Shown here piece after piece: positions 1 to 64,000 of a stretch of 64,000 nt of DNA. Positions within the stretch are counted from its first letter, which is position 1. Every line of letters begins with the position of its first letter. Made by a program: the position numbers and the translations under genes. This DNA comes from TPA_inf: Saccharomyces. Its lineage: Eukaryota. The stretch covers positions 32,001 through 96,000 of the forward strand of contig BK006939.2 in assembly GCA_000146045.2 (NCBI GenBank), written 5' to 3'. The notes beneath the pieces were generated by a model, which did no database searches, was not told where the DNA came from, and saw only the letters and a program-made list of their open reading frames with translations.

Positions 1-1565
<1,565 letters not shown>

Positions 1566-1708
1566 CTATAAGTATAATAGTAACTTATATATTTCTGTTC
1601 CAGATATATACGTAAAAAAAAGAAAAGGATAATTGATGTTTTTGCAAAAAGGGATTCCCTGATTCGGTTTACTCTGTTCGCAACCACTCTTCTTTCTGCT
1701 AATTTGTG

Positions 1709-1752
1709 CTTTATCTCGTATCATTCTCTTATCTACTTATCTTAACCTTATC
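1709..1752 (-). promoter_or_regulatory. Cluster of four GATA motifs (GATAAG/GATAAA on the CAN1 coding strand) 245-290 bp upstream of the CAN1 ATG; candidate UAS-NTR for Gln3/Gat1
   Basis: Plus strand shows TTTATC (1711), CTTATC (1728), CTTATC (1736), CTTATC (1747), all in one orientation. CAN1 is a known nitrogen-catabolite-repression-sensitive gene. Confidence 0.5.
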
Positions 1753-2406
1753 GTCTTCCTCGAAATTTTCATTGATAGAGACAACTGCAAAAAAAGAAAT
1801 TCAAAAAAGCCGTATGACTCACCCGGAAACCACACAGAAACCCTAGATTTCTATAGGGCAAATTTCAGGGTTATACTAAAAGATATATTATTGACCTTGG
1901 TTATTCTTCAAGTTCGCCCTATTGAAAATTCGGACACTTTAGGGTTTGGAATCTGTTAAAGATATAAGTAAATATGATGATAAAGAAATAGGTTTAATTT
2001 ATACGCACTTGCCAGTAAGTGATTGATATTGCAGAAGTAACATGAATACGGTTCTGTGGCCTTTGCTGTTTGCCGTTATTTTATTTCTTTTTTTTGTTTT
2101 TTTTCTTTTTTTCAGCACTATCAAGGCTAATAAGGGACAAGAGTTCTTACTCAGTGTGAACGTGTTCTAAATAAGTTCTTGTTCTAATTAATTGTAACTA
2201 TTTTTATGCATTTCTTGTAAGAGGAACTGGAGTAATCGTATCTCGGAAATACATAGAGGTGCGTATTCATAATGGGCCCTCTATCACTTGTTGCCTGTAT
2301 CTCCGAATAGGACTGATAAGTGATAAAAAAAAAGAAAACTGGGTTAGCTTGAAGCGACTTTCTTTCTCTACTAAAGGGAATGGTCAGATCATCAGGCCAA
2401 CGGCAA

Positions 2407-4254
2407 ATGCTAAGCTATTTCCAAGGGTTTGTGCCCATACACACAATATTTTACTCCGTGTTCCATCCTACAGAAGGTTCTAAGATTAAATACGAGTTTC
2501 CGCCAAATAATTTGAAAAATCATGGTATTAATTTCAACACATTTAAAAACTACATCATACCGAAGCCTATATTATGCCACAAGTTGATCACTTTTAAGTA
2601 TGGTACATATAGGATTGTATGTTATCCTGTGACAATCAATTCTCCAATATATGCTAGGAATTTTTTTAGTTTTAATTTTGTATTTGTATTCCCATATGAT
2701 TGTGAGACGTCTCCCTACGAACCAGCTATTACTAGGCTGGGCAAAATGTTCAAAGTTCTTGAAGAACAAAATCAATTGCTATCCAAATCGGAAAGAGATC
2801 CAGTTTTCTTCGATTTGAAGGTGTTGGAAAACTCCACAACAACACCCTCCACTGCAGGTCCTTCATCCACGCCAAATCCTAGTAGTAACACCACACCAAC
2901 TCATCCTACATCCGAAAAGGATACAAAGGATATGAGAAGCAGCAGATACAGTGACCTTATCAAGGATTTGGGCCTTCCGCAATCCGCATTTTCCATACAA
3001 GATTTATTGATGAGAATTTTCCAAGACCTGAATAACTATTCCGAATGCCTCATACCAATTGATGAGGGAAATGCAGTAGACATAAAGATTTTTCCGCTGT
3101 TGAGACCACCGACAACTTGTGTCTCATTAGAAGATGTGCCCCTGTCGTCTGTAAATTTGAAGAAGATTATTGATGTCAACTGGGATCCAACCATGATGAG
3201 TATAGTCCCTTACATTGATGGCTTAAACAGCATTGCCAAAATTTCTAAACTAAGCAACAGTGATCCTGGCCTAGTGATAGAGTGCATACGTCACTTAATA
3301 TACTATAAGTGTGTTACATTATCAGATATTTTCCAATTTTCTAACATATACGCTCCTTCTTCATTAATTAGGAATTTTTTGACTGATCCACTAATGGCTA
3401 GTGACTGTCAATCTTATGTTACGTTCCCAGAAGTGTCTAAAATATCGAACTTGCCCTTAAACAAAAGTCTGGGTTCAGGTGACCAAGACTCACCATCATT
3501 TTCTGTACGAAGAAAATCCAAATCATCTAGCATACCGTCAAACCCGGATTCTAGAACTACATCTTTTAGTTCTACCAGTAGAGTTTCTCAAAACTCCTCC
3601 TTAAATTCCTCTTTTTCATCAATTTATAAAGACTGGAGGCAATCACAAACCTCCTGCTCGAGTTCAAATATTCATGTCATCAACAATCGTAACCGATTCC
3701 TACCAACAAGATCATGCCTATTTGACCTTTATAGGTCACTTTCACAAGGTCAAACGCTGAAAACATGGTATGAGTCGAAATATATGATTTTAAAAGAAAA
3801 TAACATTGATATAAGAAGGTTCATAACGTTTGGCCTGGAAAAACGTATCATTTACAGGTGCTACTCTTTTCCTGTAATGATAAATGCAGGTTCACGTGAA
3901 CCAAAAGAAATGACACCAATAATAACAAAAGATTTAGTGAATAATGATAAGTTACTTGAAAAAAGAAATCACAATCATTTGCTTTCAGCCACAGGGTCTA
4001 GAAATACGGCACAATCCGGCAACTTGAAACCAGAAAGACCATCAAAGGTTTCATTTGAAATGCAAAGGGTAAGTTCGTTGGCAACAGGCAAAAGTACTAT
4101 GCCGAAACTCAGCGACGAAGAAGAAGGTATTCTTGAAGAGTCTATTAGGAATGCCGAAACATTTGATAAAATTTGCGTTTTACTGAGCAAGCCTAAATTA
4201 GAAGTCGAAAGCTACCTAAACGAATTAGGAGAATTTAAGGTAATTAATAGCTGA
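2407..4254 (+). CDS. NPR2: Nitrogen permease regulator 2, SEACIT/Iml1 complex subunit (615 aa)
   Basis: ORF 2380-4254. Protein MLSYFQGFVPIHTIFYSVFHPTEG... matches Npr2p. SGD length 615 aa corresponds to the second in-frame ATG at 2407. The track ORF starts 9 codons upstream at an ATG. Confidence 0.9.
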   Translation: MLSYFQGFVPIHTIFYSVFHPTEGSKIKYEFPPNNLKNHGINFNTFKNYIIPKPILCHKLITFKYGTYRIVCYPVTINSPIYARNFFSFNFVFVFPYDCETSPYEPAITRLGKMFKVLEEQNQLLSKSERDPVFFDLKVLENSTTTPSTAGPSSTPNPSSNTTPTHPTSEKDTKDMRSSRYSDLIKDLGLPQSAFSIQDLLMRIFQDLNNYSECLIPIDEGNAVDIKIFPLLRPPTTCVSLEDVPLSSVNLKKIIDVNWDPTMMSIVPYIDGLNSIAKISKLSNSDPGLVIECIRHLIYYKCVTLSDIFQFSNIYAPSSLIRNFLTDPLMASDCQSYVTFPEVSKISNLPLNKSLGSGDQDSPSFSVRRKSKSSSIPSNPDSRTTSFSSTSRVSQNSSLNSSFSSIYKDWRQSQTSCSSSNIHVINNRNRFLPTRSCLFDLYRSLSQGQTLKTWYESKYMILKENNIDIRRFITFGLEKRIIYRCYSFPVMINAGSREPKEMTPIITKDLVNNDKLLEKRNHNHLLSATGSRNTAQSGNLKPERPSKVSFEMQRVSSLATGKSTMPKLSDEEEGILEESIRNAETFDKICVLLSKPKLEVESYLNELGEFKVINS

Positions 4255-4534
4255 GTTAAAATTAGAGAAATTCATTGTCCATCAAAATGTTTTTTTTTTT
4301 TTTTAATATTACAACTTATTTCCGTAAATAAAGATAGTACACACGAATCCAAACGTTTATATAGTTAGCTCTGTGAAAATTTGATTTAGGTTCATCTCTT
4401 GGTGTGTTTGGTAGAGGTGGTTTCACACCCTTCTCTTCTGTCTTGCCTTCTAATGAATAACTGAGTATTCTTTACATACTTTGTTTTTATTAACCACTAG
4501 TTTGAATATATATTCGACTGAAAGGCAATATCAA

Positions 4535-7500
4535 CTATTCAATCTTTAACATTTTTCTCGAGCCCTCATTGTCCACATTTTCACTGGATTTGTTTTCATC
4601 TTCAATTGCATGCTTTTTGGGCGATATTACACTTTGCACTGAATTGCTATTTATGTTTGATAACCTTAACGGCATTTTCTTACTTAGATTTGGTATTTCC
4701 TTCAATATGTTCTCGATCATTTCGTCTTTGGTAGCGTTTTCCTTGTTACCATAGTTTTTCATTATGTTTTCAATCGTATTATAGATATCATCCACATTAG
4801 TTATATGAGAGTGTGTTGATGTTATCGAATTTTTAATGTTATCTTTCAACATGTTATGCTTGTTAATAAGCTGCTCAAATTGATCATTAAATTTGGTATT
4901 GTTCTTCAAAAGGGATATAGCGTTCTCCGATTCTTCCACTTGTCCTTTCATGACTGAAATAGACTCATTCATCGAATTTGATGATGTATCAACAGTACTC
5001 TTGATTTGCGATAGCGTCGCTGCCATGCTATTATAGAATTCGTTATTCATGGAGTCACAATCATTTATCAGATCAAATGAATTTTCCCATTTAACGCGCT
5101 TGGGTTCAAACAGATCCATTTCTTGATCAATAACCGCGCTGGTTGCAGTTGTCAGATTCTGCATTATTAGTTTTTTATTTTCGTCAAGGTGGTCATTTAG
5201 GACCTTTTTAAAGTTCTCAACAAACTCGTTTGTTCTCTTCTCAATATTTTCATAAGTAGAATCCACATGACGATTCAGTAATTCTTGATGGTTATTCTTG
5301 AAAAAATGGTTTTTTAAGTACTGTTTCATGTTGTTATTTTCTTCGCTAATATCAGAAAGATTCTCGGCTATATTTTTATAAAATTTTTGGAAATCTACTC
5401 TTATTATGTCGATTTTCTCAATAACAACATTGAAGAATTTAGGAGATTCGTTTAAAATTTTCTTCACACAGTCTTTGTACATTAGTTCAGCTTTTTCTTG
5501 CATGGTTCTCATAAGAGTCAGTACTTCATTTTTGATCATATCAAGATTTGGTTGGATATTAGTCTCTTGAAGAATACTTTCCTGTTGCATAGTGTTTAAT
5601 TGTAAAAACAGTGTAGATTTCAATTTTTTAATTTCTTTAGTAATATGCATTTCAAACTTTTGATTAAGGTCAAGTTCTCTTTTTTTGTAATCATGTAGGG
5701 CCATTTGCATTACCTCAGTCAACTTCTGTAGTTTGTTATTAAAATCGGATATTTCAATTTCAGTTTTATGCTGTTTATCTAGTTGTGCCCTTAAATGATC
5801 TATGGTAGTTTTCAATGATTCTATTTGGCAATTTTGAGATTGAATAGTTTCTTTTGACTTCAATTTATCTTTTACTAGCAATGCATTTTTCGATGTCAAA
5901 CTTTCAATTTCTCTTTTACATTCTTGAACTTCATTTTTATAACTTTCTAAATCACTGTTCAAATTTTTGTAGTGATCTTGGCTCATATATATTCCTTCTT
6001 TGGACTTTGTAGAGAGTAAATCGGATTTAATCTTTGCTAATTCCATAGTTATATTTTTAACCAAAATATCCTTCATTATAAATGAACCCAGTTGCGGCTT
6101 GTTCTTAATGTTTTTAGCCTTCGAAGCATACTCTAATGTACTGCAGGTTTCTTCAGAAGTTACCTTTGCAGGCGATATAGTAGCAATTAGTGCGGTTTTC
6201 GTATTACCACCCAGGGAATCTTGAAGCAGGCGGGTCAATTTCGATTCACGGAAAGGTATATGGCCGCTTTTATCTACGAGTGCGTTTATGACCCTGCCCA
6301 GCGTCAATAGACTTTGGTTGATTGAACCAGCTTCTTTGGCACGTTGATTTAATGCTCCGGATCTGTTGATGTTTTCTGAACCAGCTAAATCCACAAGATT
6401 CATTTTGGAAATTCTAAATAGTTCATCCTGATGCTTCTTATACAAAGTGATTGTAAAAATGGTATGAGATCTACTGGAAAAATCGTTCATTTTAGTGGAC
6501 GCTACTTGCCTATGCTTTAAGCCTTTTTGTAATAGGTTTAGCCCCTCCATAGCATTTGTTATGTGAAATTCTTGCAAATTCTGGATGTATATACCATTAG
6601 TTTGGTCATTTGGAGCCATCGAACTTCTTTGACCGTTATTTGTGTTGGTGTTACTAGAAGCATTATTAGTGGTAGAGCCAGAGTTAGAGGAAGAGTTGTT
6701 CCTGGAATTCACTGCCTGTTGTTGTTGATACTGTTGCTTGATGGTATTCGGCAGTGATTTTGTCCTTAACCTTTTTCTTAATAGAGCAGCTTTAGGTGTT
6801 AGATCATTTAATGACCTCGGAGAACTGTTCCTAGAATTACTCCTGGAACTACTAGCACTGTTGCTAGTGGTATTATTTGCTGTGCTTGAATCAAAAATCC
6901 TCAATTTTTTCATAAATTGGCCGTCAAAGCCAGTATTACTAGAGCCGTTGCTATTGCTGTCCAAGAGGTCCTTCAATTCTTCGTTGTAGAGTTCAATGAA
7001 CGAACATTTTACTACGTAATCGTTCTGTTGTAGTTCCAATGTGTCAAACAACTTCAAAAGAACCCTCGGTATAATTCCTGCTGCATCGCTCAATTCACCA
7101 TTATATAACTTTTCGTCGCCCGTCATTGTATATGTTTTACCTGTTGACGTCATACCATATACCAGTACGGTGCAATTGTAACCTTTAATGAAATCCTGGA
7201 ATAATGGGCCCGCCACTTCATCAAAAATTAGATCCTGGGAAGCGCCGGGACCGAAGACTTTGTCCACTGTGTATCTCTTGGCATTCATTTGAGCAGTTAT
7301 ACCGGTATCTCCCGTCGTGTTAATGGAAATTTCTTTAGAACCTGTAATATCTGGAACATTTACCACAACGGAGCTTTTCATACTAATTTCCCTTTCATTC
7401 CTTCCTCTGCATCGCACAGCTACAGTGATGTTCAGTTCCTCATTAGGAACAGTGTGACATCCAACCTGAGAGTTGCCATTTTTACTGATGCTGTTGGAGC

Positions 7501-7537
7501 TTCTATCTTGACCCGTATTTTGGTTTTCCGCTGGCAT
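4535..7537 (-). CDS. CIN8: Kinesin-5 motor protein (1000 aa)
   Basis: Kinesin motor domain (GKTYTMTG, SSRSH, LAGSE motifs). The sequence from MPAENQNTGQDRSS... gives 1000 aa, matching the current Cin8p annotation. The track ORF starts at a GTG at 7684. An in-frame ATG at 7651 would give the older 1038-aa form. Confidence 0.93.
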   Translation of the reverse strand: MPAENQNTGQDRSSNSISKNGNSQVGCHTVPNEELNITVAVRCRGRNEREISMKSSVVVNVPDITGSKEISINTTGDTGITAQMNAKRYTVDKVFGPGASQDLIFDEVAGPLFQDFIKGYNCTVLVYGMTSTGKTYTMTGDEKLYNGELSDAAGIIPRVLLKLFDTLELQQNDYVVKCSFIELYNEELKDLLDSNSNGSSNTGFDGQFMKKLRIFDSSTANNTTSNSASSSRSNSRNSSPRSLNDLTPKAALLRKRLRTKSLPNTIKQQYQQQQAVNSRNNSSSNSGSTTNNASSNTNTNNGQRSSMAPNDQTNGIYIQNLQEFHITNAMEGLNLLQKGLKHRQVASTKMNDFSSRSHTIFTITLYKKHQDELFRISKMNLVDLAGSENINRSGALNQRAKEAGSINQSLLTLGRVINALVDKSGHIPFRESKLTRLLQDSLGGNTKTALIATISPAKVTSEETCSTLEYASKAKNIKNKPQLGSFIMKDILVKNITMELAKIKSDLLSTKSKEGIYMSQDHYKNLNSDLESYKNEVQECKREIESLTSKNALLVKDKLKSKETIQSQNCQIESLKTTIDHLRAQLDKQHKTEIEISDFNNKLQKLTEVMQMALHDYKKRELDLNQKFEMHITKEIKKLKSTLFLQLNTMQQESILQETNIQPNLDMIKNEVLTLMRTMQEKAELMYKDCVKKILNESPKFFNVVIEKIDIIRVDFQKFYKNIAENLSDISEENNNMKQYLKNHFFKNNHQELLNRHVDSTYENIEKRTNEFVENFKKVLNDHLDENKKLIMQNLTTATSAVIDQEMDLFEPKRVKWENSFDLINDCDSMNNEFYNSMAATLSQIKSTVDTSSNSMNESISVMKGQVEESENAISLLKNNTKFNDQFEQLINKHNMLKDNIKNSITSTHSHITNVDDIYNTIENIMKNYGNKENATKDEMIENILKEIPNLSKKMPLRLSNINSNSVQSVISPKKHAIEDENKSSENVDNEGSRKMLKIE

Positions 7538-8045
7538 CAAACAAATTCTTTCTTGTTGTATTTTTTGCGCTTTTATATACTTTTTATTACTTTTTCCTTT
7601 GAATTGCTTGCTTCTGTATCTATACTCAACGTTACTTTCTGGCCATACCATAAGTTCTACACCCGCTGTTGAGAAGCGGGTCACAAAGGAAGTCTTTAGA
7701 TGATGTTATTGTTGCGGCCTTGTTTGTTTGTTTTGTTTATTTCGCGTACCTAATACATCGTCACCACACACGAAAACGAAAACATTTGATCAGATAAGTG
7801 ATCTGCAAATAAGATATAATAAAAGTAACAGTTATTTATTTAATTAAAAACGCAAATATGTAGTAATACGTGGGACATATAAATTTCATGAATTAAAAAA
7901 AAAAAATGAAATTCAGATTGAAAATAATGGGGATATAAAAAAAGTGGACAAACGATAGTGAAGAGGGACTCCGACTTGTAACCTCGAGACGCCTAAGGAA
8001 AGAAAAAGAAAAAAAAAAGCAGCTGAAATTTTTCTAAATGAAGAA

Positions 8046-9953
8046 TTAAATAATATTCAATTTATCAAGAATATCTCTCACTTGATCAAAGATTAAATCG
8101 GTCTTTGATCCAATGAATTCATCCATGTTCAATTCTTGCTTGAAACCAGATGAATGGGACTTTTTGGTATCATTCCAGAAAGCGGACAAATCTTGACCAC
8201 CACCGTTGTAGATTAAAACATTTGGAGTGTCTTCAGGGATATCGAACAAAATGTCCTTTGTACTGTAATGAATTAGCTTCTTTTTCAATTGCTGAGGAGT
8301 CAAAGAATCCTGGCCCAATTCGAAAAATTCACTATCAGAACCTGGTTGCAAAGACAAAAAGTAGGTCAACAAACCAGCAACGTGAGGGGAAGCCATTGAG
8401 GTACCCGATAAAGTGGCGGTGGCGTCATCACTTCCAATGTAGGTGGACAAAATGTTTAAACCTGGGGCGAAAACGTCGACACACTTACCCCAGTTGGAAA
8501 AGTAGGCTCTGTCATCGCTCAACGTGGAAGCTCCGACGGTGATGGCCTTGTCAGCAGAAGCTGGGGAGGTATTACAAGCGTCTTGGTTTTCGTTACCAGC
8601 AGCCACGGCAAAGTGAATACCGACTTCAACGGCTGCATTAACAGCCAAGTCCAAAGCTGGGGACTTGCCACCACCAAGCGACATATTGGCTGTGGAACCT
8701 TTGAACCCCTTTTTCTTTTCTTGGGCTTCTTTTTGGTGCGCCTTTGCGGCATATTCGACACCTTTGACGACATCAGACATGGTACCAGACCCGTTTGATC
8801 TCAAGACTTTCACCGCAACAACGTTGGCATTTTTAGCGACACCGTAGTGTTTGGAAGCGATAGTACCGGCACAGTGGGTACCGTGGCCGTTACCGTCGAG
8901 ATCTTCGTCGTTAAGTGGGATGGTTTTCCCCCAAATGGCTCTCTTTTCGAAGTCCTTGTGGTTGATGTTGACACCCGTGTCAATAACATAGGACGTGACA
9001 CCGCGACCGGCATCATCATCGTAGAGATACTTGTTGAAGGACCCCAGGTTGAGGCGCTCTCTGTGGGAAATACGGGCCAACCCCCATGGGGCGCTATTTT
9101 GAGTGTCAAATTCTGTAGCCTCGACAATAGAGTCTCTCTCAACAAAGTCTACTAATGGGTTTTGACGTATCAAGTCGACAATCTCTTGGGTGAAGTAACC
9201 GATGTAACCGGAGAAAAGATTATCGATGTTGAATGAGTCCTGGATACCGCCAGCCTCAGAGGTGGACAAGGAGGTGTCTTTAGTAGAAATGAAGAAAGCG
9301 TCTTCGGCAGATAAGTTCTCTACGGATTGAAGTTGTGCCTGCTGGACGTTTTCCTTGTGGAAATCGATCTCTTCTTGAGGGGCACCTCTCTTGAAGACTA
9401 TAATGTAGCGGTTGGGGATGATCTTGGAGATCGCGTCTGGGTTGAATTGTGCAGTGGACACGAGAGGAGCCAGCCTGTTGTGGTGCCTCCCTTTCTCCAA
9501 CGTCTTTTCGTGGTGCTTCTTGCCCTTGACTTTCTTACCTTTCATCTTCTTCTCCTCCACCTTATTTTCGTGGCAGCCACCCTTATGGTGAGGCTTCTTC
9601 TTCTTATCATCATTATCATCATCATTGGAACTTTCATGCTTAGGCTTCATGCCCTTTCCTCCCTCGTGGGCGCTCCCATGAGAGCCACTTGCACGTTTAC
9701 CGTTGAATTCCGGAGACTCCTTGTCTTGGCCCTTGCGGCCCTTCTTATGGAACTTTCCATGTTCTTTATCTTCAGAGTCAGATGGCTCCTCATCATCGTC
9801 CTTAGTGAATTCCACTTTTCTGGGTCTCTCGTGGTGATCTTCCTTGTTAATCAGTTCGTGGTGGTCGGCGGCATTTTCAAGATTTGGGATGACCAAAGCA
9901 GCAGAGATGCTCCCTAGGGCACCGAGTGTAAATAGAGTATTTTCTAACTTCAT
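8046..9953 (-). CDS. PRB1: Vacuolar proteinase B, subtilisin-family serine protease (635 aa)
   Basis: MKLENTLFTLGALGSISAALVIPNLENAADHH... Subtilase catalytic motifs (DTGV, HGTHCAG, GTSMASPHVAG). Length 635 aa as remembered for Prb1p. Confidence 0.96.
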   Translation of the reverse strand: MKLENTLFTLGALGSISAALVIPNLENAADHHELINKEDHHERPRKVEFTKDDDEEPSDSEDKEHGKFHKKGRKGQDKESPEFNGKRASGSHGSAHEGGKGMKPKHESSNDDDNDDKKKKPHHKGGCHENKVEEKKMKGKKVKGKKHHEKTLEKGRHHNRLAPLVSTAQFNPDAISKIIPNRYIIVFKRGAPQEEIDFHKENVQQAQLQSVENLSAEDAFFISTKDTSLSTSEAGGIQDSFNIDNLFSGYIGYFTQEIVDLIRQNPLVDFVERDSIVEATEFDTQNSAPWGLARISHRERLNLGSFNKYLYDDDAGRGVTSYVIDTGVNINHKDFEKRAIWGKTIPLNDEDLDGNGHGTHCAGTIASKHYGVAKNANVVAVKVLRSNGSGTMSDVVKGVEYAAKAHQKEAQEKKKGFKGSTANMSLGGGKSPALDLAVNAAVEVGIHFAVAAGNENQDACNTSPASADKAITVGASTLSDDRAYFSNWGKCVDVFAPGLNILSTYIGSDDATATLSGTSMASPHVAGLLTYFLSLQPGSDSEFFELGQDSLTPQQLKKKLIHYSTKDILFDIPEDTPNVLIYNGGGQDLSAFWNDTKKSHSSGFKQELNMDEFIGSKTDLIFDQVRDILDKLNII

Positions 9954-10399
9954 CTTTGCTTGTTAGAATTAGGTTTAGTTTGTTTTTTTATTGGCGATGA
10001 AGCTAATTGGACTCTTAAGTTTGTATGGGAAGAACTCCAATATAACGGGACGTAACATTGGCCCCCTTTTATATTCATCGCGCTCTTTATCGCGGGTGTG
10101 TTTGCCCCCGCCACTCCCGCAGTCCTGGCGTGATAAGCCACTGCAGTGGCATTACTGAGCCCAAATTTTGCTTTTTCAACAAGTCACCTAAATTTCCAAA
10201 GCCGAAAGCCCTGCTACTCTGCTAACCCGGAGCGTTTAAAGTCCACGGACATTTCCCAGCCCTCGTTTTTTCTCCTCCCGGGACCCCGGGCATAAGTGCA
10301 TAGTAGGCACAGACCTGATCTGTCGGGTGCAGTTTAAAAAAGTCTTGGCAAAATTTTTTATTTATCACACTACTGTGCTATATAGAGTATATGTAATTT

Positions 10400-10624
10400 T
10401 TAACTATTGGTATATGTGTCCGTGACCTCGTAGTTAGTGGCTGATTTGTCGGGTGCAATGCAGTGTTCAAAAAGCCTCTTAAAAGGCGAGCAGACGTATT
10501 CGGCTCCTTTGAATTGGCACTCCCATTGCACAAGCTCTTTCAGCCGGCAGTTGGTTTGTGAGTCAAGCGTTGCTAACGGTGCGAGCGCTTGGTCCCTAGT
10601 GCGGATGGTGGTTGGAGGCGCCAT
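10400..10624 (-). CDS. SOM1: Mitochondrial inner membrane peptidase complex subunit (74 aa)
   Basis: 74-aa ORF MAPPTTIRTRDQALAPLATLDSQTNCRLKELVQWECQFKG... Position between PRB1 and PCM1 and the length match YEL059C-A as I remember it. Confidence 0.75.
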   Translation of the reverse strand: MAPPTTIRTRDQALAPLATLDSQTNCRLKELVQWECQFKGAEYVCSPFKRLFEHCIAPDKSATNYEVTDTYTNS

Positions 10625-10651
10625 GAGGGTTGATTGTCTTATCTGCGATAG

Positions 10652-10960
10652 ATGAGTCTTTCTTTCCTTCTCTTTTCCCCTTTTCTCCCCCCCTGTTTCT
10701 CGTCCATCTCTATCTGTCTATCTGTCTTATCTACTGTTAGTTTTTTTTTCGCTTTCACGATACCGCATTACGTACTGCGCTGCGGAAGTGTGGATGAGTG
10801 GCATATACACTCTTCTGCAGAGGATTTTCGTACACAACGGTGTGTGTGTGCTGTGAAGCTGTCTGCTTCCTTACTTGGCTGTTTGCTTGCTTGTGCGTCA
10901 TGGTCACTTTTGTTAGAAGTGAGCCGCATAAAATGGCATGTCGGCACAGCCTACAGTTAA
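10652..10960 (+). CDS. HHY1: Dubious 102-aa ORF (YEL059W/HHY1 in SGD); low-complexity hydrophobic product, probably not a real protein
   Basis: ATG at 10652, 102 codons. Lies in the PRB1/SOM1-PCM1 intergenic region. Cys/Ser/Leu-rich with no recognisable domain. Confidence 0.15.
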   Translation: MSLSFLLFSPFLPPCFSSISICLSVLSTVSFFFAFTIPHYVLRCGSVDEWHIHSSAEDFRTQRCVCAVKLSASLLGCLLACASWSLLLEVSRIKWHVGTAYS

Positions 10961-11251
10961 AAATTAAGCATATCTGACTGTTTATCTGTTTATCTGTTTA
11001 TACACGGTGAACTGTCACGAGAACCCTTACTTGCACGATTAGCAGATTGTTCAGAGAGCCTCGCTCGTTGAAGTTCTTCTATATGCCAGCGTGTTTCATG
11101 TAGCAGGAAACGTTGCTCTATTTATATCTTTTCTGACATTTTGCGTCGTCGGGAAAAAAAAGATTAAGTAAGAACAAAAAACCGTTAATGGTTTCAGCAA
11201 TCGAGACAAGTACAAGGACCAAGGCAAAGGTCAGCAGTAAGCTTAGAGACG

Positions 11252-12925
11252 ATGAAGGTTGATTACGAGCAATTGTGCAAACTCTACGATGACACGTGCC
11301 GCACAAAGAATGTGCAGTTCAGTTACGGTACGGCCGGATTCAGAACGCTGGCCAAGAATTTGGATACGGTGATGTTCAGTACTGGTATACTGGCGGTTCT
11401 CAGGTCGCTGAAGCTTCAGGGTCAGTATGTGGGGGTGATGATCACGGCGTCGCACAACCCATACCAGGACAACGGGGTCAAGATCGTGGAACCAGACGGA
11501 TCGATGCTTTTGGCCACATGGGAGCCATATGCCATGCAGTTGGCCAATGCGGCCTCTTTTGCCACTAATTTTGAAGAATTTCGTGTTGAGTTGGCCAAGC
11601 TGATTGAACACGAAAAGATTGATTTGAATACAACCGTCGTGCCTCACATCGTGGTTGGGAGAGACTCTAGGGAAAGTAGTCCATACTTGCTGCGCTGCTT
11701 GACTTCCTCCATGGCCAGCGTCTTCCACGCGCAAGTTTTGGACCTAGGCTGTGTCACTACGCCTCAATTGCATTACATTACTGATTTGTCCAACAGGCGG
11801 AAACTGGAAGGAGACACAGCGCCAGTTGCCACAGAACAGGACTACTATTCGTTCTTTATAGGAGCCTTCAACGAGCTCTTCGCCACGTATCAGCTGGAGA
11901 AGAGGCTGTCTGTCCCAAAATTGTTCATAGACACAGCCAATGGTATCGGTGGTCCACAGTTGAAAAAACTACTGGCCTCCGAAGATTGGGACGTGCCAGC
12001 GGAGCAAGTTGAGGTAATCAACGACAGGTCCGATGTTCCAGAACTGTTGAATTTTGAATGCGGTGCGGATTATGTGAAGACTAACCAGAGATTACCCAAG
12101 GGTCTTTCTCCATCCTCGTTTGATTCGCTATATTGCTCCTTTGATGGTGACGCAGACAGGGTTGTGTTCTACTATGTCGACTCAGGATCAAAATTTCATT
12201 TGTTGGATGGTGACAAAATTTCCACTTTGTTTGCAAAGTTCTTGTCTAAACAACTAGAATTGGCACACCTAGAACATTCTTTGAAGATTGGTGTTGTGCA
12301 AACTGCCTATGCAAACGGCAGTTCCACCGCTTACATAAAAAATACGTTGCACTGTCCCGTGTCTTGCACTAAGACAGGTGTTAAACACTTGCATCATGAA
12401 GCTGCCACTCAGTACGATATTGGCATTTATTTCGAAGCAAATGGACATGGTACGATTATATTCAGCGAAAAATTTCATCGAACTATCAAATCTGAATTAT
12501 CCAAGTCCAAGTTAAATGGTGATACGTTAGCTTTGAGAACTTTGAAGTGTTTCTCTGAATTGATTAATCAGACCGTGGGAGATGCTATTTCAGACATGCT
12601 TGCTGTCCTTGCTACTTTGGCGATTTTGAAAATGTCGCCAATGGATTGGGATGAAGAGTATACTGATTTGCCCAACAAGCTGGTTAAGTGCATCGTTCCT
12701 GATAGGTCAATTTTCCAAACCACGGACCAGGAAAGAAAATTGCTCAATCCAGTGGGGTTGCAAGACAAGATAGATCTTGTGGTAGCCAAGTATCCCATGG
12801 GAAGAAGCTTTGTCAGAGCCAGTGGTACGGAGGATGCGGTGAGGGTTTATGCGGAATGTAAGGACTCCTCTAAGTTAGGTCAATTTTGTGACGAAGTGGT
12901 GGAGCACGTTAAGGCATCTGCTTGA
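11252..12925 (+). CDS. PCM1: Phosphoacetylglucosamine mutase (557 aa)
   Basis: MKVDYEQLCKLYDDTCRTKNVQFSYGTAGFR... with the phosphohexomutase active-site motif TASHNP. Length 557 aa. Confidence 0.95.
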   Translation: MKVDYEQLCKLYDDTCRTKNVQFSYGTAGFRTLAKNLDTVMFSTGILAVLRSLKLQGQYVGVMITASHNPYQDNGVKIVEPDGSMLLATWEPYAMQLANAASFATNFEEFRVELAKLIEHEKIDLNTTVVPHIVVGRDSRESSPYLLRCLTSSMASVFHAQVLDLGCVTTPQLHYITDLSNRRKLEGDTAPVATEQDYYSFFIGAFNELFATYQLEKRLSVPKLFIDTANGIGGPQLKKLLASEDWDVPAEQVEVINDRSDVPELLNFECGADYVKTNQRLPKGLSPSSFDSLYCSFDGDADRVVFYYVDSGSKFHLLDGDKISTLFAKFLSKQLELAHLEHSLKIGVVQTAYANGSSTAYIKNTLHCPVSCTKTGVKHLHHEAATQYDIGIYFEANGHGTIIFSEKFHRTIKSELSKSKLNGDTLALRTLKCFSELINQTVGDAISDMLAVLATLAILKMSPMDWDEEYTDLPNKLVKCIVPDRSIFQTTDQERKLLNPVGLQDKIDLVVAKYPMGRSFVRASGTEDAVRVYAECKDSSKLGQFCDEVVEHVKASA

Positions 12926-13019
12926 AAGCATTATTCGATGTATAGTATAGCTATTTAGATATACAGAGAGATAAATGAAAGAGAAAAAATATTGGTATCA
13001 ATCAACGTTTGTTACAGGC

Positions 13020-13721
13020 TTAGACTTTGGTTTGGTAATTGAAATTCATGGTAGTGGAAATAAACAAAATTTTCCTCTTCAATTTTTTTCGTCGTTTCGC
13101 TCTGCAATCGAAAATCAAATAATCTTCATAAAAGAAATCACTTTCAATAAATGAACTTCTCACTACCATAATGGATGATGTGGCCGATTCGAAAGCAATA
13201 CGGTTGATTAACACGGAAACCCCGAGTGATAAGTCACCAAAAAAAATTCTCTTTACGATGAATGTTCCGAATTTGTTCTCCTCTTTACAGTTTTCGTTGG
13301 AAAGGTATTTATATGTAATTTCCTTCAGAATTCTCTTGTTTTCTATGTTGGCATTGTCGAGATGAACCTGTTTCAGTATGGCATTGGGAAAAAGTGTAGC
13401 TTGTAACTTTAAAACTTGATCATGCAGTGTTGCAGCTAAATTATCCAGAGTAAAAATTTCCTCTTTGGAGTAAATGCCTAGCAAGTTTTTCAGCTGACTA
13501 CTCCAACCTCGCCTGGCCCTGTGCTTTCTACTTACACAATCTTTGTGATTTGGTGGTAAGGTTTTTGGAAAATGAGGAAGAGTATCTAGTTGTTGGGTAA
13601 TGTTTCTTTCCAAGAATGATATTTTTTTCATTATGACGTCAATTTCTTTAGAATAAGCCGAGAACTGTACAGTTTTAAAACCCTTTCTGTTGTCATTCCT
13701 CTGAATCCCATCATTTGCCAT
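13020..13721 (-). CDS. Uncharacterised protein YEL057C (233 aa)
   Basis: Clean 233-codon ORF MANDGIQRNDNRKGFKTVQFSAYSKEID... with an ATG start, in the expected position between PCM1 and HAT2. Confidence 0.8.
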   Translation of the reverse strand: MANDGIQRNDNRKGFKTVQFSAYSKEIDVIMKKISFLERNITQQLDTLPHFPKTLPPNHKDCVSRKHRARRGWSSQLKNLLGIYSKEEIFTLDNLAATLHDQVLKLQATLFPNAILKQVHLDNANIENKRILKEITYKYLSNENCKEENKFGTFIVKRIFFGDLSLGVSVLINRIAFESATSSIMVVRSSFIESDFFYEDYLIFDCRAKRRKKLKRKILFISTTMNFNYQTKV

Positions 13722-14120
13722 TTAATTTTCAATTTAGTTACTAGTCAATTTTCTTTTTCGCCTTTTGTATTCCATAATATGAATATAAGCTTGGGCTTGC
13801 CGATTTTCTCCGCTTAATATTAAGCCTACGCATGATGTAGGTTACATTTTGAAGGGTTTCTTTTAACTTCCTTACTTATTTATATATGTATGAACCTACA
13901 CAAGGCATTTTACCCTTATTTCTTCCCGCAACATTTGATAAAAAGTGGAAGACGTTTGTGATTGTTATTATCGCCCCAATTTTCTCCTTTTTTTCTTTTC
14001 CTTCAACGTCAATCAATTGCACATTCAGCCGATTGGCTTTCTTAGCGCAGGATAGGGTGTCGGGGATACCTGTGGGAAGTTAGTGACACTTTTTTTTCCA
14101 CTCTCTTCATGGAATCCCCG

Positions 14121-14136
14121 GACGGCAGCCGCCCGT
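14121..14136. promoter_or_regulatory. URS1-like element (core AGCCGCC / GGCGGCT), about 400 bp upstream of YEL057C
   Basis: Sequence ccggacGGCAGCCGCCCGtccc has 7/9 identity to the Ume6 URS1 consensus TAGCCGCCGA. I weakly recall YEL057C being reported as Ume6-regulated. Confidence 0.3.
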
Positions 14137-15167
14137 CCCAATTTTGGCAAAATTGACATCCTAACTGCACGAATTCTCATCGCGTATCAGAACTCTTGAG
14201 CCTTCAGTTTTACTACTCAATGCTCTGATTTATCTATATATACATAAATGAAAATAATACGTGCGCATTTATAAGACAAAAAGTTAGAATTCTGACCACG
14301 ATTGCATGCTGTAGATAATTGTCGTGTTCATTCTCTCTTTAACGGCGCCTCAAGAAGAATATAAAATAATTGCTCTTGCAGTCTCAATGAGTCGGTATGT
14401 TCAAAGTGGTGCCCAACATTTACTAATATTGGACTGCGGTACAAAATCGGCGGCTAAACTGTCTACCGATAAAATACTCTTGATTTATAAGAATGAAAAA
14501 GAAAACAAAAAGGGATGACCCCTGAAAAAGTTTGTTTTCTTTACCCTTTTTTATGTTAAATTTTACATTTATTACCGTTTACGTCAATCGCAATATACAG
14601 GTGGGGCATTGTTATTTGATTTCATAATCTGGTGAGAACGTTATCACGCGGATTATTTAGTTTTTTTAAACCATGTGCGAAGAAATTCTCATATATTGTA
14701 GGCATTTCTGACTCAAACTTCTGCTGCTTAAAATAGCTGTTTTCACCTTTTTTTTCCTCTTGTTCTATTTGACATGCTCCCTTTCTTCCTCGGTCCTTTC
14801 AACCATTTCCATGCTCCTGTAGGCTCAGGAGCAGAGCGAGGAAAAAACTTCCCTACAGAAAGCTTTCATGTTTTTAACCGGTTTCCTTTCAGCTTTTTCT
14901 TTTGGAGTAATCTAGAAAGATTAGGTCATTTGTTCAGTCTATTTGATACTTGATGAGTAGCTCGTCTGTTCTGTTCAAAATAACAATTTGTGAGGTGTAC
15001 GGATGTTTTCACTGGCATTCGTCGACATGACAAAGACAAACCTTGAAAATAATAATGGAGAATAACTAGAAAGACGTTACTATGCCTCTAATACTTCTGC
15101 CTCTCTTATCTCTCCTATCAATTGTGGTTAGCCTAGTAGTCACCAAATAGCAAATTACCAATCAACT

Positions 15168-16373
15168 ATGGAAAACCAAGAGAAACCGCTTTCTGTAGAC
15201 GAGGAGTACGATTTATGGAAATCCAATGTTCCATTAATGTATGACTTTGTTAGCGAGACACGTTTAACATGGCCATCTTTAACCGTCCAATGGCTCCCTA
15301 CTCCTGTTCAAGAATTAGATGGTGGCTTTATTAAACAAGAATTAATCATCGGTACGCACACTTCTGGTGAAGAAGAAAACTATTTGAAATTCGCAGAAAT
15401 TAATCTACCAAAGGAAATTCTTAGTAATGAAGACCCACAAGAAGAAGCAGGAGAGGAGTATCAGTCCTCTCTACCTGCTCCTAGGTCAAATATAAGGATT
15501 ACCGCTAAATATGAGCACGAAGAAGAAATCACTAGAGCCCGATATATGCCTCAAGACCCTAATATTGTCGCCACAATAAATGGGCAAGGCACAGTTTTCC
15601 TCTATTCTCGCTCAGAAGGTCTTCAGTCAACACTAAAATTTCATAAGGATAACGGTTATGCTTTATCATTTAGCACTTTGGTCAAAGGGCGATTGCTTTC
15701 CGGCTCAGATGATCATACAGTCGCTCTCTGGGAAGTGGGGAGTGGCGGTGACCCTACAAAACCAGTACGAACTTGGAATGATTTACATTCTGATATTATT
15801 AATGATAATAAATGGCACAACTTCAATAAAGATCTATTCGGCACTGTTTCAGAAGATTCTCTCTTAAAAATAAATGACGTCAGGGCAAACAATACTACGA
15901 TCGATACTGTGAAATGCCCGCAACCTTTCAACACATTAGCATTTAGTCATCATTCCTCAAACCTCCTTGCGGCCGCAGGTATGGACTCGTATGTTTATCT
16001 ATATGATCTAAGAAACATGAAGGAACCATTACACCATATGTCGGGTCATGAAGATGCAGTGAACAATTTGGAATTTTCAACCCATGTTGACGGTGTAGTT
16101 GTATCCAGCGGGTCAGACAATAGATTGATGATGTGGGATTTGAAACAAATTGGAGCAGAACAAACACCTGATGACGCGGAAGACGGCGTTCCTGAATTGA
16201 TCATGGTCCACGCAGGTCACAGAAGTTCAGTGAATGATTTTGATTTGAACCCTCAAATACCTTGGTTGGTAGCAAGTGCTGAAGAAGAAAATATTTTACA
16301 AGTTTGGAAGTGTTCCCATAGTCTACCCATCGTGGGAGGTCCACCAAAGGTGAACAAGGATATAATAAGCTAA
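15168..16373 (+). CDS. HAT2: Histone acetyltransferase B subunit, WD40 protein of the RbAp46/48 family (401 aa)
   Basis: MENQEKPLSVDEEYDLWKSNVPLMYDFVSETRLTWPSLTVQWLP... (RbAp48 N-terminal signature) plus WD repeats. Length 401 aa. Confidence 0.95.
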   Translation: MENQEKPLSVDEEYDLWKSNVPLMYDFVSETRLTWPSLTVQWLPTPVQELDGGFIKQELIIGTHTSGEEENYLKFAEINLPKEILSNEDPQEEAGEEYQSSLPAPRSNIRITAKYEHEEEITRARYMPQDPNIVATINGQGTVFLYSRSEGLQSTLKFHKDNGYALSFSTLVKGRLLSGSDDHTVALWEVGSGGDPTKPVRTWNDLHSDIINDNKWHNFNKDLFGTVSEDSLLKINDVRANNTTIDTVKCPQPFNTLAFSHHSSNLLAAAGMDSYVYLYDLRNMKEPLHHMSGHEDAVNNLEFSTHVDGVVVSSGSDNRLMMWDLKQIGAEQTPDDAEDGVPELIMVHAGHRSSVNDFDLNPQIPWLVASAEEENILQVWKCSHSLPIVGGPPKVNKDIIS

Positions 16374-16470
16374 TATATAGTTTTTTTATTGTTTCTTTGG
16401 CGAAAAGGCGTAATTAAACAAAGATCAACATACATAATCCGATTTTGAGGAGTGATAAAATATACTTAGA

Positions 16471-19400
16471 TTATTCCTTATCCATTACAGTTTGCTTTTT
16501 TGAAGATAGCCAATTGATGAAATCAATAAAAATGTTAGGTCCACATTTTCCTTTTTGCATCCACTCTTTGGTAGTTGCAGTATACAAGTCAATCAATTCG
16601 TCAAGCTTGTCGTTACCACCGATTTCAACGTATAACTTACTCAAAAACAGTGAGCTGGTTGAGCACATTGAATAAAACACTGCAGCATGCTGACCTGGCT
16701 TAGAAGTCAGCATCAGCTTGTGTGTTTTTTTCAACAAATCCATAAGCTCGATGTCTTTGTTCATGTCTTTGAATGCAGTTACTTTTATCTTGAATATTTT
16801 ACCCTTCAACAATTTAGAAATTTTGTCGGCAAGTGGCCTATCAAGAGTTTCATTGACACATTTCAGCATTGGGATAATAAAATAAACGAGCTTGCTTAAT
16901 GAGCCTCCTAAATTGTTGGAATGTTCACTTTTATTAGCAAGAGTCAATTTTTCACAATATTTGACGTAAACGGCTAACATGTCGACAACTCTATGCTTGA
17001 ACGAGATAACGTTTTCCCTAGATTGTTTTACCTCAAATTTCCTCTGGTTTCCAGTAGATATGCTTGATAATGCTTCCTTACGACGTTTGAAAATTTCGGA
17101 TAACTGATCATCTAATTCCATCATTTTTTCATCATCCATAGACTCCTCATCTTCATCGTCTCCACCGTCGTCAGAAAGCCCTTCGAGTTGGTCTAAGTCA
17201 ACTTCCCCTTTATCATTAACTATGTTATCGGGTAAATTTAACGCCTTCACTAAGGCGCTAGTGGCCTCTTTATCAATATTCAAAATATCTTCATTTGCCT
17301 CGTCTTCTTCATCTTTTTCATCAGCATCATCGCTATCACTCTCACTTTCACTTTCACTTTCACTACCAGTTTTCGATTCGTCTTCACTGGCATCATTTTC
17401 TTCCTTAATTTCTTCAAATTCTTCTTCTCCTTCGAATAGCTGGGCAAAACCTTGCTTGTTTTCTCTCGCTTTTAAAATATCTAATAAAATTTGCAATTCT
17501 TCCAAACCAACTTCTTCAATAAACTGCTGCCAGATTATTAAACTCAATTTCCTGAGTAAGGCCTTCTTTTGGGCTAAAAGTGATAGTAAGATTTCAGTGA
17601 TGCCTACCATTGAGTTATTCTCGTGTTTGGAAAATTCGCAAAGTTCTTCGATCACAGAAATAGAATCGGTGTCACCTGCATATAATTGTACTAAGCACAT
17701 AGATAACAACGTGCTTAGACCCCAAGATTGAGCAGTTCTTGATCTGCAAACTTTACTCAAGCAAGATATAGCTTCGTTTTTTATATTTTCTAAATTTTCG
17801 TCCAGTGGATTGATTAAATCTCCTACATGAGAATTTTCAATGTCCAGTATTAACTTTAATGTCAGATATTGCCATGAGTTTATTTCAGGATCTTTGCAAC
17901 GTATTTCTTTGTTTATTGTCAACTCTCCCAGGATGGAATAAAGTCTTTCCTTGGCTAATTCGTGTAGCTGTTCTAACTTCAGATCATCTGATGTATGTTT
18001 GAAGAAAGCCATATATACGATGGGTCTCAACACGGGCTTCATTATGTCCATGTCATTGATTTCGACTTTGTGTGCACGAACTATATGAAGGATGGAATCA
18101 AGAGCAAAAAGGGTATGAGATAAAACTCCCTTTTTATCTTGTAACTGTAGAAAAAACACATCGAGTAATTGGGCAAGAACAGTAGAAGGTAATTCTTTAA
18201 TTGCAATAAGTTTGGAAACGGTGCCAGATTTTGTTAACTTATCAAAGTTTATGGAACCGTGAGGACCAAATAACATTGCATTTAAACAAGGTACTAGTCT
18301 GTTTGCAGAATCTTCTTCACAAGCCTTCACTATGGAGTCTAAAGTTAACTGGGAAATCTTATTTAAAACTCTTTGTGAATCTATTGATTGGTTGATCAAT
18401 GTTCTCATAACGTTTTGGCTGAAGCAAAACCCGATGTACGAGCCAGGAACTGCCTTGAAAGCCGCGTCGATTATTAGAAAGCCTAAATATTTTCTTTCAC
18501 TAGAAGCTTTCTCATTGAAAAATGATTCGTCCACGGCCATTTTCCAAAACTCTGGAAATTGAATTGAATTCTGAACCTTTTTATTGTTGGTTTTCTTCCT
18601 TTTCTTCGAAATATGACTAGTGTTCTCTAATTTTCCATTACCAAACAACGGTAGCAGAACACTCCAAACAAAATGCAGCCTAGGGTTCCAATTCGTGTTT
18701 TTTTGTTTTTTCGTCTCTTTTAAACCTCCATTGGCATCCGGAATTACAGAAGAGTTTCTCAATACTTTTGTTAAAAGGGGCAGATTTCCTCTTGCCAGAG
18801 GGTCGTTATCCTTCCAACCTGGATTTTTCAAATCCAACACCGAGGGAATTAGACTTTCATCACCTTCATATTTCAGCAACAAATAAGTTGACAGTCCCTC
18901 ATTTGTCAGAGTCAGGTCATATTTATCATATATCAGAAGAATTTTTTCAGCGGAACTTTCATCCATAAAAGGTAGCAGCATTTTCATAGTCTGGAAAAGG
19001 GTAAAAAAGCATGGTTCTTTGATCCAGTTTTTCTTCAGGGCCAGATCAATTAGCTGTTCCGTGAATCGAATGAAAAACTCGGTGTTTCCTTTTTCCAAAT
19101 CTTTAACAAATATTTCTGAGAATAAAGGTTCATTTAGTAGAGATTTCAAGCCAAATAACTTCCCAAATAAAATTCCACGCTCATCTTTGCCCTTCATGGA
19201 TTTTTTTGTTCCCTCATTGACATTAACGTTCAAAATGGTTGATAAGGTGCTCAAGAACTCGTTCGTTGATTCTAAACCTTTTGGTCGTTGACCTGGTGGC
19301 ATATTAACAGCTAAATTGATTACTTCCGTCAAACATAAAGAAAATCCTAACCTCGCGCTATTTCTGTCAGACGACAAACCCTTGATTAAACGATTCAATA

Positions 19401-19539
19401 CATAAGACCATTCTTCTGCATCGTCGGGCAAATCTAATGCGGATAAGTCCTTTATTAATGCGACAGCTGCATGTAGACGCTCTTCTCGAAGATCAGAAGC
19501 TAGTTTAAAAAAAAGGTCTCTGTTGACTTTCCCTGTCAT
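16471..19539 (-). CDS. POL5: rDNA-transcription-associated protein with polymerase-like annotation (Pol5p, 1022 aa)
   Basis: 1022 aa from MTGKVNRDLFFKLASDLREERLHAAV... (complement of ATG at 19537-19539). The track ORF starts 28 codons upstream at TTG. Acidic DES-rich segment near the C-terminus. Confidence 0.9.
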   Translation of the reverse strand: MTGKVNRDLFFKLASDLREERLHAAVALIKDLSALDLPDDAEEWSYVLNRLIKGLSSDRNSARLGFSLCLTEVINLAVNMPPGQRPKGLESTNEFLSTLSTILNVNVNEGTKKSMKGKDERGILFGKLFGLKSLLNEPLFSEIFVKDLEKGNTEFFIRFTEQLIDLALKKNWIKEPCFFTLFQTMKMLLPFMDESSAEKILLIYDKYDLTLTNEGLSTYLLLKYEGDESLIPSVLDLKNPGWKDNDPLARGNLPLLTKVLRNSSVIPDANGGLKETKKQKNTNWNPRLHFVWSVLLPLFGNGKLENTSHISKKRKKTNNKKVQNSIQFPEFWKMAVDESFFNEKASSERKYLGFLIIDAAFKAVPGSYIGFCFSQNVMRTLINQSIDSQRVLNKISQLTLDSIVKACEEDSANRLVPCLNAMLFGPHGSINFDKLTKSGTVSKLIAIKELPSTVLAQLLDVFFLQLQDKKGVLSHTLFALDSILHIVRAHKVEINDMDIMKPVLRPIVYMAFFKHTSDDLKLEQLHELAKERLYSILGELTINKEIRCKDPEINSWQYLTLKLILDIENSHVGDLINPLDENLENIKNEAISCLSKVCRSRTAQSWGLSTLLSMCLVQLYAGDTDSISVIEELCEFSKHENNSMVGITEILLSLLAQKKALLRKLSLIIWQQFIEEVGLEELQILLDILKARENKQGFAQLFEGEEEFEEIKEENDASEDESKTGSESESESESDSDDADEKDEEDEANEDILNIDKEATSALVKALNLPDNIVNDKGEVDLDQLEGLSDDGGDDEDEESMDDEKMMELDDQLSEIFKRRKEALSSISTGNQRKFEVKQSRENVISFKHRVVDMLAVYVKYCEKLTLANKSEHSNNLGGSLSKLVYFIIPMLKCVNETLDRPLADKISKLLKGKIFKIKVTAFKDMNKDIELMDLLKKTHKLMLTSKPGQHAAVFYSMCSTSSLFLSKLYVEIGGNDKLDELIDLYTATTKEWMQKGKCGPNIFIDFINWLSSKKQTVMDKE

Positions 19540-20132
19540 TTTTTTTGTGGACAAAAAGATGCACTTGTGGAAAGAATCACCCTTGTTAATGGATACCCGA
19601 TTCAAACTTCGAATTAAGTGCAAACCGCAGCCTCAGATTAATGTTAAATTGCCCTCTAAGGCAATTCTGGCCATCGCAATAAAATTTTTCGTGTTATTCA
19701 CGCTTTAAAGGCCGGGTAAAATGATAGCGTCCGTTGATTTTGAAGACTATTACTTTTGCGGATATTTTATGTCCGGTCTATCATATTTACCAATGCAAAA
19801 TAATATTTTGATAGTTTTTACCGCAGAGGCAGCCAGTAAGTTGGGAAGTTGCTCAGACCCATAGATACATACGCAGGAAAGGTTTTGTTTTCCTCCTTTC
19901 ATTATTGCAATTAACGTATACATAACTTGAAAAGCTGATGGGTGTCAAGCACGCCCATCAGCGCATCTGAAAGTAGCCTTGAAGGAACTGTAAGTTTCCA
20001 CTTTTCGAATCAGTTATTGGTCGTCAACCATTAGCAGAAGTAAGTTCAGATATTTAGATATACCCTCCCTCAACTATAACGATTAACAAGTGTTTACGAA
20101 CTAATGTAACAGACCAATCCCAAGAGAGTACG

Positions 20133-20320
20133 TACTAAGAGAAAATGTAAGGCTATGAAATGGACTAATATAACCATAGTAGAAATAGGTATATCTTAGT
20201 GAGTAATCGCCTAAATTAATCTTGTTTGCAATATAAATTGGAACTAAGTACAGTGAAAGACATCGATGGAAATAAAAAAATAACCATCGAAACTTGGTCC
20301 CAGAGTGTTGTCAAACGTTC
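20133..20320 (-). ncRNA. SNR80: Candidate H/ACA-box snoRNA in the POL5-RPL12A gap; possibly SNR80
   Basis: On the minus-strand RNA there is a hairpin with a 7-bp upper stem (UCGAUGG/CCAUCGA, plus 20258-20292). After it comes an H-box-like AAACAAGA (plus 20221-20230). A second hairpin follows, then AUAgcc ending at about 20151, or ACAuuu ending at about 20133. I recall SNR80 at chrV ~52150-52320, which maps here. I could not fold the second hairpin convincingly, so treat the strand and ends as tentative. Confidence 0.3.
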
Positions 20321-20720
20321 AAGATGGTTTCTTTTCTAATAAAAAGCAAATTAGAAAACTATTTCACAAGTTAGTAATAATAGTAAAGAATCAAGCATGG
20401 AAAGCAAAGTAAGAAAAAAGAATGAAGTGAAAAGCAAAAAAAAAAAAAGATAAAAATGAAAAAACAAAAAAACGGAGGGTATAATCACATGCAGATATAA
20501 TTTTCGGAAATACATTATAGAAATATAATGTGTCACTTATCCTCTTCATTGTGGTTATCCAGAGAGGAAGAGAAGAGACAAAACAGATAGAAAAAGTATA
20601 ACCCTAGAATCGAAATCAAAAATTAGAAAATAAACGTATTGGAATTTTGTGCAATTATCATATTAAAATACAAAAACAATAAAAAAACTAAAAAGCTTTG
20701 AAACTTTCTTTAATTTTTTT

Positions 20721-21218
20721 CTAATTTTCTGGGATTTCGATTTCACCAGCATTAATGCCTTCAATGATATCATGGGGATTCTTGAAGTCAACACGACAGC
20801 CGACAGATTGAGCAGTACCTAAGATTTCCTTAGTAACGGAAGCCAAAGTTCTACCGAAGGATTTGTCTCTCATTTGTCTGGCAATTTCAATAATTTCATC
20901 CAATTGAATGTTACCACTGTGCTTGACGTTTTTGTCCTTCTTTCTGTCTCTTGGTGGTTCCTTCAAAGCAGTAATGACCAAAGAGGAAGCAGATGGGACA
21001 ACAGAGGCAGCAGCTTGTCTGTTTTGGATCTTTAATTGGACGGTAACCTTGATACCCTTGAATTCTTTGGTGGCCTTAGCAATATCTTCACCAACCTTCT
21101 TTGGCGATAGACCTAAAGGACCAATCTTTGGAGCCAAAGCAGCGGAGGCACCGACTTCACCACCAACGGCTCTTAGGTACAAGTATTTAACTTCATTAGG
21201 ATCAAACTTTGGAGGCAT
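20721..21218 (-). CDS. RPL12A: Ribosomal protein L12 (uL11), 165 aa, no intron
   Basis: [48 protein letters not shown]... Ribosomal L11 family. Length 165 aa. Confidence 0.96.
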
Positions 21219-21718
21219 TTTTGTATATCCTTTGTTCTTGTTGTCGACTTTCTAGACCCCAAAAGAAAGTTCCTTTAAGGTGTAATAGTAACGAACTGTA
21301 ACTCAAAGAAGCCTTGAAATTTACCAAAATTCTAGACTTTGAATAATTTTTTCAGTATTAGGAGATGTCCATTTCCAGCAGTGTTAACGGATTCCAAATT
21401 TTCTTCCGGGATTTTCCCTTCGGTTACCAAGAGTGTCTCTCCAGCTCTAGGGAGAGCCCAGGAGTAATTGCCGCCGCGTCCGCCTAAGTCTAGGCAGCAA
21501 GCCACAACTGTACGGACGGAACTCCCAGCCAAGTAAGTTTGGCCCGAACTCACAACGGGGGAACGCACTGCATTTTACCAGCTTACAACAATAACGCCGT
21601 TGTAGGCGGCTTGTAGGTACAATCGCAACGATATCTGGAGTAGATGGCATTGAAATTGAGCTGATACTGTTATAGTTTACAAGCAGTACATTGTCTCATT
21701 ACATTGTCTCTTTGTTTG

Positions 21719-21731
21719 ACACCCACACATA
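21719..21731 (+). promoter_or_regulatory. Rap1-binding-site match (ACACCCACACATA), about 500 bp upstream of RPL12A
   Basis: Exact fit to ACACCCRYACAYM. Ribosomal-protein genes are typically Rap1-driven. Confidence 0.35.
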
Positions 21732-21900
21732 TTTGGTGTTCGGATGTTAAACAGGGTATTTATCTTGTTTTAGACTGGTACGAATGGGATAATGGCATAA
21801 GGTGGCTTCATTTGTTTGAGTATAAAGGTCTCCTTTATAATAATTAAATAGCGGGTATATAATGCTAAATATATTTTGTACAGTTAGGGTAAATTCCAGA

Positions 21901-24102
21901 TTATTTATAGCGGTCTTGCTTTATTCTCAATGTTTGTATGGGGAAATAGTTCCATCCTTCTGTTGTATGAACTAATTCAACCTTGTATTCGTGGGAGTCC
22001 TTGTTTTTAATGTTCTTTTTCAAAGTGTTGACGATAACTTTTGAGTTGACTGATAATGCTTTAGAAGTATGTTTTAGTTTACAATAGTACTCCAGAGAGA
22101 GCTCTTGAACCAGTCTTGTTCCTGTTACTAGAACGCCGTTATTATCGCCTCCCTTGATTCCTTGCATTATCTCATCAATAGAACTAACGACATTGCGCAC
22201 TTCAGTTTCGATAAAGTTAGTGGCCCTTTCTAACTTTATATCAAATGCAGCTCCTTTTTCTTCAATGACAAAATCTTTTAAAGTTTGTTGAAATACTTCA
22301 TATTCTGGTAACTCAGGAACACCAATTGAATTAAATGGCTTGAATCTCAAATTATGGATTAACCGTTCATTAGAGAATTTTGACGGAGTACTATTCTTGT
22401 TGTCAATTAAACCAAATGACTTTAAAATTGCAAATTGGAAAACCTCTATTAGACATAAAGATTTGGTAATGTTAATTTCCTTCAAAAGATAGTTTAAAAA
22501 TTGTTTGGTAGCTTGTAATTGTTCCATTTCATTATCCATAGCAAACCTGTACTTTAGCCTCAATTGGTCCTTCTTTTCACCAGCTTTCAATTTTTTAAGT
22601 TTTTTGTTCATGGAATGAATGGCATTAATATTTGATTCAATATCATTTTGACTATCTTTCAAAAAGGTTTCTAAGTGGTGACTTAAATAATAAACATACC
22701 AAAACATAGAGTATGCTTCAAAGGGTTTGTAAATATCCAAATCAAACCCCTTTAAAGAGAATTCGATCATACTTGATAGTTTCATAAAATATGTCCACGA
22801 ACAGTAAACTTGTGAATTGACACTTTCAAACTGGGCTTGAAGAGAATCCCATAGAATAAGTTGCCTGTTAAAACCTTGTCTATATCTACATGTGTTTTGG
22901 GAGCAGTTTTGGTACCATTCTAAAAGCATATTAGAGCTTTCTTGGATAAGTTCATTACCAATAGAGGATTCAAATTCAGATGGAGTTTGTGCTGAAAACT
23001 CCTTGACATGTAGCAAATAAAATTGGGTATATGAAAATTTACCCAAAACTGTTCTGTCGTCTCTAATGAAAAATAAGGGGAATAAGATCCTTGCAATGAC
23101 ATGCCTTTGTTCCAACTTGTTGAAGAATTTGGCAAACTGGTAGGTCTCCAACGCAGACTCGGCTTTATCTACAAGGAGTATTGTTTTAACATCATTTGCC
23201 AGTGTAATAAAGCCGCTGTAATCCGTCGGTAACTTCGTAATCTTCCTGGGAGGGAATTGATTAGACCTGTGCTTTTGTATATATGTTGAGAACGCACCCT
23301 TTGGTGGAGACAGCTGTAATTGTGGAAATATGCCATTAACCGAGTTAGCGTTTTCAATTAGCTCATCCAGGTGGCTTGTCTTTGTGGAATAGTCTGTCAG
23401 ATGGTCTTCTAAGTGGACTAAGCAAATGATAATTTTTAGTATATGCTTCAGCATAGTTAAATGTAAGCTATCATCAGAATATGCCTCTAATATCTGAAGG
23501 CTCTCGGTGAGAGAATTGATAACAACATCTTGCCCCGGCAAATTATCGAATGTATTAAACCCCATGTTATTAAAATTTAAATCCTCCTCTTCAAAAACAA
23601 TACCAGCACTCAAGAGTTTCTGCACAAATTTTGTTAAATAACAAACGCCAAGTATGCAACTTCCTAGTACTTTATCATACAAAATATTCCCTGTACACCA
23701 GGACGAACCGGCAGTTGTTCCCTTAACTAATGACGATAATAAGCTTTCTGTATACCTGCAGCTTAATACAGTAGTGGGTAAAGTCTGGTAGTCATTCAGC
23801 CAGGAGATAACACATCTAAGTAATCTATCCGCTATGGCTGCTACACTTGCCAACGGTGGATCGTAGGCCACGTTCACATCAAATTCTATTTCTTCTGCTG
23901 TCAATTCTATCAGACTGGAGTCTAATTTGGAGTTGTTGACCTCTAAAGAATGTGTACCCTCGAACAAATCAAACCTGGGATCTTTCACGATAGCCTCTGG
24001 TTTTAGTTTTGAACACAATTCATCAAACAGACTTGTGACGTCAACCAATTGGTCAAAATCATCAGTTATGCTCAAGGAACCTAATATACTGTCTACTTCC
24101 AT
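21901..24102 (-). CDS. MAK10: NatC N-terminal acetyltransferase auxiliary subunit (733 aa)
   Basis: 733 aa from MEVDSILGSLSITDDFDQLVDVTSLFDELCSKLKPEAIVKDPRFD... (complement of ATG at 24100-24102). The track ORF starts 9 codons upstream at TTG. Confidence 0.88.
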   Translation of the reverse strand: MEVDSILGSLSITDDFDQLVDVTSLFDELCSKLKPEAIVKDPRFDLFEGTHSLEVNNSKLDSSLIELTAEEIEFDVNVAYDPPLASVAAIADRLLRCVISWLNDYQTLPTTVLSCRYTESLLSSLVKGTTAGSSWCTGNILYDKVLGSCILGVCYLTKFVQKLLSAGIVFEEEDLNFNNMGFNTFDNLPGQDVVINSLTESLQILEAYSDDSLHLTMLKHILKIIICLVHLEDHLTDYSTKTSHLDELIENANSVNGIFPQLQLSPPKGAFSTYIQKHRSNQFPPRKITKLPTDYSGFITLANDVKTILLVDKAESALETYQFAKFFNKLEQRHVIARILFPLFFIRDDRTVLGKFSYTQFYLLHVKEFSAQTPSEFESSIGNELIQESSNMLLEWYQNCSQNTCRYRQGFNRQLILWDSLQAQFESVNSQVYCSWTYFMKLSSMIEFSLKGFDLDIYKPFEAYSMFWYVYYLSHHLETFLKDSQNDIESNINAIHSMNKKLKKLKAGEKKDQLRLKYRFAMDNEMEQLQATKQFLNYLLKEINITKSLCLIEVFQFAILKSFGLIDNKNSTPSKFSNERLIHNLRFKPFNSIGVPELPEYEVFQQTLKDFVIEEKGAAFDIKLERATNFIETEVRNVVSSIDEIMQGIKGGDNNGVLVTGTRLVQELSLEYYCKLKHTSKALSVNSKVIVNTLKKNIKNKDSHEYKVELVHTTEGWNYFPIQTLRIKQDRYK

Positions 24103-24570
24103 TCTCGGAAACGTACCAGCTATTATCAAAGTTGCTCTACACTAGCACAGTTGTTTTCAATCTCAGCGCCACTCTTCTTGCTATTGAAGAGCTGCTATTT
24201 TACTTGTATCTCTTCGTGAAATTTCACTCCATCTCATAATTATTACCCGAAAACATAACAATGTGAAATAATCGTATTATGTAAAGGTTAGATAATATAA
24301 CAACTACTAGATAATACAGTACTCTTATTCATTTATTTAGGCACCTGATTCCACTATTACCTATTCAATAGGTGTGCCGAGTTCCTTTGTCTTACGTAAT
24401 TTTACACATCTTTTATGGGTCATATTTCGATATGTAAGGTAATAACGGGAATCTCCGGATTTACTTTAAAGTGGGAGGGAGAAGTTCCTTTCTTCTGATT
24501 TGCGGGTGCTCCGAAAGAACAAAGAATAAATAGGTAAAGCAGTGAAACATAGTATTTGCTGGTTAAAATC

Positions 24571-26100
24571 ATGATCGCTTTGAAGCCCAATGCTGTTCGA
24601 ACCTTCCGACAAGTGCAGCATTGCAGCTTTCGCATTTGTCGGTATCAATCTACGAAGTCAAATAAGTGTCTGACGCCCTTGCAAGAGTACGACAGACTGG
24701 TGAAGTTGGGGAAGCTACGGGATGATACATATCAGCGTGGTATCATCTCTTCCTTAGGGGATTTGTATGATTCACTGGTTAAATATGTACCTCCGGTTGT
24801 CAAGACACCCAATGCTGTCGACCAAGTTGGCGGTTGGTTGAATGGTCTTAAATCCGTATTTAGCCGTGGCAAACCTAAGAACATTGGGGCGTATGTGGAT
24901 GTATCCAAAATTGGTAACTCGATACCTCGAGGAGTTTACCTATATGGAGATGTTGGCTGCGGAAAGACAATGTTGATGGACCTTTTTTATACTACAATTC
25001 CCAATCATTTAACAAAAAAGAGAATACATTTTCACCAGTTTATGCAATATGTTCACAAAAGGTCGCATGAAATTGTTAGAGAGCAAAATTTGAAAGAACT
25101 AGGTGATGCAAAAGGAAAAGAGATCGATACGGTTCCATTTTTGGCCGCAGAGATTGCAAATAATTCGCATGTTCTTTGTTTTGACGAGTTTCAAGTCACT
25201 GACGTGGCAGATGCAATGATATTGAGAAGGCTGATGACTGCCTTACTATCCGATGATTATGGTGTCGTACTTTTCGCAACCTCGAATAGACATCCAGATG
25301 AGTTGTATATCAACGGTGTTCAAAGACAATCATTTATTCCTTGTATTGAACTGATAAAGCATAGAACTAAGGTTATCTTCTTGAATTCGCCAACAGATTA
25401 CCGTAAGATTCCAAGACCTGTGTCCTCAGTTTACTATTTCCCATCCGATACGAGCATAAAATACGCATCAAAGGAATGTAAAACCCGTCGAGAAACTCAT
25501 ATTAAGGAATGGTATAACTATTTCGCACAGGCTTCCCACACCGATGATTCCACTGATTCACACACGGTGCATAAGACATTTTATGATTATCCATTAACTA
25601 TTTGGGGGAGAGAGTTCAAAGTCCCTAAGTGTACCCCACCTCGAGTCGCGCAGTTTACTTTCAAGCAGTTGTGTGGTGAGCCTTTGGCCGCAGGAGATTA
25701 CTTGACGTTGGCAAAAAATTTTGAAGCCTTTATAGTGACCGATATTCCATATTTGTCCATTTACGTTCGTGATGAAGTGAGAAGATTTATTACATTTTTA
25801 GATGCTGTATATGACAGTGGCGGGAAACTGGCCACTACGGGTGCAGCGGATTTTTCTTCCTTGTTTGTGGAACCTGAACAGATACTTAATGATTTTGAGT
25901 TACGCCCAACAACCAAAGAACCTGATAGCGTCGATACTGGTATGGTAGATGAGATGGTTGAGAAACACGGTTTTTCGAAAGAGATTGCCAAGAAATCGCA
26001 GATGTTTGCTCTTGATGAAGAAAGATTTGCCTTTGCCCGTGCCTTAAGCAGGCTGTCACAGATGAGCTCCACCGATTGGGTTACTAAGCCTACATACTAA
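24571..26100 (+). CDS. AFG1: Mitochondrial AAA-family ATPase (509 aa)
   Basis: [30 protein letters not shown]... with Walker A GDVGCGKT. 509 aa from the ATG at 24571. The track ORF starts at TTG 24556. Confidence 0.9.
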
Positions 26101-26377
26101 ACCCTATGTAACAAAAGTGTTTATTTATATTCTTGTATTTATTCTAAACACGAACTTTGATCGTCTAACAATTGCCGCAGTTACACCTTTAACAATAGTG
26201 CTTTTTATTACTGATATTACTCACCTGATTTTTTGTTACCCGAATGCAAATTTGATTAGGAACGGGGATTGTTAAAAGACAATGGCAGTACAGATAAAGG
26301 TTAGATGAAGCAGCAGTAGAATAAATCAGCATCTGTAGTACATAGGTTCCTAACAGCATTGTGAAAAAGGTTCAAAA

Positions 26378-27148
26378 ATGTCTGGTAATAGAGAGCAAGT
26401 CTTTCCTACGCGTATGACGCTGGGTTTGATGAAGACCAAGTTAAAAGGTGCCAACCAAGGTTATTCTTTACTAAAGCGTAAGTCTGAAGCCCTAACAAAG
26501 AGATTCAGAGATATTACCAAAAGAATTGATGATGCTAAGCAAAAGATGGGGAGAGTTATGCAAACTGCTGCCTTTTCCTTGGCCGAAGTTTCCTATGCAA
26601 CAGGTGAAAACATTGGCTATCAAGTGCAAGAAAGTGTCTCTACTGCAAGATTCAAAGTGAGAGCACGTCAAGAAAACGTTAGTGGTGTGTATTTGTCTCA
26701 ATTTGAGTCCTACATCGACCCTGAAATTAATGATTTCAGATTAACTGGTTTAGGTAGAGGTGGTCAACAGGTTCAACGAGCCAAGGAAATCTATTCAAGA
26801 GCCGTTGAAACTTTAGTTGAATTAGCCTCTTTACAGACTGCATTTATTATTTTGGATGAAGTGATTAAAGTGACGAACAGAAGGGTTAATGCTATCGAAC
26901 ACGTTATTATCCCAAGAACTGAAAACACAATTGCTTACATTAACAGTGAGTTGGATGAGTTGGACAGAGAAGAATTTTATAGATTGAAAAAGGTCCAAGA
27001 AAAGAAGCAAAATGAGACTGCAAAATTGGATGCTGAGATGAAATTGAAGAGAGATAGAGCAGAACAAGATGCTTCAGAAGTAGCTGCTGATGAGGAACCT
27101 CAAGGTGAAACATTGGTTGCTGATCAAGAAGACGATGTTATATTCTGA
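26378..27148 (+). CDS. VMA8: V-ATPase V1 subunit D (256 aa)
   Basis: [46 protein letters not shown]... (V-type ATPase D-subunit family). Length 256 aa. Confidence 0.95.
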
Positions 27149-27536
27149 AGTTTCAGGCAGAACAAGACCCTTTTCAAAAATATGTAAGCCATTATTAAAA
27201 AAAAGGATATTTTGTATAATTGTTTAATAAAATAACATCTTTTTAAACAATCATAAATAGCACTTCTTATCATACAACCTCAAATCATATCGGTCCAAAT
27301 TTGCTCAAATTGTACATGAGATATAACTTTTTCTTCTAATGCTTTCATTTCAGAGTTTGTTTTTTTTTTTTCTTTTTTTTTTTTTTCCTTACCGGAGTCT
27401 GAATCTCTTACTTCCTTAACTTAGATGTTAGTGACTAAAATCTGATGGACAGTATCAAAATGTAAATATTGTACCTAAAAAGAAAAAAGTATTAAAGTGG
27501 TTTGCCATAAATTTTAAACAAGTGAAAAGTTTCAAT

Positions 27537-27547
27537 ATTTATATTTA
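27537..27547 (+). promoter_or_regulatory. Perfect 11/11 ARS consensus sequence (ATTTATATTTA) in the VMA8-RML2 intergenic region; probable ACS of ARS507
   Basis: Matches WTTTAYRTTTW exactly. A/T-rich flank with several A-runs. I recall ARS507 at chrV ~59.3-59.6 kb, which maps to this gap. Confidence 0.45.
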
Positions 27548-27669
27548 CATGATTGTGGACAAGCGGCATTGTCTACAGGCTGTGCAAAATTATATAGTAC
27601 AGATAAATGTAACCAGAACAACGAAGAAAAGGTCCCTATGTTGCTTCTTTTCTACTAAAATTAGCCTAT

Positions 27670-28854
<1,185 letters not shown>

Positions 28855-29351
28855 TCATAAACACTTAAATTATCTTCTCTGCGTATTTCTGGACTAGTTT
28901 ACAACGTTCTCTTTTGCTTAGTTAGAACTCGCTTTCAGTTTCCCATACGTTCCCTTTCTCTTTCAATTATAGGTTCAAGCCCTAACTTTCCACCTCGCGT
29001 AGTCTTTTTTTTGCATGGAAAATTTTTTTTGAGTATTTAAAGAACAGAGGTTCTATTCAAATTTAACCGTAGAATATACTTATTCATCTTAAATACCAAG
29101 CGCTTCAACCTGTACGTGGATGGTAACATATAGATATTTCTATAGAATGTGTTAAGGAACAGGAGTTCCTGACAAACAAAAATAGATCGTACTAATACTT
29201 TTTTTTTCGAACTATACTGTTTGCGTATGCTTATAAAGCCAAGAGGGGGATGTTTGTGTATTACTTTCTTTACTTTTTTCTCTTCTGCATTATTGTTCCT
29301 TTAGAGATGATAAAGACAACTTACAAGTACAGTTTTTTGTTGGTATCTCAT

Positions 29352-29433
29352 TAACATGATGACTAAGTTGTCGCCCCAAGCGGATCTTTGAAATGACTGA
29401 TTTTACAAACAACAAACACTGAAAATTCTGAAA
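29352..29433 (+). ncRNA. SNR67: C/D-box snoRNA snR67, first member of the snR67-snR53 dicistronic unit
   Basis: C box AUGAUGA at 29356-29362. D box CUGA at 29428-29431. A perfect 11-bp terminal inverted repeat flanks them (tatctcattaa 29344-29354, ttaatgagata 29434-29444). Internal CUGA at 29397-29400 is a possible D' box. The position agrees with my memory of SNR67 just upstream of tG(GCC)E. Confidence 0.8.
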
Positions 29434-29706
29434 TTAATGAGATATTTACACATTAAACATCAAAAGTTTTCTCAAGGAACATGTATTTAATGCAAGAAAA
29501 GGATTGCTGAAGAAAGGAATCTTTTCTCAAACATTTTACCTCTTTTGCCTCATTTGTACACAGCGGTACGGTTGGATTAAGAAAAATATCCATTCGACCT
29601 AGTTTTTTTTGTTAAGCACAATTTGGTTTCAATATCAATTCTTACTGTTATATAAAAAATTGTCTTAATTGCCATTATCACTCCTCTTTTTTTTTTTTTT
29701 TGATGA

Positions 29707-29799
29707 TGATTACACTCCATGCTAATCATGAACGTGTTCGATGTAAATTTGAATACGATGATTAAAATTGTTGTTTACGCTTTCTGAAATCTAAACTAG
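29707..29799 (+). ncRNA. SNR53: C/D-box snoRNA snR53, second member of the dicistronic unit; ends approximate (+/-10 nt)
   Basis: C box AUGAUGA at 29713-29719 and D box CUGA at 29794-29797, about 85 nt apart. An internal AUGAUUA is a possible C' box. It lies about 270 nt downstream of snR67 on the same strand. Confidence 0.6.
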
Positions 29800-29889
29800 A
29801 AAAGAAAAGGAACTATCAAAGAATTAGGCTCTTCGTATTGGAATTAGTTGACAGTTGCTCATGAAATGAATGGATTAAAAAAATAAAGC

Positions 29890-29960
29890 TGCGCAAGCCC
29901 GGAATCGAACCGGGGGCCCAACGATGGCAACGTTGGATTTTACCACTAAACCACTTGCGC
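29890..29960 (-). tRNA. tG(GCC)E: tRNA-Gly (anticodon GCC), 71 nt, no intron
   Basis: The reverse complement GCGCAAGTGGTTTAGTGGTAAAATCCAACGTTGCCATCGTTGGGCCCCCGGTTCGATTCCGGGCTTGCGCA is the canonical yeast tRNA-Gly(GCC). A box, B box (GGTTCGATTCC) and the GCC anticodon loop are visible. A T7 terminator lies on the minus strand at 29877-29883. Confidence 0.97.
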
Positions 29961-30087
29961 TTACTATTTGTTGTTATTCAAAAAATAAAGAACCCACAGA
30001 ACATAGATTAGAACATAACCTTGGAGTATCAACTTGATTCACAAAATATTATTCGTCGTATATCATGGCATATAGAATCTTGCTGGA

Positions 30088-30756
30088 ATAAGAAGCAAGT
30101 TTCATCTTTGATCTTATGTATATAGTATTAATATGTATTATTGTTGGAATAAAGATCAACTATCATCTACTAACTAGTATTTACGTTACTAGTATATTAT
30201 CATATACGGTGTTAGAAGATGACGCAAATGATGAGAAATAGTCATCTAAATTAGTGGAAGCTGAAACGCAAGGATTGATAATGTAATAGGATCAATGAAT
30301 ATTAACATATAAAATGATGATAATAATATTTATAGAATTGTGTAGAATTGCAGATTCCCTTTTATGGATTCCTAAATCCTCGAGGAGAACTTCTAGTACA
30401 TTCTACATACCTAATATTATTGCCTTATTAAAAATGGAATCCCAACAATTATCTCAAAATTCACCCACTCTTCAATTATCATATAGGACAGAATTAGTTG
30501 ACAAAAAGTACGATGGGAAACAGCTATCAAATTTAAAGGAAGCTGAAATGCAAGAATTAATAATGTAATAGGGTAGCGAACGACAAAGTATAAAAGGAAG
30601 GAGGATGAAGTTACATAATTATGTAGCACTATCGACTTCCTTTTGGGCATTTCTATAATCTCGAGGAAATCTTCTAGTATATCCTGTATACCTAATATTA
30701 TTGCCTTCAACACAGACGGAATCCCAACAATTATCTCAAAATTCACCCATTTTTCA
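30088..30756 (+). mobile_element. Older, diverged Ty1/Ty2 delta solo LTR, split into two parts (30088-30141 and 30480-30756) by the younger delta
   Basis: Starts TGCTGGAATAAGAAGCAAG (a diverged TGTTGGAATAGAAATCAAC). It resumes after the insertion with ...CATATAGGACAG...GAAGCTGAAATGCAAGAATTAATAATGTAATAGG...CTCGAGGAAATCTTCTAGTATAT...GGAATCCCAACAATTATCTCAAAATTCACCCATTTTTCA, which is delta-like. It lies 130-800 bp upstream of the tRNA-Gly 5' end. Confidence 0.7.
30142..30474 (+). mobile_element. Full-length (333 bp) Ty1/Ty2 delta solo LTR flanked by a 5-bp target-site duplication ATTAT
   Basis: TGTTGGAATAAAGATCAACTATCATCTACTAACTAGTATTTACGTTACTAGTATATTATCATATACGGTGTTAGAAGATGACGCAAATGATGAG...TTCACCCACTCTTCA matches the delta consensus closely. 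ATTAT is present at 30137-30141 and again at 30475-30479. Confidence 0.85.
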
Positions 30757-31343
30757 CTCTCAAATCTGAATCTAAGTAAATAGTGGCAGTGAAATCCGGA
30801 TCAAAATTCAGTAACTTTTGTGATATCTCACATTGACATACCACGGTCGGAGGTGAATTTCTTCACCATTAACATATAATATGATCATCTATGTAAATTT
30901 TATTGCTGTTATTCTATTAGTAGTAATGATCGAAAATAGTAGAGGTATCAACGAGGTCAATGGATCAAAGAATGCCTTGAACCTGGTTAGTCTATAAATT
31001 TTCGTTTACCTACGTATGTCATATTCAACGTTCTTTCTTTCTCAATTTCTGCAATGATCCCACCGGAGTATATGAACGAACTATTTTATCATTATAGCTA
31101 GCTCTAAACGGCTGCAAAAACTAATTCCTTGAAACAATGTGCCATTAATTATCTAACGCGTGCTTCGTCCTACTGATTATTATCCCTTATTCGTTTGATT
31201 CACATAGTAGACAACTCTTGATCACCCATATAGTACCAGACGACGCTAATTCAAAATTAATCGACATTACGCATGTTTCTAATTTGGGAAAAAAAGGCCA
31301 AGCTCCGATATCCCGTTTAAGGTCAACGCTTGAACAGTGGTTT

Positions 31344-31351
31344 CTGAACGA
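31344..31351 (-). promoter_or_regulatory. AR1/sterol-response element TCGTTCAG (Upc2/Ecm22 site), about 380 bp upstream of PAU2
   Basis: Plus strand CTGAACGA, whose reverse complement TCGTTCAG equals the AR1 consensus TCGTTYAG of anaerobic PAU/DAN genes. Weaker TCGTTCAT copies occur at about 31521 and 31598. Confidence 0.45.
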
Positions 31352-31727
31352 ACACTCATATCATATTACTTCGACTCAACTGCTGAGCTAGCAGACTGGA
31401 AATATTTCAGGGACTCAAAAAAGGTTCAACTAGTCTCCACTGTAAGCACATTCTTGCATTCTGAATATACGAATGAGTATCATTAACTCAAAACCGCGCC
31501 CTCTTATACGAGACCTCCAAAAATGGATCGTTCATGAGTAAAGGCATCTCAATAACAATAGCAATAACAATAATGTTCATGAGGTGAAAGGTGGCCCCTC
31601 GTTCATGTAAGAGAAGCTGGCCGAGAAATTCATATAAATTGAACTGCTTTGGTTACCTCTCTTTGGTATATGCCTCCACTCTTCTCTTCCTAGTTAAGCT
31701 TATATCAGCACAAACAAAACAAATAAA

Positions 31728-32090
31728 ATGGTCAAATTAACTTCAATTGCCGCTGGTGTTGCCGCCATCGCTGCTACTGCTTCCGCAACCACCACTCTAG
31801 CTCAATCTGACGAAAGAGTCAACTTGGTTGAATTGGGTGTCTACGTATCTGATATCAGAGCTCATTTGGCTCAATACTACTCTTTCCAAGCTGCTCACCC
31901 AACTGAAACCTACCCAATTGAAGTTGCTGAGGCCGTTTTCAACTACGGTGACTTCACCACCATGTTGACTGGTATTGCCCCAGACCAAGTGACCAGAATG
32001 ATCACCGGTGTTCCATGGTACTCCAGCAGATTAAAGCCAGCCATTTCCAGTGCTCTATCCAAGGACGGTATCTACACTATCGCAAACTAG
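31728..32090 (+). CDS. PAU2: Seripauperin (PAU family cell-wall mannoprotein, 120 aa)
   Basis: [63 protein letters not shown]... is a typical PAU protein. Length 120 aa. Confidence 0.93.
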
Positions 32091-32708
32091 AGACAAACGC
32101 CAATTTAATGAAGGAAATGCTATGAAACTTAGATAATGAAATAAAAAAAAACCCTTTTTTTTTTTTTGGTAGTATAAATATCTTTATACGTACATACGTG
32201 AACAATCACATCATATCTGTCAATTCTCGTTGTAACCATAACCTAGCACTTATTTCAGACTTTCCAAAGGTCGCAGTATCTTTATGACGAGCCATCCCAT
32301 GTAAAAATTGCCGTGCCGGATATGAAGTGACAAAGATCAGTCTATATCTCGGAAAGCCAACAAATATCTTCATTATGAAGTAACGTATAGTGATTGCTTC
32401 CACATCTGTTCAATTCGGACAATTTTCGTTAGCAGTAGAGTCAAAGCGATCGCCTTAATTGTCTCCGTATCTTATTTATTCATGAACAGCATGACAATTG
32501 ACAGTCACTTGAATGAAGTAGAAAGTTTGATTGTCACGGTCATCTGAGATATACTACCGGCACCTGATCCCCGCTAATTAGGCAAGGCGAAACTGTCACC
32601 AAGTTGGACATATTAGACATTAATAACTTCTCTGAATCGCTCTCACTCCAAAGCAGTGACATTAAATTTTGCTTTCATTCGTGAAAGAATCGACTAATAA
32701 ATTATCAT

Positions 32709-33167
32709 TTATAATTCAACTTCAGTTGAAATAAACAACTCATCAAATTTTCTTTCCAAGCTTTTTATAATGGACTTTTCGTCACCGCTAACAAGTAAAG
32801 GATTACATTTGACACGTATATAGATTTTTCTTACGGTTTCGAAAATCTGATTGATTGCTTCAAATTCATCATCAGCTCCACTTAGGCTTTTTTGTTCAAA
32901 TCCAATGACAATCTTCAGGCCCGTCTGCTTAATCAACATAGCAAATACAGAGACACCTTCCAATTGAAAAATTGACTTCAGAAGAGGTTTGGAATCTAAA
33001 GAATGCCATTCAACCAAAGCACTTTCAAAATAATCTAACGATATGTTAGAAAGCACGTTATATTTGAGTACATCATTCATCTCATTCTCCGCCTCATTAG
33101 GGACGTAAATCAATATAGGTTTATCAGATTCATCTATCAATGATACGAAGCAAGGCCTCAAGCTCAT
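32709..33167 (-). CDS. TCA17: TRAPP-complex-associated protein, sedlin-like (152 aa)
   Basis: 152-codon ORF MSLRPCFVSLIDESDKPILIYVPNEAENEMNDVLKYNVLSNISLDYFESALVEW... In the position of YEL048C between PAU2 and FRD1. Confidence 0.8.
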   Translation of the reverse strand: MSLRPCFVSLIDESDKPILIYVPNEAENEMNDVLKYNVLSNISLDYFESALVEWHSLDSKPLLKSIFQLEGVSVFAMLIKQTGLKIVIGFEQKSLSGADDEFEAINQIFETVRKIYIRVKCNPLLVSGDEKSIIKSLERKFDELFISTEVEL

Positions 33168-33384
33168 AGTTTGGTGATATAAACGTACAATTTGATTTTT
33201 GGAGAGAATATTTACTCAATTTTCAACTCAATAACTTTTATGTAAAATGTTTCTTGGCCGTCGATGAGCTCTTCCGGCAGAACTTCGAAAGTGAAAAAAA
33301 AAAAAAAAAAAAAATAATAATAATATTAATACTACTTATATACTATTAAAAAATCGTTTAGAAATGATTCATTTATAAAATTCG

Positions 33385-34797
<1,413 letters not shown>

Positions 34798-35628
34798 TTA
34801 CAATTACGGATGAGGGGTTGTTGAAGTGAAGATAAGAAAAAAAAATGGGGTGCTATGTCAGCGTATTGTTCTCAGCTTTTATACGTGCAATAGATTAAGC
34901 TGTTCAGGAACGCGACGCGTTGCCCCCGTTACCGTTTGAAAAGAAAAAAATTTTCTTTTTCATACCTGTCTCTATTGTTTCAGTCATTCACTGCATGATG
35001 ACAAATGAAAGAAGAAAGACAATAGTAGTAAAAGCAAAAAAGGAATTAAAGTGAACGTTTTTTAGACTCTTACGCATACATATAAATATATATATATATT
35101 TGTATAAAAGGTGTACGTCGAAATCCTGTGAAGAAACCCTGCGAGAATATACATGGGTACATTCAATCTTAATACGTAGTATCGTAGAATACAAAGAAAT
35201 GTGCTTCTCCACGTGGATACGTACCGTTGTAAACTTTAATCAAGTACCAAAAAAACCAAACATATTCAGTCGATCTCTCAATGGGGAACAAAGAAAAGAG
35301 GTTCTTACCTTTTTTTCCTCCTTCCCTCAGAAAGACCACCTTCGTCCCTCCATAATAGGGTAGTTAGTCGCTAGGTGCGCTGGAAACTAACCATTGGTTC
35401 TCAAATGTGCCGACATAATTAGTTATAATTATGGTGTGAGAGTTGAAATATCCTTGAATAACAAAACAGAAAAAAGAAAAAACCCATTTGAATATAAAAA
35501 TCATTGATGCAAAAGAAAGCCGTTAAATCTACAATGCCACGAAATTATTGTAATGTATGAAAAAAAGGAAGAGGGTAGCAATCCTAAAACAAAAACCCTA
35601 ACAATACACATGATGCAACTGGAACGCA

Positions 35629-36792
35629 TCAGTATTTGTAGGTTTTTATTTCGCGGATAGCGTTGCCATCAACGTCGACCTCGGTGGATTCACTACGGTA
35701 AATCTGGGTAGGTCCGTTACAGTCGAAAGGATGTTCTTTAGCATAGTCGAAGGCCTCGGAGATGGCCAATTTGACTTTTTCCAAAGTATCTCTGGTGACT
35801 TGATAGTGGAACGAGACTCTACCACCCATTAGCTTAACGTTGTACTTCAAACCCTTCTTAACAAGGACATCTGGGTCCATTCTAGCGGCCTTCAGGTTAA
35901 TAAAGACAAAGTTGGTGTCTGCTGGAGACTCTAGCGGGATGCCCTTTGCCTCACAATATTCGGCTAATTCATGAGCCAAAGAGTGCGAGTACAGCAATTG
36001 GGACTTCCAATCGTTGTTGATGTTTACAAGAGCCATTCTAGCCATCATACCAGATTGTCTAATACCACCACCTTGTTGTTTTCTGAAATGGGTGGCCTTC
36101 TTGACAAACTTAAGGTTCCCAACCAAGACGGACCCAATAGGAGCACCCATAGACTTGGATAGACAGATGGAGATGGAGTCGAAGATTTCCCCATATTGCT
36201 TTAATGGCACGCCAGATTGTGCAGCGGCATTCCAGATTCTGGCACCGTCACAATGTAGTTTGAGACCATTTTCCATACACCAAGCTTTGATGCGGACCAG
36301 TTCTTCCAATGGATAAACAATACCGTGTAAAGTGTTTTCCAGAGAAATCAATCTGGTGGGGGCACCGTGAATATCACCGTCGTCTGGGACGTAGTGTGAC
36401 TTGATGTCTTCCAAGGTCAAGTAGTCACCGTTGGAAGGAACCACAGGAACCACCATCGCTTGAGACAAGATCGCCAGTCCAGCGGCTTCGTGAGTGTAAA
36501 CGTGAGCCCTGTAATCACATAGAATAGAGTATGGAGGTTGCATCAAGTGAGTTCTGATGGCAATCTGGTTGGACAAAGTCCCAGAGACACAGAACAAACC
36601 TGCTTCTTTGCCAGCCATGCGGGCAACGGTCTGTTCGAGCCTAACGGTGTCAACATCTTCACCGTAGACAGCGTCACCGATAGAGGCCTCTAAAGCGGCC
36701 TCCATCATCTCTGCAGTTGGAGTGGTGAATGTGTCTGACCGCAAGTCGTTAGCAGCGGTGATATATTTTGGAGGCAATTCGAATTCAGTCAT
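35629..36792 (-). CDS. GLY1: Threonine aldolase, PLP-dependent (387 aa)
   Basis: MTEFELPPKYITAANDLRSDTFTTPTAEMMEAALEASIGDAVYGEDVDTVRLEQ... Low-specificity threonine aldolase family. Length 387 aa. Confidence 0.95.
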   Translation of the reverse strand: MTEFELPPKYITAANDLRSDTFTTPTAEMMEAALEASIGDAVYGEDVDTVRLEQTVARMAGKEAGLFCVSGTLSNQIAIRTHLMQPPYSILCDYRAHVYTHEAAGLAILSQAMVVPVVPSNGDYLTLEDIKSHYVPDDGDIHGAPTRLISLENTLHGIVYPLEELVRIKAWCMENGLKLHCDGARIWNAAAQSGVPLKQYGEIFDSISICLSKSMGAPIGSVLVGNLKFVKKATHFRKQQGGGIRQSGMMARMALVNINNDWKSQLLYSHSLAHELAEYCEAKGIPLESPADTNFVFINLKAARMDPDVLVKKGLKYNVKLMGGRVSFHYQVTRDTLEKVKLAISEAFDYAKEHPFDCNGPTQIYRSESTEVDVDGNAIREIKTYKY

Positions 36793-37281
36793 TGTGTTTA
36801 TGTTTGCGTTTGTGTGCGGGAGTAAAAGTGAGTGTAAGCCTAGGAAAGGAGGTGGTTACGAACTAGCCAGCGGAAACAATGTACGTATATGTATGTAAGT
36901 ATTACTCTATACCAGACAGAACAAGATAGACGAGAAGGACACATGGAGGATTTGACAGGCAAGCTCAACACTTGCTTATATATATACACATATGTGCTAT
37001 TGCAAATGCAAAAAGCGTATATCCAGTGAAGAAAAAGACGAAAAAAGACGAAGAAATAAAAAGAAAAACCGGTGAACGAATATGGCAAGTGAAAAAGTGC
37101 GCAATGAGTAATACAAAGGGCGAAGCAGCGGGAAAAAAGAAACGGCGCTGCTGCCCGGAAACCGGAAGCGAAGCTTTGTGGGGTACGGGTGCATGCTCGG
37201 CTTTTTCCAGATAGGGGAAGTGCCGTCGCCAAAAAGGCAAGGGTCCGTTTCGCGTGACATTTCATAGCGGGCCAAGCGTGG

Positions 37282-37289
37282 GTCACGTG
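37282..37289. promoter_or_regulatory. Cbf1/Pho4-type E-box GTCACGTG inside a GC-rich block of the GLY1-IES6 intergenic region
   Basis: Exact RTCACRTG match (ggGTCACGTGct). 470 bp upstream of the IES6 ATG and 490 bp upstream of the GLY1 ATG. Confidence 0.35.
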
Positions 37290-37756
37290 CTGCACAGGCC
37301 TGCCGCTGGCATGATTTGTCAGCACATATACAACAAGAAGTATTGGTTGCGTTGAAGAAAAAAAGAATAGTAATAACAATTTGGGGCCGTGTGTAAAAAA
37401 AATAGGAAACAGCTACCCCGGCGTGCCGTGTGGCTCTCTGTGCGAAGGAAGGCCCTGTCGCCGCACATATTCGATGAATATCGATGACGACGACTACCTT
37501 CTGGTTGCATAGTTTATTAGTCTGTGCCTGTTCTTCGGCGAGTGAGTAGATGAAAGAAAGAATGAGTTAGAGAGAATTCTAGGCCAGGTTCGGCTTAGTT
37601 AAGCTTAGCTTACTTTGGGTTTACTTAGCGTGCTTTTTTTCTTCCGCGCTGAGACGGTGAGGAATGGAAGTGTAAAGAAGCGAACGAGGGAAAAAAAGTT
37701 GTGACCTAGGGGAAGGTTAAAATTGTCATCATCATCAGCGTGAGAAAGTCGAAACA

Positions 37757-38257
37757 ATGAGCGGTAGTAGGGGCAATAGCAGCAATAGTAGCGTCAGTAA
37801 TAATAGTAATAATAACAATAATAATGACGGGGGCGACGAGAGATTGCTGTTTCTAAGAAGCGTGGGCGAACGCAATGAAATTGGCTTTCCCTCTAGATTC
37901 AAGTCGGCGCATTACAAGAAACCGACAAGAAGACACAAATCAGCGAGGCAGTTGATCTCGGACGAAAACAAGCGGATCAACGCCTTGTTGACCAAGGCTA
38001 ACAAAGCTGCAGAGAGTTCTACTGCTGCTAGGCGACTTGTGCCCAAAGCGACGTACTTTAGCGTGGAAGCGCCACCGTCTATCAGGCCTGCCAAGAAGTA
38101 CTGCGATGTTACTGGGTTGAAGGGCTTCTACAAGTCGCCTACGAACAACATTCGGTATCACAACGCAGAAATCTATCAGTTAATCGTAAAGCCGATGGCC
38201 CCCGGCGTCGATCAGGAGTACTTAAAATTGAGAGGGGCCAACTTCGTTCTAAAATAG
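37757..38257 (+). CDS. IES6: INO80 chromatin-remodelling complex subunit, YL1-C domain (166 aa)
   Basis: MSGSRGNSSNSSVSNNSNNNNNNDGGDERLLFLRSVGERNEIGFPSRF...KKYCDVTGLKGFYKSPTNNIRYHNAEIYQLI (YL1 C-terminal motif). Length 166 aa. Confidence 0.9.
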   Translation: MSGSRGNSSNSSVSNNSNNNNNNDGGDERLLFLRSVGERNEIGFPSRFKSAHYKKPTRRHKSARQLISDENKRINALLTKANKAAESSTAARRLVPKATYFSVEAPPSIRPAKKYCDVTGLKGFYKSPTNNIRYHNAEIYQLIVKPMAPGVDQEYLKLRGANFVLK

Positions 38258-38324
38258 GCATTGTATATGTATGTATGTATTTTAGCTTGTAGACAACCTT
38301 TCACACTTACATAGTTTGTCGCTG

Positions 38325-38332
38325 GTCACGTG
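38325..38332. promoter_or_regulatory. Second GTCACGTG E-box, about 150 bp upstream of YEL043W
   Basis: Sequence gctgGTCACGTGcgac. Confidence 0.3.
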
Positions 38333-38477
38333 CGACAATGCAAAATAGTGTAGAGTAAAGCTAAAAAGGACAAGATAAAGTGAAAAAAAAATAATAAAAA
38401 AAAAAAAGGAATATTGTTAATGGAAAGCGTGTAAAGACACATTACGCTCCTACCTAGGACTACCAACACATGCATGG

Positions 38478-41348
38478 ATGCCAGTCTCTGTAATAACCAC
38501 GGTTTTAGCATGTCTGTGGCTCTCTTATAGGCTCTATAAGTTTCTCACTATTCCTGTGTCCAGCATCGTCTCCACTTTGAAGATCAAAACTCCACCGGCA
38601 ACAAAAGTGTCTATCGACAAAATAGCCACGGATTCAGTGACCATTCATTGGGAGAACGAACCTGTAAAAGCGGAGGACAATGGCAGTGCGGATAGAAACT
38701 TCATTTCCCACTATTTGTTGTATCTGAATAACACACAATTGGCTATCTTCCCAAACAACCCAAACTCCCTTTACACATGCTGCTCCATCACGGGTCTCGA
38801 GGCGGAGACGCAGTACCAGTTAGATTTTATAACGATTAACAACAAGGGCTTTATCAATAAGCTACCCTCCATTTACTGTATGACGAAGGCGAGAGAGGCG
38901 AATGAAGCGTTAAAGACTAGAAAATGGAGAAGAAACACCATCACATCGTCCACAGCTATGCAGCCCAGAAACTCCAAGTCCGAACCCGCCCCGTTGCCCT
39001 CTCACTACTCCTCTGTTTCCCTGTCTACTTTCTCATCCAATATTACTAATAGCGCCACCAGCAATAATGGTTCAAATCTACCCGCTTACACATCTTTGAC
39101 TACGTTGAAGGATTTGGATTCGTTTTCCATCGATGATCTGAAAAAGATACTGATTTGCGCCCAGGAGGACTTACACGATGTGTTGTCCCAACAAACTTCG
39201 CTTTTGCAAGATTTTCAAGAATCGAAGTTAGAATTAGAACTAGAACTGGATAACTTGAAAACACATTGGTCGCACGAAATTGACTTGCGGAAATCCTTGA
39301 AATCCAATATCAAGTCATTGGAGAATTCTAAACTATTGACCGATTTGAAAATCGAAAAATTGAACAAGAAAATCGACAAATCCAAGGAAAAAATATCGAA
39401 AATGCGCAATGATATGCAGAAATGGTCTCAGGAAGATACCGAGCTGTTGTCTAAGGATACCATAAAGGAGAAATATTTCAAATTGCTAAATGAATCCAAT
39501 GCCTCTGTGGCCAATATCAACAAAGAAATTGAGTCTTTACAAAATGAAATTTCCAAGATGGAGGAGTCTAACAAGAGATTGAACGCCTCCAAAAAATCAT
39601 TGATTACTTCCATAGTGGTGAATGCCAATGTGGAAAACGATAAACCTATTGCTAGCGGAGAATTGTCGGCTGTTTTGAAGAAGCTCAATGATTTTACTTT
39701 AGAAAAAAATGGATTTTTAAGTAATGCTGGTGAAGAGTTTCTATCCAAATTGAATGCAGACTCATCATTGATTAAAATGATTAAGCAAGAGCTAAGCATT
39801 GATCAAGAATTGGAGGCCAACTGGAAATTGCAGAGGTCAAATTTGTTGAAGAAAATTAGTGCTTTAGAAAACCAATTTAATGAAATGAGCCTTAATAATC
39901 GGAATTTGAAAACAAAATTAATGGTTCAACCATATAAGAATAACGGTGATTCGCTTGCTGCCACCAATTCGAATAATTCCGCGGAAAAAAACAGAAGTTC
40001 TGGATCGATTCAATTACCATTATCCAACAACATGTCAAGAACGGGGTCCATTGATTTAATATCGAATAATAACAAAAGTATTAACAACAGTAATGCTGAT
40101 TCTGCTCCTCCGTTGAGGTTGCACAATCCAGTTTCGTACTCTCCTTCGAATGAACCCATACAACCTTCAAGCAGTCTATTGAGTCAATTGACACAGGACA
40201 CCGATAATCGATCAATGCTCTCCAATCACATCTCATCGAACAACGAAAACAAGCAACAGCCTTCTTCATATTCACATGCTTTACCTACAACTGCTACTGC
40301 TAATGCAACAGCAACAGCAACAGCAACTAATGGTCACTCAAGGTCAAATTTATGGACCACCGCACAATTCGCTCAACCTTCGCATCAACAAGTATCTACA
40401 GAATTGGATCAAGCTTTTGAATACGATAATGCAAACCACTTAATCAGTGGTTTGCAAAATATGATCTACGACGAAACAGACTATCCTGATAACATAAGCA
40501 ATTATTCCAAGGGTTTTACTACAGACGAACTTGACAATTACTGGACTAAGCAGCAACCCCAGGTGCGCAGCACAAATGAAAGTCTTTTCTCTACGACTGG
40601 AACACCTATGTCATCATATAAGGCTAACCCAGTAATATCTCCATATTCTAGTTCTCATTTGCGACAAACCTCCAACGCAACCAATACGAATCCTATGCAT
40701 CCACAGAGTCTACTCGCCGCTACATTGAATGATCCTTCATTACAAAGTTTTGTACGCAGTGGTTCTTTCTACAGTGCTCCGCAACCTGCAAACTCCTTAC
40801 AGAACAATATCAATGGCAATGAAACCGAGAACATTAGTCCAAGGATATCAAGTGACTTCAATTTATTGGTGCCAAACTTGAGCCCACGACTCTCAAACGA
40901 TGTGCCCATTGTTCCAGGCAATAACACTACTTTAACACCTTCACACTCGAACATATTAACAATGAACCATCAACCAACGGCGGATAACATTACACGAAGA
41001 TCTTTCCATGCCTCTTCACCACCTTTCAACTCCATATGGAATTCAAATACAAATCAACTTTCTCCTCCATTGGAGGAGCAGTATCACCTCGATGTGCCTG
41101 TGGGTCCAAAGGTTCCCGCTAAAGAACCAAGCCCTAAGCCTTCTCACAAGAGGAACCAAAGTAACAGCAGCATTTCTTCTGCATGGTCCAAGTTTAAGCA
41201 CAAGTCTGCATCATCACCTGCTAATGCGGACACGGATATTCAAGATTCATCAACTCCATCAACTAGTCCAAGCGGTAGAAGAATGTCAAAACTGTTGTCC
41301 AAGAGCGGTATGAATAATCTATTTAACCCGCACAGTCACGACTCATGA
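38478..41348 (+). CDS. Large Asn/Ser-rich protein YEL043W (956 aa) with N-terminal signal/TM segment, a fibronectin-III-like region and central coiled coil
   Basis: 956-codon ORF MPVSVITTVLACLWLSYRLYKFL... Length matches YEL043W. Long low-complexity N/S/T-rich tail including an (AT)n-type ATANATATATATNG segment. Confidence 0.85.
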   Translation: MPVSVITTVLACLWLSYRLYKFLTIPVSSIVSTLKIKTPPATKVSIDKIATDSVTIHWENEPVKAEDNGSADRNFISHYLLYLNNTQLAIFPNNPNSLYTCCSITGLEAETQYQLDFITINNKGFINKLPSIYCMTKAREANEALKTRKWRRNTITSSTAMQPRNSKSEPAPLPSHYSSVSLSTFSSNITNSATSNNGSNLPAYTSLTTLKDLDSFSIDDLKKILICAQEDLHDVLSQQTSLLQDFQESKLELELELDNLKTHWSHEIDLRKSLKSNIKSLENSKLLTDLKIEKLNKKIDKSKEKISKMRNDMQKWSQEDTELLSKDTIKEKYFKLLNESNASVANINKEIESLQNEISKMEESNKRLNASKKSLITSIVVNANVENDKPIASGELSAVLKKLNDFTLEKNGFLSNAGEEFLSKLNADSSLIKMIKQELSIDQELEANWKLQRSNLLKKISALENQFNEMSLNNRNLKTKLMVQPYKNNGDSLAATNSNNSAEKNRSSGSIQLPLSNNMSRTGSIDLISNNNKSINNSNADSAPPLRLHNPVSYSPSNEPIQPSSSLLSQLTQDTDNRSMLSNHISSNNENKQQPSSYSHALPTTATANATATATATNGHSRSNLWTTAQFAQPSHQQVSTELDQAFEYDNANHLISGLQNMIYDETDYPDNISNYSKGFTTDELDNYWTKQQPQVRSTNESLFSTTGTPMSSYKANPVISPYSSSHLRQTSNATNTNPMHPQSLLAATLNDPSLQSFVRSGSFYSAPQPANSLQNNINGNETENISPRISSDFNLLVPNLSPRLSNDVPIVPGNNTTLTPSHSNILTMNHQPTADNITRRSFHASSPPFNSIWNSNTNQLSPPLEEQYHLDVPVGPKVPAKEPSPKPSHKRNQSNSSISSAWSKFKHKSASSPANADTDIQDSSTPSTSPSGRRMSKLLSKSGMNNLFNPHSHDS

Positions 41349-41770
41349 ACAATATTATAATACTTCCAGGTCGTGTATATATGTAGATATATAAATTATG
41401 AAACATAATATATGAAAGCAGTTTGAGCTTATTCTTAATCATCAATAGGGTAACGGTATTAATCTCATTTTTTCTTTTTTTTTTTCTTTTTATTTTGGCG
41501 TCTCGTCTCAATTTCATTTTTCCCATCTTTTTACAACTTCAATATGAAAAACATAACACATGAAAAATAACTGTCAACATTAATAATATTCCTTGCATAG
41601 TGCTTCGATTTTCCAAATATAAAAACAGTTTCTTTTACAAGCTTATTTAATTTTGGTTTTAAGGAGAAAGCACTAATAAAAAGGGCAAGGACTGCAATCA
41701 ACAATCTTTATTGGCGAACAGTTAAGGGTCCTCTCGAGAAGAAACATTAAGACATCATCGCACAAAAAAC

Positions 41771-43327
41771 ATGGCGCCCATCTTTAGAAATTACCGGTTC
41801 GCTATCGGTGCTTTTGCCGTTATTATGCTCATTTTGTTGATTAAAACATCTTCCATCGGTCCACCTTCTATTGCACGTACAGTTACTCCTAATGCTAGTA
41901 TTCCCAAAACTCCGGAGGACATCTCTATCTTGCCCGTCAATGATGAACCAGGTTACCTTCAAGATTCGAAGACTGAACAAAACTATCCTGAGCTTGCCGA
42001 TGCTGTGAAGTCACAAACAAGTCAAACATGCAGCGAAGAACATAAGTATGTTATCATGATCGATGCCGGCTCTACCGGTTCCCGAGTACATATATACAAG
42101 TTTGACGTCTGTACTTCCCCACCTACATTACTTGATGAAAAATTCGACATGTTAGAGCCTGGTTTATCTTCTTTCGATACCGATTCCGTTGGTGCCGCTA
42201 ACTCCCTTGACCCATTACTGAAAGTAGCAATGAACTATGTCCCTATTAAGGCAAGAAGTTGTACTCCCGTTGCGGTGAAAGCTACTGCAGGCCTAAGACT
42301 CTTGGGTGATGCCAAATCTTCAAAAATTTTGAGCGCTGTAAGGGATCATTTGGAGAAGGACTATCCTTTCCCAGTTGTCGAAGGTGATGGTGTTTCCATC
42401 ATGGGCGGTGATGAAGAAGGTGTCTTCGCCTGGATTACTACAAACTACCTATTAGGTAATATCGGTGCTAATGGCCCCAAGTTACCTACTGCTGCCGTTT
42501 TTGACTTAGGCGGAGGGTCTACACAAATTGTTTTTGAGCCTACTTTCCCAATAAATGAAAAAATGGTCGATGGTGAGCATAAATTTGATTTGAAGTTTGG
42601 TGATGAAAATTACACCTTGTACCAATTTTCTCATCTAGGTTACGGTTTGAAGGAAGGAAGAAATAAAGTTAACTCTGTTCTTGTGGAAAATGCATTAAAA
42701 GACGGCAAAATATTGAAGGGTGATAACACTAAGACTCATCAATTGTCATCTCCATGCCTACCGCCTAAAGTTAATGCCACAAATGAAAAGGTTACATTAG
42801 AATCCAAGGAAACTTATACCATTGACTTTATAGGGCCGGACGAGCCAAGTGGTGCACAATGTAGATTTCTGACTGATGAAATTTTGAATAAAGATGCTCA
42901 GTGCCAGTCTCCACCATGCTCTTTCAATGGGGTTCACCAACCTTCTTTAGTTCGTACATTCAAAGAATCGAACGATATCTATATTTTCTCTTATTTCTAC
43001 GACAGAACCCGTCCATTGGGTATGCCCTTGTCCTTTACTTTGAATGAATTGAACGATTTGGCAAGAATAGTGTGTAAAGGCGAAGAAACTTGGAATAGTG
43101 TCTTCAGTGGCATTGCGGGGTCCCTAGATGAATTGGAAAGTGACTCGCACTTCTGTTTGGACTTATCTTTTCAAGTGTCCTTATTACATACGGGATATGA
43201 CATTCCATTACAAAGAGAATTGAGAACTGGAAAGAAAATTGCCAATAAAGAAATCGGTTGGTGTTTAGGTGCGTCATTACCATTGTTGAAAGCTGATAAC
43301 TGGAAATGTAAAATTCAATCAGCTTGA
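41771..43327 (+). CDS. GDA1: Golgi guanosine diphosphatase, apyrase/GDA1-CD39 family (518 aa)
   Basis: [28 protein letters not shown]... with apyrase conserved regions ([23 protein letters not shown]). Length 518 aa. Confidence 0.95.
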
Positions 43328-43943
43328 ATAAGAACATGGACACCGCTTTTCGTCCCATGTATATTAAGGAAGAGGAGATTGCGGTGATATGTATTCTGTT
43401 ATATGTCCTATTCTATAACCCTTGAACAATATGTAAACGATTTTTACGTTATGAAAATCACTATTATCCCCACAATAGTTTATTATAACACCGCCGCCAA
43501 GACAGGGGATTGAAAAGGCCTTCCGAGGTTTATCCATTTTTGGTAAAAGCCCGCCACGCCTTCAGGTGTTTGAGTATGAACTGGAAGAGTTATCTGTTAG
43601 GACCTCATAATCTTGAACATATGAGATAATTTAATATACTTTTGTTATGGATTGTTCCGTTGTTTTAAGACTATATGGCTTTGTTTTAGTTTTAGGGTGA
43701 TTGTGGATATCACACCGGTCCTCAAGAAAATCGAAAACAAAAGGATAATCGGACTTATCTGGTGATCGAAGAAACTGCATTTCAGGTCGTTTAATAAACT
43801 GCTAGCTATTGATATTATATATATAAATAAACCTACAATCAGGTTAGTGTATTCATCTCACTTCTATAGCGTTGTGAAAGGGAAATGGAAATAGTGCAAT
43901 CTCAATAAATCTGCTTACGTGACATTTTTTACTAAAAGAGAAT

Positions 43944-45431
43944 ATGAAAACTGATAGATTACTGATTAACGCTTCCCCGGAGACATGTACCAAGGGAGAT
44001 GCTGAGATGGATACTATGGATACTATTGACAGAATGACATCAGTTAAAGTTTTAGCGGAAGGCAAGGTATTAAGCAACTTCGAAGAACCGGGCTTAATGA
44101 GGTGCGGTTATCATGATGCAAAAAACTGGGTCAGAAGATTATCGAGCGAAACAATTGTCGGTGAGGACACGAGTAATTTATACCCATTTTATGTTGATAC
44201 TGCATACGATGTAAGGCGTTTGAGAAAGGATCTTATAAATGCTAAGGTTGACTTGCAGGTTGAAAACCTGATAATAATCTGCAATATTAATGATATTTCC
44301 ACTGTATTTCTCATGAGAGAAGTGGTGGAATGGATCTTACGCAATTTCCATTCAATAACTGTATATGTACAAGATATTTTTAAAAAGTCAACTCAGTTTG
44401 CTGTTGGTGACCTCTGCAAAGACAGCAATTGCAGTAAAAACAGAGTAAAGTATTGGTCAAAAGAATTTGTTAAAAAACACGATTCATTCTTTGACTTGAT
44501 GATTACACTAGGGGGTGATGGAACTGTCCTTTTTGCTTCATCTATATTCACGAAAGATGTTCCGCCGATTGTTCCATTTGCCCTTGGATCATTAGGATTT
44601 CTAACAAATTTTGAATTTCAAAATTTCAAAGAAACGTTGAAACATATCTTAACAGATGAGGTTCGTATTAATTTACGAATGAGGTTGCAATGCAAACTCT
44701 ACCGTAGAAATAAACCAGAAATTGATGCCGCAACTGGGAGAAAAATATGTTACATCGATTTCATCTCCGAACATCACGTATTGAACGAAGTAACCATAGA
44801 TAGAGGTCCAGCTCCTTGTTTATCCCTATTAGAACTCTATGGAAACGACTCACTAATGACTAAGGTTCAGGGAGATGGATTGATTGTTGCCACGCCTACG
44901 GGATCCACGGCATACTCATTGAGTGCAGGAGGCTCTTTAATATCGCCAAGCGTAAATGCCATAGCGGTGACGCCTATATGTCCTCATACTTTGAGCTTTA
45001 GGCCTATAATTTTACCAGATAGCATGGAATTAAAAGTTAGAGTAGATATGAACTCAAGAGGGACGTCGTGGGTGAATTTTGACGGAAAAGATAGAGTTGA
45101 ATTGAAACAGGGTGACTATGTTGTGATAACTGCAAGCCCCTATTCGGTACCGACTATCGAGTCATCTGCCAGTGAATTTTTTGAAAGTATCAGTAAAAAT
45201 CTTAATTGGAATGACCGCGAAGAGCAGAAGCCATTTGCACATATTCTCTCGCCAAAAAATCAAGAAAAATATAGATTAGACTCATCGAAAAATGGAAACG
45301 ACACCATAAGTAATCCCCTCGAGAGTTCATGCATAAGCTCAGATGCACAAGATGAGGAGAGGAAATCCGTAACGGAAACAGAAACAGAAATAGTTGTTGA
45401 ACGGACTCGTCAGGCTCATTTTGCAATCTAA
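43944..45431 (+). CDS. YEF1: ATP-NADH kinase (495 aa)
   Basis: NAD-kinase motifs GGDGT (ITLGGDGTVLFAS) and the NE/D region. Length 495 aa. Position between GDA1 and UTR2. Confidence 0.9.
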   Translation: MKTDRLLINASPETCTKGDAEMDTMDTIDRMTSVKVLAEGKVLSNFEEPGLMRCGYHDAKNWVRRLSSETIVGEDTSNLYPFYVDTAYDVRRLRKDLINAKVDLQVENLIIICNINDISTVFLMREVVEWILRNFHSITVYVQDIFKKSTQFAVGDLCKDSNCSKNRVKYWSKEFVKKHDSFFDLMITLGGDGTVLFASSIFTKDVPPIVPFALGSLGFLTNFEFQNFKETLKHILTDEVRINLRMRLQCKLYRRNKPEIDAATGRKICYIDFISEHHVLNEVTIDRGPAPCLSLLELYGNDSLMTKVQGDGLIVATPTGSTAYSLSAGGSLISPSVNAIAVTPICPHTLSFRPIILPDSMELKVRVDMNSRGTSWVNFDGKDRVELKQGDYVVITASPYSVPTIESSASEFFESISKNLNWNDREEQKPFAHILSPKNQEKYRLDSSKNGNDTISNPLESSCISSDAQDEERKSVTETETEIVVERTRQAHFAI

Positions 45432-46052
45432 CGATTTCCCACATCCTGCGTTTCCGTAGTCAAGGGTTCATAATGGATGATGAGCCTGTAAACAGCTTTG
45501 TATTTACCTCTTTTACTTCAAGAATGCTCTTGCGTCGTTTGCAGTGTCGAAGAAGATCCAGTAGAGCTATACAAAATGGAGAAATGAAACAGTTGAACCA
45601 GAGCGCCGCATTTGGCAGGTAGTTTCGCTAAATTTCCTCATGCGCGTTTGTAATTATGCTAGTTAACCATATGATAAGGTTGCCTAACTTGCAGTCACCG
45701 GAAGGTTATTTCCGGAATGGTGCAGAATAATTTTTAAAATAGTAGCATATATTTCGTTCCAATTCCCAAATAGGGAATTATAATTATGACAGATAAATTC
45801 CCGATTAGGAAGAAGCGCGAAAATTCTTGAAAAACTTTTTTCAACCTCGAAGAAAATCGTCGTCCTTCGAAGATTTAGTGGGAATCTTCAAGGTGGATAG
45901 TTTCCAAATTAAAACTGCAGAAGAGGCTTTTAAAACATGCCTGAGGTATAAAAAGAACAACATTCCTGGTGATTATGGTTTCTGTTGGACCCTGTTCCCT
46001 TTGTAAAACTTCTATTTATTGTCCTGCAAATAAGCTAATTATATAATTAATA

Positions 46053-47456
46053 ATGGCAATCGTTAATAGTTGGCTAATTTGTTTAGTCAGTATTTTTTCC
46101 TTCGTGGTACGTGTAGAGGCCGCTACATTTTGCAATGCAACTCAAGCATGTCCCGAAGATAAACCATGTTGCTCACAATATGGTGAATGTGGTACTGGTC
46201 AATATTGTCTGAACAACTGTGATGTAAGATATTCGTTTAGTCATGATTCATGTATGCCTGTACCTATCTGCAAGAGTTCATCCACTAAATTCAAAGATTA
46301 TTCCTCTAAGTTGGGGAATGCTAACACTTTCTTAGGAAATGTTAGTGAGGCTGATTGGTTGTATACTGGTGACGTTTTGGATTATGATGATGAAGAAAGT
46401 TTAATTTTGGCGATGCCCAAGAACAGTGGTGGTACCGTTCTTTCCTCCACGAGGGCTGTTTGGTATGGTAAGGTCAGTGCTAGAATAAAGACGTCACATC
46501 TTGCTGGTGTGGTCACTGGGTTCATTCTGTATTCCGGCGCAGGTGATGAACTTGATTACGAATTCGTCGGTGCTGATCTAGAAACTGCTCAAACCAATTT
46601 CTATTGGGAAAGTGTTTTGAACTACACGAATTCTGCCAATATTTCCACTACTGATACATTTGAAAACTACCATACTTACGAATTAGATTGGCACGAAGAT
46701 TATGTAACATGGTCCATCGATGGTGTCGTCGGTAGAACCTTGTACAAGAACGAAACTTATAACGCCACCACCCAAAAATATCAATACCCACAAACCCCAT
46801 CCAAGGTGGATATTTCCATTTGGCCAGGTGGTAATTCTACCAACGCTCCAGGAACCATTGCATGGTCTGGTGGTGAAATTAATTGGGACGCATCCGATAT
46901 CAGCAACCCAGGATATTATTATGCTATTGTCAATGAAGTTAATATCACATGTTATGATCCACCAAGCGATACCAAGAAGAATGGTACTTCTGCTTATGTG
47001 TATACTTCGTCCAGTGAATTTTTGGCCAAAGACATTGCTATTACCGATGATGAGGTCATGATGGACAGTGATGAGGGATCTGGCTTGGACCCACATAAGG
47101 GAGCTACCACATCTTCCACCCAAAAGAGTTCTTCCTCAACTGCAACCTCTTCCTCCAAAACGTCATCCGATCACAGCAGTTCAACTAAGAAGAGTAGTAA
47201 GACTAGTTCCACCGCTTCATCATCATCATCATCATCTTCTTCTTCTTCTTCTTCTTCCTCTACTGCTACTAAGAACGGAGATAAAGTCGTATCCTCCGTA
47301 TCCTCTTCCGTCACTTCCCAAACTCAAACAACATCTTCTGTAAGCGGAAGCGCCTCCAGCAGTACAAGCTCAATGAGCGGTAATAACGCAGGTGCCAACG
47401 TAGCGGCAAACTGGCGTTTGACTGTTTTATGTGTCATCCTAGGTTATGTCTTATAG
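46053..47456 (+). CDS. UTR2: GPI-anchored cell-wall chitin transglycosylase, GH16 (467 aa)
   Basis: Signal peptide and a GH16 catalytic motif (ELDYEFVG at about aa 165). Ser/Thr-rich stalk and a hydrophobic C-terminus (GPI signal). Length 467 aa, matching Utr2/Crh2. Confidence 0.92.
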   Translation: MAIVNSWLICLVSIFSFVVRVEAATFCNATQACPEDKPCCSQYGECGTGQYCLNNCDVRYSFSHDSCMPVPICKSSSTKFKDYSSKLGNANTFLGNVSEADWLYTGDVLDYDDEESLILAMPKNSGGTVLSSTRAVWYGKVSARIKTSHLAGVVTGFILYSGAGDELDYEFVGADLETAQTNFYWESVLNYTNSANISTTDTFENYHTYELDWHEDYVTWSIDGVVGRTLYKNETYNATTQKYQYPQTPSKVDISIWPGGNSTNAPGTIAWSGGEINWDASDISNPGYYYAIVNEVNITCYDPPSDTKKNGTSAYVYTSSSEFLAKDIAITDDEVMMDSDEGSGLDPHKGATTSSTQKSSSSTATSSSKTSSDHSSSTKKSSKTSSTASSSSSSSSSSSSSSSTATKNGDKVVSSVSSSVTSQTQTTSSVSGSASSSTSSMSGNNAGANVAANWRLTVLCVILGYVL

Positions 47457-47635
47457 GAGGATCTGCATCTAAGAACAAATAGGCTACACAGGACTCTCAA
47501 AAAAAAATGTATTAATAAATAAAAGAACTTAAATATAGACTTTTTATTCGCATGCATATAAAAATAATTAATTAATAAATAACTGTAAAAAACTAGAATA
47601 ATAAAAGTAATAAATATCTCCTCCGACGACATAGC

Positions 47636-47977
47636 CTATTTGGCAGCCTTTGTCATATAAGTAATTAAATCGTTTCTGTCCTTTTCCTTCTTCAACCCGG
47701 CAAACGCCATCTTGGTACCAGGAATATATTTCTTTGGGTTCGTCAAGTACTCGGACATACTATCCTCATCCCATTTGACGTTCTTGTTGATGTTTGCATC
47801 TGTGTAAGAATAACCCTTTACCTGACCTGAATGTCTACCAAAAATACCATGTAAATTAGGTCCAACTTTGTTAGGACCACCCTCTTCTATTGTATGACAC
47901 TGCTGACACCTCGTTTTAAACAATGTAGCACCCTTTTTTGCAGAGCCTGGTTTGAATCCCGTACTTTCTTTAGCCAT
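47636..47977 (-). CDS. CYC7: Iso-2-cytochrome c (113 aa)
   Basis: [52 protein letters not shown]... CXXCH haem motif. 113 aa versus 109 for CYC1, so this is iso-2. Confidence 0.97.
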
Positions 47978-48208
47978 GTTTTGTTTATGATGTAATGTAG
48001 TTTACTGAAGTTTACTTAAAGTAATGTGAATAAATGCTTGTATGTGATCTTCTTGTATAAGTCTTTGATTTTGTTTCAACCTCAACAAAAAGAGAACTAT
48101 TCTGATCTAATCTTCTCGAGCTTCACAACACGATATATATATATGTTGTGTGCCTTTGTCTTTGCCCCTTGCGGCCACTTATAGTAGTTGGAACTTGAAT
48201 AAATGCCC

Positions 48209-48229
48209 TCGCTATTATCGCTATTAGCT
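48209..48229. promoter_or_regulatory. Hap1 binding site of the CYC7 type (CGC-N6-CGC direct repeat: CGCTATTATCGCTATTAGC), about 240 bp upstream of CYC7
   Basis: The sequence ccCTCGCTATTATCGCTATTAGCtt is seen directly. I recall the CYC7 UAS as having this unusual CGC rather than CGG Hap1 site. Confidence 0.5.
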
Positions 48230-48461
48230 TTGAGAAGGTGGGAAAAGACCCCTCGGCGGGGGACTGCAGACCCTTCTCAGAGAAGGCACGAAGGAAAATA
48301 ATTCAATAAGGGGCGCTATAACCCGGCTGCTGATCCATTTCTTTTTTCGTTTCTTTTTCTTCAAGCGGAATGATAATAATAATACCAACGATGACGGTGG
48401 TGAGTGGGATGAATATGGAATGGTCATTGGGCAAAAGGTCCTGCTAGCTCGTATACCAAAA

Positions 48462-49145
48462 ATGGGAGACAATTACTCGACTTACTTGCTTGATATTGAA
48501 GGGACAGTGTGCCCGATCTCGTTCGTGAAGGAGACTTTATTCCCTTATTTCACGAATAAAGTGCCGCAATTGGTTCAACAGGATACAAGGGACTCCCCGG
48601 TTTCCAACATTCTGTCGCAGTTTCACATCGACAATAAGGAGCAGTTGCAGGCGCATATTTTGGAGTTGGTGGCCAAGGATGTGAAGGATCCAATCTTGAA
48701 ACAGTTGCAAGGCTACGTCTGGGCTCACGGATACGAATCTGGGCAGATTAAGGCGCCCGTTTATGCAGATGCTATTGACTTTATCAAGAGGAAGAAGCGT
48801 GTGTTTATCTACTCTAGTGGATCTGTAAAGGCACAGAAATTGCTGTTCGGGTATGTTCAGGATCCCAACGCGCCTGCGCATGATTCGTTGGATTTGAATT
48901 CTTATATAGATGGTTATTTCGACATCAACACTTCTGGAAAGAAAACCGAAACACAGTCTTACGCCAACATCTTGCGGGATATCGGTGCGAAGGCTAGCGA
49001 GGTACTGTTCTTGAGCGATAATCCATTGGAATTGGACGCAGCGGCCGGCGTTGGAATAGCTACTGGGTTAGCTTCCCGACCTGGTAATGCACCTGTCCCC
49101 GATGGGCAAAAGTACCAGGTATACAAGAATTTTGAAACTCTTTAA
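48462..49145 (+). CDS. UTR4: Enolase-phosphatase E1 of the methionine salvage pathway, HAD family (227 aa)
   Basis: MGDNYSTYLLDIEGTVCPISFVKETLFPYF... HAD motif I (LLDIEGT). 227 aa from the ATG at 48462. An in-frame ATG 14 codons upstream (48420) starts the track ORF. Confidence 0.88.
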   Translation: MGDNYSTYLLDIEGTVCPISFVKETLFPYFTNKVPQLVQQDTRDSPVSNILSQFHIDNKEQLQAHILELVAKDVKDPILKQLQGYVWAHGYESGQIKAPVYADAIDFIKRKKRVFIYSSGSVKAQKLLFGYVQDPNAPAHDSLDLNSYIDGYFDINTSGKKTETQSYANILRDIGAKASEVLFLSDNPLELDAAAGVGIATGLASRPGNAPVPDGQKYQVYKNFETL

Positions 49146-49186
49146 CAAAACTGTATATATGCGCTAAAAGCAGTATAATCATTATT

Positions 49187-49238
49187 TGTTGTTGTTATTA
49201 TTATTATTATTGTTATTATTATTATTATTATTATTATT
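49187..49238. repeat. (TTA/ATT)n trinucleotide microsatellite, about 17 units with GTT interruptions
   Basis: tgttgttgttattattattattattgttattattattattattattattattga lies between the convergent 3' ends of UTR4 and RAD23. Confidence 0.9.
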
Positions 49239-49406
49239 GAGATTAATATTACCATCTCTCTGTTTTCTTTTCTTTCCCTTCTAGCATATATAAATACACA
49301 TACGTTATTGATTTCTACGTAAGCTTTTTTTTTCCCTTGGCTCAAAAATCATGCAACATTGTCGAGAATAAGTGAAGATACTTCAAGCCATAACATTACT
49401 ACAATC

Positions 49407-50603
49407 TCAGTCGGCATGATCGCTGAATAGAATATTTGCTGCAGCTTCTTCGTTTTTATCGCACGCAAAATACACCTGGATAACAAGATCTCTTTCAAAG
49501 CCCAATTCACAGAGGCGCGAAATAGCTTGATCGTCTTCGGGGGTATAGTCAACTTGGAAAGAACCTTCACCTTCACCTTGTCCCAGTCCTGCAGCAGCAG
49601 CCTCTCCTGTAACTTCTATATCCTCTCCTTCCACCATATCATCCGCACCTTCCATAACATCTTGCATATTGTCACCCACGGCTTCTAGCAACATGGACAC
49701 AAACACTTCTGGGTTTGCCATGATATGTTCACGTAATTGAGGATATCTAGCACTTATGTTTTCCAACAATGGGGCTAAAGCTTCTGGGTTACCTGAAACG
49801 ACCTGTCTCAACGATAGTAAATCTTCTACAGTGAGGCCAATGGAACCTGGAGGTCCACCTTGCGCAGCATCTGTAGCTCCTCCAGTTGTGCCAAGCGCAC
49901 CGGATGAAGCATTACCGCCTTGGGCAGCTTGTGCAAATAAGTCGTCTTCAGCCGGTTGTTCCGCAGTGGTGGCGGCTGTCGATGGTTGTTCCGCTGCGGC
50001 GGCTGTTTGTTGCTGTGGTTCCGGTTGACGCAGATTTTCTGGAATACCCATCAGTAGATATTCCACCGCTCTATCTGGATTATTAAAGGCTGCTCTCAAG
50101 GCTCGTTCGACTTCCTCTCTTTGGTAGCCCATTTCCATGATTCTCTCGATGGTCTCGTTCCTCTCGGTTCCCACCACGAATCCCGGTGTAGAGGCAGATT
50201 CAGTACGTTCTGTAGTGGCGGTTTGTTCTTCTTGCGGTTGTGAGCCTTCGGGAGCAGTGGCTGCAGGAGCTGCAGAAGCATCCGTACTGGGGGATGCTTC
50301 TGTAGAATTTTCTCTTCCGGGGGTAGTGGCGCTCTCAGGAGCAATTGGAGGTTCTGTTACTTTGGTCTTCGTGGACTTTTTTTGAGAAACCATGAAGACA
50401 ACTTGGTCCCCATCTTTTAGCCCGCATTCCGATACGGTTTTGGAATCTTGTAGCACTTTACCCGAGTAGATCAGTTTTATTTGAGATTCTTCACAAGAAA
50501 TGGATTGAGCAAGCTTGGTCTTGGTCTCTAAAATTGTGTTTGAAGGTTCCAGATCTAAAGGAACTTTTTCCTTCTTGAAATTTTTAAAGGTTAAGCTAAC
50601 CAT
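49407..50603 (-). CDS. RAD23: UBL-UBA proteasome shuttle and NER factor (398 aa)
   Basis: [74 protein letters not shown] (ubiquitin-like domain) plus two UBA domains. Length 398 aa. Confidence 0.96.
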
Positions 50604-51049
50604 TTTTCTATTGTATGTTGTCTTTGTGTGATCTGTGATTTAAAGGTGGAGTTAGATGCCTTTATTAAGTCTTTAGAGGAAGGAAAATTGGATGGTAGCA
50701 AGCTTGTCTGCGAACGGCCTTATCAATGGTTCAAACTTAAAAACAGGGAGAAAAACCTAAGTGTACCTTCTAGCTTTAGCTACTAGTCAATACTGGATGG
50801 GACCTTGTTCTATCATTTTTTCTTAAGTTTTGCTGTCGCTATTTCTTGCCTAGCCATAATGAAAGAGAAGAAAATAAAAAAATTTCAATTTCGCCACCGA
50901 GCCGTGTATAGTGATTGATATAACAATGGTATTGTAATTCACTCAAAGAAAAGTTAAAGACCAAAGAATAGAGGTTTGATATTATTATCGGTATATATGT
51001 ACAACTATATGAATTCGTACTTCATATGTAGGTCACTAAAAAACCGAGC

Positions 51050-51155
51050 CTAGTTTCTATCAGGGTCGAAGTCTAATGGAACTTCTTTAGGATGTTTTTT
51101 CTTGTTCTTGTCGTTGTCATCAAGAGGTTTCCCCTGCGGGTTGCCGTCGAGCTGT

Positions 51156-51193
<38 letters not shown>

Positions 51194-52552
51194 TTGTTGC
51201 TGTTGTTGTTGTTGTTGGTTGTTTGGTGAGACAAAGTCACCCTTTGAGTCCACCAGCTCCGAGCCATCTCCCTCTTCAGACCAGTCTACAGTGACTTTAT
51301 TGTTCAAAGTGGAGTCAATGTTTTTTAAGATTGAATCTCTTTCTTCGTTCCATTGGTCTCTGACATCTTCAAATCCAATCTCCCAGATCTTGTTGTAAAA
51401 TTCGCGAATTCTCTCTTCTTCTAGTTTCCGCTTCTCCTCTTCAGCCATCCAAGCCATGTGCTTTAAGTCGTCGCTGGAAGGTTCGTAGATGTGCCAGATG
51501 ACATAATGGGGCAAGCCGATGACATTGTAATTCATCCTGCGGGAGAGCCTACCGAATGCTTCTGTCTCTGCGTGCTTTTCAAAGGAGAATGCAGGAAAGT
51601 GTGAGCCTGTTCTGAATACTTTAGCTTTCGCGAGAATCGAGACCCCTCCAATACCGTCCAATTCCATTTCGTCTTCTGGATTACCGTTTGGGTCTCTCAT
51701 GTATGCCAGGTGAGGTCTCCAAGTGGCGTACTCTGGGTACCCTTCCACAATGACAGCATCTTCGTCTAGGGAATCCGCCAATTGAAGACCCCCTTCTGAT
51801 TCCTTCCATGAATTTAAATCGTAGGGTTGAATGTTTCCCAGCCAGTCTGGTAAAGGTCTCCAGACGTTGGGGACAATGACGTCCTTGTCGTGATGCATTA
51901 GATCCTCCATGATGGTAGTGGGGATGGTTTCGACATCCACGTCTCTCCAGTAAACCCAGGAGTGGTATGGTTTCAGGGCCACGGACCCAAGCCAATTACG
52001 AGCCCTGGCCATCAGCTTTCTTCTGGGGCCCTGGGCGCCAAACCCGTGACGATCAGAAAAGGACTGACCAATGATTTGGCCGAAGTCCTTCTCATAGATT
52101 TCGATGTTACCAAACCTTTTGGACTTGTCTTGTTGCGATTGCGCCATCTGTAGATTGGATAGTAACACGCCCATGGTGTTATCCGAAGAGTCACTCACCA
52201 AAAACGACAGATCAATCAGGTTGTGCGGATATGTCATGGTATTCAGATGGTTAAAAAACATGGGAAGATGCTCAGAAGCATCTCTCAGTGGCACGCAAAA
52301 CAAGATGCGGTCACCCTGTTGCCAACCATCTTTGTTGCCTTGGTAATTTCGTAGGTCGTAGAACTCTACGCTGGGAGTATTTTTAAAATCTGGAACATAG
52401 GGCTTGAAGATTCCTTGGAAAGTTACCAGCTGGAATAGCGATATCGAGAAGAACGAAAGCACGAGTCTTGTGAGAAAGAACACCGTAAGCAACGTTCCAG
52501 CGATACTTACTGTGGTAGGGTTGAACGAGAGTTTTCTGTTATTATACTTCAT
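51050..52552 (-). CDS. ANP1: Golgi alpha-1,6-mannosyltransferase complex (M-Pol II) subunit, type II membrane protein (500 aa)
   Basis: MKYNNRKLSFNPTTVSIAGTLLTVFFLTRLVL... (Anp1/Mnn9/Van1 family). C-terminal Q22 tract. Length 500 aa. Confidence 0.93.
51151..51217 (-). repeat. Mixed CAG/CAA repeat encoding about 22 consecutive glutamines near the ANP1 C-terminus; coordinates +/-2
   Basis: Plus strand (ctg/ttg)n. The protein reads NNQ(22)LDGNPQ. My hand indexing through this run was off by 1 nt, so the boundaries are approximate. Confidence 0.85.
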
Positions 52553-53044
52553 TATGGACGTACACTTTGCATGAAAGCCACAAGGAACTGTTTAATGGAG
52601 CGAAAAAAAGATGATGAGGGTAAATCGCACCAACACTCGCCTAGCAACTGAGTGATGAATGGTTTTGCAATGCTTGCTGTCTCTACTAACAGATCTTGGC
52701 GTTTTTGAATCGTGTAGTTATTTTTATTTATTTTTTTTATTTCATGTTTTCATGATTTCATCTTACGCAATTTTTTCACGATGAGACAAGGCGGGCGACC
52801 CCACACAAGAGGAAAATTGAACACAATGCGTTGGTAAAGGGATTACGAATTGATTAAACCAACATAGTGAGACAAGAAAAGAAAAGAAAAGAAAAGGAAA
52901 ATGAAAAAAAATAAAAAAAAGAAGGCAACTAGACCAGATGAGCCCGGTTCATTTCTATTCTCTGCAGTCACTGCTATTTTCATCAACAGCGCAGGCCAAG
53001 TTGAACGAGATAGTAGCAATCGTAAAAGGAACTAGCTAACTTCA

Positions 53045-53545
53045 TCATGAAAGTTTACCCTTTCTTGCCGCTACCCTTCTCGTTTGGCTGGTATTAGAGC
53101 ACAGCGGATATATCCGGCTCAACAGTATAAGTAACGATAAGTCCTGACCATTGGCTTCGTTCTGGTGGCATTTTCTCTGAGGGGTGAGAACAGCAAAACG
53201 GGAACGGCGACTTGGAGTAGTATAACGCTGTAGCTGGACGCTGAGGGGCCAAGGCCGGTAAAATTCTGCAACACCCAGACCTTGCTGCAGTGATATCATC
53301 CACCCATACCCCTCGATGTATTCCGTAGCGTTATATCGGGTCCGTGTGAGGCGACAAGGGACCTCCCGCACCGCACATACCGCAGGAGCTAAAAGAAACG
53401 CCGTCGCCCGAAAAAAAGTTTCGAAGGTGAAGGAACAGTGGTAATAAAAATTTTTTTCGTCGTCGTCGTCGATCGGCTTTTGGCCGCGTTGATCGTCGTG
53501 TTCCACGATTATATAATGCACAAGGTTTTTGCCATATCTTGACAT
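53045..53545 (-). CDS. UTR5: Uncharacterised ORF UTR5 (166 aa); coding status uncertain
   Basis: 166-codon ATG-initiated ORF MSRYGKNLVHYIIVEHDDQRGQKPIDDDDEKNFYYHCSF... in the YEL035C position. No recognisable domain. GC-rich for yeast. Its ATG is only 130 bp from the HYP2 ATG. Confidence 0.55.
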   Translation of the reverse strand: MSRYGKNLVHYIIVEHDDQRGQKPIDDDDEKNFYYHCSFTFETFFRATAFLLAPAVCAVREVPCRLTRTRYNATEYIEGYGWMISLQQGLGVAEFYRPWPLSVQLQRYTTPSRRSRFAVLTPQRKCHQNEANGQDLSLLILLSRIYPLCSNTSQTRRVAARKGKLS

Positions 53546-53675
53546 TGGAATCCCTCATTTCCTAAATTCCTCTCCTTCTATCAATTGCTTCCTTTCCTTC
53601 TTTCTAACGATTCTACTTCTGTAGCCAATTACTCATAGACTCCCAAACACACACAAATACCAACTCATATATACA

Positions 53676-54149
53676 ATGTCTGACGAAGAACATACCTTTG
53701 AAACTGCTGACGCTGGTTCCTCCGCCACCTACCCAATGCAATGTTCTGCCTTGAGAAAGAACGGTTTCGTTGTCATCAAGAGTAGACCATGTAAGATTGT
53801 CGACATGTCCACTTCTAAGACTGGTAAGCACGGTCACGCTAAAGTCCATTTGGTTGCCATTGATATCTTCACTGGTAAGAAGTTGGAAGATTTGTCTCCA
53901 TCTACTCACAACATGGAAGTTCCAGTTGTCAAGAGAAACGAATACCAATTGTTGGACATTGATGACGGTTTCTTGTCTTTGATGAACATGGACGGTGACA
54001 CTAAGGATGATGTCAAGGCTCCAGAAGGTGAATTGGGTGACAGTTTGCAAACTGCTTTTGATGAAGGTAAGGACTTGATGGTTACCATCATCTCCGCTAT
54101 GGGTGAAGAAGCCGCCATCTCCTTCAAGGAAGCTGCTAGAACCGATTAA
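53676..54149 (+). CDS. HYP2: Translation factor eIF5A (hypusine-containing), aerobic isoform (157 aa)
   Basis: [60 protein letters not shown]... (hypusination site [12 protein letters not shown]). Length 157 aa. Confidence 0.97.
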
Positions 54150-54178
54150 ACCGGTTAACATCATGGCATGGGATATAA

Positions 54179-54598
54179 ATGAAAAAAGAAAAAAAAACTC
54201 CGACGCCCCTTCCATCACATCATGTACTCTTCGCTGAACCGGGTTTTTTTCTTTGCAATTTTTTTTTCGTTCTCCTAAAGCATACACAAATAAATCCTTT
54301 TTTTTATTTTCTATTTATTTTGTTATTTATCATCTATATAGCAATAATATACTTTGTTTTTATTCGTATTTCACACTTTTCTTTTTCCTTATGCAGGCAG
54401 TGTAATTCATTGGGGAGGATGATTTTCATGTGCGCATATCTACCGGCTGCAAGCAGCCGGTCGGTGGCAAATCCGGCGCTTCCCCCTCAAAAAAAAAAAA
54501 AAAAAAAAAAAAAGGGAACTCTCAGAACGGGGGAGGTTGAAGAGCAGGCCAAGGGAAATATTAGTTTTGACCTATGTGGGAAACAGAATTTTCAATGA
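54179..54598 (+). CDS. MTC7: Questionable 139-aa ORF (YEL033W/MTC7) in the HYP2 3' region; contains an (A)25 run translated as K8
   Basis: ATG at 54179. Hydrophobic low-complexity product (FFLCNFFFVLL...FILLFIIYIAIIYFVFI) followed by KKKKKKKK from a 25-nt A homopolymer. Ends 5 bp before the tRNA-Ser. Confidence 0.35.
   Translation: MKKEKKTPTPLPSHHVLFAEPGFFLCNFFFVLLKHTQINPFFYFLFILLFIIYIAIIYFVFIRISHFSFSLCRQCNSLGRMIFMCAYLPAASSRSVANPALPPQKKKKKKKKGTLRTGEVEEQAKGNISFDLCGKQNFQ
54489..54513 (+). repeat. Perfect (dA)25 homopolymer tract
   Basis: 25 consecutive A residues. Located 90 bp upstream of the tRNA-Ser 5' end and inside the MTC7 ORF. Confidence 0.95.
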
Positions 54599-54603
54599 GT
54601 TAT

Positions 54604-54685
54604 GGCAACTTGGCCGAGTGGTTAAGGCGAAAGATTAGAAATCTTTTGGGCTTTGCCCGCGCAGGTTCGAGTCCTGCAGTTGTCG
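54604..54685 (+). tRNA. tS(AGA)E: tRNA-Ser (anticodon AGA), 82 nt, no intron
   Basis: GGCAACTTGGCCGAGTGGTTAAGGCGAAAGATTAGAAATCTTTTGGGCTTTGCCCGCGCAGGTTCGAGTCCTGCAGTTGTCG is canonical yeast tRNA-Ser(AGA), with long variable arm and A and B boxes. A T-rich Pol III terminator (ttatttttctcttttttttt) follows at 54686-54705. Confidence 0.97.
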
Positions 54686-54751
54686 TTATTTTTCTCTTTT
54701 TTTTCAATTTCCCTTGTTCGTCAGATCGAGGCGGTAGAAGAAACAATTACT

Positions 54752-54768
54752 TTTCCTAAATGGGTAAA
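54752..54768 (+). promoter_or_regulatory. Early cell-cycle box (ECB; Mcm1 site, CC(W)6GG core) TTTCCTAAATGGGTAAA, about 170 bp upstream of MCM3
   Basis: Fits the ECB consensus TTtCCnnnnnnGGaAA. ECBs are known in MCM2-7, CDC6, SWI4 and CLN3 promoters and drive the M/G1 burst. Confidence 0.55.
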
Positions 54769-54828
54769 AACTCGTGTTTTAGGAAAAAAAAGAAAAATTT
54801 GGTCAAAACTCGAAAGATAGGTTCTTAA

Positions 54829-57852
<3,024 letters not shown>

Positions 57853-58257
57853 TGTCACAGGAATGTTTACTAAAAGACTTCCATTCTTGGCTTTTTTTCT
57901 TTTTGTCATTCATAATTTTCAGTTCATTTCCAGATTATTTAGTTCATTAATTGTTATTCGTGTATTAAAGAATTATGTATTAAAACGCTTATTTCCTTCT
58001 TTTGTTTGAATGTGTTGTAAGCAGTTATGGGGCACTATATCTTCTGTTAATGAATATGTGTGATACTTTGGCTTATCTTACTTGCTCATTCGTGGCTTCT
58101 TGTCACGCCATACGTTACGCGTTTCTCTTCCTCTTCGCGTGTTCTGAATAAAGCCAAGTGGCAATGTCTCTTCCACCATATAACATGAAGCTTTAGCAAG
58201 CTTTTAGCTCTAGACATAGTTGACATATCAGACCTACAGAAACATAGGAATCGGTAA

Positions 58258-61200
58258 ATGACAAAGAAATCATTTGTGAGCAGTCCTATTGTTAGGGACT
58301 CGACATTGCTGGTACCAAAGTCATTAATAGCAAAGCCGTACGTATTACCGTTTTTCCCGTTATACGCTACCTTTGCCCAACTATATTTCCAGCAATATGA
58401 TCGTTACATCAAAGGACCTGAGTGGACTTTTGTCTACTTGGGGACATTGGTATCCTTGAACATCCTAGTCATGTTAATGCCTGCTTGGAATGTCAAGATC
58501 AAGGCGAAATTCAACTACAGTACTACTAAAAATGTCAATGAAGCTACTCACATTCTCATCTACACCACTCCAAATAATGGTTCTGATGGTATCGTTGAAA
58601 TTCAGAGAGTAACTGAAGCGGGCTCTTTGCAGACTTTTTTCCAATTTCAAAAGAAAAGATTCTTGTGGCATGAAAATGAGCAGGTATTTTCTTCACCAAA
58701 GTTCCTTGTTGATGAATCCCCAAAGATCGGTGATTTCCAAAAATGTAAGGGCCATTCCGGTGACCTAACTCATTTGAAGAGACTATATGGTGAGAATAGT
58801 TTTGATATTCCTATTCCAACATTTATGGAATTATTCAAAGAGCACGCTGTTGCGCCATTGTTTGTTTTCCAAGTTTTCTGTGTTGCCTTATGGCTATTGG
58901 ATGAGTTCTGGTATTATTCTTTGTTTAACTTATTCATGATTATCTCCATGGAGGCAGCTGCAGTATTTCAAAGATTAACTGCCTTGAAGGAATTTAGAAC
59001 TATGGGTATCAAACCTTATACCATTAACGTGTTTAGAAACAAAAAATGGGTAGCATTGCAAACCAATGAATTGTTACCTATGGATTTAGTGTCTATAACA
59101 AGAACCGCCGAGGAGAGCGCAATTCCTTGCGATTTGATCTTGCTCGATGGCTCCGCTATTGTTAATGAAGCAATGCTTTCAGGTGAATCTACTCCCTTGT
59201 TAAAGGAATCCATTAAATTACGTCCTAGTGAAGATAATTTACAACTGGACGGTGTTGACAAGATTGCTGTGTTACATGGTGGTACAAAGGCATTACAAGT
59301 AACACCTCCTGAACATAAATCGGATATCCCTCCTCCACCTGATGGAGGTGCCTTAGCCATCGTCACCAAAACTGGCTTTGAAACATCTCAGGGTTCTTTA
59401 GTTCGAGTTATGATTTACTCCGCTGAACGTGTTTCCGTCGATAATAAGGAAGCGTTGATGTTCATTCTTTTCTTGTTGATTTTCGCTGTTATTGCATCCT
59501 GGTACGTTTGGGTTGAGGGTACAAAAATGGGTAGAATTCAATCCAAATTGATCTTGGACTGTATATTAATTATTACATCTGTTGTTCCTCCTGAGTTACC
59601 AATGGAATTGACCATGGCTGTCAACAGTTCTCTGGCCGCCCTTGCCAAGTTCTATGTCTATTGTACTGAACCATTTAGAATTCCATTTGCTGGTAGAATT
59701 GATGTTTGTTGTTTCGATAAAACTGGTACTTTGACCGGCGAAGATCTTGTGTTTGAAGGTCTAGCTGGTATCTCTGCGGACTCCGAAAACATTCGTCACT
59801 TGTACAGCGCTGCCGAAGCACCAGAAAGTACAATTCTTGTCATTGGTGCTGCTCACGCTTTAGTTAAATTGGAAGATGGTGATATTGTTGGTGACCCAAT
59901 GGAAAAGGCGACCTTAAAGGCTGTTGGTTGGGCTGTCGAAAGAAAAAACAGTAACTATAGAGAGGGCACCGGAAAATTGGATATTATCCGTAGATTTCAA
60001 TTTTCTTCTGCTTTAAAAAGGTCTGCTTCTATTGCTTCTCACAACGATGCCTTGTTTGCTGCTGTCAAAGGTGCACCTGAAACGATTCGTGAAAGGCTTT
60101 CTGACATTCCCAAGAATTATGACGAAATCTATAAATCCTTTACACGCTCTGGTTCAAGAGTTTTGGCTTTGGCTTCTAAGTCGTTGCCAAAAATGTCTCA
60201 GTCTAAAATTGATGATCTAAACCGTGATGATGTTGAATCTGAATTAACCTTTAATGGGTTTTTGATTTTCCATTGTCCTCTGAAGGATGACGCTATTGAA
60301 ACCATTAAAATGTTAAATGAATCCTCCCATCGTTCTATTATGATTACTGGTGATAATCCATTAACTGCTGTTCATGTGGCTAAAGAAGTTGGCATAGTTT
60401 TTGGCGAAACTTTAATCTTAGACAGAGCAGGTAAATCTGACGACAATCAGTTGCTGTTCCGTGATGTTGAAGAGACAGTTTCCATCCCATTTGATCCATC
60501 AAAAGACACTTTTGATCATTCTAAATTATTTGATAGATATGATATTGCTGTTACTGGATATGCTTTGAATGCCTTGGAAGGGCATTCTCAATTAAGGGAT
60601 CTATTACGTCACACCTGGGTTTACGCACGTGTTTCACCATCCCAAAAGGAGTTCTTGCTGAATACACTAAAGGATATGGGATATCAAACTTTAATGTGCG
60701 GTGATGGTACTAATGATGTTGGTGCTTTGAAACAAGCTCATGTTGGTATTGCATTGTTGAATGGTACCGAAGAAGGTTTGAAAAAATTGGGTGAACAACG
60801 CAGATTGGAAGGTATGAAAATGATGTATATAAAGCAAACTGAATTTATGGCTAGATGGAATCAACCACAGCCACCTGTTCCTGAACCGATTGCACACTTA
60901 TTCCCACCTGGTCCAAAAAATCCTCATTATCTGAAAGCTTTAGAAAGCAAAGGTACCGTCATTACGCCAGAAATCAGAAAAGCAGTTGAAGAAGCAAATT
61001 CCAAACCTGTTGAAGTCATCAAACCAAATGGACTATCGGAAAAAAAACCTGCTGACTTAGCTTCTTTGTTGTTGAACTCTGCTGGTGATGCCCAAGGTGA
61101 TGAAGCACCAGCTCTAAAGTTAGGAGATGCATCTTGCGCTGCCCCTTTTACCTCGAAACTGGCCAATGTTTCTGCTGTTACTAACATTATACGTCAAGGC

Positions 61201-61905
61201 CGTTGTGCTTTAGTTAACACAATTCAAATGTACAAAATCTTGGCCTTGAATTGTTTAATCAGTGCCTACTCTTTGTCCATCATTTACATGGCTGGTGTCA
61301 AATTTGGTGATGGTCAAGCCACTGTCTCCGGTTTGTTACTATCGGTTTGTTTCTTGAGTATTTCCCGTGGTAAACCTTTAGAAAAACTATCCAAGCAAAG
61401 GCCACAGTCCGGAATTTTCAATGTTTACATTATGGGATCTATTTTGTCTCAATTTGCCGTTCATATTGCCACTTTAGTTTACATCACTACAGAGATTTAT
61501 AAATTGGAACCCAGAGAGCCACAAGTTGATCTTGAAAAGGAATTTGCTCCATCATTATTGAATACGGGTATTTTCATCATTCAGTTGGTACAACAAGTCT
61601 CTACATTTGCTGTCAATTATCAAGGTGAGCCATTCAGAGAAAACATTAGGAGTAACAAAGGTATGTATTATGGTTTATTGGGTGTGACAGGTTTGGCACT
61701 TGCAAGTGCTACTGAATTTTTACCTGAGCTAAACGAAGCCATGAAGTTTGTGCCAATGACTGATGACTTTAAGATTAAGTTGACCCTAACATTATTGCTC
61801 GATTTCTTTGGTAGTTGGGGTGTCGAGCATTTTTTCAAGTTTTTCTTCATGGACGACAAACCATCAGACATTTCTGTGCAACAGGTCAAGATTGCCTCTA
61901 AATGA
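58258..61905 (+). CDS. SPF1: ER P5A-type ATPase (1215 aa)
   Basis: P-type ATPase signature DKTGTLT (CCFDKTGTLTGEDL), the P5-specific PPELPMELT motif and GDGTND. Length 1215 aa. Confidence 0.96.
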   Translation: MTKKSFVSSPIVRDSTLLVPKSLIAKPYVLPFFPLYATFAQLYFQQYDRYIKGPEWTFVYLGTLVSLNILVMLMPAWNVKIKAKFNYSTTKNVNEATHILIYTTPNNGSDGIVEIQRVTEAGSLQTFFQFQKKRFLWHENEQVFSSPKFLVDESPKIGDFQKCKGHSGDLTHLKRLYGENSFDIPIPTFMELFKEHAVAPLFVFQVFCVALWLLDEFWYYSLFNLFMIISMEAAAVFQRLTALKEFRTMGIKPYTINVFRNKKWVALQTNELLPMDLVSITRTAEESAIPCDLILLDGSAIVNEAMLSGESTPLLKESIKLRPSEDNLQLDGVDKIAVLHGGTKALQVTPPEHKSDIPPPPDGGALAIVTKTGFETSQGSLVRVMIYSAERVSVDNKEALMFILFLLIFAVIASWYVWVEGTKMGRIQSKLILDCILIITSVVPPELPMELTMAVNSSLAALAKFYVYCTEPFRIPFAGRIDVCCFDKTGTLTGEDLVFEGLAGISADSENIRHLYSAAEAPESTILVIGAAHALVKLEDGDIVGDPMEKATLKAVGWAVERKNSNYREGTGKLDIIRRFQFSSALKRSASIASHNDALFAAVKGAPETIRERLSDIPKNYDEIYKSFTRSGSRVLALASKSLPKMSQSKIDDLNRDDVESELTFNGFLIFHCPLKDDAIETIKMLNESSHRSIMITGDNPLTAVHVAKEVGIVFGETLILDRAGKSDDNQLLFRDVEETVSIPFDPSKDTFDHSKLFDRYDIAVTGYALNALEGHSQLRDLLRHTWVYARVSPSQKEFLLNTLKDMGYQTLMCGDGTNDVGALKQAHVGIALLNGTEEGLKKLGEQRRLEGMKMMYIKQTEFMARWNQPQPPVPEPIAHLFPPGPKNPHYLKALESKGTVITPEIRKAVEEANSKPVEVIKPNGLSEKKPADLASLLLNSAGDAQGDEAPALKLGDASCAAPFTSKLANVSAVTNIIRQGRCALVNTIQMYKILALNCLISAYSLSIIYMAGVKFGDGQATVSGLLLSVCFLSISRGKPLEKLSKQRPQSGIFNVYIMGSILSQFAVHIATLVYITTEIYKLEPREPQVDLEKEFAPSLLNTGIFIIQLVQQVSTFAVNYQGEPFRENIRSNKGMYYGLLGVTGLALASATEFLPELNEAMKFVPMTDDFKIKLTLTLLLDFFGSWGVEHFFKFFFMDDKPSDISVQQVKIASK

Positions 61906-62642
61906 TAAATCTTTTATGTAGTACCCCTTTTTGTATTTATATACTTATATTACCCATTCATATAGATCTTTTTTAATGGGTGTATTGTTAAGTTTATGAA
62001 AGTGCTGTATTATTTGTAAAACAGCTTCTAAGTATACGAAAATTATAATAGCTTCAAGTTTATATTTTGTTGCTAGCGTTACGGTTATGTTTTTACGATA
62101 CATATCGCCTAAGCAGGTCTCTGCGCCTAAAAAAAGTAAACATATAAATTGGGAAAGCAATATAATTAAACATACTGCTATAGTAAATTCATTACTAGGC
62201 CAATTTAACCGTGCCTTATTATGATATGAAATACCAGTCAACAAGTCCCGCTTAAATGCACTCTAGTAAAGCTACAGGTGGTTAACAAAAATTAAGAAAA
62301 CAGAACAACCACGAGATTCTTTGAACACGGTCTGTCAAAGATCTTGACTTGGACTAGTTACACAATTTATTTTCCAACTGAGTGGTTTAGCACAGGAATA
62401 GTTTAATCGGGTCTTAAATTTTTACTTTGATTTTTGCAGGGGAGATGCTAAGTCAAATTGCAGCACCCTTTAAAGGGTCAGACGTAGAACATCAAAAAAA
62501 GAACAAATCTCAAAAATGATTATTTAACTAAGATTAGCAAACTTCAAAATCATGGCGATTAATTGATACCCTATTGATTTTTTTACCGAAGAGCATTTGT
62601 AACTATTTCACTGGTCATAATTAAGAACTTAAATTCAAGTAA

Positions 62643-64000
62643 CATGTTACCATCATGGAAAGCCTTTAAAGCACATAATATACTTCGTATTCTGACCCGT
62701 TTCCAGTCAACCAAAATTCCAGATGCAGTTATCGGTATTGATTTAGGTACTACCAATTCTGCGGTAGCTATTATGGAAGGTAAAGTTCCGAGAATTATCG
62801 AAAATGCAGAAGGCTCAAGAACTACTCCGTCTGTAGTGGCTTTCACTAAAGACGGAGAACGTTTAGTTGGTGAGCCAGCCAAACGACAATCCGTCATAAA
62901 CTCAGAAAACACTTTGTTTGCTACTAAGCGTTTAATCGGCCGCCGTTTCGAGGACGCTGAAGTCCAAAGAGATATTAATCAGGTTCCTTTCAAAATCGTC
63001 AAGCATTCTAATGGAGATGCCTGGGTAGAGGCTAGAAACAGAACGTACTCCCCCGCCCAAATAGGAGGTTTTATCTTAAATAAAATGAAGGAAACAGCGG
63101 AGGCTTACTTAGCGAAGAGCGTCAAAAATGCTGTTGTCACCGTTCCTGCTTACTTCAATGATGCCCAAAGACAAGCTACTAAAGACGCAGGACAAATTAT
63201 TGGGCTTAATGTATTACGTGTTGTCAACGAACCAACAGCTGCTGCCCTAGCTTACGGTCTAGATAAATCAGAGCCAAAAGTCATTGCTGTTTTCGACTTG
63301 GGCGGTGGTACTTTCGATATTTCAATCCTGGACATCGATAACGGTATCTTTGAGGTTAAATCTACCAATGGTGACACCCATTTGGGTGGCGAAGATTTTG
63401 ACATTTATTTGTTGCAAGAAATTATTTCTCATTTCAAGAAAGAAACCGGTATCGATTTGAGTAATGACCGTATGGCTGTCCAAAGAATAAGAGAAGCCGC
63501 TGAAAAGGCTAAAATCGAACTGTCTTCTACACTCTCTACAGAAATAAACTTGCCTTTCATAACTGCTGATGCTGCAGGCCCAAAGCATATTCGTATGCCC
63601 TTTTCTAGGGTTCAGCTTGAGAATATAACCGCCCCATTGATTGATAGAACGGTTGATCCTGTCAAAAAAGCACTGAAAGACGCAAGAATTACCGCCTCAG
63701 ATATATCGGATGTTTTATTAGTTGGTGGTATGTCAAGGATGCCCAAGGTTGCAGATACTGTAAAGAAATTATTCGGTAAGGATGCATCAAAAGCTGTTAA
63801 CCCTGATGAAGCAGTCGCTTTAGGGGCCGCTATACAGGCTGCGGTCTTGTCTGGTGAAGTTACCGATGTTTTGTTGCTAGATGTCACTCCCCTATCATTG
63901 GGTATTGAAACTTTAGGAGGAGTTTTTACAAAATTAATCCCAAGAAATTCTACAATTCCCAATAAGAAATCTCAAATTTTTTCAACTGCGGCATCAGGTC
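62643..64000 (+). CDS. ECM10: Mitochondrial Hsp70 (Ssc1 paralogue), N-terminal ~452 codons; gene continues past the window end
   Basis: From the ATG at 62643: [68 protein letters not shown]... (Hsp70 IDLGTTNS motif, mitochondrial presequence). Its position after SPF1 fits YEL030W rather than SSC1. Not in the ORF track because there is no stop in the window. Confidence 0.85.

Follow-up and report, generated by a model that had tools for sequence, protein, structure and literature searches.

The G+C-rich island of the RPL12A promoter: very probably the IVR of an Hmo1-enriched ribosomal protein gene promoter

Layout and composition of the interval between RPL12A and MAK10

The stretch of yeast DNA analyzed here (64,000 nucleotides, hereafter the window) contains RPL12A and, upstream of it on the same strand, MAK10, whose 3' end bounds the RPL12A promoter. 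YEL054C has been placed at chrV 52721..53218 (PMC7357790 Table S4), which fixes the offset of the window at 32000. A first-pass annotation had singled out a block at 21420-21640 as GC-rich and dense in palindromes, and correctly placed it between the RPL12A ATG (21218) and a Rap1 site (21719), ahead of MAK10 (21901); its description of that Rap1 site as perfect is likewise accurate (ACACCCACACAT, 0 mismatches). The features of the locus are as follows.

20145-20320, minus strand: snR80, an H/ACA snoRNA and the nearest ncRNA gene (Rfam, 223 bits)
20721..21218, minus strand: coding sequence of RPL12A, 165 aa, whose expression the promoter drives (ORF list; an identical protein is annotated Ribosomal_L11)
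21219..21405, minus strand: AT-rich core promoter and 5'UTR, 187 bp, 32.6% GC (composition and conservation)
21406..21640, no strand assigned: G+C-rich island, very probably the intervening region (IVR), 235 bp, 54.5% GC (composition, geometry and literature match)
21436..21455, no strand assigned: imperfect palindrome TCTCTCCAGCTCTAGGGAGA, in which pyrimidines, CTAG and purines follow one another, lying at the island's end nearest the gene; of uncertain significance
21480..21487, minus strand: IFHL-like motif TTAGGCGG, matching CTAGGCGG at 7 of 8 positions; the plus strand holds CCGCCTA
21490..21497, plus strand: IFHL-like motif CTAGGCAG, head-to-head with the motif at 21480..21487 (motif scan)
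21602..21609, plus strand: IFHL-like motif GTAGGCGG, at the end of the island that faces the Rap1 sites (motif scan)
21641..21718, no strand assigned: AT-rich gap separating the island from the Rap1 sites, 78 bp, 33.3% GC (composition)
21719..21730, plus strand: Rap1 site ACACCCACACAT, part of the UAS (0 mismatches)
21736..21747, minus strand: second Rap1 site ACATCCGAACAC, directed at RPL12A (sequence)
21901..24102, minus strand: MAK10 coding sequence, the upstream neighbor (ORF list; homologs annotated Mak10)

The two Rap1 sites lie on opposite strands, separated by 5 bp, at about 500 bp from the RPL12A ATG; measured to the start of the island, the nearer is 79 bp away and the farther 107 bp. 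In an alignment of six species, the TGGGTG core of the site at 21719..21730 is unchanged, and AACATCCGTACA of the site at 21736..21747 is kept. At the other end of the promoter, the AT-rich stretch at 21219..21405 is presumed, from the published promoter model, to be where the pre-initiation complex (PIC) assembles and where the +1 nucleosome has its edge.

Exact counting gives the block at 21420-21640 a GC content of 54.3%, close to the earlier estimate of about 55%, and the best-scoring GC island runs from 21406 to 21630 (55.1% GC) or to 21640 (54.5% GC). The sharp contrast in composition that had been claimed between the block and its flanks also holds (54.3% vs about 33%). Specifically, GC content is 32.6-34.3% on the gene side (21219 to 21405 or 21419) and 33.3-33.5% on the Rap1 side (21641 to 21718 or 21900). 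Across the 64 kb, only 0.65% of all 221-bp intervals have a GC content as high as that of the block; outside long ORFs, where the mean is 37.2% (sd 6.2%), the fraction is 0.61% and the block stands at z = 2.8. Two further GC islands outside ORFs are found in the 64 kb, at 9993-10357 and 37089-37310.

Motifs and palindromes within the island

The consensus of the IFHL motif has been reported as CTAGGCGG (Lavoie 2010, PMC2834713), and at no more than one mismatch it occurs three times in the block, compared with 0.31 occurrences expected from shuffles of the block (P = 0.0045). CCGCCTA is found twice, compared with 0.05 expected. Two of the IFHL-like motifs, those at 21480..21487 and 21490..21497, form a head-to-head pair that is itself the palindrome GCCTAAGTCTAGGC; the motif at 21490..21497 reads CTGCCTAG in gene orientation and is kept in four of six Saccharomyces species, with S. 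kudriavzevii and S. uvarum differing. Read towards the gene, the motif GTAGGCGG (21602..21609) follows the nearer Rap1 site by about 110 bp; S. mikatae keeps it, and S. paradoxus has it nearly unchanged. The minimal IFHL element GGCNG shows no enrichment in the block beyond that given by composition (5 vs 2.8 expected, P = 0.14), and the Fhl1 motif YKYGCGTC is absent from the block at up to one mismatch, the GACGC core alone being present. Published mutagenesis indicates that single IFHL motifs add little to Hmo1 binding. Elsewhere in the window, CCGCCTA occurs at 42507 and 42761, but this candidate for a second IFHL pair was rejected, as both copies lie inside a 518-aa ORF and their occurrence is therefore taken as chance.

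All three of the inverted repeats named by the first-pass annotation are present in the block, and short inverted repeats are more numerous there than in dinucleotide-preserving shuffles. With arms of at least 4 bp and loops of at most 12, the block contains 25, compared with 11.6 +/- 4.0 in the shuffles, of which 1 in 1000 reached 25; with arms of at least 5 bp, it contains 8, compared with 2.9 (P = 0.03). The longest arm in the block is 6 bp, and as many repeats with 5-bp arms occur in 12% of the 235-bp intervals of the 64 kb. The short palindromes are taken to be mostly by-products of IFHL motifs lying in two orientations and of CTAG cores. The imperfect palindrome at 21436-21455 is kept in six species and contains two covarying positions; sister species have lost or disrupted the others. 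Explicit pair counting shows 91% of cells paired in its helix vs 88% in shuffles; shuffled sequences pair so readily because pyrimidines on one arm stand opposite purines on the other, and the palindrome is for this reason weak evidence.

The island in other RPL12 promoters

Eleven promoters were examined: RPL12A of S. cerevisiae, S. paradoxus, S. mikatae, S. kudriavzevii, S. uvarum and S. eubayanus, RPL12B of S. cerevisiae and S. paradoxus, and the RPL12 promoters of Z. rouxii, L. thermotolerans and N. dairenensis. Orthologous promoters were located through homologs of MAK10, because lookup of the Rpl12 protein returned only RPL12B loci. In C. glabrata, RPL12 has been lost from beside MAK10. 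In each of the eleven, an island of 52-64% GC, about 100 to 480 bp upstream of the ATG, separates a Rap1-like site from an AT-rich core, so that no lineage-restricted presence of the island was seen. IFHL-like motifs were found in 9 of the 10 promoters scanned, and the S. kudriavzevii island contains no CTAGGCGG-like motif within one mismatch.

Conservation in related Saccharomyces, for which it had been proposed to look, was not borne out at the level of primary sequence. Identity of the island to that of S. cerevisiae is 67% in S. paradoxus, 60% in S. mikatae, 48% in S. kudriavzevii and 39% in S. uvarum, whereas the proximal region at 21219..21405 retains 94%, 88%, 69% and 75%, respectively. 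Polarized substitutions within the island number 33 S>W and 38 W>S, counts that come from a region that is hard to align and whose adjacent gap gives odd values; their balance suggests that the GC content of the island is being held rather than decaying. Composition appears to outweigh exact sequence, which would explain why the island stays in place and G+C-rich even as its bases are replaced. Both Kasahara 2011 (PMC3105432) and Reja 2015 (PMC4579351) have proposed that Hmo1 reads composition or DNA shape and not a precise site, a proposal that held composition with sequence turnover fits and to which it lends small added support.

The closest likeness within the same genome is the promoter of the paralog RPL12B (YDR418W), in which a Rap1-like site at about -507 is followed by a 163-bp island of 57% GC at -302..-140 that carries a head-to-head IFHL pair, TCCGCCTAAG ... 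CTCTAGGCCG. Published values for this gene are an Hmo1 percentile of 70 and an hmo1Δ mRNA level of 0.44. Compared with that of RPL12A, the RPL12B island is shorter and nearer the ATG, and beyond the motifs nothing in the two can be aligned.

These comparisons bear directly on three readings of the block that would set it apart from known promoter elements. Its sharp compositional contrast with the flanks would suit DNA left behind by an ancient insertion and now without function, for instance part of a Ty LTR, a degenerate tRNA gene or a piece gained by horizontal transfer. Yet an equivalent island occupies this promoter position in RPL12B, the WGD paralog, as well as in Z. rouxii and L. thermotolerans, both pre-WGD species, and therefore predates these lineages. 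Maintained GC content (33 S>W vs 38 W>S) and the dependence of RPL12A expression on a factor that binds such regions also speak against a relic, ARAGORN finds no tRNA within 20000-23000, and a blastn-short comparison of the block with the rest of the 64-kb window returns no match longer than 12 nt, and chance matches only. An insertion relic, one of the origins offered by the first-pass annotation, is thus contradicted by the island of the paralog and of distant species, with neither a tRNA nor a second copy in the window in its favor, and is considered extremely unlikely. Coding constraint on a small protein might likewise have raised GC content, and ORFs of 40-78 aa do cross the block, including a 67-aa ATG ORF (21447-21650, minus strand) and a 78-aa GTG ORF (21332-21568, minus strand). 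That only short ORFs cross the block had been rightly noted. S. paradoxus, S. mikatae, S. kudriavzevii and S. uvarum all lack an equivalent of the 67-aa ORF, and indels in the alignment are not multiples of three, leaving the chance that the block encodes a protein close to nil.

A structured ncRNA, or a structured part of a transcript that is antisense or initiated upstream, would make helices of the palindromes, in keeping with an abundance of short inverted repeats about twice that of shuffles and with the 8-bp imperfect hairpin at 21436-21455, in which two positions have changed on both sides among the six species that keep it. The near-equal pairing of shuffled versions of that hairpin weighs against this reading, as does the identity of the island across species, which resembles that of neighboring non-coding DNA and not that of the conserved core promoter. 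Moreover, the folding energy of the block is no better than that of shuffles (MFE z of -1.36 on the minus and -0.44 on the plus strand), and RNAalifold run on five orthologs gives an unfavorable covariation term on either strand (+1.52 and +1.40), at the low power afforded by six species at most. An Rfam scan of 20000-23000 at E<=1 returns no match in the block, only snR80 and a chance match to rncO elsewhere. Both snR80 and the block are non-coding and adjoin RPL12A, and snR80 also lies on the RPL12A strand, but snR80 scores 223 bits at 32% GC, while the block has no Rfam match and no support from folding or covariation. Together with low sequence conservation, these results run counter to the earlier suggestion of a structured ncRNA, which is judged very unlikely.

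Identity of the element and its proposed working

The block is very probably the IVR of the RPL12A promoter, and RPL12A an Hmo1-enriched (category I) ribosomal-protein (RP) gene; it is, in other words, a promoter element of a kind already described. Hmo1-enriched RP promoters have a long, G+C-rich IVR, with a class mean of 48.6% as compared with 36.1% in the Hmo1-limited class (PMC3105432). In the category I layout, Rap1 is followed by an A/T-rich gap of about 70 bp, and Hmo1 begins about 90 bp downstream (PMC4579351); promoters of this category contain multiple degenerate Hmo1 motifs (PMC4117944; review PMC8421047). They usually have two neighboring Rap1 sites and, in their G+C-rich DNA, IFHL-type motifs, of which there are often several, on either strand. 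Consistent with this description, the island lies between the Rap1 UAS and the RPL12A core promoter, two Rap1 sites stand adjacent, a 78-bp gap at 33.3% GC places the island 79 and 107 bp from them, the IVR is long and of raised GC (54.5% over 235 bp), and several IFHL-type motifs occupy both strands of this G+C-rich DNA. Of the three options originally offered, a promoter element therefore stands, ncRNA and insertion relic do not, and the qualifier "unusual" is also to be dropped, as what is seen is a standard G+C-rich, IFHL-bearing IVR. The accompanying premise that RP promoters are T-rich at this position fails for the Hmo1-enriched half of them.

Published measurements on the gene itself agree with this assignment, showing high Hmo1 occupancy as well as Hmo1 dependence of both mRNA level and Fhl1 binding. 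RPL12A is listed with an Hmo1 percentile rank of 92.7, an occupancy of 39642 and two Rap1 sites at a distance of 6 bp (Reja 2015 Table S2, PMC4579351). In hmo1Δ, RPL12A mRNA falls to 0.367 of wild type (about 63% lost), and its Fhl1 ChIP-seq signal falls from 27.7 to 6.96 (25%), placing it in group c (Kasahara 2020). From the geometry of the class together with the occupancy of the gene, we infer that Hmo1 and Fhl1 would lie on exactly 21406-21640.

The characterized IVRs of RPS5 and RPL27B offer a close parallel, in that several Hmo1 molecules are bound, the nucleosome-depleted region (NDR) is masked and dependence on Hmo1 is observed (Kasahara 2011, PMC3105432), as it is for RPL12A mRNA (0.37 in hmo1Δ); relative to that class, the RPL12A IVR (54.5% GC, 235 bp) falls at the GC-rich end. 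The FIS/Hmo1 zone of category I promoters (PMC4117944; PMC4579351) is matched by RPL12A in its two Rap1 sites, gap of about 70 bp and IFHL motifs on both strands. Differences from that zone are also evident, as the RPL12A block is without YKYGCGTC within one mismatch, and its 235-bp island is longer than the averaged 'broad' Hmo1 interval of about 160 bp (Reja 2015, PMC4579351).

Hmo1 has been reported to mask the IVR and so to steer placement of the PIC (Kasahara 2011, PMC3105432). Carried over to RPL12A from the published model, the working of the element would begin with the opening of the promoter by Rap1, after which multiple copies of the HMG-box protein Hmo1 would come to lie across the G+C-rich stretch, where the protein appears to recognize composition, DNA shape and degenerate GGC-type motifs and not one precise site. 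Hmo1 may then spread the Fhl1/Ifh1/Sfp1 complex over the same DNA. The resulting protein coat would mask the long NDR, leaving the downstream AT-rich core promoter as the only place for PIC assembly, and would also, by acting as a barrier, set the position of the +1 nucleosome. Under stress, departure of Hmo1 would allow the +1 nucleosome to shift upstream, and the gene would be repressed.

A variant of this explanation retains the element and changes its occupant: the island may be nucleosome-favoring DNA holding one or two unstable ('fragile') RSC-bound nucleosomes that set RPL12A output. At every RPG promoter, MNase-sensitive nucleosomes that coincide with Fhl1/Ifh1 and Hmo1 have been described between -1 and +1 (Knight 2014, PMC4117944), nucleosomes assembled in vitro prefer the G+C-rich stretch (Reja 2015, PMC4579351), and the 235 bp of the island correspond to about one nucleosome with its linker. 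Against these observations stands the conclusion that nucleosomes are constitutively absent from the region in vivo, the MNase-resistant particles being FIS/Hmo1 complexes (Reja 2015, PMC4579351), and the fragile-nucleosome view has been called controversial in a 2021 review (PMC8421047). Sequence alone does not separate fragile nucleosomes from an Hmo1/Fhl1 coat, and the former are regarded as a possible, though on balance unlikely, occupant of the RPL12A island.

Within the IVR assigned here, one or other palindrome might have a more particular role that goes beyond composition. Either TCYYYCTAG-N3-TRGRRRGA (21436-21455) or the IFHL dyad CnGCCTnG-N2-yTAGGCnG (21480-21497), the latter of which is seen again at RPL12B of S. 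paradoxus and RPL12 of L. thermotolerans, might serve as a site for a dimeric factor or as a structural cue that nucleates Hmo1/Fhl1 binding, a proposal considered improbable. If true, such sub-elements would bear on what gives Fhl1, Ifh1 and Hmo1 their specificity for RP promoters. As for the island as a whole, a sharply bounded, G+C-rich and motif-dense stretch is what is expected in the Hmo1-dependent half of yeast RP promoters, and its occurrence upstream of RPL12A is therefore not anomalous.

Layout and composition of the RPL12A promoter

Exact counting places the GC content of the block at 21420-21640, put at ~55% by the hand estimate of the first-pass annotation, at 54.3%. The best-scoring island extends over 21406-21630 or 21406-21640 (55.1 and 54.5% GC, respectively), and the claimed difference from its flanks holds when computed exactly, with ~55% GC in the island versus ~33% outside it (32.6% at 21219-21405 and 33.3% at 21641-21718); the 200-bp GC profile rises and falls abruptly at the block. 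Of all 221-bp windows in the 64 kb, only 0.65% have a GC content this high, and nearly all of those apart from the block lie within long ORFs; relative to windows outside ORFs of at least 150 aa (mean 37.2%, sd 6.2%), the block has a z-score of 2.8 and falls in the top 0.61%. The same non-ORF tail also holds two further islands. One, at 37089-37310, is the most GC-rich 221-bp window in the 64 kb (57.5%). It overlaps no long ATG ORF, sits in the divergent intergenic region between ORFs 35629-36792 (minus strand) and 37757-38257 (plus strand), and includes a GTCACGTG box. The other, at 9993-10357 (54.8% GC, outside long ORFs), is directly upstream of a 635-aa ORF at 8046-9953 (minus strand), with small ORFs beyond it at 10400-10624 (minus strand) and 10652-10960 (plus strand).

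The gene context described earlier was confirmed, with RPL12A at 20721-21218 and MAK10 at 21901-24102, both on the minus strand, and only short ORFs (40-78 aa) across the block. The Rap1 site reported at 21719 is an exact match to ACACCCRYACAY; it is one of two sites, 5 bp apart, which open the following series along the direction of RPL12A transcription and lead to the ATG:

21747-21736, minus strand (the RPL12A transcription strand): Rap1 site ACATCCGAACAC
21719-21730, strand opposite to RPL12A: Rap1 site ACACCCACACAT
21641-21718: AT-rich gap of 78 bp between the Rap1 sites and the island
21406-21640: GC island of 235 bp
21219-21405: AT-rich stretch of 187 bp between the island and the RPL12A ATG

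Since YEL054C lies at chrV 52721..53218 (PMC7357790), the window offset is 32000 and the island corresponds to chrV 53406-53640. Elsewhere at the locus, the known full-length H/ACA snoRNA gene snR80 (20145-20320, minus strand; Rfam RF01269, 223 bits, E = 9e-41) follows RPL12A on its own strand, ~400 bp past the stop codon. A 115-aa ATG ORF antisense to the RPL12A coding sequence (20908-21255, plus strand) most likely arises as a shadow ORF from the strongly biased RPL12A frame.

Feature by feature, this promoter agrees with the described class of Hmo1-enriched (category I) ribosomal-protein promoters. In that class, several Hmo1 molecules bind a nucleosome-depleted, G+C-rich intervening region (IVR) between the Rap1 sites and the core promoter, and without Hmo1 the PIC and TSS shift upstream into the IVR (Kasahara 2011, PMC3105432). 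By ChIP-exo, a ~70-bp A/T-rich gap follows Rap1, and Hmo1 begins ~90 bp downstream of Rap1 and spans 110-160 bp (Reja 2015, PMC4579351), an average broad footprint which the 235-bp island exceeds. At category I promoters, degenerate Hmo1 motifs occur in multiple copies and on either strand (Knight 2014, PMC4117944).

Motifs and inverted repeats

The IFHL motif class, tied to Hmo1 at such promoters, has the consensus CTAGGCGG (Lavoie 2010, PMC2834713). The island contains three 7/8 matches to CTAGGCGG:

21480-21487, minus strand: IFHL-like motif
21490-21497, plus strand: IFHL-like motif
21602-21609, plus strand: IFHL-like motif

Shuffles of the GC-rich block itself yield an expectation of 0.31 such matches (P = 0.0045), and the CCGCCTA core occurs twice versus 0.05 expected. 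Because the whole 64 kb holds only 19 matches, the Poisson probability of three within 130 bp is ~4e-5. GGCNG is not enriched in the block beyond its composition, and no canonical Fhl1 motif was found there with up to one mismatch allowed. An inverted CCGCCTA pair at 42507-42513 and 42761-42767, 254 bp apart, was considered as a second IFHL pair; it falls within a 518-aa plus-strand ORF (41771-43327) and is treated as a chance occurrence.

All three inverted repeats named previously are present, and the palindrome GCCTAAGTCTAGGC consists of two IFHL motifs arranged head-to-head, forming the dyad CnGCCTnG-NN-yTAGGCnG with a 2-bp spacer (21480-21497). This dyad recurs in S. paradoxus RPL12B (about -231..-214 from the ATG) and L. 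thermotolerans RPL12 (about -209..-192); in S. cerevisiae RPL12B the two motifs are arranged likewise but separated by an 11-bp spacer, and some orthologs lack the dyad. The block has about twice as many short inverted repeats as its dinucleotide shuffles (arms of at least 4 nt, 25 versus 11.6 +/- 4.0; arms of at least 5 nt, 8 versus 2.9), with no arm longer than 6 nt, and 12% of same-size windows across the 64 kb hold as many 5-nt-arm repeats. Six Saccharomyces species keep an imperfect palindrome, TCTCTCCAGCTCTAGGGAGA at 21436-21455 (TCYYYCTAG...TRGRRRGA), in which the CTAG core never varies and two positions have changed on both sides. This palindrome and the recurrent dyad are more probably by-products; that they are specific sub-sites is unlikely.

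Evolution of RPL12 promoters

Orthologs of the MAK10-RPL12A intergenic region were reached via MAK10 homologs and RPL12B loci via the Rpl12 protein, with distant syntenic RPL12 loci from Z. rouxii, L. thermotolerans and N. dairenensis; S. eubayanus joined at a later alignment stage, and ten promoters were scanned for motifs. Every RPL12 promoter compared has a GC island (52-64%, in genomes with a local background of 33-47%), flanked by a Rap1-like site on one side and an AT-rich proximal region on the other. IFHL-like motifs occur in nine of the ten islands scanned, the S. kudriavzevii island having no good match.

Across Saccharomyces, the island spans about -410 to -190 relative to the ATG with 50-56% GC, and its identity to S. 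cerevisiae is 67, 60, 48 and 39% in S. paradoxus, S. mikatae, S. kudriavzevii and S. uvarum, versus 94, 88, 69 and 75% in the same species for the proximal 187 bp. This proximal promoter/5'UTR (21219-21405) is AT-rich and unusually well conserved, carries two copies of the octamer GTCTAGAA, and is nearly invariant among six species over the final ~50 bp upstream of the ATG; the proximal region of RPL12B is unrelated to it in sequence. When substitutions in the island are polarised by parsimony, strong-to-weak and weak-to-strong changes balance (33 versus 38). The yeast mutation spectrum is roughly two-fold AT-biased; if that bias is assumed, ~70% strong-to-weak changes are expected at the island's GC content, giving the observed split a binomial probability of 3e-5. 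Poor alignment of the region and odd counts in the neighbouring gap make this result suggestive at most.

Composition and position are thus conserved while sequence and motifs turn over, in an architecture common to the paralog. In Z. rouxii, the gene order SYF1-AFG1-MAK10-RPL12-RAD30 merges the S. cerevisiae neighbours of RPL12A (AFG1-MAK10-RPL12A) with those of RPL12B (SYF1-RPL12B-RAD30), as would be expected of a pair kept from the whole-genome duplication. The place of AFG1, upstream of MAK10, is taken from the orthologous Saccharomyces loci. C. glabrata no longer has the RPL12 copy beside MAK10.

Rival readings and a proposed role for Hmo1

Conserved composition with sequence turnover is the prediction of a multi-copy binder reading composition or shape; neither an RNA gene nor a decaying insertion, two of the origins originally proposed, predicts it. 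A structured RNA is not supported: the block has no Rfam match at E<=1, whereas nearby snR80 scores 223 bits, its MFE z-scores are -1.36 and -0.44, and RNAalifold gives a positive covariation term for each strand. The one local element that persists, the six-species palindrome at 21436-21455, is weak evidence for RNA structure, as its arms pair in 91% of cells versus 88% in shuffled partners, a statistically indistinguishable value that is high because a run of pyrimidines lies opposite a run of purines. Nor is a small protein supported, the 67-aa ATG ORF being missing in all four other Saccharomyces species checked. The relic of an insertion, or a repeat, likewise finds no support, given that a tRNA search of the block region returned none, no second copy lies within the 64-kb window, and the island is older than the whole-genome duplication. 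It is disputed in the field whether such an island carries a fragile nucleosome instead of a protein coat; the element is the same either way.

By analogy with RPS5, RPL27B and class averages, we infer that Rap1 would open the promoter and that several Hmo1 molecules would coat the island, broadening Fhl1/Ifh1/Sfp1 binding. This coat would exclude the PIC from the long nucleosome-depleted region, steer it to the AT-rich core promoter and act as an upstream barrier for the +1 nucleosome, which would slide upstream upon Hmo1 loss under stress. GGCNG, the Fhl1 motif, the S. kudriavzevii IFHL result and island length do not fit an Hmo1 platform perfectly. The layout, composition, motif enrichment and evolutionary pattern of the island are established at the level of sequence, and high Hmo1 occupancy together with Hmo1-dependent Fhl1 binding and mRNA level has been demonstrated by others for RPL12A itself. 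Specifically, RPL12A is listed with two Rap1 sites (distance 6), an Hmo1 occupancy of 39642 (genes with two sites have a median of 21852), and percentile ranks of 44 (Rap1), 63 (Fhl1), 65 (Ifh1), 50 (Sfp1) and 92.7 (Hmo1; Reja 2015 Table S2, PMC4579351). In hmo1Δ cells, mRNA relative to wild type is 0.367 for RPL12A and 0.444 for RPL12B, versus 1.02 and 0.90 for the Hmo1-independent RPL10 and RPL11A, and the Fhl1 ChIP-seq signal at RPL12A, which belongs to group c as does RPS5, falls from 27.7 to 6.96, leaving 25% of it (Kasahara 2020, PMC7357790).

Taken together, of the remaining suggestion, an unusual promoter element, the promoter element stands and the unusualness does not: the block is an already known kind of element, a member of the well-described Hmo1-enriched class, and published tables already show RPL12A itself to be strongly targeted by Hmo1.
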